This document shows, piece by piece, positions 1 to 64,000 of a stretch of DNA of 64,000 nt (positions are counted from its first letter, which is position 1; each line of letters starts with the position of its first letter). Source of the stretch: an uncultured Spirochaetota bacterium. Lineage in GTDB: Bacteria; Spirochaetota; UBA4802; UBA5550. A model generated the notes under the pieces. It had not been told where the DNA came from and searched no databases. It worked only from the letters and a program-made list of their open reading frames with translations. Location: the NCBI GenBank assembly GCA_963827275.1, contig CAWHAA010000010.1, forward strand, positions 224,001-288,000. The letters run 5' to 3'. The translations under genes were made by a program, and so were the position numbers.

Positions 1-1
1 A

Positions 2-1144
2 ATGACAATAATAAAGCAGGCATCACTTCAAGATAAAAATGCCATATGGGAATTCCTTAAAACCGCATATGAACATGAAGAGCACGGGTTTTCAAAATTA
101 AAATATCCCGAACGATGGATATGGCAGTTTCAGAAAAACCCCTGCCTCCGCCACGGACCGGAAAACAAATTGCCAATATGGATTGCGGTAAAAGACGGAA
201 AAATTGCCGGACAGGTATGCAGCACCCCGTGCGAATTGGTAATGGGCGATAAAAAATTCGACGCGACATGGCCTACCGACGGTATAACTCTCGCGACATG
301 CAGGGGTGAAGGCATATCATCCCGTCTCCAGAATACGATTTTCGAGAATTATCCGGTAGCGTTGGCAATCAGCATGGCCCCGATCTCCCGCAAAATATGG
401 GACAAGGCTGGCGGCATAGAAATTGATCCCCTCTATAACTTCTACTACCCGGTTTCAGCTGACAGCCATGCACTGTATCGTTATTTAAAAAAAAGGACGC
501 GCAACAGGCCCCGATTGCACAGGCTCATCATGCTTGCCTGCAACTATTTTTACTTTCATGGCGTACTGAGCGCAGGCGGCACCATCGCCATAATAATCAG
601 GGACCTGATAAAAAAACGGCCGAAATCAAAGCCGCAAACAACCATTAATGAAATCAATGGGTTCGATCATTCAATAGATGAGTTATTACACAAAACGCGC
701 TACGACTATACCGCCACAGTCGGCAGGAATTCCAGGTATCTTAACTGGCGATTTTTCGAGAACACCCAGATGGATTATCATGCTTTCATAGCGAAAACCG
801 GCAACGATACAAGAGGGTACATGGTCCTCAGGAAGCCGCATCCATTGGAAATCGGTATCGGCGTTATTGCCGACTTTTATACCACGAAGAAGGATATCGA
901 AACATTTAAAGAATTGATACGCCATGCCATCGGTTATTTTGGGAAATCAGTAACCAGCATTAAATGCTGCTCATCCGTTGAAGAATACAAAAATATATTT
1001 AAAAAATTAGGATTTATCGAATTGTCGCATTACCAGCCGCTGGTTATCTGCTCTCCCGCCATGCGGGAAGAATTAAAAGGCAAAACACGCGGCTGGTTTT
1101 TAACCGCGATGGACCATGATGTTGACCAGATAATTCCTTATTAA
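2..1144 (+). CDS. GNAT-family N-acetyltransferase-like protein (polysaccharide-locus type, two GNAT-like halves)
   Basis: 380 aa ORF; acetyl-CoA-binding-like 'CRGEGIS', 'RNSRYLNWRF' and C-terminal 'MDHD' motifs resemble EPS-locus GNATs; start lies at the window edge. Confidence 0.65.
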   Translation: MTIIKQASLQDKNAIWEFLKTAYEHEEHGFSKLKYPERWIWQFQKNPCLRHGPENKLPIWIAVKDGKIAGQVCSTPCELVMGDKKFDATWPTDGITLATCRGEGISSRLQNTIFENYPVALAISMAPISRKIWDKAGGIEIDPLYNFYYPVSADSHALYRYLKKRTRNRPRLHRLIMLACNYFYFHGVLSAGGTIAIIIRDLIKKRPKSKPQTTINEINGFDHSIDELLHKTRYDYTATVGRNSRYLNWRFFENTQMDYHAFIAKTGNDTRGYMVLRKPHPLEIGIGVIADFYTTKKDIETFKELIRHAIGYFGKSVTSIKCCSSVEEYKNIFKKLGFIELSHYQPLVICSPAMREELKGKTRGWFLTAMDHDVDQIIPY

Positions 1145-1197
1145 TATTCGGCGGCATGCGGCACATTACATAACTACAGGGACAAGGGATTACGAAC

Positions 1198-2058
1198 ATG
1201 AACACCAGGATACCTGCGCAACTTATGTTCTCATTTATTATTGCGATATTTATTCCAACAGGATGCGGAGATACTGCCATGAAGCCCTCTTCTTTTCAAT
1301 TGCTGACAGCATCAATCCAGGAAAAGGAATGGAAAGCCCTCTCGGGGAAAAAAATATATTTCGGGCATCAATCCGTCGGGTACGACATCATTGCCGGCAT
1401 TAAAGACATCATGGATAAAAACCGGAAAGTCAGCCTGAACATAAAGGAGACGGTTGATATGACGGGTTGTACAAACGGGGTTTTCGCCCATTCCCCGAAC
1501 GGCGAGAATGGGGATCTCAGGTCAAAAATCGACGCGTTTGTAAAAACGATGGAAGGCGGCATGGGACAACAGGCCGACATCGCTTTTTTTAAATTCTGCT
1601 TTGTTGATTTTAATGAAACTACCGGCATCAAAGAGCTCTTCAATTACTATCGGTCGGCCATGAAGGGCCTCAAGAAAAAATATCCGAACATAACCATTCT
1701 GCACGCCACGGTGCCCCTCACGACGGAGGGCGAACTCCTTGGCGTCAAAGACAAAGCCAAAGACCTGATAAAAATAATTCTGGGCAGGACAACCGGTGCC
1801 GAAAAGAACGCGATGGCCAACATCAAGAGAAACGAATATAATGCCGCCCTTATTAAAGAATATGGCAGGGCGTCAATTATTGATATTGCGCTCTATGAGT
1901 CCACGGGCCCGGACGGGAAACTATATACGGGGAACAATGCGGGGTCGGAACATGCATCGCTGGTACCGGCATATACCTATGACGGCGGACACCTCAATGA
2001 AACGGGGAAAAGGATCATCGCAGATAAATTCCTCGCGCAATTGGTGCGCATGCGGTAA
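1198..2058 (+). CDS. Putative lipoprotein with SGNH/GDSL-hydrolase-like fold
   Basis: Signal peptide ending PTGC; 'FGHQSVG' near the N-terminus and 'YDGGHLN' (DxxH) near the C-terminus. Confidence 0.55.
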   Translation: MNTRIPAQLMFSFIIAIFIPTGCGDTAMKPSSFQLLTASIQEKEWKALSGKKIYFGHQSVGYDIIAGIKDIMDKNRKVSLNIKETVDMTGCTNGVFAHSPNGENGDLRSKIDAFVKTMEGGMGQQADIAFFKFCFVDFNETTGIKELFNYYRSAMKGLKKKYPNITILHATVPLTTEGELLGVKDKAKDLIKIILGRTTGAEKNAMANIKRNEYNAALIKEYGRASIIDIALYESTGPDGKLYTGNNAGSEHASLVPAYTYDGGHLNETGKRIIADKFLAQLVRMR

Positions 2059-2114
2059 TGCCTCCGGAAGACCGGCGTTGATCCGGGTACTGCCTGGTTC
2101 CGGGGCTATTGAAT

Positions 2115-2378
2115 TTACGAGGTAACGGGAACTTTTTTCTTCGTTAAAAAGGCAAGGATATTATTTATCGAGTCGAGGTTCTCCGGGACTATCTCCTCGT
2201 CTTCAATCTTGATCGAAAACTGTTCCTCAAGGAATAAAACCAGCTCAAGGATCCCGGTAGAATCAACAATGCCGCTTTCAAGAAGGGACGTTTCAGGCAC
2301 AAGAACCGCACTGGCGTTTCTTCCGGTAATAAAATTTTCCTTGATATAATGTTCTATCATTTCCCTGGTATTCTGCAT
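2115..2378 (-). CDS. Acyl carrier protein
   Basis: 87 aa acidic protein with phosphopantetheine site 'GIVDSTGILELV' and 'IEDEEIVPENLDS'. Confidence 0.9.
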   Translation of the reverse strand: MQNTREMIEHYIKENFITGRNASAVLVPETSLLESGIVDSTGILELVLFLEEQFSIKIEDEEIVPENLDSINNILAFLTKKKVPVTS

Positions 2379-2652
2379 TACGTTACTCTCTCAAGTTATA
2401 TTGTTTTATCTGCCTGGGCCTGACATTAGCTGGCACAACACATTCGTATAGGCCATTGGTACAACATCGAGTTCTTTTTTGAATTGTATATATACATTAA
2501 TATTATACGTCAAGCCAATTTCCTTTTAGCATATTCAACCCTGGCAATTAATAGATGGCAGACAAGTCACATGCACGGACACACACGATCCAAACCGGCC
2601 ATACAGTACGCTATGCTCAACAAACCTGTTGTCTGGCCCCCTCCCCTTTTTA

Positions 2653-2704
2653 AATTGCCTGAAAAAATTCAGGCAATTGACATAAAACATATATTTAATA
2701 CTGT
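2653..2704 (+). promoter_or_regulatory. Perfect 11-bp inverted repeat overlapping a putative sigma70 -35 upstream of the nadE-like gene
   Basis: AATTGCCTGAA-AAAA-TTCAGGCAATT (2653-2678); TTGACA 2677-2682, 16 nt, TACTGT 2699-2704. Confidence 0.45.
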
Positions 2705-2750
2705 ACAAAAATGATTTCTTAAAATAGTATAATTCGCAGGAAATTATAAG

Positions 2751-3728
2751 ATGGGACACGCGAAAAAATTTAATATTGATATTCTAAAAATCGACCCGGA
2801 AGTTGAAACAAAACGGGTTGCTGATTTTGTCGCAGACCAGACCAGAAACGTCTTCCGCAGAAACGGCGTGGTGGTGGGCCTGAGCGGCGGCATTGATTCC
2901 GCCGTCATGGCTGCAATAGCGGTGCGCGCCGTCGGGAGGGAAAATGTCGCAGGCCTCATCCTTCCGGAAAAGGAATCCAACCCGGTCAGCAGCTCGTTCG
3001 CCGCAAAGCACGCGAAGGAGCTCGGCATCGAGTTCCGCGAGGTGGACATAACCCCCACCGTCGACAGTGTCGGCGGCTATAGCGCACGGGACGAATATAT
3101 CAAGACCCTGGTGCCGGAATATGAGCCGGGCTATAAGTACAATATCAGCCTGCCGGCCGACCTGCTGGAGCGCGACTCCTTCAATTTTTACGTGCTCCAG
3201 GTCCAGCTGCCTGACGGGTCCCTCAAAAAGAAGCGGCTCGGGATCGACGCCTTCCGCGCGATCACCTCCTTCGCGAATATCAAGATCCGTTCGCGCATGC
3301 TGCATCTCTATTATGAGGCTGAGCACAGCAACATGATTGTTGCCGGCACCACTAACCGCACCGAAATGGTCCTGGGCGATTTCTGCAAGTACGGTGACGG
3401 CGGCACCGACATTGAGGCCATCGCGTACCTGTACAAGAACCAGATATACCAGATCGCCGACTACGTTAACGTCATTCCTGAGATCATCAAGCGTTCCCCG
3501 AGCCCGGACACGTTCAGCCTGCCGGTCACTGACCAGGAATTTTTCTTCCGGATACCATTCGAAAAGCTCGACCACCTCCTCTACGCGTGGGAGAACAAGG
3601 TGCCCGAAGATGAAGTTGCGAAAGTGCTCGGCCTGCCCGTCGAAGCGGTTCAGAGATCATTCAAGGACTTTACCGCAAAAAACCGCGCCACTGCGCACCT
3701 GAGAGAGATGCCGCACGCGTTGTGGTAA
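2751..3728 (+). CDS. nadE: NH3-dependent NAD+ synthetase-like ATP pyrophosphatase (ACP/EPS-locus-associated type)
   Basis: PP-loop 'GLSGGIDS', 'NIKIRSRM', 'GTTNRTE', 'KYGDGG', 'PSPDT'; central insertion relative to canonical NadE. Confidence 0.85.
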   Translation: MGHAKKFNIDILKIDPEVETKRVADFVADQTRNVFRRNGVVVGLSGGIDSAVMAAIAVRAVGRENVAGLILPEKESNPVSSSFAAKHAKELGIEFREVDITPTVDSVGGYSARDEYIKTLVPEYEPGYKYNISLPADLLERDSFNFYVLQVQLPDGSLKKKRLGIDAFRAITSFANIKIRSRMLHLYYEAEHSNMIVAGTTNRTEMVLGDFCKYGDGGTDIEAIAYLYKNQIYQIADYVNVIPEIIKRSPSPDTFSLPVTDQEFFFRIPFEKLDHLLYAWENKVPEDEVAKVLGLPVEAVQRSFKDFTAKNRATAHLREMPHALW

Positions 3729-3862
3729 TTTTCTCAAAATATGACATATCACTCCATTAATGTTCATTTTTTATAACATATTCTCAATCCATTCAATTGC
3801 ATACAATGAGTTACCTTAAACGCTGATTTATTGCCCTGAATAGTTTACGTTGTAATAACCCA

Positions 3863-3891
3863 TTGACTGTGATGGCTCCTGTGATTATAGT
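3863..3891 (+). promoter_or_regulatory. Putative sigma70 promoter
   Basis: TTGACT-17 nt-TATAGT, ~230 nt upstream of the Fn3 lipoprotein start. Confidence 0.55.
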
Positions 3892-4119
3892 AGTATGTTA
3901 CAATATTGATTTTCATCAGTATATAACAAATGCTGCGTCTTCTATATTATATACCCGCCAAATTATTCTTGAATTATGTTTTGAGTGTTTCTATCATGGC
4001 AAAATATATACAATCAATAACATGTAATCGGAAAAGTCAGCAATTCATTGGGTAACCATACATAAATAGCCGCTTACATGTTATTGCGCAGTTGTTGGGT
4101 TCACACGGGGGGATCAATT

Positions 4120-5742
4120 ATGAACAGACGTACTATCGCATTAATTTTTATTTTGACAGCCTTTGTTGTATCATCATGCAATCCTGTCGGCCTTACAAGC
4201 CGCAATGACCAGAAACTGATGGTCCTCATCAGGGCGCTTCTTGCGGACGTCTCGGGAGCCCCGGTTGCCCCGAGCAATCTTACCGCGACCCCGGCATCCA
4301 GCTCACAGATAAATCTTTCATGGACCGATAATTCCACTAATGAAACCGGATTTATCATCCAACAGAGCCAGAATAACATCGACTTCACTCAAATTGCAGC
4401 AGTCTCTTCTAACGTAACGACCTACAATAACAGCGGCCTGGCACCCAGCACTACGTATTATTATCGCGTCCTGGCCTCCAACGGGTTCTTCAATTCAGAA
4501 TATTCGGAAGACTCCGCGACAACCGATGATCCGCCCGCATCTGCTCCAAACGACCCGAGCAATCTTACGGCTACCCCGGTATCCAGCTCGCAGATAAATC
4601 TTTCATGGACCGACAATTCGTCTGACGAGACCGGGTTCAAAATTCAACGCAGTGCAAATAATATTGACTTTGTTCAAATTGATACCGTCCTGGCAAATAT
4701 AACAACATATAACAATACCGGTCTATCCCCGAGTACCCCGTATTACTATCGCGTATATGCTTATAACGCTATAGACGATTCTACCGGGTATTGCGCGGCC
4801 AGCGCCACGACGTTGTCCACAACACAGATCATCGCTGACCACAGCATAGTTGACGATTATGACAACATACCGGCATTTTACATGGCTGAAGTAAAAAAAA
4901 TGATGGTCCACTTCCCCGGCGAATCGCATTCATCGGGCTATCGGAGGGGGATGGAGCTGCTCGAAGCCCAGAACGCCAGCTACGCCTGCAACGTATCAAC
5001 CGGCGAAGCGTATACAGACCAATACGTCCGGGTCAACGACTGGGGCTGTGGGGAAGCGACATGGTACACCTGGTATGCCTATGACGCCCATAACGGTGGA
5101 AATGTCGGCATCATTAAAGATCTTATTGATGAATACAACTCGCACGGGCACCCCATGCATGCCATAGGCTTCGGATGGTGCTGGGACACGACCTGGACGA
5201 ATGAACCAACCACAACGAAAGACCCGGTGTACGGGTGCGGATGGGCCGGTTCATCAGACGGCGGTCCGGACGGCAACCTCCCCTGGGGCCTGGATGCCGG
5301 CGATTTCTCCATTACCAACAACCGGGTCTCCATGGATACCTACCTCGGGGCCACTGAAGATTACCGGCTCTACTGTATCAGCCAGTCATATCCGACCAGG
5401 GTCATCTTCACAACCAGCCCGGCTGATGTGGGGGATGGGGCTGACAGTGAAAACGCATACCAGCGGTACCTCAAGCATGAGCATATACGCAATTATGTGG
5501 CGGCAAACTCGGCCCGCATCCTTTTTGACTACAGCGACATTCTCTGCCATAACGATGCCGGGGTAGAATATACGAAATCATGGAGCGGACACACCTATCC
5601 CGAAATTCATCCCGACAACATGCTTGACCTCGACGGGTTCTACGAAGAGGACGGGGACCACATAGGCGAGCGCGGCGCCGTGCGTTTAGCCAAAGCGCAA
5701 TGGTGGCTGCTGGCGCGTATAGCGGGATGGGACGGGCTTTAG
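4120..5742 (+). CDS. Lipoprotein with two fibronectin type III domains and a C-terminal SGNH-like domain
   Basis: ATG 4120 after GGGGGA; lipobox-like VSSC; two 'PSNLTATP.SSSQINLSWTDNS..ETGF...YYYRV' units; C-terminal 'GESHS...DGDHI'. Confidence 0.75.
   Translation: MNRRTIALIFILTAFVVSSCNPVGLTSRNDQKLMVLIRALLADVSGAPVAPSNLTATPASSSQINLSWTDNSTNETGFIIQQSQNNIDFTQIAAVSSNVTTYNNSGLAPSTTYYYRVLASNGFFNSEYSEDSATTDDPPASAPNDPSNLTATPVSSSQINLSWTDNSSDETGFKIQRSANNIDFVQIDTVLANITTYNNTGLSPSTPYYYRVYAYNAIDDSTGYCAASATTLSTTQIIADHSIVDDYDNIPAFYMAEVKKMMVHFPGESHSSGYRRGMELLEAQNASYACNVSTGEAYTDQYVRVNDWGCGEATWYTWYAYDAHNGGNVGIIKDLIDEYNSHGHPMHAIGFGWCWDTTWTNEPTTTKDPVYGCGWAGSSDGGPDGNLPWGLDAGDFSITNNRVSMDTYLGATEDYRLYCISQSYPTRVIFTTSPADVGDGADSENAYQRYLKHEHIRNYVAANSARILFDYSDILCHNDAGVEYTKSWSGHTYPEIHPDNMLDLDGFYEEDGDHIGERGAVRLAKAQWWLLARIAGWDGL
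4270..4810 (+). repeat. Intragenic tandem duplication (285-nt period) encoding two Fn3 domains
   Basis: CCGAGCAATCTTAC...CAGATAAATCTTTCATGGACCGA recurs at 4270 and 4555. Confidence 0.85.
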
Positions 5743-6024
5743 TTTCATATCAGCATTCGATACTATCCCTTAACCGGATTATTTAAAATAGCGCGGTCAA
5801 ATGGCTGTCGTAATCACCTGGTTTTTCTGGTATGGCCCCGGAGTGTTAATTCAATCCTTTTAAAATAATTCCATATGCAAAACCAATACAATGTGCATGT
5901 TCGCACATGATGGATATTCATACTATTAACCATTTACAAATCCGCATTTACAATTTTTTTATTTGCATTCACCGGCCTGTTGAATAAATTGTTTTCAGCT
6001 GCCTGCGGGAAAGGAGTATAAAAG

Positions 6025-6948
6025 ATGCTCAGCATTATTATCGTCAACTACAAGACATCAAAAGATATCAGTACATGTTTAGAATCAATCGTCCGGCATG
6101 AGAACCGATACAGGGAATACGAAATTATCATTGTCGATAATAACTCAAATGATCCCGGACTTGAAGCACTGGGGAGCAGGTTTTCCTTTATAAAGATCAT
6201 CAATGCCCCGAAAAACGGCGGTTTCGCGTACGGTAATAACATTGGCATAAAACATGCTGCCGGCGACTGCATTCTCCTGCTGAATCCCGACACCTATCTG
6301 GAAGATAACGGGATTGAGAAATTATATGAAAGGTTAAATAATGATCCGGGCCTTGACATTATCGGCCCCAAGCTCCTTAACGCGGACCATACGAATCAAT
6401 CGATCAGCGCGCCCAAGACATATCTGACCCCGTGGAATTTATTCTGCAGCCAGTTTTATTTAAACATACTGTTTAAAAAATCCAGGACATTCAATTCTTA
6501 TTACCAGACATACATGGATTATGATGCCGAAAGATTCGTGGAGCAGGTGTCCGGGGCTGTTTTCATGTTCAAGCGGAGGATCATTGACACGATAGGGCTG
6601 CTCGATGAAAATTATTTTCTGTATTATGAAGAATCAGATTATTGCCTGCAGGCGGTAAAAAACGGCTTCACCCTGCTCTACTATCCCGGGAGCAGTGTGG
6701 TCCATACCGGCCATACATCGACATCTGACATCAAGGAATGGTCCATCACTATTTTTATCGCTTCATTCAGGTATTACTTTAAGAAAAACTTTAGCCCGGC
6801 CGCGGCCTATATCTCCATTGCGTTATTGTTTATCGGATCATCGGTGAGGTGCATCATATACCTGTTGACCTTCAATAAGAATTATAAACACTATTATTGC
6901 CTGATAAAAAATATTATTACCGCCATGTTGCCTAAAAATATTGGATAA
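6025..6948 (+). CDS. Glycosyltransferase family 2 (WbbL-like)
   Basis: 'SIIIVNY', 'VDNNS', 'NGGFAYGNN', 'LLNPD', 'YYEESDYC'; AAGGAG RBS. Confidence 0.9.
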   Translation: MLSIIIVNYKTSKDISTCLESIVRHENRYREYEIIIVDNNSNDPGLEALGSRFSFIKIINAPKNGGFAYGNNIGIKHAAGDCILLLNPDTYLEDNGIEKLYERLNNDPGLDIIGPKLLNADHTNQSISAPKTYLTPWNLFCSQFYLNILFKKSRTFNSYYQTYMDYDAERFVEQVSGAVFMFKRRIIDTIGLLDENYFLYYEESDYCLQAVKNGFTLLYYPGSSVVHTGHTSTSDIKEWSITIFIASFRYYFKKNFSPAAAYISIALLFIGSSVRCIIYLLTFNKNYKHYYCLIKNIITAMLPKNIG

Positions 6949-7279
6949 TCCGGAAATGGCGGGCCGGTTTCTTGTGGCGGTCAGGAACAATTAACCTGGC
7001 CCTCTCCCCTTGATGAAAATTAAAAAATACTTGCTTTTTATAACCACCAATATAATTATCTTGTTAATATTTTTCATGTTTGCAAGCAACAACCGCCATT
7101 GAGAATATTCCGGCTGAGTGTATTTCCGATGTGCGAGCATTGTTGTTCGGGTATCACAAAAAACCCGGTTCATCTATAGAGCTTTTTTCTACCCTGCGAA
7201 ACAAACAACGCAGGCATGATGATATACTGTCAGTCTGCCATGCCATCTCACGGTTGGCGCATAACATCTTCTATGGGCG

Positions 7280-7909
7280 ATGAATAACATGAACACACTA
7301 TTCTACTATCTCTTTAAATTTTTCACCAGGGTAAAAATCAGGAATCTAATATTATATCTCGTCAAAAAGTTCGATGGCGGCGAAATCTACTCCGCCACGC
7401 TTCGGAAAATATACAAAGACTTTTATAATATTGACATAGGGATGTATTCAATGGGGACATGGTTCACCGGCTCCATTGATCCCTTTACAACGGTCGGGAG
7501 ATACAGTTCCATTGCCAGGGGCGCGACAATAATAAACCACAATCACCCCGTCGACTATAAATCGACGCACCCGTTTTTTTTCAACCCGGTCTTCAACTAC
7601 ACCGACAGCTGGAAGGTGCAATTCAATAAAAAAACAATCGGCAATGACGTCTGGATCGGGGCCAATGCAATAATAATGCCCGAAGTAGCGGCTATCGGAG
7701 ATGGCGCAATCATCGGGGCCGGCGCCGTTGTCAACAAGGACATCCCCCCCTACGCGATTGTCCTTGGCAATCCGGCGCGCATCATCGGTTACCGGTTTTC
7801 CCCGGAAATAATTGAACAACTCCTGAAATCCAGATGGTGGGAAAAATCAATTGATGAATTGGTGCCGGACATCAGTGAATTCACTCATTCCATGAAAGCC
7901 GGGCTGTGA
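7280..7909 (+). CDS. Hexapeptide-repeat O-acetyltransferase (CatB/Vat-like fold)
   Basis: '[13 protein letters not shown]', '[13 protein letters not shown]', 'GNPARII', 'WW' tail. Confidence 0.85.
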
Positions 7910-7977
7910 TAGAATTCAACCAGGGCAGCGCAATATACCGGAACATGGATAGGCCTGGCCTCATCACGGCAGGATGA

Positions 7978-8793
7978 TCACGTTTTTATAAAATTCAGAA
8001 GTTTTTTCTTTATCGCGACGGCCAGGGGCATCCAGCTGTAAGCGCCTAAAATTTTCAATTTGTATTCTATCGGCCAATCCGATGTACCCATCTCTATTCT
8101 CCCCTTTTCAAATGCATCCGCGGGCATATATGGTGATTCAGAGTTGATGGTAAACACCTGCTCATATCCGGCCATTCTGCACAGAGTGATGGTTTCTTCG
8201 GAATAATCGCCGTAGGGAAACGCGATGTATCGTATTGGCGTCCCAATGGACGACTCGAGTATATTTTTTGATGCAAGTATTTCTTTATACGCGCTCGCGC
8301 TGTCGAGCGTGGAGAGCCTGCGATGGGTAACGGTATGCGAGCCGAACGTCACATATTCTGACGGTATCTTTTTTAATTCATCTGCCGTCGCGACTCTCTC
8401 GGACTTCTCTTTATCGCCCGGGCTGAAAGACCATCCGGGGCTTTTCCCGAGGAAGCCCGCGGGGATGAATATGGCAAAGGGAATGCGCCGCTTCAATAAT
8501 TCAGGCACGGCATTGTCGATTGCGCTGGTGAAGGCGTCATCGAAGGTAATGACGGAGTATCGCTTGCCTGCTTCCATATGATGATAATCGCCGGGACGGA
8601 TGGGCGTGGTGTTACGCGCAAGATATTCAATCTGGTCAATAAATACCCGGACGCCTTCAGGCGGTATGGAATGATAAAACAAAATGATACAGGAGGCTGG
8701 AATTTCACGATTGAACAGCTGCAACACGCGCAACGCCGGCTTCGCCAGCAGGATATATACGATGCTTATTATGATTTTCAATAACCGCTTCAT
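7978..8793 (-). CDS. Polysaccharide deacetylase (CE4)
   Basis: 'LFYHSI', 'ITFDDA', 'GSHTVTH', 'AFPYG'; likely start MKRLL at 8793. Confidence 0.9.
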   Translation of the reverse strand: MKRLLKIIISIVYILLAKPALRVLQLFNREIPASCIILFYHSIPPEGVRVFIDQIEYLARNTTPIRPGDYHHMEAGKRYSVITFDDAFTSAIDNAVPELLKRRIPFAIFIPAGFLGKSPGWSFSPGDKEKSERVATADELKKIPSEYVTFGSHTVTHRRLSTLDSASAYKEILASKNILESSIGTPIRYIAFPYGDYSEETITLCRMAGYEQVFTINSESPYMPADAFEKGRIEMGTSDWPIEYKLKILGAYSWMPLAVAIKKKLLNFIKT

Positions 8794-8871
8794 TTCCGCA
8801 CCATAATAATACTTCGCGTGCATTATATTCCCGCAACGAGGGACGGACCTCCCCGGGCCACCTTCCCCGTG

Positions 8872-10359
8872 CTAACCATTCCCCTGCTTAATTGCCGATG
8901 AAGAGACCCGCAGTATATGCAGGAGAAGGTAGCTGCCAAAAATCGAAGCGAATATAATCGCGAAAACAAGGCCCCAGATATATGAATAATTACTTTCTAT
9001 TAATTTCCTGAGAAAAATTACCAGTGTGATCCCGGCGGAAAATATTGCCGTGCTCGGGACCATGTCACGCCAATTAATATTCCACGGGATATGCCTCTTC
9101 CCGAGCATGCCGATACAGAATGTGTATATAAAATATGATATCATGGTTGCGTAAGCAGCGCCCCTGTACGATGTGTACGGGATGAGGATGAAATTCAATC
9201 CGATATTCGACAAAGTGGCCAGAACAATCCAGAGAAGCATGACTTTCGTTTTCTTGATAATCTCATACGGCTTGTGCGCGAATGTGCCGATTGAATTCAG
9301 GATTACCCCGGCAAACACGTACGGCAGGATAATACTCCCTTCACGGAACTCGGGGCCGAGGAATATCAGCGCAATATCCGCATGGAATAAAAACATCATG
9401 CCGACGGCCAGAAATCCGAGCGATATCATGTTTCCGATTATGAGCCCCAGCACTTCCCCCGTTTTTTTTACGTCATTGGTACCGGCGATTTTCATAAGGT
9501 ATGGGGCCAGCGTCAGGGTCACCGGGATAACAACAAGGAACACCGAACCTACTATCAACCTGTAATTCGCGTCGTAGATCCCGACATCCTTCACCCCGAG
9601 ATAAAATTGGAGTATATATCGGTCTGATACATCATGCAGGATACTGGTAAAATACCAGAACGTCATGGGAAGCCCAAACCTGACGAATTCATTGAACAGC
9701 ACCCAGTTCGATCTCTTTTTTACCGCATCAACAATTGATGTAATTTTCGGGAACCTTGCTTTTTTCCATAAAAATGGTATTAATATCGAGGAACTGATGG
9801 TAACAGACCAGAACATGACCTTAATATCCATGTGAACGATAAGGAAAACAAGGACCAGTCTCAATACAAACGTCACCAGACTGTCAGCCAATTTATAAAA
9901 AACAAATGATTTTGCCTGCATCTCGGCGGGCAGTATGGCGGTAAACAGGTCGAAGATGGATGTGCTGATAACATAGATAAGCATCGGGAACAGGAACGCT
10001 CCCATTTCCAGGGCAAGATACCGCTTGATGACAAGCACCGCGACCATCCCGAAAGTGCTCTCCAGGATGAAGATGAGCCAGATGCCCATGAAAATTACAT
10101 TCTTGATCTCCCTGACCTTTGCGGCATCAGTCTCGCCCGGGATGTACCGTCCCACGACCTGCTGAAGCCAGAAGGATGCCACCGACCTGAAGGTGTTCGC
10201 TATGATGAGGAAAAGGCTGAAAACTCCATATTCGGAAGCTGAAAAGTGACGGGTGAATATGGAAGAAGTAATTAATGTTATGGCCGCCGGAATAATAGTG
10301 CCCGGCACATACGTCACGATTTGTCTGAATATATTATTTGTTAAAATACTCTTAATCAA
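8872..10359 (-). CDS. wzx: Oligosaccharide flippase (Wzx/MATE-like)
   Basis: 495 aa polytopic membrane protein; 'SEYG', 'DRYIL', 'VGIY', 'GAAYAT'. Confidence 0.85.
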   Translation of the reverse strand: MIKSILTNNIFRQIVTYVPGTIIPAAITLITSSIFTRHFSASEYGVFSLFLIIANTFRSVASFWLQQVVGRYIPGETDAAKVREIKNVIFMGIWLIFILESTFGMVAVLVIKRYLALEMGAFLFPMLIYVISTSIFDLFTAILPAEMQAKSFVFYKLADSLVTFVLRLVLVFLIVHMDIKVMFWSVTISSSILIPFLWKKARFPKITSIVDAVKKRSNWVLFNEFVRFGLPMTFWYFTSILHDVSDRYILQFYLGVKDVGIYDANYRLIVGSVFLVVIPVTLTLAPYLMKIAGTNDVKKTGEVLGLIIGNMISLGFLAVGMMFLFHADIALIFLGPEFREGSIILPYVFAGVILNSIGTFAHKPYEIIKKTKVMLLWIVLATLSNIGLNFILIPYTSYRGAAYATMISYFIYTFCIGMLGKRHIPWNINWRDMVPSTAIFSAGITLVIFLRKLIESNYSYIWGLVFAIIFASIFGSYLLLHILRVSSSAIKQGNG

Positions 10360-11060
10360 GATAACAACCTTGCGTATTTATTAAATAACATGCGATCGCC
10401 GGCATTAGAAATTCGACATCAACATGATTCATTTTTATAATATTTTTCAATGTTCCCGGAATTACTGCTTACAAGATACTAGATTAATGATTTCTTAGAT
10501 TAACTATCTTCGTAGCACATGTAAAATAAAATAACTGCAGGATTATATATACTATTTGCGTACATTGCAATTCAAGAATATAAATCGTAACTCATGGATT
10601 TATTATTGATACTATAGAAAATAATCATAACAAATCAGGATAGATTCACTGCATCCCAAAACTGAAATAGAGCATTTATCACGACAAACAATTGGGACAT
10701 TTAATGAAATTTTTATATTTTTGTAAAATATAAAATCTATTTTCACTTTTTTTATTCATCTGGTTCTAAATAATCGTCCGCCGCGGATTACTATCCTACC
10801 TGTTTAACGCAGTTGCCTCATGTCCCATCGTCCATCGCAAGCCCGAATAGTTCCTGGCGAAATTGACAACCTCCTGCTCTGTTTAATAAAATAAACTTGA
10901 CAAAAGGTCATTCAGCCGTATTTCTATCATTACAAATTACACGTTTAAGGGAACACTCCCGAGGGCATAGCAGGGATATGTCAGCCCTGTTGTCCTCTCG
11001 CTTGAGTACGGATAACCAGATTTGGCTCTTAGCAGCATGATGCCATACGTATAAGTATAT

Positions 11061-12455
11061 GTGACAAGAAAGTCAGACATTATGAAATATATTCTAATTG
11101 GTGTAACAATTATTGGCTTCGGCGCCTTCTATTTCCTGACCGATATCCCCCACATGGTAATCAAAGAACTGTTTCTCATAAACAATCAAGCACCCGTCAA
11201 ACTGATCGTTGATGACGCCATCCTGCTGAATGTTGTCATAGCTCTGGCATTTTTTTTACTGCTCTATCTCCCTTCAAAAACCAACAGGGAAAAAGAATTT
11301 TTCAACAGGCCATTTTCTGATTCGCTCAAGGGCATTGCGATGTTCATGATTATGATGCATCATCTGTCCCGGTGCATTATCAATCCATCCGATATGATTA
11401 TTTTTTTTGATTTAGGGTATGTCGGGTTCGCGTGCTACCTGGTGCTCTCCGGCTATGGCCTTACAGAATCATACAAGAGGAAAGGCCTCCAGGGCACGTT
11501 TATCAAAGACCGTTTTCTCAGAATTTTTATACCCGTGTTGCTGATGAATACATTTATCCAGGTGCTGAACCATATCGTCGGGCAGGAAAAGACCGGTATT
11601 ATAAAAAGCATCGCAACCATTCTCGGCATTATCAATCTTAACTGGTTCATCGGCTTCATAGTCTTCTGGTATCTGGCGTACTATGTTTTTTATAAAAGAA
11701 ATTTTTCTGATAACATCAAAATAATACTATTATTTGCCGTATCATTTGTCCTTCTGGCATCAGAGAGCATCCATCCCATTATTCGCATAAATGCCCTCAG
11801 TTTTCCCTGCGGCGTGTTTATGTCTCAATACAAATCAAGAATTTATGATTTATATACGAATAATAAACCGAAAAGTTTTAAGCTGGCGGTTTTTGTCTTT
11901 TGCGTACTATCACTGATTCTTTTTCTCCTTTTTGCCGGACTTTTGATCAAAGAACCGCCCCTGAACCAGTCAAACCCCTATCCTTCATCAATATTCATAA
12001 TGCAGAATCCTCTATCATATTTTGATTTACGCCTGTTCCTGATCGGGGCATGTATTGTTATATCCTGCATAATCCTTATTGTTAAGCGCACGGAAGTCAC
12101 TATTACGCTTATATTGAATCTGCTTTTTTTCAGCTTTTTTGTCGTGATCTCAACACCAAATGTTCCCAGGGAATTACTGCAATATTTTACCGCCAATGTT
12201 TCAGCATTATTGGCAGCAGCATTTCTCATTATTGTATTAAAATACATAACCAGGAACAGGTCATCATACTTCTTCACCCAATGGGGAAAAATGTCGCTGG
12301 AAATCCTGATTCTTCATGGATTATTTTTAAATCAATATGTCTTCATCCTTTTTAAATTTCCCCTCCACTACTCGATAATTTTATTCATAATCTTCATCAC
12401 GGTCATTTCATATCTGTTTTTTAAAATTTCAGAGTTCATACAAAAATATTTTTGA
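11061..12455 (+). CDS. Acyltransferase family 3 (OafA-like) membrane O-acyltransferase
   Basis: 'SDSLKGIAMFMIMMHH', 'LSGYGL', 'DRFLRIF', 'WFI', 'GKMSLEILILH'; start may be ATG 11082. Confidence 0.8.
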   Translation: MTRKSDIMKYILIGVTIIGFGAFYFLTDIPHMVIKELFLINNQAPVKLIVDDAILLNVVIALAFFLLLYLPSKTNREKEFFNRPFSDSLKGIAMFMIMMHHLSRCIINPSDMIIFFDLGYVGFACYLVLSGYGLTESYKRKGLQGTFIKDRFLRIFIPVLLMNTFIQVLNHIVGQEKTGIIKSIATILGIINLNWFIGFIVFWYLAYYVFYKRNFSDNIKIILLFAVSFVLLASESIHPIIRINALSFPCGVFMSQYKSRIYDLYTNNKPKSFKLAVFVFCVLSLILFLLFAGLLIKEPPLNQSNPYPSSIFIMQNPLSYFDLRLFLIGACIVISCIILIVKRTEVTITLILNLLFFSFFVVISTPNVPRELLQYFTANVSALLAAAFLIIVLKYITRNRSSYFFTQWGKMSLEILILHGLFLNQYVFILFKFPLHYSIILFIIFITVISYLFFKISEFIQKYF

Positions 12456-13288
12456 TTTTGTGCGTGCAGGAAAATTCCATGCCGGTTAATACACCAATCA
12501 CATTTGTTATCCCCGTCAATAACGATGAAATATTCAGTATTTCGGCAATGACCTCCCCGGTCCTAAAGAATACCGCGCATGAAATAGTAGTCAAAAGAAA
12601 TTATTCTTCTGCGAGCCTGGCATATAATGACGCGCTCTCTGGATCAAGTAACGACCTGTTCGTCTTTATGCACCAGGACGTATACCTGCCCGAAGGATGG
12701 GATTCCAGGCTGCTGGACATCATTGAATCGATGGATAATACATTGCCGTGGGGCGTGCTCGGATGTGCCGGCATAACGCATGACCATGAGGTTGTTGGCC
12801 ACGTATATTCAAATGGCATGAATTCCGTGTTGGGCAAGCCTGACAAGCCCAGAGAAGTGGTATCCCTTGACGAAATGATTTTGATTTTAAAAAAAAGCAA
12901 CGGGATACGGTTCGACCCCGCCCTGCCTCATTTCCATTTATATGGAACAGATATCTGTCTCGAGTCAAATAAATTAGGATTTAAAAATTACGCGATTGAC
13001 AATTTTTGTTTTCACAATGACGAAACATTCGAGGATTTGCCCGGTGAATTCTGGGCCTGCATCAGCTATCTTAACTCGAAGTGGAAACTAATGGATTGCA
13101 AGCCCATATTGCCGATAAAAACACTCTGCGCGATAATACCGTCAAACAATATCGAAAAGGTCATCTCCAGGCTGAAATCGGAATTATACCTTTTCAAGTG
13201 CAGGTTATTCAAGAAACAGATAAAGCGCATAATGGACGTTCAGGAAATCTTGCAAATCGTGAATTCCACGATGTCGAAAAACATTTAG
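12452..13288 (+). CDS. Glycosyltransferase-like family 2 protein
   Basis: 'SLAYN', 'VFMHQDV', 'WGVLGCAG', 'SLDE', 'FHLYGTDIC'. Confidence 0.75.
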   Translation: MILCVQENSMPVNTPITFVIPVNNDEIFSISAMTSPVLKNTAHEIVVKRNYSSASLAYNDALSGSSNDLFVFMHQDVYLPEGWDSRLLDIIESMDNTLPWGVLGCAGITHDHEVVGHVYSNGMNSVLGKPDKPREVVSLDEMILILKKSNGIRFDPALPHFHLYGTDICLESNKLGFKNYAIDNFCFHNDETFEDLPGEFWACISYLNSKWKLMDCKPILPIKTLCAIIPSNNIEKVISRLKSELYLFKCRLFKKQIKRIMDVQEILQIVNSTMSKNI

Positions 13289-13334
13289 TCGCATGAATAG
13301 CATCGCCCCCCAGTTGAAGCCATTCAGAATGAAT

Positions 13335-14921
13335 CTAAATTTTTCTGTATATCCAGCCCGGGATCGGGAACGTCCTGTTATTCAGTATTCCGCCCATTAT
13401 CTTGGCGTTATGTATACTTAACGCCTGCAAAATATTCTTTGTGCTCTGTACGTTGTCCTTCCCTTCATTGGCTATTAAAATCACGCCATCAACGCTTGAG
13501 GACAACATCGTAATGTCCGGCAGCCGCGTAATGTTCGTGCAATCTATCAGGACCCCGTCATACTTTGATGTCAGTTTTTTTAGTATTGTTTTTATTTTTG
13601 ATTTATTCAATGAAGCGGTTGAACCTTCCGAAACATTCCCGGTCTGCATGACATGCAAATTCGGGCCGATAGTGGAAATGGCATCATCGAAATTAATATT
13701 GTTCTCATTTAACAAGTTAGCCAATCCGGGCCTTTCATCCAATTTTAACAGTTTCTGGATTATCGGCTGGTTCATATTCGCATCGACAACCAGCGTATTG
13801 ATGTCTGAATTCTTCGAGAGTGAAAACGCGATATTTGCGCATACAACAGAATTCATGGCCTGCGGCGAAACGGAAATGAACAATAATGACTTTAGATTTT
13901 GGACCTTCATGAATATAAAAATCTGGTCCGCAAGATCAACATAAAATTCGGCATATCGCGAACCTTCCGGAGCGTCGCTGATCAACAGCTTGTCGATTAT
14001 TCTTTTTTTAGGTATTGTGCCGAGGCTTGGCAGGTCGAGGTATTTCACGAAATCATCGGGGGATTTCAGGGTATTATTAAGCATATCAACGATAAAGGCA
14101 AGCGCGAGTCCGAGGAGCGTGGCGACAAACAAGCCGAGCATCATCATCATCGATCGTGGCTTGCCAACCGGCTTGAAGTCCGTCGACGCCTGCTCGATTA
14201 TTTTGACGCTTGCCGAACCGATAGAATCCAGGTCTGAAATCTCCTTCCCGTTCAGGTTCGTCGAAATTTTATTTATGTTGTCCTGCAGCTGCTGGACCGT
14301 CGGATGCAGGTCGCCGTATTTCAACGTTAGCTCGGCCAGCTGCTGCTGGAGATCATAAATAGTGTATGACCTGCTGACCACATTGGCAATTTCTACGGCC
14401 TTTGTGCCATCATAATCGCGAACAACAATCTGGAATATGTCCGTTGCGGTCTCTATCCTTGTCTCGATATTATCCTTGAGCTGCGACATCGCCTTCCACA
14501 AGAGATATTCTTCTTTTTCCACCGGTGAAAGCGATGCGATATGCGCTCTTTCATTATTTGCCATATAATCGACCAGATACCGCTTCAGAGGATGGCAATA
14601 CTTTTTCTCGTAATCCAGCGGACGACTTTCCAGACCGAGCGCTTTAACGGCACGTTTGATCACGGGGTTCGATTTGACAATGGCCATCTGCGTGAGATGG
14701 ATACGGAAGGGGCCGACCGCTTCATAGGTAGGGGCCGCAATCTGGCTTATTCCCTTGATATGTATCATCACTTTCGCGGCATACATGGGGGTTTTAAATA
14801 TTATGAATAAATACGTTAAGGGGACCACGATTATAAATGTTATGATTATTATCAGCTTCTGCCTGAAAAAGGGCCTGATAAAATCGCGAAAGGTTATGCC
14901 TGTCAAATCATTCTTGTCCAT
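13335..14921 (-). CDS. Polysaccharide co-polymerase (Wzc/GumC-like) with a degenerate BY-kinase domain
   Basis: Two TM helices flanking a periplasmic coiled coil ('YGDLHPTV'); cytoplasmic P-loop-like domain with Walker A replaced by 'SPQAMNS'. Confidence 0.8.
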   Translation of the reverse strand: MDKNDLTGITFRDFIRPFFRQKLIIIITFIIVVPLTYLFIIFKTPMYAAKVMIHIKGISQIAAPTYEAVGPFRIHLTQMAIVKSNPVIKRAVKALGLESRPLDYEKKYCHPLKRYLVDYMANNERAHIASLSPVEKEEYLLWKAMSQLKDNIETRIETATDIFQIVVRDYDGTKAVEIANVVSRSYTIYDLQQQLAELTLKYGDLHPTVQQLQDNINKISTNLNGKEISDLDSIGSASVKIIEQASTDFKPVGKPRSMMMMLGLFVATLLGLALAFIVDMLNNTLKSPDDFVKYLDLPSLGTIPKKRIIDKLLISDAPEGSRYAEFYVDLADQIFIFMKVQNLKSLLFISVSPQAMNSVVCANIAFSLSKNSDINTLVVDANMNQPIIQKLLKLDERPGLANLLNENNINFDDAISTIGPNLHVMQTGNVSEGSTASLNKSKIKTILKKLTSKYDGVLIDCTNITRLPDITMLSSSVDGVILIANEGKDNVQSTKNILQALSIHNAKIMGGILNNRTFPIPGWIYRKI

Positions 14922-15143
14922 AATACTACCATCATTTATTTACTTCGGATATCATGCCATGCAATCGCATGCGATGCTTGAGAAACAGGATCGTTACCGG
15001 AAATCAATACCAACCACACGCGCCCTTAATCATTGCATGTGGCGCCCAATTCTACATCCCTGATGACGCATTACCGACATGAATAATACGACAATTTCGC
15101 ATCATCAATGGTATATGATTTTTTCAATACTACTTTCGCCAAC

Positions 15144-15713
15144 CTAAAAGAAGCCTTCAGAGACAATTACAATATCACCCGGCATTAATATTATGTCTTC
15201 CTTTGCATTGCCGTCTATCGCTTTCTGGAGGTTTATCTTGATGCTTTGATATCCCGGCTTGTCCGGATACAGCCTTAACAATTTTACACGGCTCTTTGAG
15301 CCAAACCGGGTAAAACCACCCGCTATGGATATGGCCTTAAGAACGGTCGTGTTTTCCTGCAACTGATACGAGCCGGGCCTTACCACTTCTCCCGAGACGG
15401 TAAAATTTCGGCTATGTGACTCAATAAGAGAAACAACGACAACCGGATATTTGAGATACCCGCTGGAAAGGCGCAATTGAATATTCTGCTGGATTTCGCT
15501 GATAGTTTTACCCTTTACTTTGACGCTCCCGATGTATGCCACCGAAACCTCGCCGCCCGGCGTTACGGTCGAACGATCGGTTATCTCGTCGGGCTTCAGG
15601 ATTCTCACTTCAATGATATCGCCCACTCCGACCCTGTAAACTTCATCTTCTGCGTATAAAAAAGACACCTGCAGCAGTGAAATCAGGATAGCCGACAGAA
15701 AAAGTCCCTTCAA
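15144..15713 (-). CDS. Short polysaccharide export (OPX/Wza-like) protein, Poly_export plus one SLBB domain
   Basis: 'YRVGVGDIIEVRI', 'SGEVVRPGSY', 'AISIAGGF', 'LMPGDIVIV'; TTG start at 15713 after GGAGG. Confidence 0.85.
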   Translation of the reverse strand: MKGLFLSAILISLLQVSFLYAEDEVYRVGVGDIIEVRILKPDEITDRSTVTPGGEVSVAYIGSVKVKGKTISEIQQNIQLRLSSGYLKYPVVVVSLIESHSRNFTVSGEVVRPGSYQLQENTTVLKAISIAGGFTRFGSKSRVKLLRLYPDKPGYQSIKINLQKAIDGNAKEDIILMPGDIVIVSEGFF

Positions 15714-15938
15714 TTTCTGGCCTCCACAATAATTATCCTTATTATATAGCATGCGTATAATATAACAACAATAATAATTACAATCCATAAAATCGTGAAT
15801 TAAATGATCCGACAATAAGCTGTGCTGTATTCATCGGCGACATAGTATCGTTGACTCGTAATAATTAAAATCATCAATCAAAATTTGACAAGATATAGAT
15901 GGCTGAGTTCTTAAAAAATCATTAAAATAATGATAATT

Positions 15939-17273
15939 TTACAATTCCGCCGTGGCGCCGATGGAGATGCGATTCCGCACGTACCCGCTATCCGCGACTT
16001 CAAAGCCGTTCCTGTTATATACATATCCGCCCAGGACACGGTACCCATCAACATGCGTATAGTTTACCGAAAGATCATACCATACCCTGATGGAAAAATT
16101 TTCGGTGAATACATACGCAACTGATGGGGCAAACCCGAACAACCTGTTTGTTGTATTTCTGTGCACATAAAAACCCTGGCCATAATAAATAGACGCCTGT
16201 ACCATCAGCCTGGTGAATACTTGCCGGGTGAAATCACCTGAAATTTGCCAGCTCGTGAACATGTCGTTTATGTTTTCCATTATTGATGTCCGGTAGGTGA
16301 ACGACAGGCTGGCGGTTGTCCTGTCGTCCACGTCATTGACCAAGGTAAGAAAAGCGAACACCCTGATGTAAAGCGGGTTTATTGACGCAAGATAGTACTG
16401 GACAGGGTTCATGGTCAGGCGTATGTCATTGTACGGGACCAGGAAGTCGGGAGCCACCCTGCACTCCGCATAGAGCTGGTTCGTAAAGCTGTGCCTGTAC
16501 CCCAGGCCGGGGGTATGTATATGCGAGACCCCGCCAAGATTTTGCTGTATCCATGAATAGTCATAAAATACAAATGTATAATTAGACGAATCCCAGTGGA
16601 CCTCATGCTGGGTCCTGGCCATTTGCGACAGGGTGTGATCGATGTTACGATCAATGAAATTATTGTTAATAAGATTATAATAATACTGCCAGTTTTTCTT
16701 GTAGTGATTCTTCATGTATTGGATTGAATATCCAGCGGTAAACCGGTAATGCGCGTTAACAGTAAATATTCCGTCTATAGCAAAGTTATTATTGAAATAG
16801 TCCACCCTCCCCTCCGTGATACCGAAAGACCGCTGGTAACGATCCGGCTCCGGATAGTGCTGGAAGGTATCCGAGATCAGGAGATTTACATTTTCAGAAA
16901 ACATCTTTGTATAATGCAATGTCGCGTCTTCATAGATCCTTGACATTTTTAAATTTTTCGAATAGAGTTGGCCGAACGCATGCCCGATGAGCTCAAGCGT
17001 CTGTGTCCGTCCCTCATGGCGGACCCCCAGGCCCAGCATTATTTCCGATATAAAATCCCACTGGATGCTCTCGGACAAATGCAGCGGGATCTGCCCGGGA
17101 TTCAATATGAGCGGGTTGGGGTTGAAGGGAAGCTCGACTGTCGCATTGATATTATCATCAAATGTTTCACGCACATATCCCTCTGCGACGAGCTCCCAGC
17201 CATATGAAATGCCGATGCATGAAAACACGAACAGCAATATAATATTTATTTTTATAAAAAATGATTTGGGCAT
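15939..17273 (-). CDS. Putative outer-membrane beta-barrel of the EPS export system
   Basis: Signal peptide, 'ETFDDNI', alternating aromatic beta-strand pattern, C-terminal 'YVRNRISIGATAEL'; adjacent to OPX gene. Confidence 0.65.
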   Translation of the reverse strand: MPKSFFIKINIILLFVFSCIGISYGWELVAEGYVRETFDDNINATVELPFNPNPLILNPGQIPLHLSESIQWDFISEIMLGLGVRHEGRTQTLELIGHAFGQLYSKNLKMSRIYEDATLHYTKMFSENVNLLISDTFQHYPEPDRYQRSFGITEGRVDYFNNNFAIDGIFTVNAHYRFTAGYSIQYMKNHYKKNWQYYYNLINNNFIDRNIDHTLSQMARTQHEVHWDSSNYTFVFYDYSWIQQNLGGVSHIHTPGLGYRHSFTNQLYAECRVAPDFLVPYNDIRLTMNPVQYYLASINPLYIRVFAFLTLVNDVDDRTTASLSFTYRTSIMENINDMFTSWQISGDFTRQVFTRLMVQASIYYGQGFYVHRNTTNRLFGFAPSVAYVFTENFSIRVWYDLSVNYTHVDGYRVLGGYVYNRNGFEVADSGYVRNRISIGATAEL

Positions 17274-17589
17274 ATGAGTATATCTATAAAATATTTTTCA
17301 ACGCCTGAATTCCCGCGGTAACATCATTGCTCAAATAATACGCACGTGACGCAGAGATAATTCAAATGTACCCGCGAATATTAATTATGCAGACCAGACA
17401 ACAGGAATTCACAGATTTATTAAAAGGAATTTCGACAACACTTCATACATAAAAATCCGGCAAGAATCATGAATGTCTGATCAACGGAATACGGCATACC
17501 AGCCATATGATTTTGGCTCTCGACTGTTTTCACTGATTGCATTATATAACGGACCGCGCGTATATTTTTCACCTGTACTGCGCTTCCAT

Positions 17590-19074
17590 CTATCTGCCAT
17601 GGCCCAGAAGCATAACCATAATTGTTTTAAAAAATATCATGGCGTCCAGCTTGAGTGACCAGTTGTCAATATACTCAAGATCCAGATCCATCCATTGATC
17701 GAAACTGAGGTCATTCCGGTTTGGCTGGATCTGCCAGAGACAGGTAATGCCGGGCTTCATCGACAGGCGTCTTCTGTGCCAGATATTATACTGGGCAACC
17801 TCTGAACCCAGCGGAGGCCTGGGGCCAATGAGGCTCATCTCGCCTTTAAATATATTCAACAGCTGCGGCAGCTCATCGATGCTGGTTTTTCTCAAAAACT
17901 TGCCAATGAAGGGAATAATGCGCGGGTCATTTTTTATCTTAAATGCGGGCCCGTCCGCCTCATTCAGCTCCTTCAGCTTTGCGAGCTTTTCCTCGGCGTC
18001 TTTCACCATGGTCCTGAACTTGAAGACCTTGAACGTCCTCCCGTTCAGGCCGACGCGGTCCTGTTTGAACAACACCTCCCCTGTGGAAGTGATTTTTATC
18101 AATGCGGCTATGACCAACAACAGGGGTGACAACGCAAGCAGCATCAAACCGGAGATGGTGTAATCGAAAAATAATTTGATCAGCAAATCGCGGTGCCTGG
18201 TGCTTGTAGAGCTCAGCACCATGGATGGAATCCCCTTTAAATCATCGAAATATATCCGCGCGACCCTGGGTTCATAGAAGAGGGAATGGATATGCCAATC
18301 GGGAAATATCCTCACCTTTATCCCCATGAGTTCAATCAATTGAATATACGCCTCGATATTATCAATCTGATGCATCGGCATAGCGAAAATCACCTCATCA
18401 ACGACATTATTGATGATTATGCCCTGTATGTCATCGACAAGGCCGATTACCTTGACGTCATCTTTAACGCGTTTGCCGATGCTTTTTGCGCTGGTATCGA
18501 GGCAACCGATAATTGAATAGTTATCTTTGATTGAATTGAGAAGACTAATGGCCCCGGCGGCCCGCTCCTTGCTCCCTATAATGAGAACCTTCACCTTGTT
18601 ATATTCTGATTGGTCGGATTTTTTGTATGACCAGTATATCAATGATTTACTGGCAACCAGTATCACAATATTAATTACGTAGAAAAGACCGATGAATAAC
18701 CGGCTTACGTCGCGTATTTTCAACAGAAAGAGCAACATGACCAGGATGATAATCCCCGCGGTGACCGCCTTGATGATATTCGTAAGCAGATCAGTGAAGC
18801 TGGGTCTCGATGAGACATCGATATTAATAAAAACGAAGGTACAGAACCATATCAGGATTACAATGAGCGCAATAATTTCATAGCTGGGCGGACTGCTGGC
18901 CGCCCCATAGCTGAATGGAACAAATATTTTTTTTATATGGTACGCGGCGATATAGGCGGCCAGGCTCAACAGAACATCCAGTATTCTATTTATCTGGATC
19001 AGCAGCTGCCTTTTTTGCAGTTTATCGAAGGATAGAACTTTTTCCTTTAAAGGCATTGGGTTGTTATTTTCCAT
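17590..19074 (-). CDS. Priming polyprenyl-phosphate sugar phosphotransferase (WcaJ/CpsE-like)
   Basis: 'FKFRTM', 'DPRI', 'IDELPQL', 'GEMSLIGPRP', 'KPGITCLWQ', 'DLEYIDNWSLKLD'. Confidence 0.92.
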   Translation of the reverse strand: MENNNPMPLKEKVLSFDKLQKRQLLIQINRILDVLLSLAAYIAAYHIKKIFVPFSYGAASSPPSYEIIALIVILIWFCTFVFINIDVSSRPSFTDLLTNIIKAVTAGIIILVMLLFLLKIRDVSRLFIGLFYVINIVILVASKSLIYWSYKKSDQSEYNKVKVLIIGSKERAAGAISLLNSIKDNYSIIGCLDTSAKSIGKRVKDDVKVIGLVDDIQGIIINNVVDEVIFAMPMHQIDNIEAYIQLIELMGIKVRIFPDWHIHSLFYEPRVARIYFDDLKGIPSMVLSSTSTRHRDLLIKLFFDYTISGLMLLALSPLLLVIAALIKITSTGEVLFKQDRVGLNGRTFKVFKFRTMVKDAEEKLAKLKELNEADGPAFKIKNDPRIIPFIGKFLRKTSIDELPQLLNIFKGEMSLIGPRPPLGSEVAQYNIWHRRRLSMKPGITCLWQIQPNRNDLSFDQWMDLDLEYIDNWSLKLDAMIFFKTIMVMLLGHGR

Positions 19075-19689
19075 TGTGGCTGTTTCTTATGTTTGAGTTT
19101 CTATAGAGCAATCTATATTTTAAAATCAAAATCCTATTAGAATATACAATATAATATATTCATAATGTGATAACTATGTATATTTTTCCAGCTCCAAAGA
19201 AAAACTAAATAATTATAGTTAATTAAATATAATAAAACGCATGACTTTACAATAATTAGTCAATAAAAAAACCATCGAGATGGGTTTATTTTCTTTATCT
19301 TGTATTCTATATATTTTTTTAAGAAGTCACATAATCAGGCCTTTCATTATTGTAATTACACCTGAACGTTATATTCATCAATTTATAGGCACAGAGCATG
19401 GTCCGTATCATGTCATTAACGCAGATGACGTATTTTTAGAGGGGCATCCCGATAAAAGACATGAATTTGACATAATGATATATAATCGCATATTTAAAAA
19501 CACAAAGAAGCCCAGTTATCGATGAATCTTCTGGAGCAACCGGCGCGAGCAGGTCCTGTGATTAATTGTTCCGGGATCAGATTTATAAAATTACTCTTGC
19601 AAAAATTAACCATCTGGCGCATGAGGAGGAGATAGATTAAAATTCTTCATCGATGAACTGAATAAATTTCGCAGCACCATATACTATAA

Positions 19690-21108
19690 ATGAAACAAAA
19701 TAAAACCAGCCATATACTATATAGCGTATTGTTGATACTGCTTGTGGCAATCCTGAGTATTTTCATTACCCAATTGCTTTTTGTAAAAACAAAAGCGGCC
19801 GTATTTCTCCCCTTTGTACTGCTGCTCTTCGGCCTGGGCTGGCACTATGCCCCCCTGGCCGATGTCAAAAAAGTAATATTGATCTTTATCTTCCTCTATC
19901 CCCTGCTGCCATGCCTGGCCGGCTTTCAGATAGCGGACGGTGTCCCGGTATTCAGGACACAACGGATTGCAACGATACTCATCATTTTATTTCTGCTGCG
20001 GAGACAGCTATTCTTTAAATACTTCAAAAATTTCTTCGCCAGCAACACATACACCTACCCATTATTGTTTCTTATTTTATCATTATCCATGACCGCGTTC
20101 TTTTCCTACAACAAGATCGGATCAATTTTCGGGATCCTGTCACTTGTGTTTGAATCAATCATACTGGCGGTAATTGTTTATAATGCATTTGAAACAGAAA
20201 GGGATATCGACCTGCTGATCAATGCCCTTACCGCCTCGGTAATTATTTTGTGCATTCTGGGCATTTACGAGAGGCTTTTTGAACACAACATATTTTTCTT
20301 CTTCGGGGTTTTTGATCCAACTCTTGCATTTGCCACTGAATTCAACATCAGATACGGAGAAATAAGAATACAGGGCCCCTTTGATCACCCGATAGCCTTC
20401 GGCGCATATCTCGTCGCCTCTCTTACCATTGTCCTTTATAAATTCAGGGACAACATTATTCTTTTTAATATCGCATTGGCATTGGTGGCCCTTACGGTCT
20501 ATTTTACGCAATCACGGTCCGGCATGATCGGTTTTGCGTGCGTTTACATCATGTATTTTATCCTTATAAATCACAAAAAGAATTTTATCGTCAGCTTCCT
20601 GGCGATTCTCATTATTTTTATACCCAATGCCGGCACTATTCTGGATTATTACTGGGAGATGGATGAGTTGATGGACTCGCAGTACCTTCAAACGGAAAGG
20701 ACAAGGCAATTCTATTTTCTCATAGAATATATAAAAGAAAATGTACTGTTCGGATATGGCGCGATTGAGCCCCCCGCCCATCTGGTAAGCGACACCTTCG
20801 GCATGGGCCAGGCCCACCATAATACCATCGACAATTATTACCTGTTATATGCATTCCATTACGGGGTCATGGGGCTGGCAGTATATCTTATATTTTATAT
20901 CTCTATATTTTTAAAGCCGCTTATGGTATTGAAGGGGACAATCCTCAGGAACAATCTGGTCATCGCAATATTTATTTCCATAGTGGTTATCGCCATAATA
21001 AACATTGTTGTCGCACTGTGGTCCTTTCTTTTTATTATATGGATTTATCTCGGGATATTGAGCCGGATCCTGGTAAACCATACAAGCAAACCCGCATGCC
21101 GGCAATAA
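19690..21108 (+). CDS. O-antigen ligase/Wzy polymerase family membrane protein
   Basis: 'RIQGPFDHPIAFG', 'TQSRSG', 'LFGYG', 'TIDNYYL'; many TM segments. Confidence 0.8.
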   Translation: MKQNKTSHILYSVLLILLVAILSIFITQLLFVKTKAAVFLPFVLLLFGLGWHYAPLADVKKVILIFIFLYPLLPCLAGFQIADGVPVFRTQRIATILIILFLLRRQLFFKYFKNFFASNTYTYPLLFLILSLSMTAFFSYNKIGSIFGILSLVFESIILAVIVYNAFETERDIDLLINALTASVIILCILGIYERLFEHNIFFFFGVFDPTLAFATEFNIRYGEIRIQGPFDHPIAFGAYLVASLTIVLYKFRDNIILFNIALALVALTVYFTQSRSGMIGFACVYIMYFILINHKKNFIVSFLAILIIFIPNAGTILDYYWEMDELMDSQYLQTERTRQFYFLIEYIKENVLFGYGAIEPPAHLVSDTFGMGQAHHNTIDNYYLLYAFHYGVMGLAVYLIFYISIFLKPLMVLKGTILRNNLVIAIFISIVVIAIINIVVALWSFLFIIWIYLGILSRILVNHTSKPACRQ

Positions 21109-21290
21109 CCCATCAAATTTAGTGCAACTTAACATTTAGAATCGATATTTTATCAATAATTTTCTATTTATTCAAAATAAAGTAATTGACAGCGGAGATG
21201 AAATGTTACTTTTCCCATACCAGAATGTAATTAATTATACGGGGATTATTTGATTGTCATTGATAGATCAGCTAATACCCCCGAGTTTCC

Positions 21291-22157
21291 ATGAAGACCG
21301 TTATCATTACGCCGAGTTACGCGCCTGACTTTGAGCGGTGCAAAATACTCTGCGAGAGCGTCACGAACTTTGCCACATCGTATGATCAACATATCATTAT
21401 CGTTGATGCCAGAGACCTTGCCCTTTTTCAGACACTCAAAGCCCCCAAGATCCGGATAATTACAAAAGAATCGATCCTGCCCCGGTGGATAAAAAAAATT
21501 CCCTTTTCAAAGAGATGGTGGTTCAGCTTTAAAACGCTTCCCGTGAGGGGCTGGATCCTGCAGCAGATAATAAAGATGTCCGTTGCCGAGCACATTGACG
21601 CGGACATGTACCTCTTCATTGATTCCGATATCATGCTGATACGGCCGGTGGACATGTCCTTTTTCATGAGAAACGGCAAGGTGCGGATGTACAGGTTCCC
21701 GCGCGTGAAAAAGGATTTCACCGAAAAGCGCCACATGGCGTGGTACCGTTATGCCGGCAAGCTATTCGGCCTCAAAGGCGAGGATTATTTACAATATGAC
21801 TATATCGGTCCTTTCGTTACATGGAGAAAAGACACACTGATAAAGATGAACAGGCATATTGAGAAATTGACCGGCAAAAAACACTGGCAGATGGAAATAT
21901 GCAACACGCTGGATTTTTCTGAATATATACTGTACGGTTTGTTCTGCGAGTTTATTCTCAAAGAAGACTCGGGGCATTACTTTGACGACACCATGATATG
22001 CCATACATCGTGGATTGAGCCCATCAACAATCTCGATGAGCTCGAGGATTTCCTGAAAAGAATAACCCCGGAGCATATCGGGATCTGCATCCAATCAAAC
22101 TTAAAAATTGAGCCTGACAAGTATATCGACTTCATCAGAAAAAATATACTCAAGTGA
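21291..22157 (+). CDS. DUF6492-like putative glycosyltransferase, paralogue 1
   Basis: 'ITPSYAPDFERC', 'RGWILQQIIK', DxD 'DSD', 'FSEYILYG'. Confidence 0.7.
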   Translation: MKTVIITPSYAPDFERCKILCESVTNFATSYDQHIIIVDARDLALFQTLKAPKIRIITKESILPRWIKKIPFSKRWWFSFKTLPVRGWILQQIIKMSVAEHIDADMYLFIDSDIMLIRPVDMSFFMRNGKVRMYRFPRVKKDFTEKRHMAWYRYAGKLFGLKGEDYLQYDYIGPFVTWRKDTLIKMNRHIEKLTGKKHWQMEICNTLDFSEYILYGLFCEFILKEDSGHYFDDTMICHTSWIEPINNLDELEDFLKRITPEHIGICIQSNLKIEPDKYIDFIRKNILK

Positions 22158-22431
22158 CCCCCGGCAGGAAAAAACATCGGTTTTTGTTGCGTTTCTTACA
22201 TAATTACATTCCTTACATATAAAACGTGCCCTCTCACTGATTATTTTCTTGCATCCCAGCCCTACTCCCTATACCATGTCTTATTCTGACAACAATGTGA
22301 TAGTGATGCATATTCAAAATCAGCGAAAAATCTGGTTGATGCATCTTTTTGGTTTTTTCTGTGGTGTAAACATTAATAAAACAAACACTATGGCTATACT
22401 TCGCTAAAATATCATTAAAAACCGAGGTCCC

Positions 22432-23298
22432 ATGAAAACAGTAATTGTAACACCGAGCTATGCTCCCGATTTTGAACGGTGCAAGATCCTCTGCGAAAGC
22501 GTAAAAAAATTTGTCACCTCCTATGATCGTCACATTCTCATCGTCGACAGAAAAGACCTGTCGCTTTTTAAAACGATCACAGGGCCAAAGATCGAGATAA
22601 TAACAAAAGAATCGATCCTGCCCCGGTGGATAAAAAAAATTCCTTTTTCAAAAAAATGGTGGCTCAGCCTTAAAACCCTCCCGATCCGGGGATGGATCCT
22701 TCAGCAGATAATAAAATTAGCCGTTGCCGAATTTATCGACGCGGACGTTTATGTTTTCTGCGACTCGGACATAATTATTGTCCGTCCCACGGATGCGTCG
22801 GTATTCATTAAAAACGAGAAAGTCCGCCTGTTCAGATTCCCGCGCGTGGAAAAAGACTTTACCGAACCGCGGCATGTAAGCTGGTACCGTACCGCGCAGA
22901 AAATGTTCAACCTGACCGGGGATGAGTACCTCCAGGGAGACTATATCGGCCACCTCATAACATGGCGAAGAGATACGCTCTTAAAGCTTAACAGATATAT
23001 TGAAAAAAGATACGGCAAAAAAGATTGGAAAACCGTCATGGGCAATACGCTTCATTTTTCCGAATATATTCTGTATGGAATTTTCTGCGAGTTTATCTTA
23101 AAGGAGGAATCCGGGCATTATGTGGACACGACGGATATTTGCCATTCATCATGGCATTATCCGGTTGACAATCTCGATGACCTCCGTACATTTTTGGAAA
23201 AACTGCGGCCGGAGCACCACGCAATCTGCATTCAATCCAATTTGAAAATCGAGCCGCATAAATATATTGATTACATAAAAAGCGTCATTGACAAATAG
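22432..23298 (+). CDS. DUF6492-like putative glycosyltransferase, paralogue 2
   Basis: Same length (288 aa) and motifs as 21291-22157; tandem duplicate. Confidence 0.7.
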   Translation: MKTVIVTPSYAPDFERCKILCESVKKFVTSYDRHILIVDRKDLSLFKTITGPKIEIITKESILPRWIKKIPFSKKWWLSLKTLPIRGWILQQIIKLAVAEFIDADVYVFCDSDIIIVRPTDASVFIKNEKVRLFRFPRVEKDFTEPRHVSWYRTAQKMFNLTGDEYLQGDYIGHLITWRRDTLLKLNRYIEKRYGKKDWKTVMGNTLHFSEYILYGIFCEFILKEESGHYVDTTDICHSSWHYPVDNLDDLRTFLEKLRPEHHAICIQSNLKIEPHKYIDYIKSVIDK

Positions 23299-23310
23299 CA
23301 CGGGATAACA

Positions 23311-24204
23311 ATGGGGAACTCAATATCAGTAATAATACCATCATATAATTCGGATAAAACAATACCCCATACCCTCGAAAGCCTCAGGGGCCAGAACAGG
23401 GAGTATCTGAAAGAAATTATCATCGTGGATTCCTCGGACAACGAGGGGATGAAAGATGTCATAGCCAGATACAAGTCGGACACAACGATATTCGTTAATG
23501 CGGGCACCCGGGTCATTCCCTCGAAGGGAAGGAACATAGGCGCCGCCAGGGCCCGGGGAGATATTTTCGTTTTCCTTGATGCAGACGTTATCCTTAAAAA
23601 CGATTATATCGATCTCGTGGTTGAAGCGTTCCGGGATGGCGTTCTCGCGGGATGCGGAGGGATCGGCATCCCTGAATTTCAACGGGACATGGACATCGTG
23701 GTGGCGCAATATTACTTCCAGCTGAGTGAATATATACCAGTTGGCAGGACCAGGCACAAAGAGAACATGGCGGGCTGCAACTTGTTCTGCAGCAGGGAAA
23801 TCTTTTTCGCCGCTGGCGGTTTCCCCGAGATCCGCGCCACCGAAGACGTACTATTCGGCATGAACGTGAACAAAATCACCCCGACATGGTTCGTCCCGCA
23901 GGCCACAGTCATGCATATCTTCAGGGAGGACAGGGACGGATATTTGAACAACCAAAAACTGCTGGGGACCTATATCGGAGTGCTACGGTCAAACCAATCC
24001 GGGACGTTCATATACCGGGGGATAATGCCGGTCCTGCTCATGCCCCTGTTCTTTTTATATAAATTCTGCCTGGTTCTTTCCAGGGTCCTCGCGGCGGGCG
24101 GCACCCATCTCCTGCGATTGATCAGGGTATTACCGACTGTCACCTCCGGCGTATGGTACTGGACCATCGGCATGGTCCGTGGCGCGATGGGCTCTGTCAG
24201 ATGA
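23311..24204 (+). CDS. Glycosyltransferase family 2
   Basis: 'SVIIPSYN', 'IIIVDSS', 'GRNIG', 'FLDADV', 'TEDVLF'. Confidence 0.88.
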   Translation: MGNSISVIIPSYNSDKTIPHTLESLRGQNREYLKEIIIVDSSDNEGMKDVIARYKSDTTIFVNAGTRVIPSKGRNIGAARARGDIFVFLDADVILKNDYIDLVVEAFRDGVLAGCGGIGIPEFQRDMDIVVAQYYFQLSEYIPVGRTRHKENMAGCNLFCSREIFFAAGGFPEIRATEDVLFGMNVNKITPTWFVPQATVMHIFREDRDGYLNNQKLLGTYIGVLRSNQSGTFIYRGIMPVLLMPLFFLYKFCLVLSRVLAAGGTHLLRLIRVLPTVTSGVWYWTIGMVRGAMGSVR

Positions 24205-25360
24205 AAATTCTCATATTCAGGGACAGTATAAAAAAATATTTGATTATTATAAACAGCATTCTCCTGCTGCTGCTTGCGCTATCAACTCTATGGCCCCTTG
24301 AGTTCAATCCAGAAAACAGGGTTTACAGGCTGCCGGGCGGTACCGGCCTCTTATTTGACAGGGGAGGCATGGTAACCGAGCATGACAACAATGAAGGGAT
24401 GGCGTCTCTTCTCGCGAAGCACCCGGACATAGCCCAGCTGAGCTTTGAAGTATTTTTAAGGCCCCTCTCCCGTCACGGAGATACCACCTCGGTCATCCTG
24501 TGCTTATACAACGATCACAACCCGGAGATACTCGAGATATCGCAATTTGACTCAAGTCTGGTCGTGCAGCACCGCCGGAGCCATTCCTATTTCAAAAACA
24601 CCTACCACGAGATATACGTCCCCGGCGTTTTACTGCCTGGAAAAAAGTCACTCATTACCCTCGTAATAAACAATGAAGGCGCCAGGGTGCTTGTAGATGG
24701 AGATGAAAAAGCCTATTCCCCGGCCTTTACACTGCGTAACACCATGAATGAAATTCGAAATTCACATCTTCTCCTGGGGAATGACCCGACGGTAAATGAT
24801 CCCCTCCATGCCGAATTGCATGGAGGGGCTATTTATGCGGCAGCACCGGAAGGAAAGAACATATCAAGGCATGTTGACCTGTGGAAGCAAAATAAATTTA
24901 AAGCTCTTTCCCGGGAAAAAAACATTGTCGCGCTCTACCCGATTTCAGAAAAAAAGGGCCCGTCCTCCATAATGTAATCAATGATGCAAACAACCTGCAT
25001 ATCCCCGGTACCTTATTTGCCCTGCACTACGTCTATCTCGGGCCGCCATGGCAAAATTTCTGGAAAGCAAGGCTCTTCTATATCGATTGCATAATGAATA
25101 TTCTGGGCTTTATACCGGTGGGGTTTTGTCTTATTGCGCTGCTTGTCGCTTGCTTTAAAAAATATCCGATGCGTTTCAATATGCTCGTTGTACTTATCGG
25201 GACATGCCTGAGCCTCGCCATAGAATCATTCCAGGTATTCATTCCGGCGAGGACATCATCAATAACCGATCTCGTGTTCAATTGCGCAGGATCAATTCTC
25301 GGCGTGGCGCTATTTCGTTATGCATATAACAACCTACGGATACGAAAAGAAGCACGATAA
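24201..25360 (+). pseudogene. LamG/ConA-like + VanZ-family membrane protein split by a -1 frameshift at ~24949-24956
   Basis: ATG 24201 overlaps the upstream stop; frame 0 ends at 24977, but the -1 frame from 24953 reads KGPVLHNVINDANNLHIP...NILGFIPVG...IESFQVFIPARTSSITDLVFN (VanZ motif). Confidence 0.7.
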
Positions 25361-25370
25361 CAGGACATGC

Positions 25371-25883
25371 TCAAACAACCTTTTCCTCTTCGAAGCCCTC
25401 AAACCATCTCATCTCGTCAACAGTAAAGCAGTCCGCGAGCCCGAGGTCCGTAAAATAGTCCCTGAGTATCTTGAGGTGCAGTATTTCTTCCTCTTCTTCG
25501 GTGTAACCGGCGCTCTTTGAATTGATTATATCATGATAGGTCTCATCGACCCATTTGAAGAAGGACCCGTCTTTCTCGCTGAATATGACCCAGCTTGCGA
25601 CCATGTCGAACTTCAGGGTGTCCACCGCCCTGTTAAACTCGTCATCCGGCACCACCATGAGAGAGGTGGCCATTTCGGTCTGAAAGTAATCTCCCCAGGT
25701 AACGATGGTGGGGCGGACGCCGTATTTTTTCCTGAGCTCTTCCGCGGTTTCCTCGCGAATATACGCCTTCGTGGAAATCCTGTCGATAAAATCCTTTACG
25801 TAAACAAGGCGGCCGACCCTGCCGATACTGATAGTCCCGTCATTCACCATCGTTATGAGAGATTCGTTGATCAGGTCCTGCAT
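25371..25883 (-). CDS. Conserved-looking hypothetical protein
   Basis: 170 aa, AAGGAGG RBS, coding-like codon use. Confidence 0.7.
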   Translation of the reverse strand: MQDLINESLITMVNDGTISIGRVGRLVYVKDFIDRISTKAYIREETAEELRKKYGVRPTIVTWGDYFQTEMATSLMVVPDDEFNRAVDTLKFDMVASWVIFSEKDGSFFKWVDETYHDIINSKSAGYTEEEEEILHLKILRDYFTDLGLADCFTVDEMRWFEGFEEEKVV

Positions 25884-26009
25884 GGCAGCCTCCTTAGCCG
25901 GTATGCGTGGTATAATTATTCATCGGCATTTTACAGACAGCCGCATAGCATAATTTTCACAGGACCGGGTAGTGGCCTTCCGGATTCTATCGCCGGCGGG
26001 GATTCATCT

Positions 26010-27092
26010 TCAGCGTACAAACGGTGATCGCCTGGCGAATGTGCCGAAGGCGCACTGCCCTGCATGCTCTGATACAAATTCAAGAAATCGGGTCAGGCTT
26101 TTTTCATTTGATTTTGTGAATAATTTCGAGTGTCCGATGATGACCAGCGGGAGATCGTACTCAAGGTGCCCGTATTTTTTTAGCGCGCGCTTCAGCCCGC
26201 CGATCAGCTGGCCGCCCGTGCACTGATTAAAATCCATCTTCCAGGCATGTCTCCTGACAAGCATTCCCCCTTTCGAGAGCAATTTTGCGGAGAGCGACCG
26301 CACCTGCACAGGCCCGCCGGCGGGCTCCTCCGAACCAGCCGGGCCGTCACCGAGCTGATGCATGAAACCGGTTATGACCCGGTAGAACCGGTTGAGGGAT
26401 ACAAACGCCCATATCAGCCGTTTCTCGCAGTAGATCGGTATCTCGCAGAGCTTGCTGTCAGGGTCCATTTCACATATGTTTTTTTCGCTGGCCTGCCAGG
26501 GAATTAGCTCCTGGCAGGCGTTTGAATAATCAAAATTCACCAGCCCCTCGCGGCCGCCGTATTTAAAAACCGAGGTGTCGATTGAAAATCCATTTTCAAC
26601 CAGCGCCCTCACGATATTTTCAGACGGCTGCATGGACCAGTTCGCGGCCCGGAACGCAAAGCACTCATAATCAGGCTTCACGGGCTTTAACAGGGACTCG
26701 AGAAATTCCTTCCCGCCCCCGATGATTTCATCCAGGCGCTTATAGCGTAACCGCGCAAGGTCATATTCAGAATAATCCTGCTCCCATCCGCCATTCGTAT
26801 AAACGGCGTTATAATAGGAAGAATGGACATGAAGCTGCACATCATGCCCGGTCCTGACCGCCCGTTGCAGCTGCTCAACTATCGCATCATAATGGAATTT
26901 GTCCCGGCCTTCCCTGTCCCGGTATTCCCTGAATTTCATGATTTCAGCGACATCCGCCATGATAGTCAGCTTCGCCCCGTACCTGTCAAAAAGCTTCAGC
27001 ATGCGGTCGGTCGGCTCGACCATCAATTCAAGGGGGTCGCCCTCGCCGTTTCCGTGTATCTCGTGGTCGGAAGTGAACACTATTTTTAACAT
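26010..27092 (-). CDS. Polysaccharide deacetylase-like (CE4 superfamily) protein
   Basis: 'TSDHEIHG', 'GHDVQLHVH', 'AFRAANW', 'IDTSV', 'IIGHSK'. Confidence 0.7.
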   Translation of the reverse strand: MLKIVFTSDHEIHGNGEGDPLELMVEPTDRMLKLFDRYGAKLTIMADVAEIMKFREYRDREGRDKFHYDAIVEQLQRAVRTGHDVQLHVHSSYYNAVYTNGGWEQDYSEYDLARLRYKRLDEIIGGGKEFLESLLKPVKPDYECFAFRAANWSMQPSENIVRALVENGFSIDTSVFKYGGREGLVNFDYSNACQELIPWQASEKNICEMDPDSKLCEIPIYCEKRLIWAFVSLNRFYRVITGFMHQLGDGPAGSEEPAGGPVQVRSLSAKLLSKGGMLVRRHAWKMDFNQCTGGQLIGGLKRALKKYGHLEYDLPLVIIGHSKLFTKSNEKSLTRFLEFVSEHAGQCAFGTFARRSPFVR

Positions 27093-27101
27093 CGCCTGCC
27101 T

Positions 27102-28241
27102 TTATCGGGAAGCATAGTATTCGGAAAGGATAGCGACGATCTGCCTGCTGGTCGTTCCGTCGCCGTAGGGATTGACCGCAGTGGACATTTTCGCATAATG
27201 CCCGCTATCGTTGAGAAGCCGGTTTGTTTCATCGACAATCTTCTTTCTGTCCGTGCCGACGAGCAGTGCGGTGCCGGCATCAATGCCCTCGGTCCTCTCC
27301 GTCACGTCCCGCATCACGAGGACCGGTTTTCCCAGGGAGGGCGCCTCTTCCTGAATGCCGCCGGAATCGGTAAGGACCAGGTATGATTTATTCATAAGCC
27401 ATATCAGATAGGGATAGTCAAGGGGCTCTATCAGGTGGATCCTTTTCTCGTTTTTAAGTATCCTGTTAACAGGCTCCCGCACGTTGGGATTCAGGTGGAC
27501 CGGGTACACTATCTCCACGTCGCCGTGAGTACCGGCTATCTCCTTCATCGCCTCGCACATGTGCTCAAACGGCGCGCCGAAGCTCTCCCTCCTGTGTCCG
27601 GTTACGAGTATTATTTTTTTCGTGAAATCAACGAACTCGAAGTAGTCATGGAACCCGGCCTCGCCCCTCTCCCTGATGATGTCCAGGCCCATGAACAGGG
27701 CGTCAATAACGGTATTGCCAACATTCCATATATTTTCCGTTATGCCTTCGCGCTGCAAGTTTTCGACCGCGCGGTCCGTGGGAGCGAAGTGGAACGTTGA
27801 AAGATGGCCGGTCAGTATCCTGTTGCCCTCCTCGGGAAACGGCGACAGCTTGTCGCCGCTCCGCAGCCCCGCCTCAAGATGGGCGACTTCCGTCTTGGTA
27901 TAATACCCCGCCAGGGAGCCGGTCAGCACGGTCGTTGTATCGCCCTGCACGAATATCAGGTCCGGCTTCAGCTCATCAAGCACCTTCTGCAGCCCCTTCA
28001 GGGACATGATGGTGACATCAAACAACGATTGTCCCGGCTTCATGATATCAAGATCATAATCCGGCTTGATCCGGAAGAAATCAAGGACCTGGTCGAGCAT
28101 TTGACGGTGCTGGGCGGTGACGCATACGCTGACATCGAACCTGTCGGGATTTTTCTGGAATTCTTTTACCAGGGGCGACATTTTTATCGCTTCCGGACGT
28201 GTACCGAAAACAAATAGAATTTTAACCTGTTTTTTGTTCAT
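27102..28241 (-). CDS. wecB: UDP-N-acetylglucosamine 2-epimerase (non-hydrolysing)
   Basis: 'FGTRPEAIKM', 'VQGDTTT', 'HLEAGLRS', 'TDSGGIQEEAPSLGKPVLV', 'NPYGDG'. Confidence 0.97.
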   Translation of the reverse strand: MNKKQVKILFVFGTRPEAIKMSPLVKEFQKNPDRFDVSVCVTAQHRQMLDQVLDFFRIKPDYDLDIMKPGQSLFDVTIMSLKGLQKVLDELKPDLIFVQGDTTTVLTGSLAGYYTKTEVAHLEAGLRSGDKLSPFPEEGNRILTGHLSTFHFAPTDRAVENLQREGITENIWNVGNTVIDALFMGLDIIRERGEAGFHDYFEFVDFTKKIILVTGHRRESFGAPFEHMCEAMKEIAGTHGDVEIVYPVHLNPNVREPVNRILKNEKRIHLIEPLDYPYLIWLMNKSYLVLTDSGGIQEEAPSLGKPVLVMRDVTERTEGIDAGTALLVGTDRKKIVDETNRLLNDSGHYAKMSTAVNPYGDGTTSRQIVAILSEYYASR

Positions 28242-28544
28242 TGTGTTACCCGGGATAGTCTGTATATATTATTGAATTAAAAGAAACGGCATTTATTTAA
28301 AATTTGGAACAGTCATTTCTTTATTAATTGACACAAGAATGGGAAATATTAAATAATAGTCAACTATAATCACAATATCGATCATGTTCCCCGATTGATT
28401 TTAATAGACTTCCAATCGGGACAGGAAACGTTATTAGAGGCCTTTATTTGTCTATGACGAATTATATGTTTCCGCAAGGCACGGATTTCTGATATAATTT
28501 TTTACAATTCACTGTTTATGATATAAAAATTTGAGGACAAAAAG

Positions 28545-29303
28545 ATGCGGGTAAAAAGAATAACCATCATGGATACGCCGGTCGATCCATTAACGATGCA
28601 GGAGACAGTAGCATTAATTGACAGCGCAATAAAAGCGAAAAAAAAGATGCAGCAGTCCGATGTCAACGCATCAAAAATAATAATGATGAAAAAAGACCCC
28701 GCGCTCCGGGAAGCCGTCGTCAACTGCGACCTCATCAGCGCTGACGGACAATCGGTCGTATGGGCCTCAAGGTTACTGGGACATCCATTGCCGGAACGGG
28801 TGACCGGCGTCGATTTGATGCAAAACCTGGTAAAACTCGCCCATGAAAGAAAATACAGGGTCTTTTTCTTCGGGGCGAAGGAAGAGGTCGTTAAAAAAGT
28901 TGTGGAAGTGTATTCGGAACAATATTCCCCGGGCATCATTGCCGGGTATAGAAATGGATATTACAAGCAATCGGAAGAACCTGACATTGCCAGATCAATA
29001 GGCGCCGCCAAGCCGGATATGCTGTTTGTTGGAATGCCGTCTCCGACTAAAGAAATCTTTTTGCATAAATACTCCAAGATCCTCAATGCCACATACACGA
29101 TGGGCGTCGGTGGAAGTTTCGACGTCGTATCTGGTACTATTCCGAGGGCTCCGCTATGGATGCAACGCATGGGTCTGGAATGGGCGTTCAGGCTGATCCA
29201 GGAGCCTGGAAAATTATGGAAAAGATACCTGCAGACAAATTCATTGTTTATTTATTATTTGCTGCAGGAGCTTGTTAAAACAAGAATAGCTCCGAAGCAA
29301 TAG
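28545..29303 (+). CDS. WecB/TagA/CpsF-family glycosyltransferase (ManNAc(A) transferase)
   Basis: 'ADGQSVVWAS', 'ERVTGVDL', 'GVGGSFD', 'RAPLWMQRMGLEWAFRLIQEP', 'LWKRY'. Confidence 0.93.
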   Translation: MRVKRITIMDTPVDPLTMQETVALIDSAIKAKKKMQQSDVNASKIIMMKKDPALREAVVNCDLISADGQSVVWASRLLGHPLPERVTGVDLMQNLVKLAHERKYRVFFFGAKEEVVKKVVEVYSEQYSPGIIAGYRNGYYKQSEEPDIARSIGAAKPDMLFVGMPSPTKEIFLHKYSKILNATYTMGVGGSFDVVSGTIPRAPLWMQRMGLEWAFRLIQEPGKLWKRYLQTNSLFIYYLLQELVKTRIAPKQ

Positions 29304-29618
29304 TAGTCATTCATCCATAATTGTATATCTCTCAAGCCGGGAGAACATTTCAATTCACGCGGGATATAAATCATTTAACGTCGCATTACATCCGCCCGCC
29401 CGGGCCGCCTTCAGCTATCCGTTGTTGAATCATAATGAAGAGATTTCCCACATTTTCACATATTATAATTGACTGATTAACAACTGCGTATATCCTGTGT
29501 GTCATAGTAAGGGGACATCTGCGAACGTTTGCATTCCCGGCGCTGGCAACAGCGGGGTGTTTCATGCGTTTCCCGGCGTCACCCTTCCAATAAACAGCGG
29601 ATTTGAAGCAGAGATGAC

Positions 29619-32412
29619 ATGGATGCGCGTTCCGATATACTGAATACAATCAAGATCAACCAGCAGAAATTTCAGAACTATAACGCATTAAAGCTCGGCA
29701 ACCTCCAGCGGTCCCTGTCGGAGCAGCAGGCGACAATACTGCTCGAACTCATCCCCTATCTTCTCAACGTGAACACCGCCGGGCTGCCCGGCCACGTCCC
29801 GGCAGCGAACATGCCCGCCGGAGTATACGACTTTGTCCCCTCCCCGCGGCTCATCGATTTCATTTCGAAGCGCTTTCCCGACTCGGGGGTCACCCGGAAC
29901 AGGGTGGACAACCCGTTCATCCTCATGATGGCGCTCATCGGCAGCTGCGGCACGATCGCCTATACCAGACAGTCGGACTTTGACTTCTGGCTCTGCTACC
30001 AGGAAGGGAAATACGACAGGGAGGCCATCGGCCTGTTCAAGACAAAGCTCCGCACCATCGAGGGCCTGGCATATGAAAAATTCAACATGGAGATACACTT
30101 CTACCTGAACGAAATAGGCCGTGTGCGGAACAACATCTTCGCCGATGACGGGGAAGAGCTTTCCGGCTCCTCGATCGGCGAGCTCCTGAAGGAAGAGTTC
30201 CTCCGGAGCTCCATCGTGCTGAGCGGCAAGGCCCCCTTCTGGTGGGTCGTGCCCACTGACACCGATAACGCGACCTACGACACCTGGCTCGAGGCGGCAA
30301 AAAAATCCGACATGGCGGACCGCTTCATCGACCTGGGCAACCTCTACAGCATCAAGCAGGAGGACTTCCTTGCCGCGGGGCTCTTCCAGATACTCAAGTC
30401 CCTCGGCAACCCCTTCAAGTCGATCATCAAGCTCGGCCTCCTGGAGCGGTACATCAACAACTACATGGACAACCCGTTCATCTGCAACATCATCAAGAAG
30501 AACATCCACGAGGGCAACCTGGCCTACGACCACATCGACGCATACATCATCATGTTCAACTACGTGTACGACTACTACAACTCGATCGTCAAGGACAGGG
30601 ACGCCCTGGACGTCATCAAGACGTCGTTCTACCTCAAGGTCGAGCCGGTCCTGTCGCGCAGCCTGTCCGGAAAGCAGGAGGAGGGGTACAACCCGGACAA
30701 GACCCGCATCATGCTGGAATACGTGAAAAAATGGGGCTGGGCCGCGGCAAAGATCAGGGAGATGGACAATTTCAACAACTGGAGCATCGAGCCGGTGAGC
30801 CGGCTCCTGAACAACGCGAAGAAATTCGTCCTCCAGGAGTACCGGCGCATCCTGGGCAATATCGAAGACGCACAAGGTCAAGCACAAGTTCACCGACGAG
30901 GAGATCAAGGCGATAAGCCGAAAGATCTACTCGCACTTCCAGGTGTCCGACAACAAGATCGACAACACCCTGAGCTTCAAGAACTATCCGCCCGAAAAGC
31001 TTTTAAAAATCGAATATGTCCGCGACCAGAAGGGGAACGAGACATGGTTCCTGTCCAAGCGCCTCATCGTCGACAACCACCCGAACATCGTCATCATCCA
31101 CAAGGACAGGACGCTGCTCGGGCTCTCGGTCTGGGTCAGCCTGAACGGCCTGTTCAAGAAGGACTACACGAGGCTCGAGATCGACACGGGCCTCCACAGC
31201 CTTGAAACGAACTTCCTCCGCGAGCTCATATCCGACATCTCAACGAACTTCATGTTCAAGAAGATCAACGCCTTCCGCGAAGACTACCTGAAAGACCCCT
31301 ACCCGGTCATGAGCTATGTCATCTTCAACATCTACTCAAAGTACTCGCGCAAGATCGACGAGATCTTTTTCCTCTACCACGACAGCTGGGGCTCAACCAG
31401 GTTCGAGACCTTTAAAAGCGAGATGGACCTCGTGCAGGTACTGGTGCGGGCCCTGAACGGCTGCATCGCCACGAAAAGCGATTACACGAGCGCGATGAAC
31501 GTCGTTTCCTCCTCGCCCTTCAGCTCGACGAAGGACTTTATCCGGATCAAGACGTTCATCAACGACCTGTTCTCCTTCTTCCTTGACGGCAACGCCGACG
31601 CGAAGAAAAGCTACGTCACCATGATGGGCAACCAGTACCTCATCTTTTACACCAGGAAGACCGGCGCTTCCGCGGTCATCGACACGATCCTCTGCGATTC
31701 CGAGGCGAAGATGATGTTCAGCCTCTCGTTCAACTACGGGCTGAAAAACATGATCCGGGTGGACCCGTCCATCAAGGAGCTCAACTTCCTGAAGACCATC
31801 ATCGACAATTCCAGCAACGAGGCGATCCAGATATACTTTGACAGCGACCGGAAGTACTCGCTCTTCTACGTGATCGACGAGAGCGGGTCGCTCTTCTTCT
31901 ACCGGAAGCCGGCCGACCTGCTGTTCGATTACCTGACGCGGCTCTACCTCTTCGCGAAGAACGTGGCGTCGCAGGTGGTCCGGCAGAACCCCGCCTCGTC
32001 CCTCCGGCTCAGGGAAAACCCTGTCGAGATATTCCAGATGAAAAAGGACCTGTACATGAACTATTCGGTCACCAGGATTGATCCCGAGCACTCGGTGAGG
32101 ATAGAAGATTTGCAGAAAAAGATCCAGCCGTGCGGCCTGGCGGTAGCGATGGACGCGAACCGGGAAATGTTCTACAGCATCACCCTGCCCGACGGGAAGC
32201 AGTCGGAGCCCTTCTCCAAGCACAGCGTCGTTCAGTTCGTGAAAAAACTCAACGGGGTCCTCGATTCGAAGGACTACCGGCCGTTCGTGACCGCCGTCGA
32301 CCTGACACGCCTCCAGCACAAGTATTTCCGCTTCTATTCGTCATATTCCTTCTACGAGAAGATGCGCGCCGAGCTCATGCTCGAGGGCGCGCAGGCGCAG
32401 GCGAATAAATAA
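29619..32412 (+). CDS. cyaA: Class I adenylate cyclase, frameshifted at ~30864 (~930 aa if corrected)
   Basis: 'IGSCGTIAYTRQSDFDFW', 'EIHFY', 'LLKEEFLRS', 'GKAPFWW', 'PFKSIIKLGLLERY'; the +1 frame after ATC-G continues KTHKVKHKFTDEEIKAISRKIYSHFQVSDNKI into ORF 30943-32412. Confidence 0.8.
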
Positions 32413-32420
32413 CGCCCGCC

Positions 32421-32840
32421 TCAACTCCCCCCCCTCGTCCCCCGCAGGGGGGCACGCGGGATCAAATCATCCATCTCTCAGCGCAATTTCATGCATGATC
32501 ATGTCAACGCCCCCCTGTCCCCCGTGGGGGGCACGTGAGATCAAATCATCCATCTCTCAGCGCAATTTCATGCATGATCATGTCAACGCCCCCCTGTCCC
32601 CCGTGGGGGGCACGTGACATCAAACCTTTTTTGATAACTCTCTCTTAATCGCATCAAGAACTGAATTAATCTCTTTCATGATTTCATCATTGTCAAATCG
32701 TATTGTTTTTAGCCCGAAAGTTTCCATGAAATCATCGCAGTATTCATCATAGTCTGTTCTTACTTTATGTCAATCAGCCCCTTGATTCGTGCCCCCTTCG
32801 GGGGACAGGGGGAAATTCATTCATGCCCCCTACGGGGGTC
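32421..32840 (-). mobile_element. REP-bounded DUF559 element, defective copy 1 (three tandem left repeats + 3' gene fragment + right repeats)
   Basis: Left repeats at 32421, 32504, 32583; minus-strand 32769-32620 encodes HKVRTDYDEYCDDFMETFGLKTIRFDNDEIMKEINSVLDAIKRELSKKV*; inverted right repeat at ~32783-32817. Confidence 0.75.
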
Positions 32841-32848
32841 AAAGTGGA

Positions 32849-33472
32849 TTACCGGTAGTACCTCTTCTGCTCCCTCACCGTTGATTTCGGGAACCTCCCG
32901 TAATGGTGCCCCGGCCATATCACCGTATCGTCCGGCAACACGAGGATTTTATGGAGGATGGAGTGCATGATCTTCTCCATCGACCCGTCACCGAGATCGG
33001 TGCGCCCCATCCCCTCGGTGAACAGGGTGTCGCCGGTGAATATGTGGCCCGGCGCGTACAGGCACACGCTCCCCTCGGAATGGCCCGGCGTATGTATTAT
33101 TTTTAGAGAGCAGCCGCCGAACGTGATGACGTCGCCCTCCTTTACGGTCATTTGCGGCGGGGGCGAGGTCTTGCCTCCCATGGTGCGGGAGAGGAACCTG
33201 CTCGTGAGGCTCCCGAGCTTGCGGACGTCGGTCTCGTGCAGGAGAAGCGGCGCACCGGTCTTTTTCATCCAGTAGTCGTTGCCCGACGTGTGGTCGAAAT
33301 GCCCGTGGGTATTGATGATATATTTTACCGTGACATTGTGCTTCTTTATGGCGCTCTCGATAAGCTGGTGGTCCCCTGCGGGATCGATGAGCACCGCCTC
33401 CCTGGTCGACTCGTCCGCCACCAGGTAGCAGAACACGGCCATCTGCGTTACAAGTATCTGTTCGATTATCAT
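32849..33472 (-). CDS. MBL-fold metallo-hydrolase (glyoxalase II-like)
   Basis: 'NTHGHFDH', 'HTPGHS', 'FTGDTLF', 'GRTDL', 'PGH'. Confidence 0.92.
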   Translation of the reverse strand: MIIEQILVTQMAVFCYLVADESTREAVLIDPAGDHQLIESAIKKHNVTVKYIINTHGHFDHTSGNDYWMKKTGAPLLLHETDVRKLGSLTSRFLSRTMGGKTSPPPQMTVKEGDVITFGGCSLKIIHTPGHSEGSVCLYAPGHIFTGDTLFTEGMGRTDLGDGSMEKIMHSILHKILVLPDDTVIWPGHHYGRFPKSTVREQKRYYR

Positions 33473-33491
33473 ACTTCAAACCTCTTCATGG

Positions 33492-33991
33492 TCAACTCCC
33501 CCCTGTCCCCCGTAGGGGGCACGCGGGATCACGACTTTTCTAATAACTTGTGCTTGATTGCAACAAGAACTGAATCAATATTTTTCATGATTTTATCATT
33601 ATCAAATCGCATTGTTTGTATCCCGAGACTTTTCAAAAAATCATCGCGGTATTCATCGTAGTCTTTTCTTTCTTTATGGACGTTTCCATCCACCTCAATC
33701 GCCAGGAGCTTTTCATCACAATAAAAATCAAGTATATAGCGATATATCGGATGCTGGCATCTGAATTTATATCCCTCAAGCTGCTTGCTCTTCAACCGCT
33801 CCCATAATAAACGCTCACCGGGAGTTAAATTATTGCGCATATCTCTCGCCAGTTGAATAACATAGTCAGGTGTTTTAATGCCTTGATTCATATTCTTGTT
33901 ACAATCAGCATCCTGATTCGTGCCCCCTGCGGCGATCAGGGGGGAATTCAGCCCCTTGATCCGTGCCCCCTATGGGGGACAGGGGGAAATT
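33492..33991 (-). mobile_element. REP-bounded DUF559 element, intact copy
   Basis: Left repeat TCAACTCCCCCCTGTCCCCCGTAGGGGGCACGCGGGATCA (33492-33531); two inverted right repeats (33914-33949, 33957-33991) enclosing the endonuclease ORF. Confidence 0.75.
33529..33891 (-). CDS. DUF559 / very-short-patch-repair-like (PD-(D/E)xK) endonuclease
   Basis: 'ARDMRNNLTPGERLLWERLK...FRCQHPIYRYILDFYC...LAIEVDGNVH...DEYRDDFLKSLGIQTMRFDN'. Confidence 0.92.
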   Translation of the reverse strand: MNQGIKTPDYVIQLARDMRNNLTPGERLLWERLKSKQLEGYKFRCQHPIYRYILDFYCDEKLLAIEVDGNVHKERKDYDEYRDDFLKSLGIQTMRFDNDKIMKNIDSVLVAIKHKLLEKS

Positions 33992-34013
33992 AAGGTGAGC
34001 GGGATACAGGCGC

Positions 34014-35024
34014 TCAGCCCACTTCATATATCATGAGCCGCTCTTCCACCCCCGGCCAGGACGGTATCCTCCGTGAGCATATCATCCGCAGCGACTCCAG
34101 CTCCCGGAAAAAATCTTCGTCCGCCGTCGATCCCATGGCGCCGACGAAAACAAGCGTCCTGCCGCCGGCCTCCCGGTAGCGGCGCAGTGCATTTACCGCC
34201 ATCGGGTCATATATCGGGGGCCAGCAGAGGAAGAGCGCCCGTTCCGGGTAGCGTCCTGCCATCGACTCGTCGCCCTCGTGGACCACGGACCAGGTGTCTT
34301 CGAACCACCGGTTTGCCTCCTGCCACTCCCACGGCCGCTCGTCGCCGGGCGGCCGGTTGTCGTAAGCGATGATGTCGGCGCCGGCGTCGCGGAGGCACAT
34401 GGCCCAGTACCCGTTCCCGGCGCCGATCTCCACCAGCGGCGAGCGGCCCGCTATCTCCTCAACCACCTGTATCGTGGGGACAGAAAACGCGTACCTGCAG
34501 ATTAACTCGGCCCTCCTCTCGTTGAGGAGGGCGCCCGGCACGCCGCCGTCCCGCCCTGCGTTCGCGGCAATGAGGGCGAGCACCTCTTCAAGGTACGGGT
34601 TCCTGATGCGCCATTCCCCGTCGGGCGGGACGTACCCCGTTATATCGGTTTCATTATCGGCTCCGGGCGTTGCGCTGCCGGTTTCATGCTGCGCAATCCC
34701 GTAGTCATCGCCGTAGCGGCCCCTGACCATCCCGGCGAGCAGACCCGGGTCCGCGACGATGGCGTCCTTTTCCTTCCTGGTCAGCCCCTGGATGAGGCGC
34801 TCGACCCGCAGCGCATCGCCCCTTCCCCCGGAAAGCCTCCAGCAGCGGGCCATCCGGACCGGCTTGAAGCTCCTGGTGTACCTGGCGCCTGCCGCGCCGC
34901 TCCGGTGCTCTTCATACCGCCGCGCAGGGTCGTCGGTCGAGCCGGTGTAATACGACCCGTTTTCGCATTCGAGCATGTACACGTACAGGTGCCGGGGATG
35001 TATGTTATCGCGGTTCTGGCTCAT
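34014..35024 (-). CDS. GIY-YIG nuclease (UPF0213-like) fused to a class I SAM-methyltransferase-like domain
   Basis: N-terminal 'YVYMLECENGSYYTGSTDDPARRYEEH...ARYT'; C-terminal 'LVEIGAGNGYWA...DIIAYD...LFLCWPP'. Confidence 0.75.
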   Translation of the reverse strand: MSQNRDNIHPRHLYVYMLECENGSYYTGSTDDPARRYEEHRSGAAGARYTRSFKPVRMARCWRLSGGRGDALRVERLIQGLTRKEKDAIVADPGLLAGMVRGRYGDDYGIAQHETGSATPGADNETDITGYVPPDGEWRIRNPYLEEVLALIAANAGRDGGVPGALLNERRAELICRYAFSVPTIQVVEEIAGRSPLVEIGAGNGYWAMCLRDAGADIIAYDNRPPGDERPWEWQEANRWFEDTWSVVHEGDESMAGRYPERALFLCWPPIYDPMAVNALRRYREAGGRTLVFVGAMGSTADEDFFRELESLRMICSRRIPSWPGVEERLMIYEVG

Positions 35025-35051
35025 TGCCGGCAATCGGGACGAAACCGGGTT

Positions 35052-35915
35052 TCATTTTTTATTCTTTAGCGCATGCATGCTTTCGAAGAGCCAGCGCGGG
35101 TACGTGATCTCCGCATCCGCCGTCTTCTGCGCAAGCAGGAAGATATTGCTCCCGCGGTTCCGGCTGGTCAATAACTGTATGAGTCCCCGATAGCGCTTGA
35201 CGGAAAATCCTTCGATGTTGATCGATCCGGTCACCTTCGTATAGAGCTTCACCACGCGGAACCCCAGGCTCTCGACCAGGTCACGCAGCTCGGCCGGAGT
35301 GTACTCGCGGTTATGGCGCCCGTACGCGCCGTACCCGGAATAATGGTCATGCACGTTCCTGCCGAGGACCAGCTTGAGCACGTTCTCGTAACGGAGCACG
35401 TTGGGGGTGGTGATGATCATGTACCCTCCTTTGTCGAGGAGGCGGTTTATCTGTACAAGTGGATGGACCGGGTCGACCGTAAGGTGCTCGATGATCTCGC
35501 AGAAAAGGACCAGGTCAAAGGACTTCGGCTTGAAGGGAAACTCCTCCTTTTCGACGTTGAAGTGCCTGAAGGAAATGTCATGCCGCACGCCGTATTTCTC
35601 GCTCTGAAGGACTTCATGTGTTGCCACCTTCGCCGTATCCCCGAAATAGTTGGCCATCTCCAGGGCGCAATTGTAATATTTTTTTATAAGCAGACTCATG
35701 AAATAGGGGCTTGCCCCCAGCTCCAGGACCCTGCTTTTTTCGTTTATATTATCAGGGAAAAGCTCCAGGGTTTTCAAAAAACGGTCCAGGGAGAAATTCA
35801 GGTAATTGTTTTGTTCCTCGGGATTGAGCCCGGGCAGCCTGAAGCTCGCCAGGTACTCCATGATCGATCCAACCTTCGCTTTGTCATACTTAACGCCCAC
35901 GCAGTTTGCCTCCAT
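35052..35915 (-). CDS. Class I SAM-dependent methyltransferase
   Basis: 'RVLELGA', 'FDLVLFCEIIEHL', 'GGYMIITTPN', 'HNREYT'. Confidence 0.88.
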   Translation of the reverse strand: MEANCVGVKYDKAKVGSIMEYLASFRLPGLNPEEQNNYLNFSLDRFLKTLELFPDNINEKSRVLELGASPYFMSLLIKKYYNCALEMANYFGDTAKVATHEVLQSEKYGVRHDISFRHFNVEKEEFPFKPKSFDLVLFCEIIEHLTVDPVHPLVQINRLLDKGGYMIITTPNVLRYENVLKLVLGRNVHDHYSGYGAYGRHNREYTPAELRDLVESLGFRVVKLYTKVTGSINIEGFSVKRYRGLIQLLTSRNRGSNIFLLAQKTADAEITYPRWLFESMHALKNKK

Positions 35916-36061
35916 GGTGACGCAGGGTCACCCCGTTCTCGAATATAAATCAATACGGAATTGAAAAGGAAAATTTGCAAGTTATTTTCACACTCCCGGG
36001 GAGAGAGGAGGCCTATGTAGTAACCCAACCGGCTAATTTTTACCCGCCGGCTGAAAAACAA

Positions 36062-36090
36062 TTGACGCCATGCAAAAATAACATTATATT
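36062..36090 (+). promoter_or_regulatory. Putative sigma70 promoter
   Basis: TTGACG-17 nt-TATATT upstream of GGGAGG RBS and TTG start 36134. Confidence 0.5.
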
Positions 36091-36133
36091 TTAGTAACTA
36101 TTAAATTTATAAATTATAAGGGAGGATACAGCT

Positions 36134-36865
36134 TTGAAATACCTGGTATATATCGCAGCACTCCTGGCCCTCGCCCTTCCCCTCCAGGCAGGGCCCTTCA
36201 TGGACATGGAAGCCGGGCCGGTGTTCACGGGTAGCAACGATGCGCGGATTTCGGGCAAGTTTGGCACGAGGTTTTCACTCCCGGGGACCCTGGGAAACCG
36301 GACCTCTCCTTACATACGAGCTCGCGCCGGGTGGACAATCAAGGACCGTCACACCATCTCGTTCCTCGCCGCGCCGCTGAACGTGGAATACTACGGCACC
36401 TCATCACGGTTCCTTGTATTCAGAAACAGGTTGATCGTTCCGCATGCCCCGGTACAGGCGAATTTCAAATTCAACTCGTGGCGCCTGACCTACCGGTACG
36501 ATATCGTAAAAAATGACACTATCGAATTCGGCCTCGGCCTCACCGGGAAGATACGCGACGCCTATATACGGCTCGACAGCATGGGCGTACGGACCACCCG
36601 GCCGGACCTGGGATTTGTGCCCCTGATCAACATACGGCTGCAATGGATGTTCACGCCGGGCTTCAGCTTTTTGCTGGATGCCGACTGGCTGGCGGCCCCG
36701 CAGGGAAGGGCCGAGGACATTCTCGTGGCCCTGCAGCACCATGTCGGCGACCACGCGGTCTTCAGGGTGGGGTACCGCATCCTCGAGGGAGGGGCGGACA
36801 ACAAAAGCGTGTTCACCTTCTCGCTGTTTCACTACGCGGTCTTCGGTGCAACCATGAAGTTCTGA
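36134..36865 (+). CDS. Putative outer-membrane beta-barrel protein
   Basis: Signal peptide ending LQA, amphipathic strands, C-terminal Phe ('GATMKF'). Confidence 0.7.
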   Translation: MKYLVYIAALLALALPLQAGPFMDMEAGPVFTGSNDARISGKFGTRFSLPGTLGNRTSPYIRARAGWTIKDRHTISFLAAPLNVEYYGTSSRFLVFRNRLIVPHAPVQANFKFNSWRLTYRYDIVKNDTIEFGLGLTGKIRDAYIRLDSMGVRTTRPDLGFVPLINIRLQWMFTPGFSFLLDADWLAAPQGRAEDILVALQHHVGDHAVFRVGYRILEGGADNKSVFTFSLFHYAVFGATMKF

Positions 36866-36893
36866 CAAAGGGGTTGGCGGCTGTGGGAGGTTG

Positions 36894-37280
36894 TCACCTG
36901 CCGCGGCCGCGGTAGCCCCCCTTGATCAGTTCCCGCGCCGCACCGTACAATTCACTCTCTTCGAGGGCCAGGGCCCTGTCGATGCACTGCAGGGCGAGCT
37001 TGTAATCGCCGTTCTTGTAGGCGTATTTCGCCATCAGGTACTGGAGACGATCGAACGCCGGGTCCATGCGCGCGGCCTTCCCGAGGGCCTGGATGGCGTC
37101 CGAAAACTTTTTCTGCCTGGCATACACCCGGGCAAGCGCGATGTAGGCATATATGAAGTGCGGGTTCAGGTCGATGGCCCTGTTCAGGTACGCGAGCGCC
37201 TTGTCGTAATTTCCGAGCTGTACCCACTCCACGCCCATGTCAAAGGAATCATCCGCCTCGATGTCGTCATAGTGCTTCAT
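36894..37280 (-). CDS. Tetratricopeptide repeat protein
   Basis: Three TPR-like helical repeats ('LGNYDKALAYLNRAIDLNP'); start MKHYDD after GGAG. Confidence 0.85.
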   Translation of the reverse strand: MKHYDDIEADDSFDMGVEWVQLGNYDKALAYLNRAIDLNPHFIYAYIALARVYARQKKFSDAIQALGKAARMDPAFDRLQYLMAKYAYKNGDYKLALQCIDRALALEESELYGAARELIKGGYRGRGR

Positions 37281-37320
37281 GGACTTTTCTCCCGTGCGAT
37301 ACACTGCCGCCCTTTTCGTC

Positions 37321-37678
37321 CTCCCCCCTGTCCCCCGTATCAACGCCCCCCTGACCCCCGCAGGGGGCACGAGGGATCAAATCATCCATCTCATAACGTA
37401 ATTGCTCACATCATCATATCAACGCCCCCCTGTCCCCCGCAGGGGACACGAGGGATCATGCTTATACTGATAATTCTTTCTTGATTGCATCAATAACTAA
37501 ATTAATATTATTCATGATTTCATCATTGTCAAATCGCATTGTTTGTATCCCGAGACTTTTCAAAAAATCATCGCGGTATTCATCGTAGTCTTTTCTTTCT
37601 TTATGGACGTTTCCATCCACCTCAATCGCCAGGAGCTTTTCATCACAATAAAATCAAATATATAGGGACAGGGGGGAG
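37321..37678 (-). mobile_element. REP-bounded DUF559 element, defective copy 3 (5'-truncated, mosaic)
   Basis: Partial plus two full left repeats at 37321-37458; 37529-37653 identical to 33602-33726; ends in a truncated right repeat GGGACAGGGGGGAG. Confidence 0.75.
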
Positions 37679-37782
37679 TATCCCCCATTTCATTATAAAG
37701 GTCAAATGTTTTACTCTGATTTGTATTGACCATCCGTCATCCGTATCACATACTGATCATTAAGACACAGGGAGGGTCGATC

Positions 37783-39282
37783 GTGTTACATCAATACTGG
37801 CACCCGCGCATATGCGCCGTCATCTTTTTTGTCCTCTTCATTTCCGGCTGCGGCCACAGGCCCGAAGACATTGACATTTCGTTCGGGCCTGAAAAGAAGG
37901 CCGCCGATCCCGGTACCGCGCTCATGAAGGGCATTGCACCGGAGAATATCGGATACTTGCTCTACGACCTGGAATCAGGCGAGGCGGTGCGGAGCCACAA
38001 CCGCTCCCGCGCCTTCATCCCCGCCTCCACCACGAAGATCGCCTCCACCGTGGCCGCCCTTGACGTACTGGGCCCCGATTTCCGGTTTACCACCCGCCTC
38101 TGCTACGAGGGATCCGTCAGCAAAGGGGTCCTGAAAGGCGACCTCTATCTCAAGGGCAGCGGGGACCCGCTCCTCACGGTCTCGGACCTGATGGAGATGA
38201 CGGACCGCATGAAGGACAAGGGCATACGTTCTGTCTCAGGGCGCTTCATCTATGACGACGGAGACCTGGGCGGCGCGGAGTGCATCGACAGCGGCATGGA
38301 GCCCGACATGTCGTTCAACCCCGGCGTAAGCGCGCTTTCCCTTGAATACAACGCGGTCACTGCCCAGTGGAAAAGGGACCGGCAGACTCATTCTATCGGG
38401 ATATACTTGACGCCGAGCCTGCCCATAAACAGCGCGTCGCTTTCGGTGGAAAAGCTCGGCGAGAATACCAGGTTCGCGTACCGCGATGACGGAGGCGTGG
38501 AAACCTGGCTCCTGACGCCGGACGAGGACCGGGACGGGAGCGAGCGCCTGCCGGTCAGGAAGCCGTCGCGTTTCACCGCGCACGTGTTCGCGCGCCTGTG
38601 CGCCATCCGGGGCATCACCCTCCCCCGGCCCGTCCCCGGCACGATGCCCAGGAGCGCGGACGAAATCGCCGTGCACCGCGGCCCGGCGCTCACGGAGATC
38701 GCGGACATCACCCTCACCTTCAGCGTCAACCTGGCGGCGGAGCTGATCATGCTCAGGACCGCGAAAGAGCTCACCGGGGCGGTCATGAAACCGATAGAGG
38801 CGGCAGGGCACGTGTCCCGCTACCTTTCAGGCCGCCTGGAAAATGTACCGTGGAAAAATTTTTTCATGGTAAACGGCTCCGGGCTCACGGTGCGCAACCG
38901 GGTGACCCCGGAGCAGATGACCGCCCTCCTGATCTATGCTGACGCACAGAGATACAACGGCATGAGGTACCGGACGCTCATGCCCTCTTCCGGGATCGAG
39001 TGGTCGCTCGTGAACCGGCTCAGCGATCCCCACGCGGCGATGCGCGTGTGGGCGAAGACCGGCACCATCAACTACGCCATCGCCCTGGCGGGGTACCTCT
39101 TCACGGAATCGGGGCGCACCATGGCCTTCGCGATCTTCATCAATGATATGACGGAGCGGGAGCGGTATGATGCCGACCCCGACCGCAGGAGCAGGGAATC
39201 GTCGCGGAGGGTGACCGCGTGGCTCAACAATGCGAAGAACGTCATGGACGCCATCGTCGCTTCATGGATCAGGGAGCTGTAG
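37783..39282 (+). CDS. dacB: D-alanyl-D-alanine carboxypeptidase/endopeptidase (PBP4, peptidase S13), probable lipoprotein
   Basis: SxxK 'PASTTK', 'GSGDP', SxN 'SVN', 'GSGL', 'AKTGT'; GTG start after GGAGG; lipobox ISGC. Confidence 0.92.
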   Translation: MLHQYWHPRICAVIFFVLFISGCGHRPEDIDISFGPEKKAADPGTALMKGIAPENIGYLLYDLESGEAVRSHNRSRAFIPASTTKIASTVAALDVLGPDFRFTTRLCYEGSVSKGVLKGDLYLKGSGDPLLTVSDLMEMTDRMKDKGIRSVSGRFIYDDGDLGGAECIDSGMEPDMSFNPGVSALSLEYNAVTAQWKRDRQTHSIGIYLTPSLPINSASLSVEKLGENTRFAYRDDGGVETWLLTPDEDRDGSERLPVRKPSRFTAHVFARLCAIRGITLPRPVPGTMPRSADEIAVHRGPALTEIADITLTFSVNLAAELIMLRTAKELTGAVMKPIEAAGHVSRYLSGRLENVPWKNFFMVNGSGLTVRNRVTPEQMTALLIYADAQRYNGMRYRTLMPSSGIEWSLVNRLSDPHAAMRVWAKTGTINYAIALAGYLFTESGRTMAFAIFINDMTERERYDADPDRRSRESSRRVTAWLNNAKNVMDAIVASWIREL

Positions 39283-39313
39283 CGCAGGCCGGACCGGCCT
39301 AGTGGCTGATGCC

Positions 39314-39520
39314 TCAGCCGCCGCCGGCGCCGTGGGAGCATCGGGAGGCGGAAGCGCACCCGGGGGCCGTACCGGAGGATATGGATGAAAACGAGGAGAT
39401 GAGCTTCCTGGTCTTCGTGGAGCCGCACTGCTGGCACGTGACCTGCTGATCGTCCCCCATGCGGCGTATCTCGGAAAATTTCCCGCCGCACTCGTCGCAT
39501 TTGAATTCATATATAGGCAT
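39314..39520 (-). CDS. FmdB-family zinc-ribbon protein
   Basis: 'MPIYEFKCDECG...CQQCGS...RKLIS'. Confidence 0.9.
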   Translation of the reverse strand: MPIYEFKCDECGGKFSEIRRMGDDQQVTCQQCGSTKTRKLISSFSSISSGTAPGCASASRCSHGAGGG

Positions 39521-39599
39521 TGAGTGACCTCAATTATTAAGTTATATCTAAAGTACTGAAACCTCTATAAAATGTCAAGGCCATGTGGGAAATCTTTTA

Positions 39600-39805
39600 T
39601 CAACTTTCCCCTGTTCCCAAAACCATGAGCATGATCACATCAGCTCCCCCCTGTCCCCCGGAGGGGGCACGTGAGATCAAACTTTTTCTAAAAACTCTCT
39701 CTTGCCAGTTTAACAATAAAGTCAGATGTTTTAATGCCTTTGTACATGTGCGCCTGCCATCAGTTCCTCTGACTCGTGCCCCCTCCCGGGGCCAGGGGGG
39801 AATTC
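39600..39805 (-). mobile_element. REP-bounded DUF559 element, defective copy 4 (internal deletion, MITE/REPIN-like)
   Basis: Degenerate and full left repeats (39600, 39640); 71-nt remnant 39747-39677 joining the gene's 5' end (MYKGIKTSDFIVKLAR) to its 3' end; right repeat 39770-39805. Confidence 0.75.
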
Positions 39806-39854
39806 AACTCATTGGCCCGCGCCCACTCCGATGTCCTGATGGCATGTTAGCAGA

Positions 39855-39888
39855 GGGTCAGAGCAAAGTCAGACCGATAGTTATCGGT
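39855..39888. repeat. Second repeat family: GGGTCAGAGCAAA + palindrome ACCGATAGTTATCGGT
   Basis: Same composite motif recurs at 60759-60817. Confidence 0.7.
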
Positions 39889-39914
39889 ACTATTGCGGAC
39901 GTGATGGCAGGTGC

Positions 39915-42062
39915 TTATTTCTTAAGCACCACCAGCGCGTCCACCGCGACCGGCTCGGCCCCCTCTATTATGATCGGGTTGATGTCGATCTCCGCCACCC
40001 CGGGATGGGCGAGCGGCACGAGGCTCAGCCGGTGGAGGGCCCGCGCCAGCGAGCTGACATTGACCGCCGGCATCCCCCGGAACGGGCCCAGGAGCGCGCG
40101 CGCGCGTATATCGAACAGCATCTCCGCCGCATCGTCCTCGCTGATAGGCGCCGGCCTGAAGACCGCGTCACCCAGGGCCTCGGTGAAGATGCCCCCCAGG
40201 CCGAACATCACCGACGGCACGAACCCGGGGGCGCGCACCAGGCCGGCGACGAACTCCCGGTCTCCCCTGACCATGCGGTAGGCGATGACCGGGACGTTCC
40301 TCCCGGCAGCCTCCTGTATCTTGCGGAACGATGCGACCGCCTCGTCCTTCGATTTCAGGTTGAGATAGATGAGCCCCTTCCCGGTCTTGTGGAGGATATC
40401 TCCCGCGCTCGCCTTCATGACGAGGGGAAAGCCGGCCTTTTCCGCTGCGGCGGCCGCTTCGTCTTCCGTATTCGCGACGATCTCGCGGGTGACCGGGACC
40501 CCCCACGCGTCCAGGAAGAGCTTCGAGCCATGCTCGTCCAGGTTCGCCTCTCCCCTTGCGCGGCACTCTTCCAGCAGGCGCGCCGCTTCACCCGGCGCCG
40601 TGACCGGCGCGGGCTTCGCCCAGGGCGCGCGCTCCCGCACCTCCCTGTGGCGCAGCATCATCAGCATGCCGCCGGCGGCCTTCTCCGGAGAATCGAATAC
40701 CGGCACGCCGTGGTCGTGGTAGGACGTGGTATAATTGTCTTCCCTGTCAAAAAAGCTCGATATGGAAACCGGCTTGTTATACACGGGAATGTAATCCGCG
40801 GCGGTGGATGATTTGTCATTGAAGCCTGCGATCAGCCCCTCGAGGGAGACGTCCTTCATCACCGCGCTGAAATGTGGAAAGACGGCCTTTATCCAGCCGG
40901 TCCCCATGACACCGTGTATCACAAGCCCGTCAACCTCCCCGCTTTTCAATATGATCTCGGGTATTTTATTCGCAAGGTTCTCGATCTCCATGCTGAAGGT
41001 CATGTCGATCGGGTTCCCGCAGGGGGCGTGGGGCGGCACGAGGGGCCGCACCAGCTCCCGGACCTCCTTTGAAAACTCCGGCACCTCGAGCCCCCCCTTC
41101 TCAAGGGTGTTGGCGATCGCGGAGCCCGGGCCGCCCGAATTGGTGAGGATGCCGATCCGCTTCCCGTTCAACCGGGGCTGGTTGGCGAGCATGTTCCCGT
41201 AGTGGTACAGGTCCTCGATGCTGTGCACCCTGATGATGCCCGCCTGGCGGAACAGGCCGTCGTAGAGATGGTCCGGCGCGGCCATGGAGCCGGTATGGCT
41301 CAGGCTCGACCGGGCGCCGGCGCTTGAGCCGCCCACGTACTGGGCCAGCACCGGCTTGCGCGGCGTGATGGCCCTCGCGACATCGATGAAGCGCGGAATG
41401 TCGCTGATCCCCTCGATGTAGAGCGCTATGGCCTTCGTGTGCTCGTCCTCACCCAGGTACTCGAGCGCGTCTATGATGTTGATGTTCGCGCTGTTGCCCA
41501 CGCTGATCGCCTTGCTGAAGCGGATCCCGTTCTGTACGAGATAGGGGATCGACTGCGTGACATAGGTGCCGCTCTGCGACGCGAACCCCAGCGAACCGGG
41601 CGCGATCGTATAAGGCATGACCGTGGTATTCAGCGCTATCTGGCTGTTGATGATCCCCATGCAGTTGGGCCCGAGAAAACGGATACCGTACCGGTCCGAC
41701 AGCTCGATCAGGCGCTCCTGCATCCGCCGCCCTTCATCGTTCATCTCGCCGAAGCCGGCGGTTATGATGATGGCGCTCTTCGTCCCCTTCCTGCCGAATT
41801 CTTCGATGATCCTGACGACCTCGACGGAGGGGACGACGATAAAAGCGAGGTCCGGAACGTCCGGTATATCCGCGATCGAACGGTATGCAGTGAGGCCGAG
41901 CACCGTTTCCTGCAGCGGGTGGACAGGATAGATTTTTCCTTTATACCCGTCGTTGATAATGCTCAGGGCGTGCATGGTGCCCATCTTTAAAATATTGTTC
42001 CCGGCCCCGACTGTGGCTATCGACCCGGGGTTCATCAGGCGGTGAAGGGGATTTTCGCTCAT
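39915..42062 (-). CDS. Acetate/acyl-CoA ligase (ADP-forming), fused alpha-beta
   Basis: CoA-binding N-terminus, 'LGPNCMG', 'SQSG', 'SHTGSMA', ATP-grasp 'HKT...VMFGLGGIFTE...EIDINP'. Confidence 0.92.
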   Translation of the reverse strand: MSENPLHRLMNPGSIATVGAGNNILKMGTMHALSIINDGYKGKIYPVHPLQETVLGLTAYRSIADIPDVPDLAFIVVPSVEVVRIIEEFGRKGTKSAIIITAGFGEMNDEGRRMQERLIELSDRYGIRFLGPNCMGIINSQIALNTTVMPYTIAPGSLGFASQSGTYVTQSIPYLVQNGIRFSKAISVGNSANINIIDALEYLGEDEHTKAIALYIEGISDIPRFIDVARAITPRKPVLAQYVGGSSAGARSSLSHTGSMAAPDHLYDGLFRQAGIIRVHSIEDLYHYGNMLANQPRLNGKRIGILTNSGGPGSAIANTLEKGGLEVPEFSKEVRELVRPLVPPHAPCGNPIDMTFSMEIENLANKIPEIILKSGEVDGLVIHGVMGTGWIKAVFPHFSAVMKDVSLEGLIAGFNDKSSTAADYIPVYNKPVSISSFFDREDNYTTSYHDHGVPVFDSPEKAAGGMLMMLRHREVRERAPWAKPAPVTAPGEAARLLEECRARGEANLDEHGSKLFLDAWGVPVTREIVANTEDEAAAAAEKAGFPLVMKASAGDILHKTGKGLIYLNLKSKDEAVASFRKIQEAAGRNVPVIAYRMVRGDREFVAGLVRAPGFVPSVMFGLGGIFTEALGDAVFRPAPISEDDAAEMLFDIRARALLGPFRGMPAVNVSSLARALHRLSLVPLAHPGVAEIDINPIIIEGAEPVAVDALVVLKK

Positions 42063-42186
42063 TTCGTACCTCGTCAGAAGATCAGCATAACGGCGCGGTC
42101 GGCATCAAACTGGCACAGATGCACACAAACGCACTGGTTTTGTGCACATTTTTTTACCGGTTGGAAAAAAGTCAAGAGGTAAAAGG

Positions 42187-42849
42187 TCACTGTATCCCCA
42201 CGTTAAAACTGCCGTCGCGGATCTGCATGACAGTGCTCCCATCAGCAGACTTCAACTCTCCTGAAAAGGTCCCCCGCGCCCTCCCGCCAGCGCCGCCCCA
42301 TTCATCAATGGTGAGCGAGAAGGGATGGGCATAGTCAAGCGTATAGAGGACGCCGCTTTCAGAGCCGAAGAACTGTATAATAAAGGGGGTGGATTTTTCA
42401 GAATAGGTCCCCGGGGTCACATCCGAGGGGAGCATCATTGACAAGACATGGCGGTAGGTGGATTGGTTCGATACGGTGATCCCGCTCATATCAGCGGCAA
42501 AATTCACGAGGTATCCCGTTAATTCGGAAGACACGGAAATTTTTGTGAAATTCGCAACCGACGTATAGGTATTGGTACCCGACTCTCCCTGTATCCTGAA
42601 GCTGGCGGTATTTTCCACGGCCTGCATCGCTTCGTCGCCGGCATTCTTCGCGGGGTCAGCGCCCTCGCCGTCATCATTCCAGCTTTCTTCTTCATACGTG
42701 GTTGTCCCGCCTGAGCGGGCCGTGTCGCCCGATATTGATTCAGACAGGAGGGCCGTCCCCGGCGCCGGCTCCTCGTCGTTGCTCCCGCAGATGAAATAGA
42801 TCAGTACTACCGCGCCGATCAAAAGAGAAATGATGATGTTTTTTTTCAT
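42187..42849 (-). CDS. Hypothetical exported/membrane-anchored protein
   Basis: N-terminal hydrophobic helix, acidic linker, beta-rich C-terminal domain. Confidence 0.65.
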   Translation of the reverse strand: MKKNIIISLLIGAVVLIYFICGSNDEEPAPGTALLSESISGDTARSGGTTTYEEESWNDDGEGADPAKNAGDEAMQAVENTASFRIQGESGTNTYTSVANFTKISVSSELTGYLVNFAADMSGITVSNQSTYRHVLSMMLPSDVTPGTYSEKSTPFIIQFFGSESGVLYTLDYAHPFSLTIDEWGGAGGRARGTFSGELKSADGSTVMQIRDGSFNVGIQ

Positions 42850-43034
42850 GGGTGCCCGCTCCGCGATCGTTGATAGAGACTGATTACCTGATGAGTGGAA
42901 AATGTCAAAATAAATTTATCCTCACGTTCCACATTATCCTATGAATGATCTTCAGCGGTACAGTTACAAAAATATATTGACATACCCGCCGATCGGCCCC
43001 AGGAATAGGGCATTACACCGGGAGGGGGTACTTC

Positions 43035-43958
43035 ATGAAAATATTCATCACCGGCGGACTCGGATTTGTCGGATCGAAGCTTACGGCCGCCCTCACGGCA
43101 GGGGGCCACGGGGTCACCATTGTCGAGCGCAATCCCGGCAACAAGCCGGCACCGCCGAAGGGCGTGTCGGTCATAACGGGCGATGCCTCCAAACCCGGCC
43201 CATGGCAGGACGCTATCGCCGGCCACGACGCGGTAATCAACCTCGCCGGGGTTTCCATCTTCAGCCGGTGGAGCAAGGAGAGGAAAAAGGAGATCTACAA
43301 TAGCAGGGTGCTCATCACCCGCAACGTCGCTGACGCGCTGAAAAAGATCAAGGGCAAAAAGCCCGACCTCCTGTCAGCCTCGGCCGTGGGCTACTACGGC
43401 TTCCACGGCGACGAAATGCTTTCTGAAAACGACGTCCCCGGGGAGGACTTTCTGGCCCTGGTCTGCCGCGACTGGGAAGCGGAGGCAATGAAGGCGGCGG
43501 ATGCCGGCTCCCGCGTCGTCATCACGCGCTTCGGCGTGATCCTTGACGACAGCGGCGGCGCGCTCGACCTGCTCGCGAAGATTTTCCGCTGGAGGCTGGG
43601 GAACCGGCTCGGTTCCGGCCGGCAGTGGTTTTCGTGGGTCCACGCGGACGACCTTGTCGCGGCCTTCCTCTTTCTCCTGGAAAAAAAGACGATCCGCGGG
43701 CCGGTCAACATCACCGCTCCGGTGCCGGTGACCAACCGCGAGCTCACCAGGGCACTGAACAGGGCGCTGGGCACGTTCCCCCTCGTGCCGCCGGCGCCCG
43801 GGCTGCTCCTGCGGCTGGCGCTGGGAGAGTTCGGCAGCTTCCTCCTGCGGGGACAGCGGGCGGTGCCCCGCCGGCTCCTCGACCTCTGGTTCGAATTCAG
43901 GTATCCCGATATCGACGCGGCCCTTGCCGGGATCTTCGGAAACGGCCGCGCCCGGTGA
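43035..43958 (+). CDS. TIGR01777-family NAD-dependent epimerase/oxidoreductase
   Basis: 'ITGGLGFVG', 'INLAG', 'SAVGYYG', 'CRDWE', 'GSGRQWFSWVHADD'. Confidence 0.92.
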   Translation: MKIFITGGLGFVGSKLTAALTAGGHGVTIVERNPGNKPAPPKGVSVITGDASKPGPWQDAIAGHDAVINLAGVSIFSRWSKERKKEIYNSRVLITRNVADALKKIKGKKPDLLSASAVGYYGFHGDEMLSENDVPGEDFLALVCRDWEAEAMKAADAGSRVVITRFGVILDDSGGALDLLAKIFRWRLGNRLGSGRQWFSWVHADDLVAAFLFLLEKKTIRGPVNITAPVPVTNRELTRALNRALGTFPLVPPAPGLLLRLALGEFGSFLLRGQRAVPRRLLDLWFEFRYPDIDAALAGIFGNGRAR

Positions 43959-43975
43959 CAGGCGGCGCGTCATCC

Positions 43976-45331
43976 ATGCGCGGCGAAATCTTTACCAGGC
44001 GCACCCGGTTCCCCGTATCAGCCGGCGAGCTGTTCGCATGGCACCGCGCGCCAGGGGCGCTCGAACGGCTCACGCCCCCGTGGGAATCAATCACCATAAT
44101 AGAGCAGCAACCGATCGCAGAAGGGTCGAGGACCGTCTTCAGACTCAAAACCTGGCCCCTCTCTTTCAGGTGGGTCGCGAAGCATGTCGATTTCACCGAA
44201 AACAGCTGTTTCACCGACGTGCAGGTGAAAGGCCCCTTCTCCTCATGGCGCCACACCCACCGCTTCATACCCGAAACCGGGACAACCTGCGTCCTTGAAG
44301 ACAGCATCGAGTACCGGCTGAAATTCCATTCCCTGGCCATGCCAATCGCGGGGCGCCTCGTAAAAAAAAGGCTGGAACGGATGTTCGAGTACCGCCACCG
44401 CATCACCCTCGAGGACACCGCGCGGGTGAAGCAGGGGAAGCCGCTCGACATCCTGATCACCGGCGCGCGCGGCCTTGTAGGCTCCAGCCTGGTCCCCTAC
44501 CTCTCGACCCGCGGGCACAGGATAACCCGCCTGGCGCGCGACAGCGCGGGAGGCGGCGCATACTGGGACCCCGTGCGGGGCATCATCCGCTGTTCATTCG
44601 ACCGTACCGACGCGGTGATACACCTCGCCGGGGAGCCGATTGGCGATGGCGTCTGGACCCGCGCCAAGATGCGCGCCATCATGCAGAGCCGCGTTGCCGG
44701 GACCAGGCTCCTCGCAGAAACGCTGTCGTCGCTTGAACGGCCCCCCGCGCTCCTCGTCTGCGCCTCCGCGGTCGGCTACTACGGCGACAGGGGCGACGCG
44801 CTCCTTTCGGAGGACGACGCGCCGGGGACCGGTTTCATCGCCGACGTATGCCGGGAATGGGAACGGGCGGCGCGGCCGGCAGTCGACCGGGGCATCCGCG
44901 TCGTGTTCCTTCGCATCGGCGTGGCGCTCCATCCCGGCGGCGGGGCACTGCGGCGTCTCCTCGCGCCGGCCCGGCTGGGGCTCGGCGGCTTCCTGGGAGA
45001 CGGCGGCCAGTACACGAGCTGGATTTCAATGGAGGACCTCGTCGGCGCCATCGAGCATATCCTGCTGCGCCCCGGCCTTCGCGGGCCGGTGAACATCGTG
45101 GCCCCGGGACCGGCACGGAACAGGGACCTGGTCCGGACGCTTGCCCGGGTCCTCGGGCGGCCCGCGCTCTTCGGCCTGCCCGCATGGGCGGTGCGGCTGG
45201 CCTTCGGCAGGATGGGGCGCGAAGTCCTGCTCGCAAGCGCCAGGGTTTCGTCCCGGAAGCTCGAGGAATCCGGGTACCGGTTCCGGCACCGGGACCTTGA
45301 ATCGGCCCTTCGCTACCTGTTGGGGAAATAA
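43976..45331 (+). CDS. SRPBCC (START-like) domain fused to TIGR01777-family oxidoreductase
   Basis: 'LFAWH..PGALERLTPPW...FTDVQVKGPF..WRHTHRF' followed by 'ITGARGLVG...GDGGQYTSWI'. Confidence 0.9.
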   Translation: MRGEIFTRRTRFPVSAGELFAWHRAPGALERLTPPWESITIIEQQPIAEGSRTVFRLKTWPLSFRWVAKHVDFTENSCFTDVQVKGPFSSWRHTHRFIPETGTTCVLEDSIEYRLKFHSLAMPIAGRLVKKRLERMFEYRHRITLEDTARVKQGKPLDILITGARGLVGSSLVPYLSTRGHRITRLARDSAGGGAYWDPVRGIIRCSFDRTDAVIHLAGEPIGDGVWTRAKMRAIMQSRVAGTRLLAETLSSLERPPALLVCASAVGYYGDRGDALLSEDDAPGTGFIADVCREWERAARPAVDRGIRVVFLRIGVALHPGGGALRRLLAPARLGLGGFLGDGGQYTSWISMEDLVGAIEHILLRPGLRGPVNIVAPGPARNRDLVRTLARVLGRPALFGLPAWAVRLAFGRMGREVLLASARVSSRKLEESGYRFRHRDLESALRYLLGK

Positions 45332-45337
45332 ATGCGG

Positions 45338-45421
45338 CCCCTCCCCTTTGACGGGGGAGGTCGGGTGGGGGCGAAGACCGGTTTAATCACCCTCCCCTGT
45401 CCCCTCCCATCAAGGGAGGGG
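45338..45421. repeat. Inverted REP-like doublet of C/G-rich hairpins
   Basis: CCCCTCCCCTTTGACGGGGGAGGTCGGGTGGGGG ... CACCCTCCCCTGTCCCCTCCCATCAAGGGAGGGG; the arms are imperfect reverse complements. Confidence 0.7.
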
Positions 45422-45442
45422 AATACTATACTGGATAATAAA

Positions 45443-46534
45443 ATGAACACACTGACAAAAGCAACCATGGCCCTGACAATGACCACGGCCCTCATGTTCG
45501 GCTTCCTGCACCTGTTCATCCCCGGCCATAACTTTGAGCGGCTCCATATATTCCTTTTCAATCTCTGCGGGGGCGGCACCCTGCTGCTCGTCCATACCGA
45601 GGGAAAAAGATCGCTCTCGGCCAGGACAGGGGCGTTCTATATTTTGTCCCTCCTCTACGCGGTCGCGGCGTTCACTTCCTTCTACCTTTACGCGATCGCC
45701 ATTGCCATTGTCCTGGCGCTGCTGGTGGAAACGGTCCGCGTCCGCAGGTTCTCCCTCTTCCCTGTGGATTTTTTCCGCTGGCGTGCGCCCGTGCACGAGA
45801 AATTCCACCAGGCGGCCCTCCTCTGCCTGTCCGCCGGGCTGCTCATATCCTCGCTGGTGATCGCCAATCATGAGTACTGGAGGTACCCGGTCTCTCCCAA
45901 GCTGACGCTCGACATCTTCTTCCTCGGCTTTTCCTTCCCCGCTTCGCTCATAACCATGTCGGTCATGTTCGGCATGATGGAAAAGCGCGGCGGGCTGCCC
46001 GCGCGTATCCTCAGGGAATACGCCTTCTGGGCGGTGAACCTCGGCGTGATCATATTCTTCCTGTTCATCCTCCTGCAGATGCCCATGGCTGAGCTGGCCG
46101 TCGCCCTCTCGCTCTTCATCGCCGTGATGATGATATTTTTCCTGTACCTGAAGCTTGGCGCGGTAATCCAGCCGAAGGCATTTCTTACCTCCGGGGTCGT
46201 TTTCCTGATCATGACCGCCGTGACCGGCATTCTCTACATATTGCTGCATGTTTTTATCCCGGAACCGCCGGGCGGAAAGCTTCTTTTGAAGCTCCATGCG
46301 CTCATCTCTCTTTACGGATGGAACCTCACTGGGCTGGCGGTGCTCTGCCGGTATAATGATTTCCCGATCCGCCTCCATTCCGGGCGGACCATCCTGTTTC
46401 ACTGGGTCATCGTCACGGTGGTTGCGCCCCTCGGATTTTATTTCCCCGTCTTTTCCGTTCTCGCTGTCATCGCGTACGGGACCTTCCTCTGCATCCTCCT
46501 CTTTACCGGTGATACGGCATCCGGTCATGGATGA
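45443..46534 (+). CDS. Polytopic membrane protein of unknown function
   Basis: Many hydrophobic segments; 'FERLHIFLFNLCGGG'. Confidence 0.75.
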   Translation: MNTLTKATMALTMTTALMFGFLHLFIPGHNFERLHIFLFNLCGGGTLLLVHTEGKRSLSARTGAFYILSLLYAVAAFTSFYLYAIAIAIVLALLVETVRVRRFSLFPVDFFRWRAPVHEKFHQAALLCLSAGLLISSLVIANHEYWRYPVSPKLTLDIFFLGFSFPASLITMSVMFGMMEKRGGLPARILREYAFWAVNLGVIIFFLFILLQMPMAELAVALSLFIAVMMIFFLYLKLGAVIQPKAFLTSGVVFLIMTAVTGILYILLHVFIPEPPGGKLLLKLHALISLYGWNLTGLAVLCRYNDFPIRLHSGRTILFHWVIVTVVAPLGFYFPVFSVLAVIAYGTFLCILLFTGDTASGHG

Positions 46535-46692
46535 GTGAATTGTTTCTTCACGCGCCATTTTTTCATGCAAAAACCAGGTAGTGTGCCCTTCTTAACCGGG
46601 TCGGGCACGATCCCATGCGTCCCTGTCGGCGGTGCGTTCCCTGAAGACATCGTGCAGGTCCTGAAAAACATTTTTTGGACCAAGCAATACAC

Positions 46693-46721
46693 TTGACATA
46701 TACATCATCATGCGATAGACT
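46693..46721 (+). promoter_or_regulatory. Putative sigma70 promoter, possibly giving a leaderless mRNA
   Basis: TTGACA-17 nt-TAGACT ending 8 nt before ATG 46730. Confidence 0.55.
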
Positions 46722-46729
46722 ACGTGCAT

Positions 46730-49225
46730 ATGGATATGCTTGGCTCAATCACTTCTTTTTTCCTCAAGAATTACGCGGACAAGGATGTCATTATTCAGAA
46801 AAAAGCCCGCATACTTTTCTGGATCGTCTCCGCCATAGCTATCCTGATCGTGCCCATGTATATCGCGTTTTCAATAGTATATGATTGGCGCCTGAACCTC
46901 CAGGTACTCCTGATCTTCATGGCCGCGATGCTTTTCCTGACGCTGGCCATCCTGTACGCGGGGCACTTCATCCTGTCGTCGCACCTGTTCCTGGTCCTCT
47001 GCTTTGCCGCCATATGGTCGTTTTTTTTTATTGACCTCGACGCCACGAACTACATCGACCGGATGTCCTCACTGGTGCTTCTTCTCGCGGTTCTCAACTT
47101 TATCCCGCTTATCATCGTCCGCAGGAAGCACATCATCATTGCCTATTATACGTTAAACACGGCAATCCTCTGCGCTTTTTTTTATACAGTCTGGTCGACA
47201 TCATCCATACCGCAGGCCACGATGGCCTCCTATTCCATCGATGCCGTTGTCGCTTTTTTAATGAGCGGAATCGTTTCTTACCAGCTCATCAGCGTAAACC
47301 TCCTGGCCGCGGACCGCGCCAAGACCGCGGAGGCCGAGATCCGCAAGAGCGAGGAGCTGTTCCGGGGGATGGTCGAGGAATCGCCCCAGTTCACGATCAT
47401 CATCAACCAGGACGGCACTCTTGATTTCCCGGACAGCGTGAAGTCGCTCCCGTTCGGGCTCAAGCGGGAGGAAATCCCCACCCTCGAGCGACTGTGGGAA
47501 ACGGCATACCCGGACGAGGGCTACCGCCGCCTGATCAAGGCTGAATTCAGCATCATCATGAGGGAAGTCGCTGAAGGCCACCCGGTAAAATCCATCGAAA
47601 CGAAGGTGATGTCCCGCGACGGGTCCTACAGTGACGCCATGATCCGCTACTCCCCCCTGGGCCAGAGCGGGAGGGGGCTCATGCTCTTTGACGACATCAC
47701 GAACAGGAAGATCATAGAGCGCTCCCTCCAGGCCTCTGAGCGGCGGTACCGCAAGCTCTACGACAGCATGCTGGACGGATTCGTCAGCCTCGACATGGAC
47801 GGCACAATACTCGAATTCAATACGGCCTACCTGAAAATGACGGGGCACACCGCCGCGGAACTCTACGGGATGACCGTGTGGGACCTCACCCCGCACCGGT
47901 ACCACGATATGCAGAAAAAGATCATGCAGGAGCAGGTCCTCGCCCGGGGCCATTCCGACCTTTTCGAGAAGGAATACATACGAAAAGACGGCTCTATAGT
48001 GCCGGTGGAGCTGCGGATATATCTCGTGCAGAATGACGAAGGCGTCAACACGGGCACGTGGTCGATTGTCCACGACATCACAAAACGGAAACAGACGGAA
48101 AACGAGCTCCTGAGGACGAGCAAGATAGAGTCCCTCGGGGTGTTCGCCGGCGGTATCGCGCACGACTTTAACAACCTCCTCACCGCCATCATGGGCAACA
48201 TATCCATCGCGAAGCTCGACCTTCCGCGCAATTCGAAAAACAAGGAGATTTTAAACGAGGCCGAGAAGGCCTCAGAGCGGGCAAAAGACCTGACGATGCA
48301 GCTCCTGACATTTTCCAAGGGGGGCGCGCCGATAAAAAAAATAGCGTCGATACGCGACCTCCTCGTTGACACGGTGGAATTCGTCCTCAGGGGCTCACAG
48401 ATAAAGACCAGCTTTTCCATCCCGGACAAGCTGTGGAACGCGGAAATAGATGTCGGTCAGATCAGCCAGGTACTGCACAACCTCGCCCTCAACGCGCGCG
48501 AGGCCATGCCGGGAGGGGGCTATCTCTCCGTAGCGGCCGAAAACAGGACGGTGGCGGGCAAGGACAACCTCCCCATAGAGCCCGGCAACTACATCACGCT
48601 GCGGATCAGCGACACCGGCTACGGGATACCGAAAAAGCACATCCACAAGATATTCGACCCCTTTTTTACGACAAAAGACAAGGGCACCGGCCTGGGACTC
48701 TCCGTCACCTACTCCATTATAAAGAAGCACAGCGGGCATATTACCGTTGAATCAACCGAACGCCACGGGACAACCTTCACTCTCTGGCTGCCGGCGACAG
48801 AAGAAAAGATCGCCGCCGCCATGAACCATGTTTCGGAAAAGACGCTGACCAGCGGCAGGGTCCTCCTCATGGACGACGAGGAGATGGTGCTCGTGGTCGG
48901 GCAGAAAATACTGCAGCGGCTGGGGTTTGCCACCGAGGTGGCGCATGACGGAAAAGAGGCCATCGAGCTGTACCGCCGCGCGAAGCTGTCGGGGAAGAAA
49001 TTCGACTACGTGATCATGGACCTCACGGTCCCCGGGGGGATGGGCGGCAAGGAGACCATCAAGCTGCTGAAGGAGTTCGATCCGTCAATCAAGGCGATTG
49101 TATCGAGCGGCTATTCCAACGACCCGGTCATGGCCTCGTACCGGGACTACGGCTTCTGCGGCGTCGTTGCCAAGCCGTATACCGTTGAAGACATCCAGGA
49201 AGTGATCATCAGCCTCCAGAACTGA
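46730..49225 (+). CDS. Membrane-bound hybrid sensor histidine kinase (TM region, 2 PAS, HisKA, HATPase, receiver)
   Basis: 'GGIAHDFNNLL', 'NLALNAREAM', 'DTGYGI', 'FDPFFTTK', 'GTGLGL'; receiver 'LLMDDE...MDL...VAKP'. Confidence 0.95.
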   Translation: MDMLGSITSFFLKNYADKDVIIQKKARILFWIVSAIAILIVPMYIAFSIVYDWRLNLQVLLIFMAAMLFLTLAILYAGHFILSSHLFLVLCFAAIWSFFFIDLDATNYIDRMSSLVLLLAVLNFIPLIIVRRKHIIIAYYTLNTAILCAFFYTVWSTSSIPQATMASYSIDAVVAFLMSGIVSYQLISVNLLAADRAKTAEAEIRKSEELFRGMVEESPQFTIIINQDGTLDFPDSVKSLPFGLKREEIPTLERLWETAYPDEGYRRLIKAEFSIIMREVAEGHPVKSIETKVMSRDGSYSDAMIRYSPLGQSGRGLMLFDDITNRKIIERSLQASERRYRKLYDSMLDGFVSLDMDGTILEFNTAYLKMTGHTAAELYGMTVWDLTPHRYHDMQKKIMQEQVLARGHSDLFEKEYIRKDGSIVPVELRIYLVQNDEGVNTGTWSIVHDITKRKQTENELLRTSKIESLGVFAGGIAHDFNNLLTAIMGNISIAKLDLPRNSKNKEILNEAEKASERAKDLTMQLLTFSKGGAPIKKIASIRDLLVDTVEFVLRGSQIKTSFSIPDKLWNAEIDVGQISQVLHNLALNAREAMPGGGYLSVAAENRTVAGKDNLPIEPGNYITLRISDTGYGIPKKHIHKIFDPFFTTKDKGTGLGLSVTYSIIKKHSGHITVESTERHGTTFTLWLPATEEKIAAAMNHVSEKTLTSGRVLLMDDEEMVLVVGQKILQRLGFATEVAHDGKEAIELYRRAKLSGKKFDYVIMDLTVPGGMGGKETIKLLKEFDPSIKAIVSSGYSNDPVMASYRDYGFCGVVAKPYTVEDIQEVIISLQN

Positions 49226-49239
49226 CCGGGACCCGCCGG

Positions 49240-49578
49240 TCACGCCAGGTATGCGGATTTAAAATCGGCTTCCGACACGATTTCAAACATGCTTGCCAGC
49301 TTGGACACGTCAAAGAGTGTGGAAATGTGGTCGGTGATATTCATGAAAACCAGCCTGGTCTCGGTTTTCTCCGCTTCCTTTTTGAACTTGATAAACAGGC
49401 CCAGGCCGGAAGAATCGAGGGTGATGAGACTTTTACAGTTCAGCCCTATTACGCGCGGCTTCGCCGCAATTTTTTCCATAAAGAGCTTTTCCGCATCTTC
49501 CAATTCATTAAACAGAAGGTCGCCTTTTATGGATATGACAAATACGTCCTTGTGTTCGGTGCAATCGACTGTCAGCAC
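49240..49578 (-). CDS. STAS-domain anti-sigma factor antagonist
   Basis: 'LDSSGLGLF' phosphoacceptor motif, 112 aa. Confidence 0.9.
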   Translation of the reverse strand: MLTVDCTEHKDVFVISIKGDLLFNELEDAEKLFMEKIAAKPRVIGLNCKSLITLDSSGLGLFIKFKKEAEKTETRLVFMNITDHISTLFDVSKLASMFEIVSEADFKSAYLA

Positions 49579-49662
49579 AGGCCCATACCCCCACTATTGT
49601 TGTCTGTTCCCGGTCGGGAGCAATGCCGGCATGCGGGCCTTGCTCCTGGTGACCGCCGCTTT

Positions 49663-50142
49663 TTATTCTATACCGGTCATGTCAATTTTCAGCGACAGGC
49701 CGTCCAGCGTCAAGGGGAACCTCCGTTTCCTGCCGTTGATCAGGGCGTCACACCAGACGGTCGTATCGCCCTTTTTATACTCAGTGAACGACCTGATCTC
49801 GTAGGTCCTGAGCATCCGGTCCGGGTTCATGCGCTGTACCCTCCCGAACTCGCTGACGAAGAGCTCCTCGTCGCTCATGGCCCGCTGTGCGGGTGACAGC
49901 TTCTGCATCCGCAGGCTCTGGATAAAGGCGGGGTGGGTCAGCCGGTACAGCGCCCGCCAGTCCCTGTTTTTCCACGCCTCCAGGAACTCCCGCGCGACAT
50001 GGTCAGGATTGATCCGCTCAAGACGCTCGTCCGTCCTGCCGCACGAGGCGCTGCCGGCGGCTATCATGACCGCGAGCGAGATAACGGCGCCGCGCACGAG
50101 GCGCCGCGCAATCAGAAGGATAGTTGTTTCGCGTCGCCCCAT
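49663..50142 (-). CDS. Hypothetical lipoprotein
   Basis: Lipobox-like 'SASC'; 'AREFLEAW...DWRALY' NTF2-like pattern; true start probably downstream of 50142. Confidence 0.6.
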   Translation of the reverse strand: MGRRETTILLIARRLVRGAVISLAVMIAAGSASCGRTDERLERINPDHVAREFLEAWKNRDWRALYRLTHPAFIQSLRMQKLSPAQRAMSDEELFVSEFGRVQRMNPDRMLRTYEIRSFTEYKKGDTTVWCDALINGRKRRFPLTLDGLSLKIDMTGIE

Positions 50143-50474
50143 AGTTTTTCCAGCTGGTAATACTCCCGCGTCTCCTGGGTAAATATGTGCACGATCAGCT
50201 CATTTAAGTCAAGGATTATCCATCCGGAATCGTAATCGGGCTTCATGCGGCCCCGCAGCCCCCGCTCAAGGGCAAAGCGCTCCAGCTCGCGCGCCATCGA
50301 GCGGCAGTGTATACGCGAGTTCCCGGTGGCTATCAGGAAATAATCGAGGTAGCTGTTCACCCCGCGCAGGTCCATCATGACGATGTCCGTCCCCTTCTTG
50401 TCGGTGAGGAAGCGCGCGCATTCCCTGAATGCTTCGACCATTTCCTCTTCGGTGAATCTCTTCTTTTCCGTCAC
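50112..50474 (-). CDS. rsfS: Ribosome silencing factor RsfS
   Basis: 'DKKGTDI', 'DYFLIATG', 'WIILD', 'VHIF...REYYQLEKLW'. Confidence 0.95.
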   Translation of the reverse strand: MTEKKRFTEEEMVEAFRECARFLTDKKGTDIVMMDLRGVNSYLDYFLIATGNSRIHCRSMARELERFALERGLRGRMKPDYDSGWIILDLNELIVHIFTQETREYYQLEKLWGDAKQLSF

Positions 50475-51583
50475 TTTGCCATGTCCTCGCCGATGATGAT
50501 CAATATATTGTGCAGCTGCGTATTGTCAATGTTATGATAGACGTTCTGGATACCGGTAAGCTCGGCGACCCTGTTGACGGCGGTGATATTTGCCCGCTTG
50601 TTGATGATGATCGACCGGTTCATCGTGTGGTACGGCGAGGTCCCGAACTCCATGACGTTGAGGCCCTCGCGGATCAGCCGCTCGCGCATCTTCCTGGCAA
50701 GGCCGGGGACATCGGTGCCGTTCACGATCTTTATCTTGATCGAAGCGTCGATTTCCTTCTCGCTTTTGTCCACGATAAGCTGCGCGAGAAACTCCTTTTC
50801 GTATATCCTGAAGGTGATATCGTCCATCGTGTAATAGCCGTCCTTGAAAAAACCGGGCAGGACCGTCGCCATCACATCGCCGTTCTTGAAAATGATCTCG
50901 CCGATCCGGAGCATCTCTTGAGGAAGCATGTTGGTTTTCATGGATTTCATGAGCTCGGTGACAAAAGCCAGTGCATTGAAGCGCTCCAGGCGCTCCCGGT
51001 CGCTGTAGAGCGTCATCAGGACGTCAAGGATGCGGTCGTACTTCAGGTATATTGAATTCTCCTCGACCTCGTTGATATACCGCATGACCTTCCGCCCGTC
51101 GAAGTAGTTGACTCCGTGGCTCCTGGCGGGCCCGTCCCCGGCCTGGTCGAGGACAAACAGGTCCACCCCCTCCAGCATATTGACGATCCGCTCGACGTCG
51201 GCCGCGTACACCTCGGCGTAAAACGGGATGGTAAGCTTGAGGTCCCGCTGGAGCGAATACCGGAGGCTGTTGAAATTGAAGACCACCATCTCGTCGATGC
51301 GGGCGGTGTTGTCGCCGTCCTCGTCAAGGCGGATCCTGAATTCCGGGGGGATGAAGGTGATCCCGATCCGGTGGTTGTCCGGGTTGATGCTCACAATGGA
51401 GAAAAACTTGTGCTTGTGGTCCTTCAGAACGTTGCTGCCCGCCACCAGTATATTGATGATCTTTTTCTTCTGTATCAGCTCTTCAACGGCGTTCCTGGTG
51501 CGCATCCCGTGGCAGTAATAGATGAAAGCTGATACGAGGGCCAGGAGGAGAAAGGAACCGATAATCAGTACTTTGCGCTTCAA
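50471..51583 (-). CDS. LCP-like protein with C-terminal LytR_C domain
   Basis: N-terminal TM, 'INILVAG', C-terminal 'IKIVNGTDVPGLA...IIIGED'. Confidence 0.8.
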   Translation of the reverse strand: MKRKVLIIGSFLLLALVSAFIYYCHGMRTRNAVEELIQKKKIINILVAGSNVLKDHKHKFFSIVSINPDNHRIGITFIPPEFRIRLDEDGDNTARIDEMVVFNFNSLRYSLQRDLKLTIPFYAEVYAADVERIVNMLEGVDLFVLDQAGDGPARSHGVNYFDGRKVMRYINEVEENSIYLKYDRILDVLMTLYSDRERLERFNALAFVTELMKSMKTNMLPQEMLRIGEIIFKNGDVMATVLPGFFKDGYYTMDDITFRIYEKEFLAQLIVDKSEKEIDASIKIKIVNGTDVPGLARKMRERLIREGLNVMEFGTSPYHTMNRSIIINKRANITAVNRVAELTGIQNVYHNIDNTQLHNILIIIGEDMAK

Positions 51584-52161
51584 TGTTCGTACAACCCCTT
51601 TTTCTTTATGTAATCAATCACCGCGTCGGGAAGAAGGAACCGCACCGACCTTCCGCCGCGCAGCCGCTCCCGTATGCACGTTGAGCTTATGTCGATGAGC
51701 GGGTTCTCCGCGTAGCTGATCCTGAAACCCTCGCCGCCCGCCGCGCCCGGTACGTCCTCCCCGGGACGCCGCATGACAATGAGGGACACGAGCTCCTTGA
51801 GCCTATCCGGCTCCCGCCATGTCCCGATTGTATTCAGCGTATCCGACCCGATGATCAGGCTCAGCTCGCTGCCCGGGTAACACCCGAGCAGTTCATGCAC
51901 GGTGGTTATTGTATATGAAGGCCCGTTCCTGTCAATTTCAATCCGGGAAACCTCGAATTCGGCGGCGCCCGCCACGGCGATGACCGCCATGGCGTAACGC
52001 TCCTCCGCCGGCGTTTCGCCGTCGAGCCGCTTGTGGACCGGATATTTCGCCGGCACCAGCACCACGCGGTCCAGGTTGAAGTCCGACCTGATTATTTCAG
52101 CATTGACAAGATGGCCGTAATGGATCGGATTGAAGGTACCGCCGAATATGCCCAGCTTCAC
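51580..52161 (-). CDS. nadD: Nicotinate-nucleotide adenylyltransferase
   Basis: 'GIFGGTFNPIHYGH', 'SYT', 'IIGSD', 'ISST'. Confidence 0.96.
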   Translation of the reverse strand: MKLGIFGGTFNPIHYGHLVNAEIIRSDFNLDRVVLVPAKYPVHKRLDGETPAEERYAMAVIAVAGAAEFEVSRIEIDRNGPSYTITTVHELLGCYPGSELSLIIGSDTLNTIGTWREPDRLKELVSLIVMRRPGEDVPGAAGGEGFRISYAENPLIDISSTCIRERLRGGRSVRFLLPDAVIDYIKKKGLYEH

Positions 52162-52164
52162 AGC

Positions 52165-53415
52165 TTACCGAACCTCACCCTTGCCGTAAACGACATATTT
52201 AAGGGTCGTGAGTCCCTCGACCCCCATCGCGCCGCGCGCGTGGAGCTTCTGGGTGGAAATCCCCACCTCCGCGCCAAGGCCGAACTCGCCGCCGTCGTGG
52301 AAGCGCGTCGACGCGTTTGCGAACACCGCGGCCGAATCGACCTCTGTCATGAAGCGCTCGACGTTCAGGTAGTCGTTTGAGACGATGGCCTCGGAGTGGC
52401 CCGATCCGTACCGGGCGATATGTTCCATCGCCTCGTCGAGCGAGCCGACGATCTTTACCGCGAGGACCAGGTCGAGAAACTCGCGGCCCCAGTCGTCCGC
52501 AGCCGCAGGCTTGATTTTCCCCGGCAGCAGCGCGGCGGTCTTCTCGCACCCGCGGATCTCGACATCGCGGTCAAGGAGGCTCTTCAGGAGCGATTCCTTG
52601 TGACCGTACCGTTCATGTATCAGCATGGCCTCCATGGCATTGCACACCCCGGGCCGCTGGACCTTCGCGTTCACCGCGATCCGGTTCGCCATCTCCTCCC
52701 CGGCGCTCTCGTCGATAAAAATATGGCATACTCCCTTGTCATGCTTGATGACGGGGACCGTCGATTCCTCGGTGACCGCCCGGATGAGGGCCTCGCCCCC
52801 CCGGGGGATCACTATGTCGATGTAGCGGTTCATCTTCAGGAGAACGGGCACCAGGCCGCGGTCGGTCCTGTCTATGAAGGTCACGGCGCTCCCGGGGCAG
52901 CCGAGCTCCGCGAGCGCGCCCCGCACTACCGCGTGGAGCGCCCGGTTCGAGTTGATCGCCTCTTTCCCGCCCCGGAGTATCGCGGCGTTGCCCGATTTGA
53001 TGCAGAGCGCGGCGATGTCCGTGGTGACATTGGGCCGGGCCTCGTATATGACCGCAACGACGCCGAGGGGGACCCGCATCTGGCCCACCCGTATCCCGGA
53101 GGGCCGCACCGTCATTTTCTCGATCCTGCCCACGGGATCAGGCAGATCGGCGATCTCATCGATGGACTTCGCCATCCCCTCTATCCGTTCTTTGTTCAGA
53201 AGCAGCCGGTCGTAGAGGGCGGAGCTTACGCCGTCCTTCTTCGCCTCAGCCAGGTCCTTCTGGTTCTCCGAAATGATGAAATCGGCCTTTTTCCTCAGGT
53301 CAATGGCGATTTTCCGGAGCAGGTTGTTCTTGCGGACCGTCGAATACGTGGCGATGGCGCGTGACGCCGCCCTTGCTTCACGGCACAGTCCCTCGATATA
53401 TTCCCTGTCTTCCAT
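52165..53415 (-). CDS. proA: Glutamate-5-semialdehyde dehydrogenase
   Basis: 'VPLGV...IYEARPNVT', 'PRGG', 'RPGVCNAME', 'NASTRF.DGGEFGLGAEVGISTQKLHARG'. Confidence 0.97.
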   Translation of the reverse strand: MEDREYIEGLCREARAASRAIATYSTVRKNNLLRKIAIDLRKKADFIISENQKDLAEAKKDGVSSALYDRLLLNKERIEGMAKSIDEIADLPDPVGRIEKMTVRPSGIRVGQMRVPLGVVAVIYEARPNVTTDIAALCIKSGNAAILRGGKEAINSNRALHAVVRGALAELGCPGSAVTFIDRTDRGLVPVLLKMNRYIDIVIPRGGEALIRAVTEESTVPVIKHDKGVCHIFIDESAGEEMANRIAVNAKVQRPGVCNAMEAMLIHERYGHKESLLKSLLDRDVEIRGCEKTAALLPGKIKPAAADDWGREFLDLVLAVKIVGSLDEAMEHIARYGSGHSEAIVSNDYLNVERFMTEVDSAAVFANASTRFHDGGEFGLGAEVGISTQKLHARGAMGVEGLTTLKYVVYGKGEVR

Positions 53416-53491
53416 AATACATACTCCGCTGAACTAGTCATTATATAGTGAATTCACGGCAAGAAGAATCGTGTCCCTGCCGGCGCAACCG

Positions 53492-54037
53492 TCAAAACCG
53501 CACATCGCTGTCGAACTCGCGGCCCTCGTACGGCAGGAGGCCGGCGCCAACCCTGTTCTCCTTGATGAATTTCAGGTAAAAGTCATTGCTGACGCGCCTC
53601 ATGAGCTCCAGGATCCGCCTTTTTTCCTGGTGGCTGCTTTCCGGAAAAACAGAGGCATAAAGCCGCAGCACGCCATCGGTGTCACCTGAACCTGCGGCAA
53701 TCCACGCGATGGCCCCGCGAACGGCGGGCTCTTTCTCAAGGCGGAACCGCTCGGCCAGGAATTCCAGGTTGATCATCCCGTTATCGGCGAGCCCGTAGTA
53801 CCCGCCCAGGCGGCTGTACGGGTTCCCGCTGTGTATCAGGGCGTGCACATCGTAAAACCGGTTGACCGGCCTTGAGAGGAGGAGCGGAAACCGCGCCTGG
53901 TCCAGAAGGAGGACCTCCATGAACCGGCCCCCCAGCCCGCGGCCGGCGAAGTACCCGCATGCCGCGAGTATGATACAGGCCCCGGTAAGGGCGGCGATGG
54001 CTCTTGTTACACGCATTGTCGCATCCATCAGATTCAA
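53492..54037 (-). CDS. Hypothetical protein (N-terminal TM, helical)
   Basis: 181 aa ORF filling the gap between proA and purC. Confidence 0.55.
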   Translation of the reverse strand: MNLMDATMRVTRAIAALTGACIILAACGYFAGRGLGGRFMEVLLLDQARFPLLLSRPVNRFYDVHALIHSGNPYSRLGGYYGLADNGMINLEFLAERFRLEKEPAVRGAIAWIAAGSGDTDGVLRLYASVFPESSHQEKRRILELMRRVSNDFYLKFIKENRVGAGLLPYEGREFDSDVRF

Positions 54038-54211
54038 TATGTATTATTATTAACCGAATAATCCTGTCAATTTATTATTTTAGGGGCGGCGGCATCACGA
54101 AAAAGCGGCACACCACCCGGGCAAAATAATGTGCCCGCCCTGCCGGTCAAAGTATCATTTTTCTTGACAAAATATGATAGTACCGGGCATTTACAGACAT
54201 TGGAGTTTTTT

Positions 54212-55099
54212 ATGGAACCTTTGATAAACATCAAGCTGCCGGGCGTTAAAAAAAGATACAGCGGCAAGGTCCGCGACCTTTACACCGTCGACAAGGAACA
54301 CCTCCTGATCGTTTCAACGGACCGGATATCAGCTTTTGACCACGTATTTCCCACGGGCATACCCGGGAAGGGAATAATATTGAATAAAATATCGAACCTG
54401 TGGTTCAAGAACATAAAGGTGATAAAAAACCATATCGTTGAAGACAACTTCAACAATTTTCCAAAGCCCTTCTGCAACTTCCCGGAGATGCTGAAAGACC
54501 GCGCGGTGATTGTCCGGAAAACCGAGCGTATCGACTTCGAGTGCATCGCGCGCGGCTACCTGATCGGGACCGGGTGGAAGGACTACAGGGAAACCGGCGC
54601 CGTATGCGGCATCACCCTGCCGCCCGATCTGAAGCTCGCCCAGAAGCTGGACGCCCCGCTCTTCACTCCGGCGACGAAGGAAGACTCCGGCCACGACCTC
54701 AATGTGCCGATGGACGTGATGCGGGCCCGCCTGGGGGAGGAACTCTCCTACCGCCTGGGCGAAAGCACCCTGCGCATCTACGAGTACGCCCGCGACCTGG
54801 TTGACCGCCAGGGGATCATCCTTGCGGACACCAAATTCGAGTTCGGGTTCGCCGATAACGAGATTATCCTGATCGACGAGGTCCTGACACCGGACAGTTC
54901 CCGTTTCTGGGACAAGGAGTCATACCGCGTCGGGACTTCGCCGGTGAGCTTTGACAAGCAATACATTCGCGACTATCTCGAGACGACCCCCTGGGACAAA
55001 AACTCTCCGCCGCCGCCCCTGCCGGAAGAGATTGTCTTTAAAACCATGGAAAAATACGAGGAAATCCTCAGCCGCATCGAAGCCATCTTCACGCGGTAG
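54212..55099 (+). CDS. purC: Phosphoribosylaminoimidazole-succinocarboxamide synthase
   Basis: 'SGKVRDLY', 'DRISAFD', 'ADTKFEFG', 'DEVLTPDSSRFW', 'SFDKQ'; ATG 54212 after GGAG. Confidence 0.97.
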   Translation: MEPLINIKLPGVKKRYSGKVRDLYTVDKEHLLIVSTDRISAFDHVFPTGIPGKGIILNKISNLWFKNIKVIKNHIVEDNFNNFPKPFCNFPEMLKDRAVIVRKTERIDFECIARGYLIGTGWKDYRETGAVCGITLPPDLKLAQKLDAPLFTPATKEDSGHDLNVPMDVMRARLGEELSYRLGESTLRIYEYARDLVDRQGIILADTKFEFGFADNEIILIDEVLTPDSSRFWDKESYRVGTSPVSFDKQYIRDYLETTPWDKNSPPPPLPEEIVFKTMEKYEEILSRIEAIFTR

Positions 55100-55260
55100 C
55101 CGCTGAACCCGGAACCTCCTTCTCAGACCGGGCCGACATGCCCCGGCCGCAGCCCCCGGCGGGGCGCCCTGCGTGATTTTTTATAGCGCCGGATTTGTCA
55201 GGACCGCGGATTTTTAGTATATTATTGCTGCAGGGACGCGCGTAGCGTATAATTAATAAT

Positions 55261-55287
55261 TCAGAATCTGGATCATTAATACGATAA
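55261..55287 (+). promoter_or_regulatory. Possible sigma28 (FliA) promoter
   Basis: TCAG-15 nt-TACGATAA versus consensus TAAA-N15-GCCGATAA, ~100 nt upstream of fliS. Confidence 0.35.
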
Positions 55288-55384
55288 TTACACTGGATGC
55301 ACTATGCTTCAATGACGTTATACCAGCGCTCGTTTCGGGAAGGGCATTTGCCGGGCCCTGCAACACTAACATCCGGGGGAATTG

Positions 55385-55819
55385 ATGGCACTGCCTGAGA
55401 AAAATCCTTTCAATGAATACAAGAAAACCCAGATCGCCACTGCGAACCAGGGCAAGCTGATCGTCATGCTGTATGACGGCGCGATCAAGTTTCTGAACAT
55501 CGCCATAGACAACATGAACCCGAAGACCTACGATATCGTCAACAACAACATCATCAAGGCCCAGGACATCATAACCGAGCTCCTCCTTTCGCTCAACATG
55601 AAGGACGGCGGCGAAATTTCGCAGAACCTTTTCAACCTCTACCTCTATTTCAAAAAGGCCCTGCTGGAAGCCAACATAAAGAAGGACGCGGCCCTGATAC
55701 AGGGCGTCATCAAGCTGTTAAAAGAGCTCCGCGACGCGTGGGACAAGATATCGGCCAACGAAACGGCTTCCGACAAGAGAAACATCGGGGCGAAGGGCAA
55801 CTTCAGCATTGAGGGATGA
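55385..55819 (+). CDS. fliS: Flagellar export chaperone FliS
   Basis: 'YKKTQIATANQGKLIVMLYDGAI...KAQDIITEL...LY.Y...LRDAW'. Confidence 0.95.
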   Translation: MALPEKNPFNEYKKTQIATANQGKLIVMLYDGAIKFLNIAIDNMNPKTYDIVNNNIIKAQDIITELLLSLNMKDGGEISQNLFNLYLYFKKALLEANIKKDAALIQGVIKLLKELRDAWDKISANETASDKRNIGAKGNFSIEG

Positions 55820-56273
55820 CGCACGCTCCATCGTCGCCGATCTCTCCCGCGCCTACGGGAAAAAGATCGAGCTGCTGCGCACCCTCCTCGCGAGCGAAAC
55901 CGACAAGCTCTACTACGAAAAATCCGGGAACCTCGACAGGGTCATCGAAATCATCCGTGACGACGCGCGGGTGATAGAAGAGGTTGACCTTGTCAATTAT
56001 GACATCGCTGAATCCGAAGGGGCCCTTTCTGCGCTTATCGGCGTAGCGCCGGGCGGGTTGTACGGCATGCTGGCCGGCTCCGTCGAGGCCCGCGACCTCC
56101 TCTCCCTGCGGAGCGAGTCGCGCAACGCGGTGGACCGCCTCGTCAGGGAGCGCACGGCCCTCATCGCGAGGCTGGAAGCGGCGTCACGGGGCGTGCACAC
56201 AAGCATCGACGAGCTGTCCCGCATCGGCAGGCTGAAGCGCGACGAGAACGGCGACCTGCCGCCGCTCGGGTGA
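55809..56273 (+). CDS. FlgN/FliT-like helical flagellar chaperone (putative)
   Basis: Coupled to fliS, coiled-coil-like, 154 aa. Confidence 0.55.
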   Translation: MRDDARSIVADLSRAYGKKIELLRTLLASETDKLYYEKSGNLDRVIEIIRDDARVIEEVDLVNYDIAESEGALSALIGVAPGGLYGMLAGSVEARDLLSLRSESRNAVDRLVRERTALIARLEAASRGVHTSIDELSRIGRLKRDENGDLPPLG

Positions 56274-56278
56274 CCCCG

Positions 56279-57178
56279 CTACAGGTCGACGATACTCTTT
56301 GACTTCAGAATTGTATCCCGCCGCCTGACCATCTCATCGTAATCAATCCGGTACCGTTTGTTCTTGTAATACCTGTTATAGGTCGAAAGGTATTTCTTTG
56401 AATGGAAATATTTACGCATCCGCTCCGAAACGTAAAAGACCTGCTCGGAGGGCGCGTAGGCCTGCGGCTGGTTCTTGTATTCCTCTATGATGGTCTGTGT
56501 AATGATGCCCCAGGAGATGTCGGCCAGCGAAAACTTCGCGAGGTCGCGCATGATCGCCCGCAAGATCCCCTCGTGCACCGGATTGAAAAACTTGAATTTC
56601 TTCGAATACATGAGCGCCCCGTGCATGTGATCGGGGATGTCCAGGAACCCGTCCTTGATGATCTCGCGCGCGACGACATGCATCATCTCGAAGCAGTAAT
56701 TCAGCGCCCCGAGCCCCGGCTTCTTCTGACCCGGCAGCTGGGGCTTGCCGCTCTCAAAGTCGTGCTGCGGGTTCTGGGCGGAGAGCCATTCGATGACGAT
56801 CATGTCATACGCCTGGTACGACGCGTCCTCGAAGAAGCTCCTGTCCGGCATGAAGCGCGATTCGCTCAGCCGCAGGTCGAGCAGCATGCTCTCCGGGCGT
56901 ACCTCGCGCGTATAGAGCTTCATGTAATGGACGTATGATTCGTCAACGTCGATCTCGACCTTCATGTCACGAAATCCCATTGACTCCAGGTGGCCGATCA
57001 GCCCTACCCGCCGCATGATGTCATGGAGGTCGGCGGCGGAAAAATTTCTGAGGAACAGCTTCTGCCTCCGCCCGGCCTGGTCGGGAATCGCCAGGTTGAA
57101 ATCGAACGAGCCCATCTCCTTTTCGAGCGCGGTGCTGAAATCCATGGGCTGGAGGAACTTTGACATCTTGTTTTTCAC
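56279..57178 (-). CDS. Conserved hypothetical protein (YkwB-like 'EWL..QNP...LPGQ..PGLG')
   Basis: Motif 'IEWLSAQNP...PQLPGQKKPGLG'; family assignment from recall only. Confidence 0.6.
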   Translation of the reverse strand: MKNKMSKFLQPMDFSTALEKEMGSFDFNLAIPDQAGRRQKLFLRNFSAADLHDIMRRVGLIGHLESMGFRDMKVEIDVDESYVHYMKLYTREVRPESMLLDLRLSESRFMPDRSFFEDASYQAYDMIVIEWLSAQNPQHDFESGKPQLPGQKKPGLGALNYCFEMMHVVAREIIKDGFLDIPDHMHGALMYSKKFKFFNPVHEGILRAIMRDLAKFSLADISWGIITQTIIEEYKNQPQAYAPSEQVFYVSERMRKYFHSKKYLSTYNRYYKNKRYRIDYDEMVRRRDTILKSKSIVDL

Positions 57179-57246
57179 GCGTATACTCCAGGGGTTGTAG
57201 TGCGCGTTATGCGATTCACGCGCCAGGACGGCGATGTGTCCGGCAC

Positions 57247-58113
57247 TTACTGCCAGCGCTCGTTGTTGTACACAAGCCGGACCTGGTAAAAAAAGTCGTG
57301 TATGCTGCTATGGTCGATCGACGGCACCACGAGAAGCCGCACGAACCTGTCATAGTTGCGCACCTGGAGCAGCGCGCGCTTGTAGAAGTCATCCAGCTTT
57401 TCCCCGATAATGATCAGCCGGGCGTTCGACCTGATGTACTCCTCGAGGAGCATCCCCGGCTCGGTCACCGACACCACGTCCTCGGTCGGTATGAAATCAG
57501 GCGCGATAATATTGCCCGGCTCCTGGCTGCGGGCCACGATCAGCGAAATGAGGTCGGTGTTGATCTTGAACCGCTCGATATATTCCTTCTGCCGCGCCAC
57601 CTTGAGGTCCACGAATATGATGATGGCCACCTCTGAATTCCGGTAGCGGAACACCTGGTTCCTGTCGAATTCCCTCTTGAGATTGTTCCATTTCTTGAAA
57701 TCGAGCGGCTCGTTGTGGCGGAGCAGGATGATGCGCTTTCCGAGCTTCGGGTCCACGCCGTATACTTCGCCCACCATCCTGACATAGCGCTTCCGCTTCG
57801 ACTGGGCGCTCGCGTCGCGCAGCTCCTCGAGGAGCTTGTCCATCTCGCTCATCCGGCCGCCGCCGTAGGGCTTCCTGAACTCAACCGGGAATTCCTTCGA
57901 GAGGAGCTCGTACAGGGAGGGGGTGCAGAAGACCTCGATCTCCTTCAGCTCGTTTTCCTCGAGCTTCGGCAGGTGGGCCGGGAGGACCAGGTCGGTTGAG
58001 AGATAGCAGTTCCCATTGATGAGGATGTCGTCGAAATACTTGATTTCGATGCCGTCACCATGCTTTTCAAATAGATGAGATAATTGCTGCAGTGTCAGCT
58101 TCATATCAATCAC
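57247..58113 (-). CDS. Hypothetical protein downstream of prfB
   Basis: 288 aa ORF with host-like codon use. Confidence 0.7.
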   Translation of the reverse strand: MIDMKLTLQQLSHLFEKHGDGIEIKYFDDILINGNCYLSTDLVLPAHLPKLEENELKEIEVFCTPSLYELLSKEFPVEFRKPYGGGRMSEMDKLLEELRDASAQSKRKRYVRMVGEVYGVDPKLGKRIILLRHNEPLDFKKWNNLKREFDRNQVFRYRNSEVAIIIFVDLKVARQKEYIERFKINTDLISLIVARSQEPGNIIAPDFIPTEDVVSVTEPGMLLEEYIRSNARLIIIGEKLDDFYKRALLQVRNYDRFVRLLVVPSIDHSSIHDFFYQVRLVYNNERWQ

Positions 58114-58126
58114 TTGCCCCGGTGCG

Positions 58127-59260
58127 TCAGAGCTGCGTTGTCTCCTGCTCGCCTGTCCGCTTGCCCCTTAAAAAGGCGTAGATAAAACGGTCGATGTCAC
58201 CCCCGAAGACATAGTCGATGCTCCCCGTCTCTTCACCCGTCCGGTGGTCCTTCACCAGGGTGTACGGCTGGAAGACATACGACCTGATCTGGTGGCCCCA
58301 GGAGATGTCCTTTTTCTGCCCGATCTTTTCCTGCTGCTTCTCCTCGAATTCCCGCTTCCTCAATTCGTAAAGCCGCGACTTGAGCACCTTCATCGCGAAC
58401 GATTTATTTTTATGCTGTGAGCGCTCGTTCTGGCACTGGGTAACGATACCGGTCGGGAGGTGGGTTATCCGCACGGCCGAATCTGTCTTGTTGACATGCT
58501 GGCCGCCCGCGCCTGAAGAACGGTACGTGTCGATACGGAGGTCGGATTCCTTTATCCCGATGTCGATGTCCTCCGCAACTTCAGGGGCGACCTCCACCGA
58601 CGCGAACGACGTATGCCGCCTCTTGTTCGCGTCAAACGGCGATATCCGTACCAGCCGGTGTATCCCCCTCTCGCACTTCAGCAGGCCGAACGCGTAGTCG
58701 CCCTTGACGAGCATGGTGGCGCTCTTGATTCCCGCCTCCTCGCCCGGGGTGTAATCGACGACACTCACTTCGAACCCCTTCTGCTCTCCCCAGCGGAAAT
58801 ACATGCGAAACAGCATGTTGGCCCAGTCCTGGGATTCGGTGCCTCCCGCCCCCGGGTGAATCGTGACGAAGGCGTTGTTCGCGTCATCCTCTCCCGAGAG
58901 CAGCTCGAGGGTTTCAAGGGATTCGAACTTTTTCCTGAAATCGTCGATCTTGCCCGATAGCTCGTCCAGCACGCCGGTGTCCCTGTCCTGGAGGGCCATC
59001 TCGAAGAGCTCGTCAGCCTCCTGCACCGTGCTCATCAGGCTGTCAAACGGCTCGATGCGCCTCTTGAGATTGCTGATCTCCCTGTTCGTCCTGGTAAAAA
59101 GCTCCTTGTCCTGCCAGAACTCTTCTTTCTGGGTCTGTTCCTGCAGCTCGGCGGCTTTTTTCTTCAGCGCGTCGATATTGACCGAAGCATAGAGCTCCTG
59201 AAGCATCCCGGCGACATGCTTCAGTTCCCGCTGGTATTCCCGATAATCTTTCTCTTCCAA
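58127..59260 (-). CDS. prfB: Peptide chain release factor 2 (no internal frameshift)
   Basis: 'GAGGTESQDW', SPF motif 'RISPFD', GGQ 'GAGGQHVN', 'WGHQIRSYV'; likely TTG start 59260 after GGTGGAG. Confidence 0.96.
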   Translation of the reverse strand: MEEKDYREYQRELKHVAGMLQELYASVNIDALKKKAAELQEQTQKEEFWQDKELFTRTNREISNLKRRIEPFDSLMSTVQEADELFEMALQDRDTGVLDELSGKIDDFRKKFESLETLELLSGEDDANNAFVTIHPGAGGTESQDWANMLFRMYFRWGEQKGFEVSVVDYTPGEEAGIKSATMLVKGDYAFGLLKCERGIHRLVRISPFDANKRRHTSFASVEVAPEVAEDIDIGIKESDLRIDTYRSSGAGGQHVNKTDSAVRITHLPTGIVTQCQNERSQHKNKSFAMKVLKSRLYELRKREFEEKQQEKIGQKKDISWGHQIRSYVFQPYTLVKDHRTGEETGSIDYVFGGDIDRFIYAFLRGKRTGEQETTQL

Positions 59261-59437
59261 AACAATCAAACTCCACCATACAGACGGGCGCACCTTAACA
59301 TTCCGTTGGTTCACACAGGCACAGCACGCGTGATACGGCAGTTTCACCCCGATTCTTTATAATTATCTGCTATATAAATACAATTCGGTCAACAAAATAA
59401 AAATTCTTGATAAATTATTTTTAACAGTATGGCGTTC

Positions 59438-60581
59438 TCAGCGGAGGAATTCCCCGCCGAGATGTTCGGCAAAGGCCCGCTCGAGGTCATCGGAGGAATG
59501 ATATTCGACATTGAACACCTCTTTCCATACGTCTTCAGTCTCCATGCAGAGGTACACGAAGGGCCGGGCGGAATATGACCTGATGCGGCCGAGAATCGCG
59601 CGATAGGCCGCGGTCCTGTTTTTTTTCTGGTAGCGGAACTTGCCGTCCGGGCCGGGAAACATCTCCGCTGCCGTGAGGGCCTGCCCCGGGAACACTTCGC
59701 GGATGATCTCCCTGAACCCGGGGCTGTACCTGAAGCACCCCAGGGATATCCAGGCGACGCGGCCGGGATCGACAGCGCCGAACAGGCGATCGACAATGCC
59801 GAGGTAATCATCGATCCACCCGTCGCTCATTATTATCGGGTCGAAATGAAACGCCGTCAGGTACCCCGCCCGGCACGCTTCCGCCGCTGCGGCGATCCGC
59901 CGGTCAAGGTCGGCCGCGCCCTCCTCATAGAGGACGATATTCCGGGGTGTGTTCAGGCTCCACGCGAGGACCGCGTTTCCCTTCTCCCTGATGTCCAGCA
60001 GGTGCCCCACGCTGCATGATTTTGTCTTGAGCTCCAGGAAAAGCGAGCGGTGGCGCGAGGCTTCGGCAATCAGGGACGCGCCGAGCCCGGTCACCTCGTC
60101 GACGCATCAGCGAGTCCGTATATTCGCCGGTCCCCACCCTGATGACGTCTGCGCCGGCCGGGCTCAACTTCGCCAGGTCCTGGAATGATATTTCAATGTT
60201 AATGAATTGCGTGATGCCGAATGAATTGAGATAATAATTCAGGTAGCAGTAGGTGCAGTTATAGAGGCAGTTGAAGCCGGTGTTGAGAAGGAGATAATTG
60301 CAGCAGATCATGCCGGGCGAGCCGGGACATTTCTGGGACAACCGCCCCAGGAACCGCTTCAGGATAACGACTTCTTTTGAAGCAAGGCCGCGGTTTTTCA
60401 ACGATTCAACCGCGCGGTCCATCTCATCTTCAGTGCCGCATGCAACGGCGTCCTTCCCGCCAAGGCCCAGGAACCTCCGGACCATGGGGTTGTCCCGGTC
60501 CGACGCGAGATAGACGATAGCCTTGATGTCATCGATGGTCTTCACCGGGCGACAGTAGCGCGGCGCCGGGGCGGGTGTCAA
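59438..60581 (-). pseudogene. Spore-photoproduct-lyase-family radical SAM protein, frameshifted at ~60101-60104
   Basis: 'CLYNCTYC', 'RVGTGEYTDSL', then in the next frame 'DEVTG...LELKTK...AWSLN...FHFDP...WISLG...YLCME'. Confidence 0.8.
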
Positions 60582-60758
60582 TACTTATAACTTAACTCGG
60601 GGGAGGAGGTGGGTTTTCTCCCGGCATAATTGGGGCATTCAACCATGAAAAGCGTATTCTGCGATAATTCAAGAGCAGGGAGCGGAGTATCTCACCGGTC
60701 GATGTATTGACCAACTCTCTCGAGCCAAAGAGGTTCACATGGGGGTTGTAACTCCGGG

Positions 60759-60817
60759 ACCGATAGTTATCGGTGATCCCGCGGGGTCAGAGCAAATTAA
60801 GGACCGATAGTTATCGT
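60759..60817. repeat. Two ACCGATAGTTATCG(G)T palindromes flanking GGGGTCAGAGCAAA
   Basis: 60759-60774 perfect, 60803-60817 near-perfect; same motif at 39855-39888. Confidence 0.7.
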
Positions 60818-61030
60818 TAGGTCCAAGGAGACAGAGTAACCCGTCGCCGGACACGACGTCCGGCGGTGCGAGGATGGCCCAGGATGGGCCTTCCGGAGCG
60901 AAAGCCGAGTGTTCCTTATGACATTCTTAGCAGGCATTCAGATGATAACCTGATACAAAATGCACGCCTTACGAAAATCAATAACCGACGCAGGCATGCC
61001 CCCGCCGGCAGGCGGCGCGAGGAGGGGGTC

Positions 61031-61068
61031 TAAGGGGGAGGATGGCCGCGGTGCCATCCTCCCCCTTA
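61031..61068. other. Perfect 16-bp-stem hairpin in the SPL/HIT intergenic region
   Basis: TAAGGGGGAGGATGGC-CGCGGT-GCCATCCTCCCCCTTA. Confidence 0.75.
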
Positions 61069-61195
61069 TATAATTGCCTGACCCGGCACACGGGTCATCT
61101 GTTGCAAATTAGATACTTGACTTTTATCATTTTCCCGTTTCCAATGTGTCCATTCCCGGCATACCACCGGAAAAACACAATCACTGGAGACTGCC

Positions 61196-61543
61196 ATGGG
61201 CTGTCTGTTCTGCAACATCATCAAGGGAGAAATACCGTCAAAGAAGGTCTACGAAAACGACAGGGTCTATGCCTTTGAGGACATCAACCCGCAGGCGCCG
61301 GTCCATGTGCTGGTGATACACAAGGACCATATCGACAGGATCGAGGACCTTAACGCCGGCAACAGCTCGATCATGGCGGACCTCTTCCTCGCGGTAAAGG
61401 AGATCGCACGGATCACCGGCATCGATGAAAAAGGCTTCCGGGTAATCATCAACAACGGCGCCGCGGGCGGCCAGGTGATCTGGCACCTGCATGTCCACGT
61501 GATGGGCGGCAGGGACGACATGGGCCCTATGGTTGTTCGCTGA
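61196..61543 (+). CDS. Histidine triad nucleotide-binding protein (HinT-like)
   Basis: 'CLFC', 'DINPQAPVHVLVI', 'GQVIWHLHVHVMGG'. Confidence 0.95.
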   Translation: MGCLFCNIIKGEIPSKKVYENDRVYAFEDINPQAPVHVLVIHKDHIDRIEDLNAGNSSIMADLFLAVKEIARITGIDEKGFRVIINNGAAGGQVIWHLHVHVMGGRDDMGPMVVR

Positions 61544-62807
61544 CCTTTTTTGCCTTCCGCTTCTGGACGATGACCTTTTCCACGGACCTCTCGGTGGCCT
61601 CGTCGATGATAAAGGTATACCTGTCGTAGTGGAACCGGTCGCCCTTTCGCGGTATCTTCCCCATCCGGTACGCCACGAAGCCCGCCAGGGTCTCAAAGTC
61701 CTTTTTCTCGATGGCGAGCTTGAAGCGTTTCATAAAAAATTCGATGTCCATCCTGCCGCTCACCGCGAACCGGTTCCTCCCCAGCTCGGTCAGCAGCTCC
61801 TCTTCCGACTGGTCGCGCGTCTGGATCTCCCCCACCACCTCTTCGGCGATGTCCTCGTGGGTGACCATGCCGATCACCCCGCCATGCTCGTTCACGACGA
61901 ATACCATGGGGATGAGGTTCTCCACCATCTCGGAATAGATCTCGACTATCCGTTTCGTCGCGGGCACGTAATAGGCCCTGTTCATGACATCGGCGATCTT
62001 TTTAGCGTTACGGTTCTTCAAAATCTCGCGGTAAAAGACATAGCCGACGATGTTGTCCACGCGTTTTTCATACACGGGCACCCTCGAAAACCTGTTCTTC
62101 ACGATCACATCGGTGAGCTCTTTCACGCCCTGGTCCAGCTCCACCGAAACGATATCAATGGTCGGCGTCATGATCTCTCTCGCGGTAATGCCCTTGAACG
62201 AGAGGATTTCCGAGACATACACGTGGTGCTCCTCGTCGATGACGCCCTCCTCCTTGCCCATCCTGAACAGGATGTCGATCTCTTCCCGCGACCGCACGCC
62301 CCGCCGCTCCGGCGCGGTGATACCGAGGAGCGATTTCAGTGCGCCGGAAAAAAGAAGCGCCACCTTCACCGCCGGCTTCATGACCGCCATCAGGGCCAGG
62401 AGCGGATAGGAACAGACCATCAGGAATGTCTCGGCGCGGGCCCGCGCAACGACCTTCGGCGTCACCTCGCAGAGTATCAGGAACAGGACGGTCTGTACCG
62501 CGGTCACCGCGAGCAGTCCGGGCTCGTCCAGTAAAAACGCGCTTGTCGCTATGTAGGTAATGAAGGCGGCCGAGGCAATGTTGACGATATTGTTGCCGAT
62601 GAGGATCATGCTTACAACGTCCTCGACATTATCGAGGACCTGGAGCGAACGCGCGGCGTTGCGGTTCCCCGCATCGGAAAGGGCCTCGAGCTCAAACCTC
62701 CGCGACGTGAGGATGGCGGTCTCCGACCCCGAGAAGAAGAAGGAAAGGAGCATCATCACGAATATCAGGAAGAGGTAGAGCTGGAACTGTAAAACCATCA
62801 TTATCAT
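61527..62807 (-). CDS. CNNM/hemolysin-family protein (DUF21-CBS-CorC)
   Basis: 'FFSGSETA', 'ILIGNNIVN', 'EIMTP', 'FSRVPVY', 'VVNEHGG', 'ETLAG'. Confidence 0.92.
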   Translation of the reverse strand: MIMMVLQFQLYLFLIFVMMLLSFFFSGSETAILTSRRFELEALSDAGNRNAARSLQVLDNVEDVVSMILIGNNIVNIASAAFITYIATSAFLLDEPGLLAVTAVQTVLFLILCEVTPKVVARARAETFLMVCSYPLLALMAVMKPAVKVALLFSGALKSLLGITAPERRGVRSREEIDILFRMGKEEGVIDEEHHVYVSEILSFKGITAREIMTPTIDIVSVELDQGVKELTDVIVKNRFSRVPVYEKRVDNIVGYVFYREILKNRNAKKIADVMNRAYYVPATKRIVEIYSEMVENLIPMVFVVNEHGGVIGMVTHEDIAEEVVGEIQTRDQSEEELLTELGRNRFAVSGRMDIEFFMKRFKLAIEKKDFETLAGFVAYRMGKIPRKGDRFHYDRYTFIIDEATERSVEKVIVQKRKAKKVSEQP

Positions 62808-64000
62808 TTTTCCGCGCCCTCCCCGCCCGCTGCCGGCACCACTTCCACGGTCTCGATCTTGTTTTTCCTGATGTACCGGACCCTGAGGATATACTGGCCT
62901 GCGGCGAGCTCCTGGCCGCGCTTCGGGATGTACGACAGGCGCTCTATGATATAACCGCCGATGGTGTCCGCGTTCTGGCTCTCGAGGCGCTCGCCGAAGA
63001 GATGGTTGAAGTCCTCGATTTGCATCTCGCCGGATATGACGCGGACGTTCCCGTCGATAAAGCGTATATCGTGCTTCGAGTCATCCTCCCATTTTGTCAT
63101 GTCCCGGCCCATCAGCTCGGAGAGCAGCTTGTTGAGGGTCACCACGCCCGCGGTGCCGCCGTATTCGTCCACGACCACGGCGATCTGTATCCCTTCAGAG
63201 AGAAAATCATTCAAAAGATCGTGGAGCTCCCGCGAGGCGGGAAAAAACGTGATCTCCCGGATAAAGCGGTTGATGTTCTTCGCCTTTTTCTGCCCCAGGA
63301 AGCAGGGGATCATGTCGCGCGAGTCGATGACGCCTATCACGTGGTCGAAATCATCACGGTATACCGGGGCCCTGATGACCCCCGACTCGAGAAACACCTT
63401 CATCGCCTCGGGAACCGTCGCCCCGTACGGGATGAACACCGCACTGCTGCGGGGGAACATGATATTGGACGCGTCCTTCTTTGAAAACCTGAGCACGTTG
63501 GTTATGAATGTCCCCTCGCTCTTGCCGATCACGCCGTGCAGTTCCCCCATTTTAACGGCATGCCTGAGCTCGTCCTTCGTGATCTCCGAATGGCCCAGGT
63601 CCAGATGAAAGACGCGCATCATCAGGTTGGTATACAGGAGCAGAAAGGCCCTGACCGGGGCAAGCAGGACATGGAAAAACCTGACCAGCGGCAGGACCTT
63701 CCGCGAAAATGATTCAGACGAGGTCATCGCAATGATCTTGGGGGATATCTCGCAGAATATGATGACCAGGGGCGTTACAATGGCGATCGAGATGAAATGG
63801 CCCCAGTCATGCCATACGCTCAGGAGGTACTTGGTGGACAGCATCGACACGGTCAGGTTGACGAAGAGGTTCCCGGTCAGGATGGTGATGAGCACCTTCT
63901 GCGGCTCCCGCATGAGGGCAGCCAGGGACTTTTCGCTCCATTCCTTTGAATGTGAATACCGGTGAAGGTCGGATTTTTTCAGTGAAAAAAAGGCGCTCTC
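62804..64000 (-). CDS. CNNM/hemolysin-family protein, 5' end beyond the window
   Basis: Frame open to the window end (ESAFFSL...); 'TILTGNLFVN', 'VVDEYGGTAG', 'DTIGG'. Confidence 0.9.
   Translation of the reverse strand, partial: ESAFFSLKKSDLHRYSHSKEWSEKSLAALMREPQKVLITILTGNLFVNLTVSMLSTKYLLSVWHDWGHFISIAIVTPLVIIFCEISPKIIAMTSSESFSRKVLPLVRFFHVLLAPVRAFLLLYTNLMMRVFHLDLGHSEITKDELRHAVKMGELHGVIGKSEGTFITNVLRFSKKDASNIMFPRSSAVFIPYGATVPEAMKVFLESGVIRAPVYRDDFDHVIGVIDSRDMIPCFLGQKKAKNINRFIREITFFPASRELHDLLNDFLSEGIQIAVVVDEYGGTAGVVTLNKLLSELMGRDMTKWEDDSKHDIRFIDGNVRVISGEMQIEDFNHLFGERLESQNADTIGGYIIERLSYIPKRGQELAAGQYILRVRYIRKNKIETVEVVPAAGGEGAEK

Follow-up and report, generated by a model that had tools for sequence, protein, structure and literature searches.

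The cataloguing of G/C-rich repeats built of three blocks (BoxC, PIT, TMECO) goes back to the 1990s, and in another system of dispersed palindromes, REP/REPIN, the associated RAYT genes are typically single-copy and maintained. Among domains of unknown function, DUF559 is a very common one, and E. coli YcjD belongs to it. Thousands of copies of G/C-rich triplex repeats were described across hundreds of genomes by Holder et al. 2015 (PMC4666352), who tied them to instability and cite earlier work by Bachellier and Hoyne on such repeats; the main text of that article reports no linked gene, states that neither transposase nor integrase remnants turned up, and contains none of the terms 'DUF559', 'ycjD' and 'endonuclease'. 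Small nucleases of the Vsr-like (EDxHD) type, for their part, are found among homing endonucleases (e.g., I-Bth0305I; Dassa 2009, PMC2677866; Taylor 2011, PMC3239194); DUF559 goes unmentioned in the main text of both papers, and a passing remark in a genome paper identifies a DUF559 gene with the Vsr-like homing family (PMC9403480).

Here we describe a cassette that consists of a DUF559 coding sequence inside an inverted pair of C-run/C-run/G-run repeats, which we call arms. It was found in a window of 64,000 nt, the whole stretch of DNA analysed (GCA_963827275.1, contig CAWHAA010000010.1, positions 224,001 to 288,000 of the forward strand), where one cassette type in one orientation, with the DUF559 sequence always on the minus strand, occupies 32421-32840, 33492-33991, 37321-37678 and 39600-39805; the shared architecture and orientation claimed for these four loci in the initial annotation are thus borne out in the window sequence. 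We lean towards the view that they form one mobile cassette family, with a nuclease for which we predict cutting at the ends or close to them, after which host repair or recombination would copy the cassette. In the literature we found no published description of a DUF559 gene in a cassette with inverted three-run arms.

The left arms of the four loci match TCAAC(T/G)CCCCCCTGTCCCCC-N3-GGGGGCACG..GATCA and the right arms are their inverse, the one truncated right end being that of the third locus, as first noted, where only GGGACAGGGGGG (37665-37676) is left, fused to mid-gene sequence; the inner flank tells two arm types apart (CACG-CGGGATCA vs CACG-AATCAAGGGGCTGA). The unit measures only ~460-500 bp and its sole ORF is DUF559. 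The second locus (33492-33991) is the sole intact cassette of the genome, with a left arm core at 33500-33523, an open reading frame of 120 codons at 33529-33891 on the minus strand, whose stop codon TGA falls inside the conserved GATCA adjoining the left arm, a right arm core at 33962-33985 and a second, degenerate right arm at ~33918-33945. The other three have lost different parts of the gene, as had been claimed, and retain residues 72-119, 48-116 and 1-17, respectively. The first (32421-32840) is a decayed cassette with extra tandem arm units at a 79-bp period: three left-arm units, one with a degenerate core (32432-32456) and two with cores at 32512-32535 and 32591-32614, precede the gene remnant (32626-32769, minus strand) and a right arm core at 32788-32811, which is followed by another degenerate hairpin up to 32840. 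The third (37321-37678), likewise decayed, begins with a half arm cut past its loop (37321-37339) and has two left-arm units, again at a 79-bp period (cores 37348-37371 and 37427-37450), and a minus-strand remnant at 37471-37674 that contains a TGA. The fourth (39600-39805) is a gene-less miniature, in which a degenerate arm unit (39600-39640) and a left arm core (39648-39671) are followed by two minus-strand remnants, a 3' stub (39672-39696) and the first 17 codons (39697-39747), and by a right arm core at 39775-39798. A Pfam scan of 56 window ORFs returned no transposase or recombinase, in agreement with the earlier statement that no DDE, HUH/RAYT or recombinase gene is present in the window. 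The statement that no target-site duplication is evident also holds across the 13 paired elements, where a copy hidden within the terminal C/G runs would escape notice; nor was a defined target site found at these 13.

On profile evidence, the intact gene is a member of the DUF559 family with a Vsr-like PD-(D/E)XK fold: its 120-aa product matches Pfam PF04480 (E 3.6e-34; profile positions 4-108 of 109) and PDB 3HRL, an endonuclease-like protein of N. gonorrhoeae, at E 5e-19 over residues 20-116. We rejected it as a YcjD orthologue, since its match to NCBIfam PRK09767 (YcjD) scores 80.9 bits, under the 218-bit equivalog cut-off. Residues D55, E66, D68 and H72, which by analogy we take to be the candidate catalytic residues, are intact in the window protein and invariant in 32/32 homologues (34-100% identity), and the protein is predicted to be an active nuclease. 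It is under purifying selection between copies, with Ka/Ks of 0.06-0.39 in 23 of the 28 copy pairs (the unsaturated ones) and low values also among pairs now bearing a single nonsense codon.

The arm core, CCCCTGTCCCCC-N3-5-GGGGGCACG, occurs in 42 exact copies in the genome and in 72 copies at <=3 mismatches, the latter making up 42 loci on 9 of the 11 contigs; the cassette is hence no single local duplication, a possibility that the initial annotation had named against its own reading. There are 11 copies of DUF559 on four contigs, of which one is intact, three have one nonsense codon and seven are fragments, so that 10/11 are broken, and repeats adjoin all 11. Convergent arm pairs are found at 13 loci (121-485 bp), a listed fourteenth of 1554 bp being one that spans the first two window loci, and a further 29 repeat loci are solo or same-direction; tandem arm units recur at periods of 43-44 and 79 bp. 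The 11 gene-bearing and 42 repeat loci occupy unrelated intergenic contexts. Two gene-less copies, at 39640-39805 of the window and at C10:471324-471531, are ~79% identical and lack the same part of the 500-bp unit (positions 58-350), and the deleted derivative must therefore itself have been copied. Among 10 arms of five full elements the C and G runs are constant and the loops and spacers variable, and an arm variant containing a 23-nt insert is present at three loci. Three independent rearrangement junctions (the right arm of the third window locus, a congener's left arm at the second, and the 23-nt-insert variant) break past the same base, CCCCCCTGTCCC|, which may faintly hint at a preferred break site. 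The hairpins are modelled by single-strand folding prediction, and arm folding energies are ordinary when set against shuffles (z +0.3 to -3.0, with one of six below -2). The assembly is metagenome-derived, comprises 11 contigs and is 92% complete, which leaves room for a missing partner gene.

Looking for empty alleles in relatives, as the initial annotation had suggested, we found them both in congeners and in 98-99% identical strains. The first locus is missing in conspecific strains: runs X12 and X10 have the joint 32411->32849/32850 and X3 has the same loose end; its orthologous gap measures 10-58 bp in 7/13 relatives. In place of the fourth, strains of runs X1 and X6 have 78 different letters, and so does X3, with side 29. 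The second is present wherever it is covered (runs X1, X3, X5, X10 and X11), one X11 contig spanning 33491-34008. By sequence, the empty alleles are not simply the filled allele minus its insert. The flanking genes are unduplicated and keep their synteny in 16 congeners, where the inserts are mostly missing. Relative to the congener, the intact gene is much younger than its neighbours: its Ks against the closest congener copy, which sits in a neighbouring intergenic site (the A-B gap) and not in the B-C gap, is 0.167, 4-7x below the 0.60-1.27 of six flanking genes.

Homologues in many phyla have lineage-specific versions of the same ends. Congener orthologues of >=68% identity have the same arms in 4/4 cases, and the three-run motif stands on both sides at 13/15 loci of >=55% identity, with a spacer that varies by lineage; in related lineages all three blocks are longer together (6/6/6), and at 12/17 loci of greater distance the inverted hairpins are of other kinds. 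Among loci from many phyla, 52/66 have a flanking inverted repeat, against 0/66 control windows shifted by 500 bp. The arms resemble BoxC/PIT/TMECO, as these are described in the main text of Holder et al. The published repeats have a C stem, a loop of 3-6, a G stem, a loop of 3 and a G stem, and the window repeat, read on the opposite strand, has the same three-block order, CCCCC-N3-GGGGG-ACA-GGGGGG, in its 72 copies; both are intergenic, dispersed and patchy among close relatives, have conserved stems with variable loops and a link to local rearrangement, and include copies that are inverted pairs of two arm types. Unlike TMECO, the window stems are homopolymer runs of 5-6 nt, not 9-nt CCCTCNCCC blocks, and the published pattern with its 9-nt stems, CCCTCNCCC-N3-6-GGGNGAGGG-N3-GGGNGAGGG, is therefore unmatched by the window repeats. 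That TMECO pattern lies <=250 bp from DUF559 homologues at 20/68 loci (control windows 0/68), and in E. coli K-12 a TMECO copy stands ~170 bp downstream of ycjD.

The cassette also resembles three further systems without coinciding with any. With REP/REPIN and RAYTs it has in common short G/C-rich palindromic repeats scattered in intergenic DNA, inverted doublets, tandem clusters, many solo copies among its 42 loci, and an associated gene between inverted repeat copies; however, the enzyme here has a Vsr-like PD-(D/E)XK fold instead of being an HUH/Y1 transposase, and its gene is multi-copy and mostly decayed, closer to an insertion sequence with miniature derivatives. Like insertion sequences with MITEs, it has terminal inverted repeats of ~35 nt, deleted copies that keep both ends and get copied, bursts in some genomes (e.g., the relative G020) and a patchy distribution, but it encodes no DDE, HUH, serine or tyrosine recombinase and shows no visible target-site duplication. 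Vsr-like homing endonucleases, as presented in the main texts of PMC2677866 and PMC3239194, are likewise small selfish Vsr-fold nuclease genes with presence/absence polymorphism, for which an invasion-then-decay cycle is expected and spread by cutting and host repair proposed. By those accounts they reside in introns, inteins or fractured genes with one cognate site, have extra DNA-binding domains (NUMOD), and are without terminal inverted repeats, gene-less miniatures and multi-site dispersal, whereas the DUF559 cassette is multi-site, has the last three features and is devoid of the extra domains.

An explanation that we hold to be rather unlikely, if well short of negligible, is that the repeats are a REP/BoxC-like family moved by something other than DUF559, be it an unrecognised enzyme, a Y1 transposase in trans or a host process at structured DNA, and that DUF559 is a separate selfish gene, a free-standing homing-type rider which targets inverted pairs and settles between them, and therefore a parasite of the repeats and not their mover. 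Consistent with this, three relatives rich in exact repeats (G020 with 139 copies, G001 with 27, G011 with 15) have no cognate DUF559 of >=60% identity to the query, the nearest homologue in G020 being 57% identical and equipped with a different arm variant; arm pairs enclose unrelated filler at the B-C site of two congeners, and in another case a vapBC cassette replaces the gene body, so the arms can bracket other DNA. The 29 solo or same-direction loci, the description of the repeats in the main text of Holder et al. with no linked gene, and the Y1_Tnp genes in 11/11 genomes searched point the same way. Against it, the miniatures of this genome and of G020 still contain 17-23 codons from the start of DUF559 together with its 3' end, which marks them as units that bore the gene and then lost most of it by deletion, and not as empty targets; no gene-free 'virgin' arm pair with a short spacer occurs in the window's own genome; and the arm sequence shifts with the nuclease lineage. 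Nor do the Y1 genes fit as movers: Y1_Tnp is also present in 5/5 repeat-free congeners, the six in this genome all lie outside the window and carry a different 9-mer repeat, GGGTCAGAG, at 5/6 loci, and in the genome and five repeat-bearing relatives 0/36 Y1_Tnp loci have an arm repeat within 1.5 kb, which also answers the concern, raised at the outset, that the repeats might flank a RAYT or other transposase and not DUF559.

Far less probable still is that DUF559 serves the host in repair or defence, comparable to Vsr or Caulobacter VsrA, next to hairpins that are ordinary structural or regulatory elements, with immobile copies made by segmental duplication. In Caulobacter, a DUF559-domain protein is reported to act in a methylation-linked damage response (PMC12907096), and both the purifying selection on the window protein and the four copies inside 7.4 kb would suit such a role, but the dispersal of gene copies over 4 contigs and of arms over 9, the decay of 10/11 copies and the empty sites largely refute it. 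The unduplicated, syntenic flanking genes of the 16 congeners and the low Ks of the gene relative to its neighbours speak against it too, as does the absence of a DNA methyltransferase partner beside the DUF559 gene, a nearby Methyltransf_23/11 gene being syntenic in genomes without the cassette. We give next to no probability to an artefact, whether of assembly or of chance, in G/C-rich low-complexity DNA: short-read contigs do end at the repeats and the genome is a metagenome assembly, but the arm core is found 0 times in three shuffles of the genome and its reversed pattern 0 times in 41 genomes, independent public runs from several studies recover the loci at 98-99% identity, and the architecture is also present in assemblies of other species.

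For the mobile cassette, we propose that the DUF559 nuclease would recognise the arms, as duplex, hairpin or triplex, and cut at or near them, that host repair or recombination, not a transposase, would copy the cassette to other sites, either whole or with internal deletions, and that the nuclease would be outlived by gene-less pairs and solo arms, as non-autonomous copies or dead remnants. No means of joining DNA is known for a bare 120-aa nuclease, and a host pathway would be needed for entry into new sites. Two published observations favour this reading: a Caulobacter protein with a DUF559 domain is reported to trigger the SOS response in vivo (PMC12907096), and homing endonucleases of the Vsr-like type exist. 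The selfish unit with non-autonomous derivatives of the initial annotation is well supported by the decay of 10/11 genes, the copied deletion derivative and purifying selection, and further by a Ks far below that of the neighbours against the congener copy and by the lineage-specific ends around homologues; from sequence comparison we infer, as it did, that the nuclease itself may move the unit by nuclease-initiated recombination. More tentatively, at somewhat less than even chance, DUF559 proteins could be the missing mobility enzymes of BoxC/PIT/TMECO-type repeats, defining a transposase-free class of elements that cut their own ends, rely on host repair, leave miniatures and solo arms, and cause local instability.

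One genome displays the full life cycle of the unit, from an intact nuclease gene between arms through freshly inactivated and differently deleted copies to a copied miniature and solo arms, surrounded by empty sites in relatives and near-identical strains. With a protein of 120 residues and substrates of 40 nt, the idea lends itself to direct testing. Should the nuclease drive the spread, this would be a type of mobile element without a transposase, DUF559, including E. coli YcjD, would acquire a role, and a long-unexplained class of bacterial repeats would gain its missing enzyme; if it merely rides on the repeats, it would still be a selfish gene of wide occurrence that lives in one specific kind of repeat.

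The four loci at 32421-32840, 33492-33991, 37321-37678 and 39600-39805 (loci 1-4) share one common design and one orientation when the window sequence is read directly, which confirms the four-locus family of nuclease and repeats described in the initial annotation. Each starts on the plus strand with a left arm, (T)CAAC-N-CCCCCC-TGT-CCCCC-loop-GGGGG-CACG-NNNGATCA, and ends with its inverse, CGTG-CCCCC-loop-GGGGG-ACA-GGGGG(G)-AAATT, the DUF559 coding sequence lying between the arms on the minus strand. The sole intact gene (33529-33891) is an open frame of 120 codons, with its stop codon inside the GATCA adjoining the left arm, and its product matches the whole Pfam DUF559 profile (E 3.6e-34) and the solved DUF559 protein 3HRL (E 5e-19), matches that we consider decisive for its predicted fold. 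The remaining copies have, as annotated, each suffered different losses: residues 72-119 persist at locus 1, residues 48-116, which include a stop, at locus 3, and only codons 1-17 plus a 3′ stub at locus 4. The arms display rearrangements of their own, namely additional left-arm units repeated in tandem every 79 bp at loci 1 and 3, a second, degenerate right arm at locus 2, and a locus 3 right arm shortened to GGGACAGGGGGG and fused to mid-gene sequence.

A Pfam scan of the 56 window ORFs recovered no transposase or recombinase, as had been noted, and the neighbors are ordinary genes coding for adenylate-cyclase-like, metallo-beta-lactamase-fold, GIY-YIG-domain, methyltransferase, TPR, D-Ala-D-Ala carboxypeptidase, zinc-ribbon and acyl-CoA-synthetase-like proteins. 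The gene adjoining the intact cassette (34014-35033), whose product has a GIY-YIG nuclease domain at its N-terminus, keeps its synteny in every congener, cassette-free ones included, and is therefore probably unrelated to the cassette. The class-I adenylate-cyclase-like gene (29619-32412) comprises two overlapping frames, with the N-terminal domains in 29619-31205 and the C-terminal part in 30943-32412, which could represent a frameshift, a split gene or two genes. Elsewhere in the window, two DUF6492 paralogs occur in tandem (21291-23298) within a polysaccharide-synthesis gene cluster.

Across the assembly (4.13 Mb in 11 contigs, 92% complete; the window is C10:224001-288000), we found 42 exact copies of the arm core and 72 with up to three mismatches, which fall into 42 loci on 9 contigs; shuffled genomes yielded none. 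Convergent arm pairs, 121-485 bp long, are present at 13 of these loci (a fourteenth listed pair, of 1554 bp, runs across loci 1 and 2), and at the other 29 the arms are solo or point in one direction. The paired elements show neither a target-site duplication nor a common flanking or target word. The 11 DUF559 sequences, spread over 4 contigs, all adjoin an arm: the intact window gene, three full-length copies with one nonsense codon each (C10:468425-468781, C9:158832-159182 and C4:401047-401406) and seven fragments with differing deletions. Two miniatures of approximately 79% identity (window 39640-39805 and C10:471324-471531) carry the identical internal deletion of positions 58-350 of the 500-bp unit; hence, a gene-less, deleted derivative itself got copied, which demonstrates non-autonomous copying. 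A 23-nt insert in the second C run (GCTTCGACAAGCTCAGCACGGCG) distinguishes an arm variant found at three loci of this genome outside the window (C4:728793, C5:441309 and C10:468856) and in the right arms of the closest congener. This insert may resemble a separate, widespread short repeat. Our check for repeats inside long frames was a crude one: G/C-rich DNA yields long stop-free frames, antisense ones too.

The linkage of nuclease gene and arms recurs in other genomes. The same arms are found at all four congener orthologs of at least 68% identity, which, together with the 11 linked copies of this genome, affirms the co-occurrence of ends and DUF559, and the three-run motif is seen on both sides at 13 of the 15 loci of at least 55% identity and on one side at the other two. 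The C-run spacer is lineage-specific (TGT/TGA, TAA, AAA/AAG, TAAAT or GA), as is the run length (5/5 or 6/6), and 12 of 17 more distant loci within the same taxonomic order feature other inverted hairpins. Across many phyla, 52 of 66 homologous loci have the gene directly flanked by a strong inverted repeat (0/66 in control windows displaced by 500 bp), and 20 of 68 loci have the published TMECO pattern no more than 250 bp from the gene, 13 of them on both sides (0/68 in control windows). In E. coli K-12, the sole TMECO match in 10 kb lies about 170 bp downstream of ycjD. In this same region (L199:5040-5840), the stop of ycjD is overlapped by a degenerate C/G hairpin, and between this hairpin and the TMECO repeat part of the 3′ end of ycjD is duplicated. 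This co-variation rules out a chance neighborhood of gene and arms, which form a coherent unit; as the two are linked, it is by itself no proof that the protein acts on the arms.

Among 41 related genomes (that of the window counted), 14 carry the exact arm core, as do 10 of the 16 other genomes of the genus, with 1 to 139 exact arms per arm-bearing genome. The order of the genes around the four loci (A to I) is conserved in 16 of 16 congeners, and the intergenic gaps vary. Gap A-B (locus 1), which measures 436 bp in the window, is reduced to 10-58 bp in 7 of 13 relatives measured, gap B-C (locus 2; 541 bp) to 49-113 bp in 5 of 14 and gap H-I (locus 4; 394 bp) to 70-101 bp in 4 of 10, thereby supplying the empty alleles that were sought in relatives. 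In gap A-B, which in the window holds a ruined copy, the closest congener has a full, intact cassette. Its gap B-C (L089:4700-5600) retains a left-arm stub, the first 16 DUF559 codons and the right arm, with the DUF559 gene body replaced by genes for a 66-aa VapB antitoxin (PF09957) and a 137-aa PIN-domain toxin (PF01850); the pair is flanked by the truncated left arm on one side and the retained codons and right arm on the other, and the arms are therefore able to bracket other cargo. In two further congeners, the arm pair in gap B-C surrounds unrelated AT-rich filler. In five congeners (G015, G011, G004, G014 and G001), further families of G/C hairpins (CCCTCTCC...GGAGAGGG with CCTCACCCC) occupy the same gaps, in species without TGT-type arms; these gaps are hot spots for several repeat families.

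Empty alleles also distinguish near-identical strains, as seen when contigs of eight public metagenome runs were aligned to window 31800-40300. Locus 1 is absent in some strains with flanks 98-99% identical, the joint running from 32411 to 32849/32850 (in run X12 with 29 other letters between and 26 letters of contig beyond the joint; in run X10 with 57 beyond), and these letters also occur at a loose end in run X3. In other strains, locus 4 is absent, with a joint from 39520 to 39928 and 78 other letters between (runs X1 and X6, 255 letters beyond; X3, 29). Joints with at most 30 letters beyond or between two repeat copies (32812 to 33916, 33531 to 37423, 39704 to 33914 and 37339 to 37672) were left out and fit repeat-induced graph joins. 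Within the 29 letters found at locus 1 is C5-T-C5-TTGAT, with which another arm family begins; arms of this family border more distant DUF559 genes in three congeners, and the site has thus been used by more than one arm family. Wherever the runs reach locus 2, its intact cassette is present, with one contig spanning 33491-34008. The cassette is accordingly mobile on both evolutionary and population time scales.

Of 28 pairs of full-length copies from this genome and four congeners, 23 were not saturated and have a Ka/Ks of 0.06-0.39, a range that takes in pairs of copies that are now pseudogenes, indicating that the copies diverged while functional and that their inactivation is recent. The C and G runs are identical in the 10 arms of five full elements, and the loops and TGT spacer vary; both the intact protein and the intact runs are under selection. 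The window gene and the copy of the closest congener differ by a Ks of 0.167, as against 0.60-1.27 for six flanking host genes, and occupy neighboring but different gaps, and so the gene moved or was exchanged well after the species split.

We propose that this is most likely a selfish cassette with a predicted nuclease acting at its own ends. As D55, E66, D68 and H72 are invariant in 32 of 32 homologs, the DUF559 protein is probably an active nuclease, which would recognize the three-run arms and nick or cut there, whereupon host repair or recombination would copy the unit. Local, repair-based spread fits two observations: 4 of the 11 gene-derived copies cluster in a 7.4-kb stretch, and the right ends at two neighboring sites of the closest congener are near-identical. 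Three independent rearrangement junctions all lie at one and the same position in the second C run, between CCCCCCTGTCCC and CC, a small hint of a possible preferred break site. The predicted hairpin energies of six arm sequences folded as DNA (-5.5 to -11.7 kcal/mol; z of +0.3 to -3.0 versus shuffles) are ordinary and add no support beyond the conserved runs.

The chief weakness of a nuclease-driven reading is the existence of arms without a cognate nuclease. G020, from another genus of the same family, has 139 exact arms, many in units of about 195 bp whose interior is the first ~23 codons and the 3′ end of a DUF559 gene; these gene ends mark them as deletion derivatives, with a deletion point different from that of the window's miniatures. 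With the window protein as query, no DUF559 of at least 60% identity was found in G020, the nearest (57%) having TAAAT-type arms, and no cognate gene was found in G001 (27 arms) or G011 (15 arms). Thus, either the arms outlive the nuclease, or something else moves them. Several of the G020 miniatures (L019-L027) share an outer inverted flank, GCTCATTCCGGATTTTTGGGA, 30-45 bp beyond the arms; the unit may lie within, or target, another palindromic element, or else the mobile unit in G020 may be larger.

A RAYT/IS200-type (Y1_Tnp) transposase as the mover would have its genes flanked by the arms; the genome has six such genes, all beyond the window. This route is unsupported because none of 36 Y1_Tnp loci, in this genome and five repeat-bearing relatives, has an arm within 1.5 kb, five congeners without the arm also possess Y1_Tnp genes, and the transposase has a different repeat of its own, GGGTCAGAG (179 copies genome-wide), near the gene at five of the six own loci; we therefore reject it. 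Copies of the GGGTCAGAGCAA repeat (9-mer, 179 copies) that accompanies these transposase genes occur at window 39855-39880, immediately right of locus 4, and at 60784-60810. A single local duplication is contradicted by the dispersal of the arms.

REP/RAYT and IS/MITE systems behave similarly to the cassette but use other enzymes. Vsr and the EDxHD homing endonucleases belong to the same fold class as the cassette enzyme but are without terminal repeats or miniatures (PMC2677866, PMC3239194, PMC3424549). The window arms share the layout of the BoxC/PIT/TMECO repeat class but do not fit its published pattern; triplex formation has been proposed for this class, and the main text of the paper names no linked gene (PMC4666352). 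Among the openly accessible papers listed that mention DUF559, titles and abstract openings reveal no DUF559 cassette with terminal repeats. The copied miniature, empty sites, Ka/Ks and linked arms support the initially suggested selfish nuclease-plus-repeat unit with non-autonomous derivatives, in which the nuclease, judged from sequence, would be a plausible, if unproven, motor of spread.
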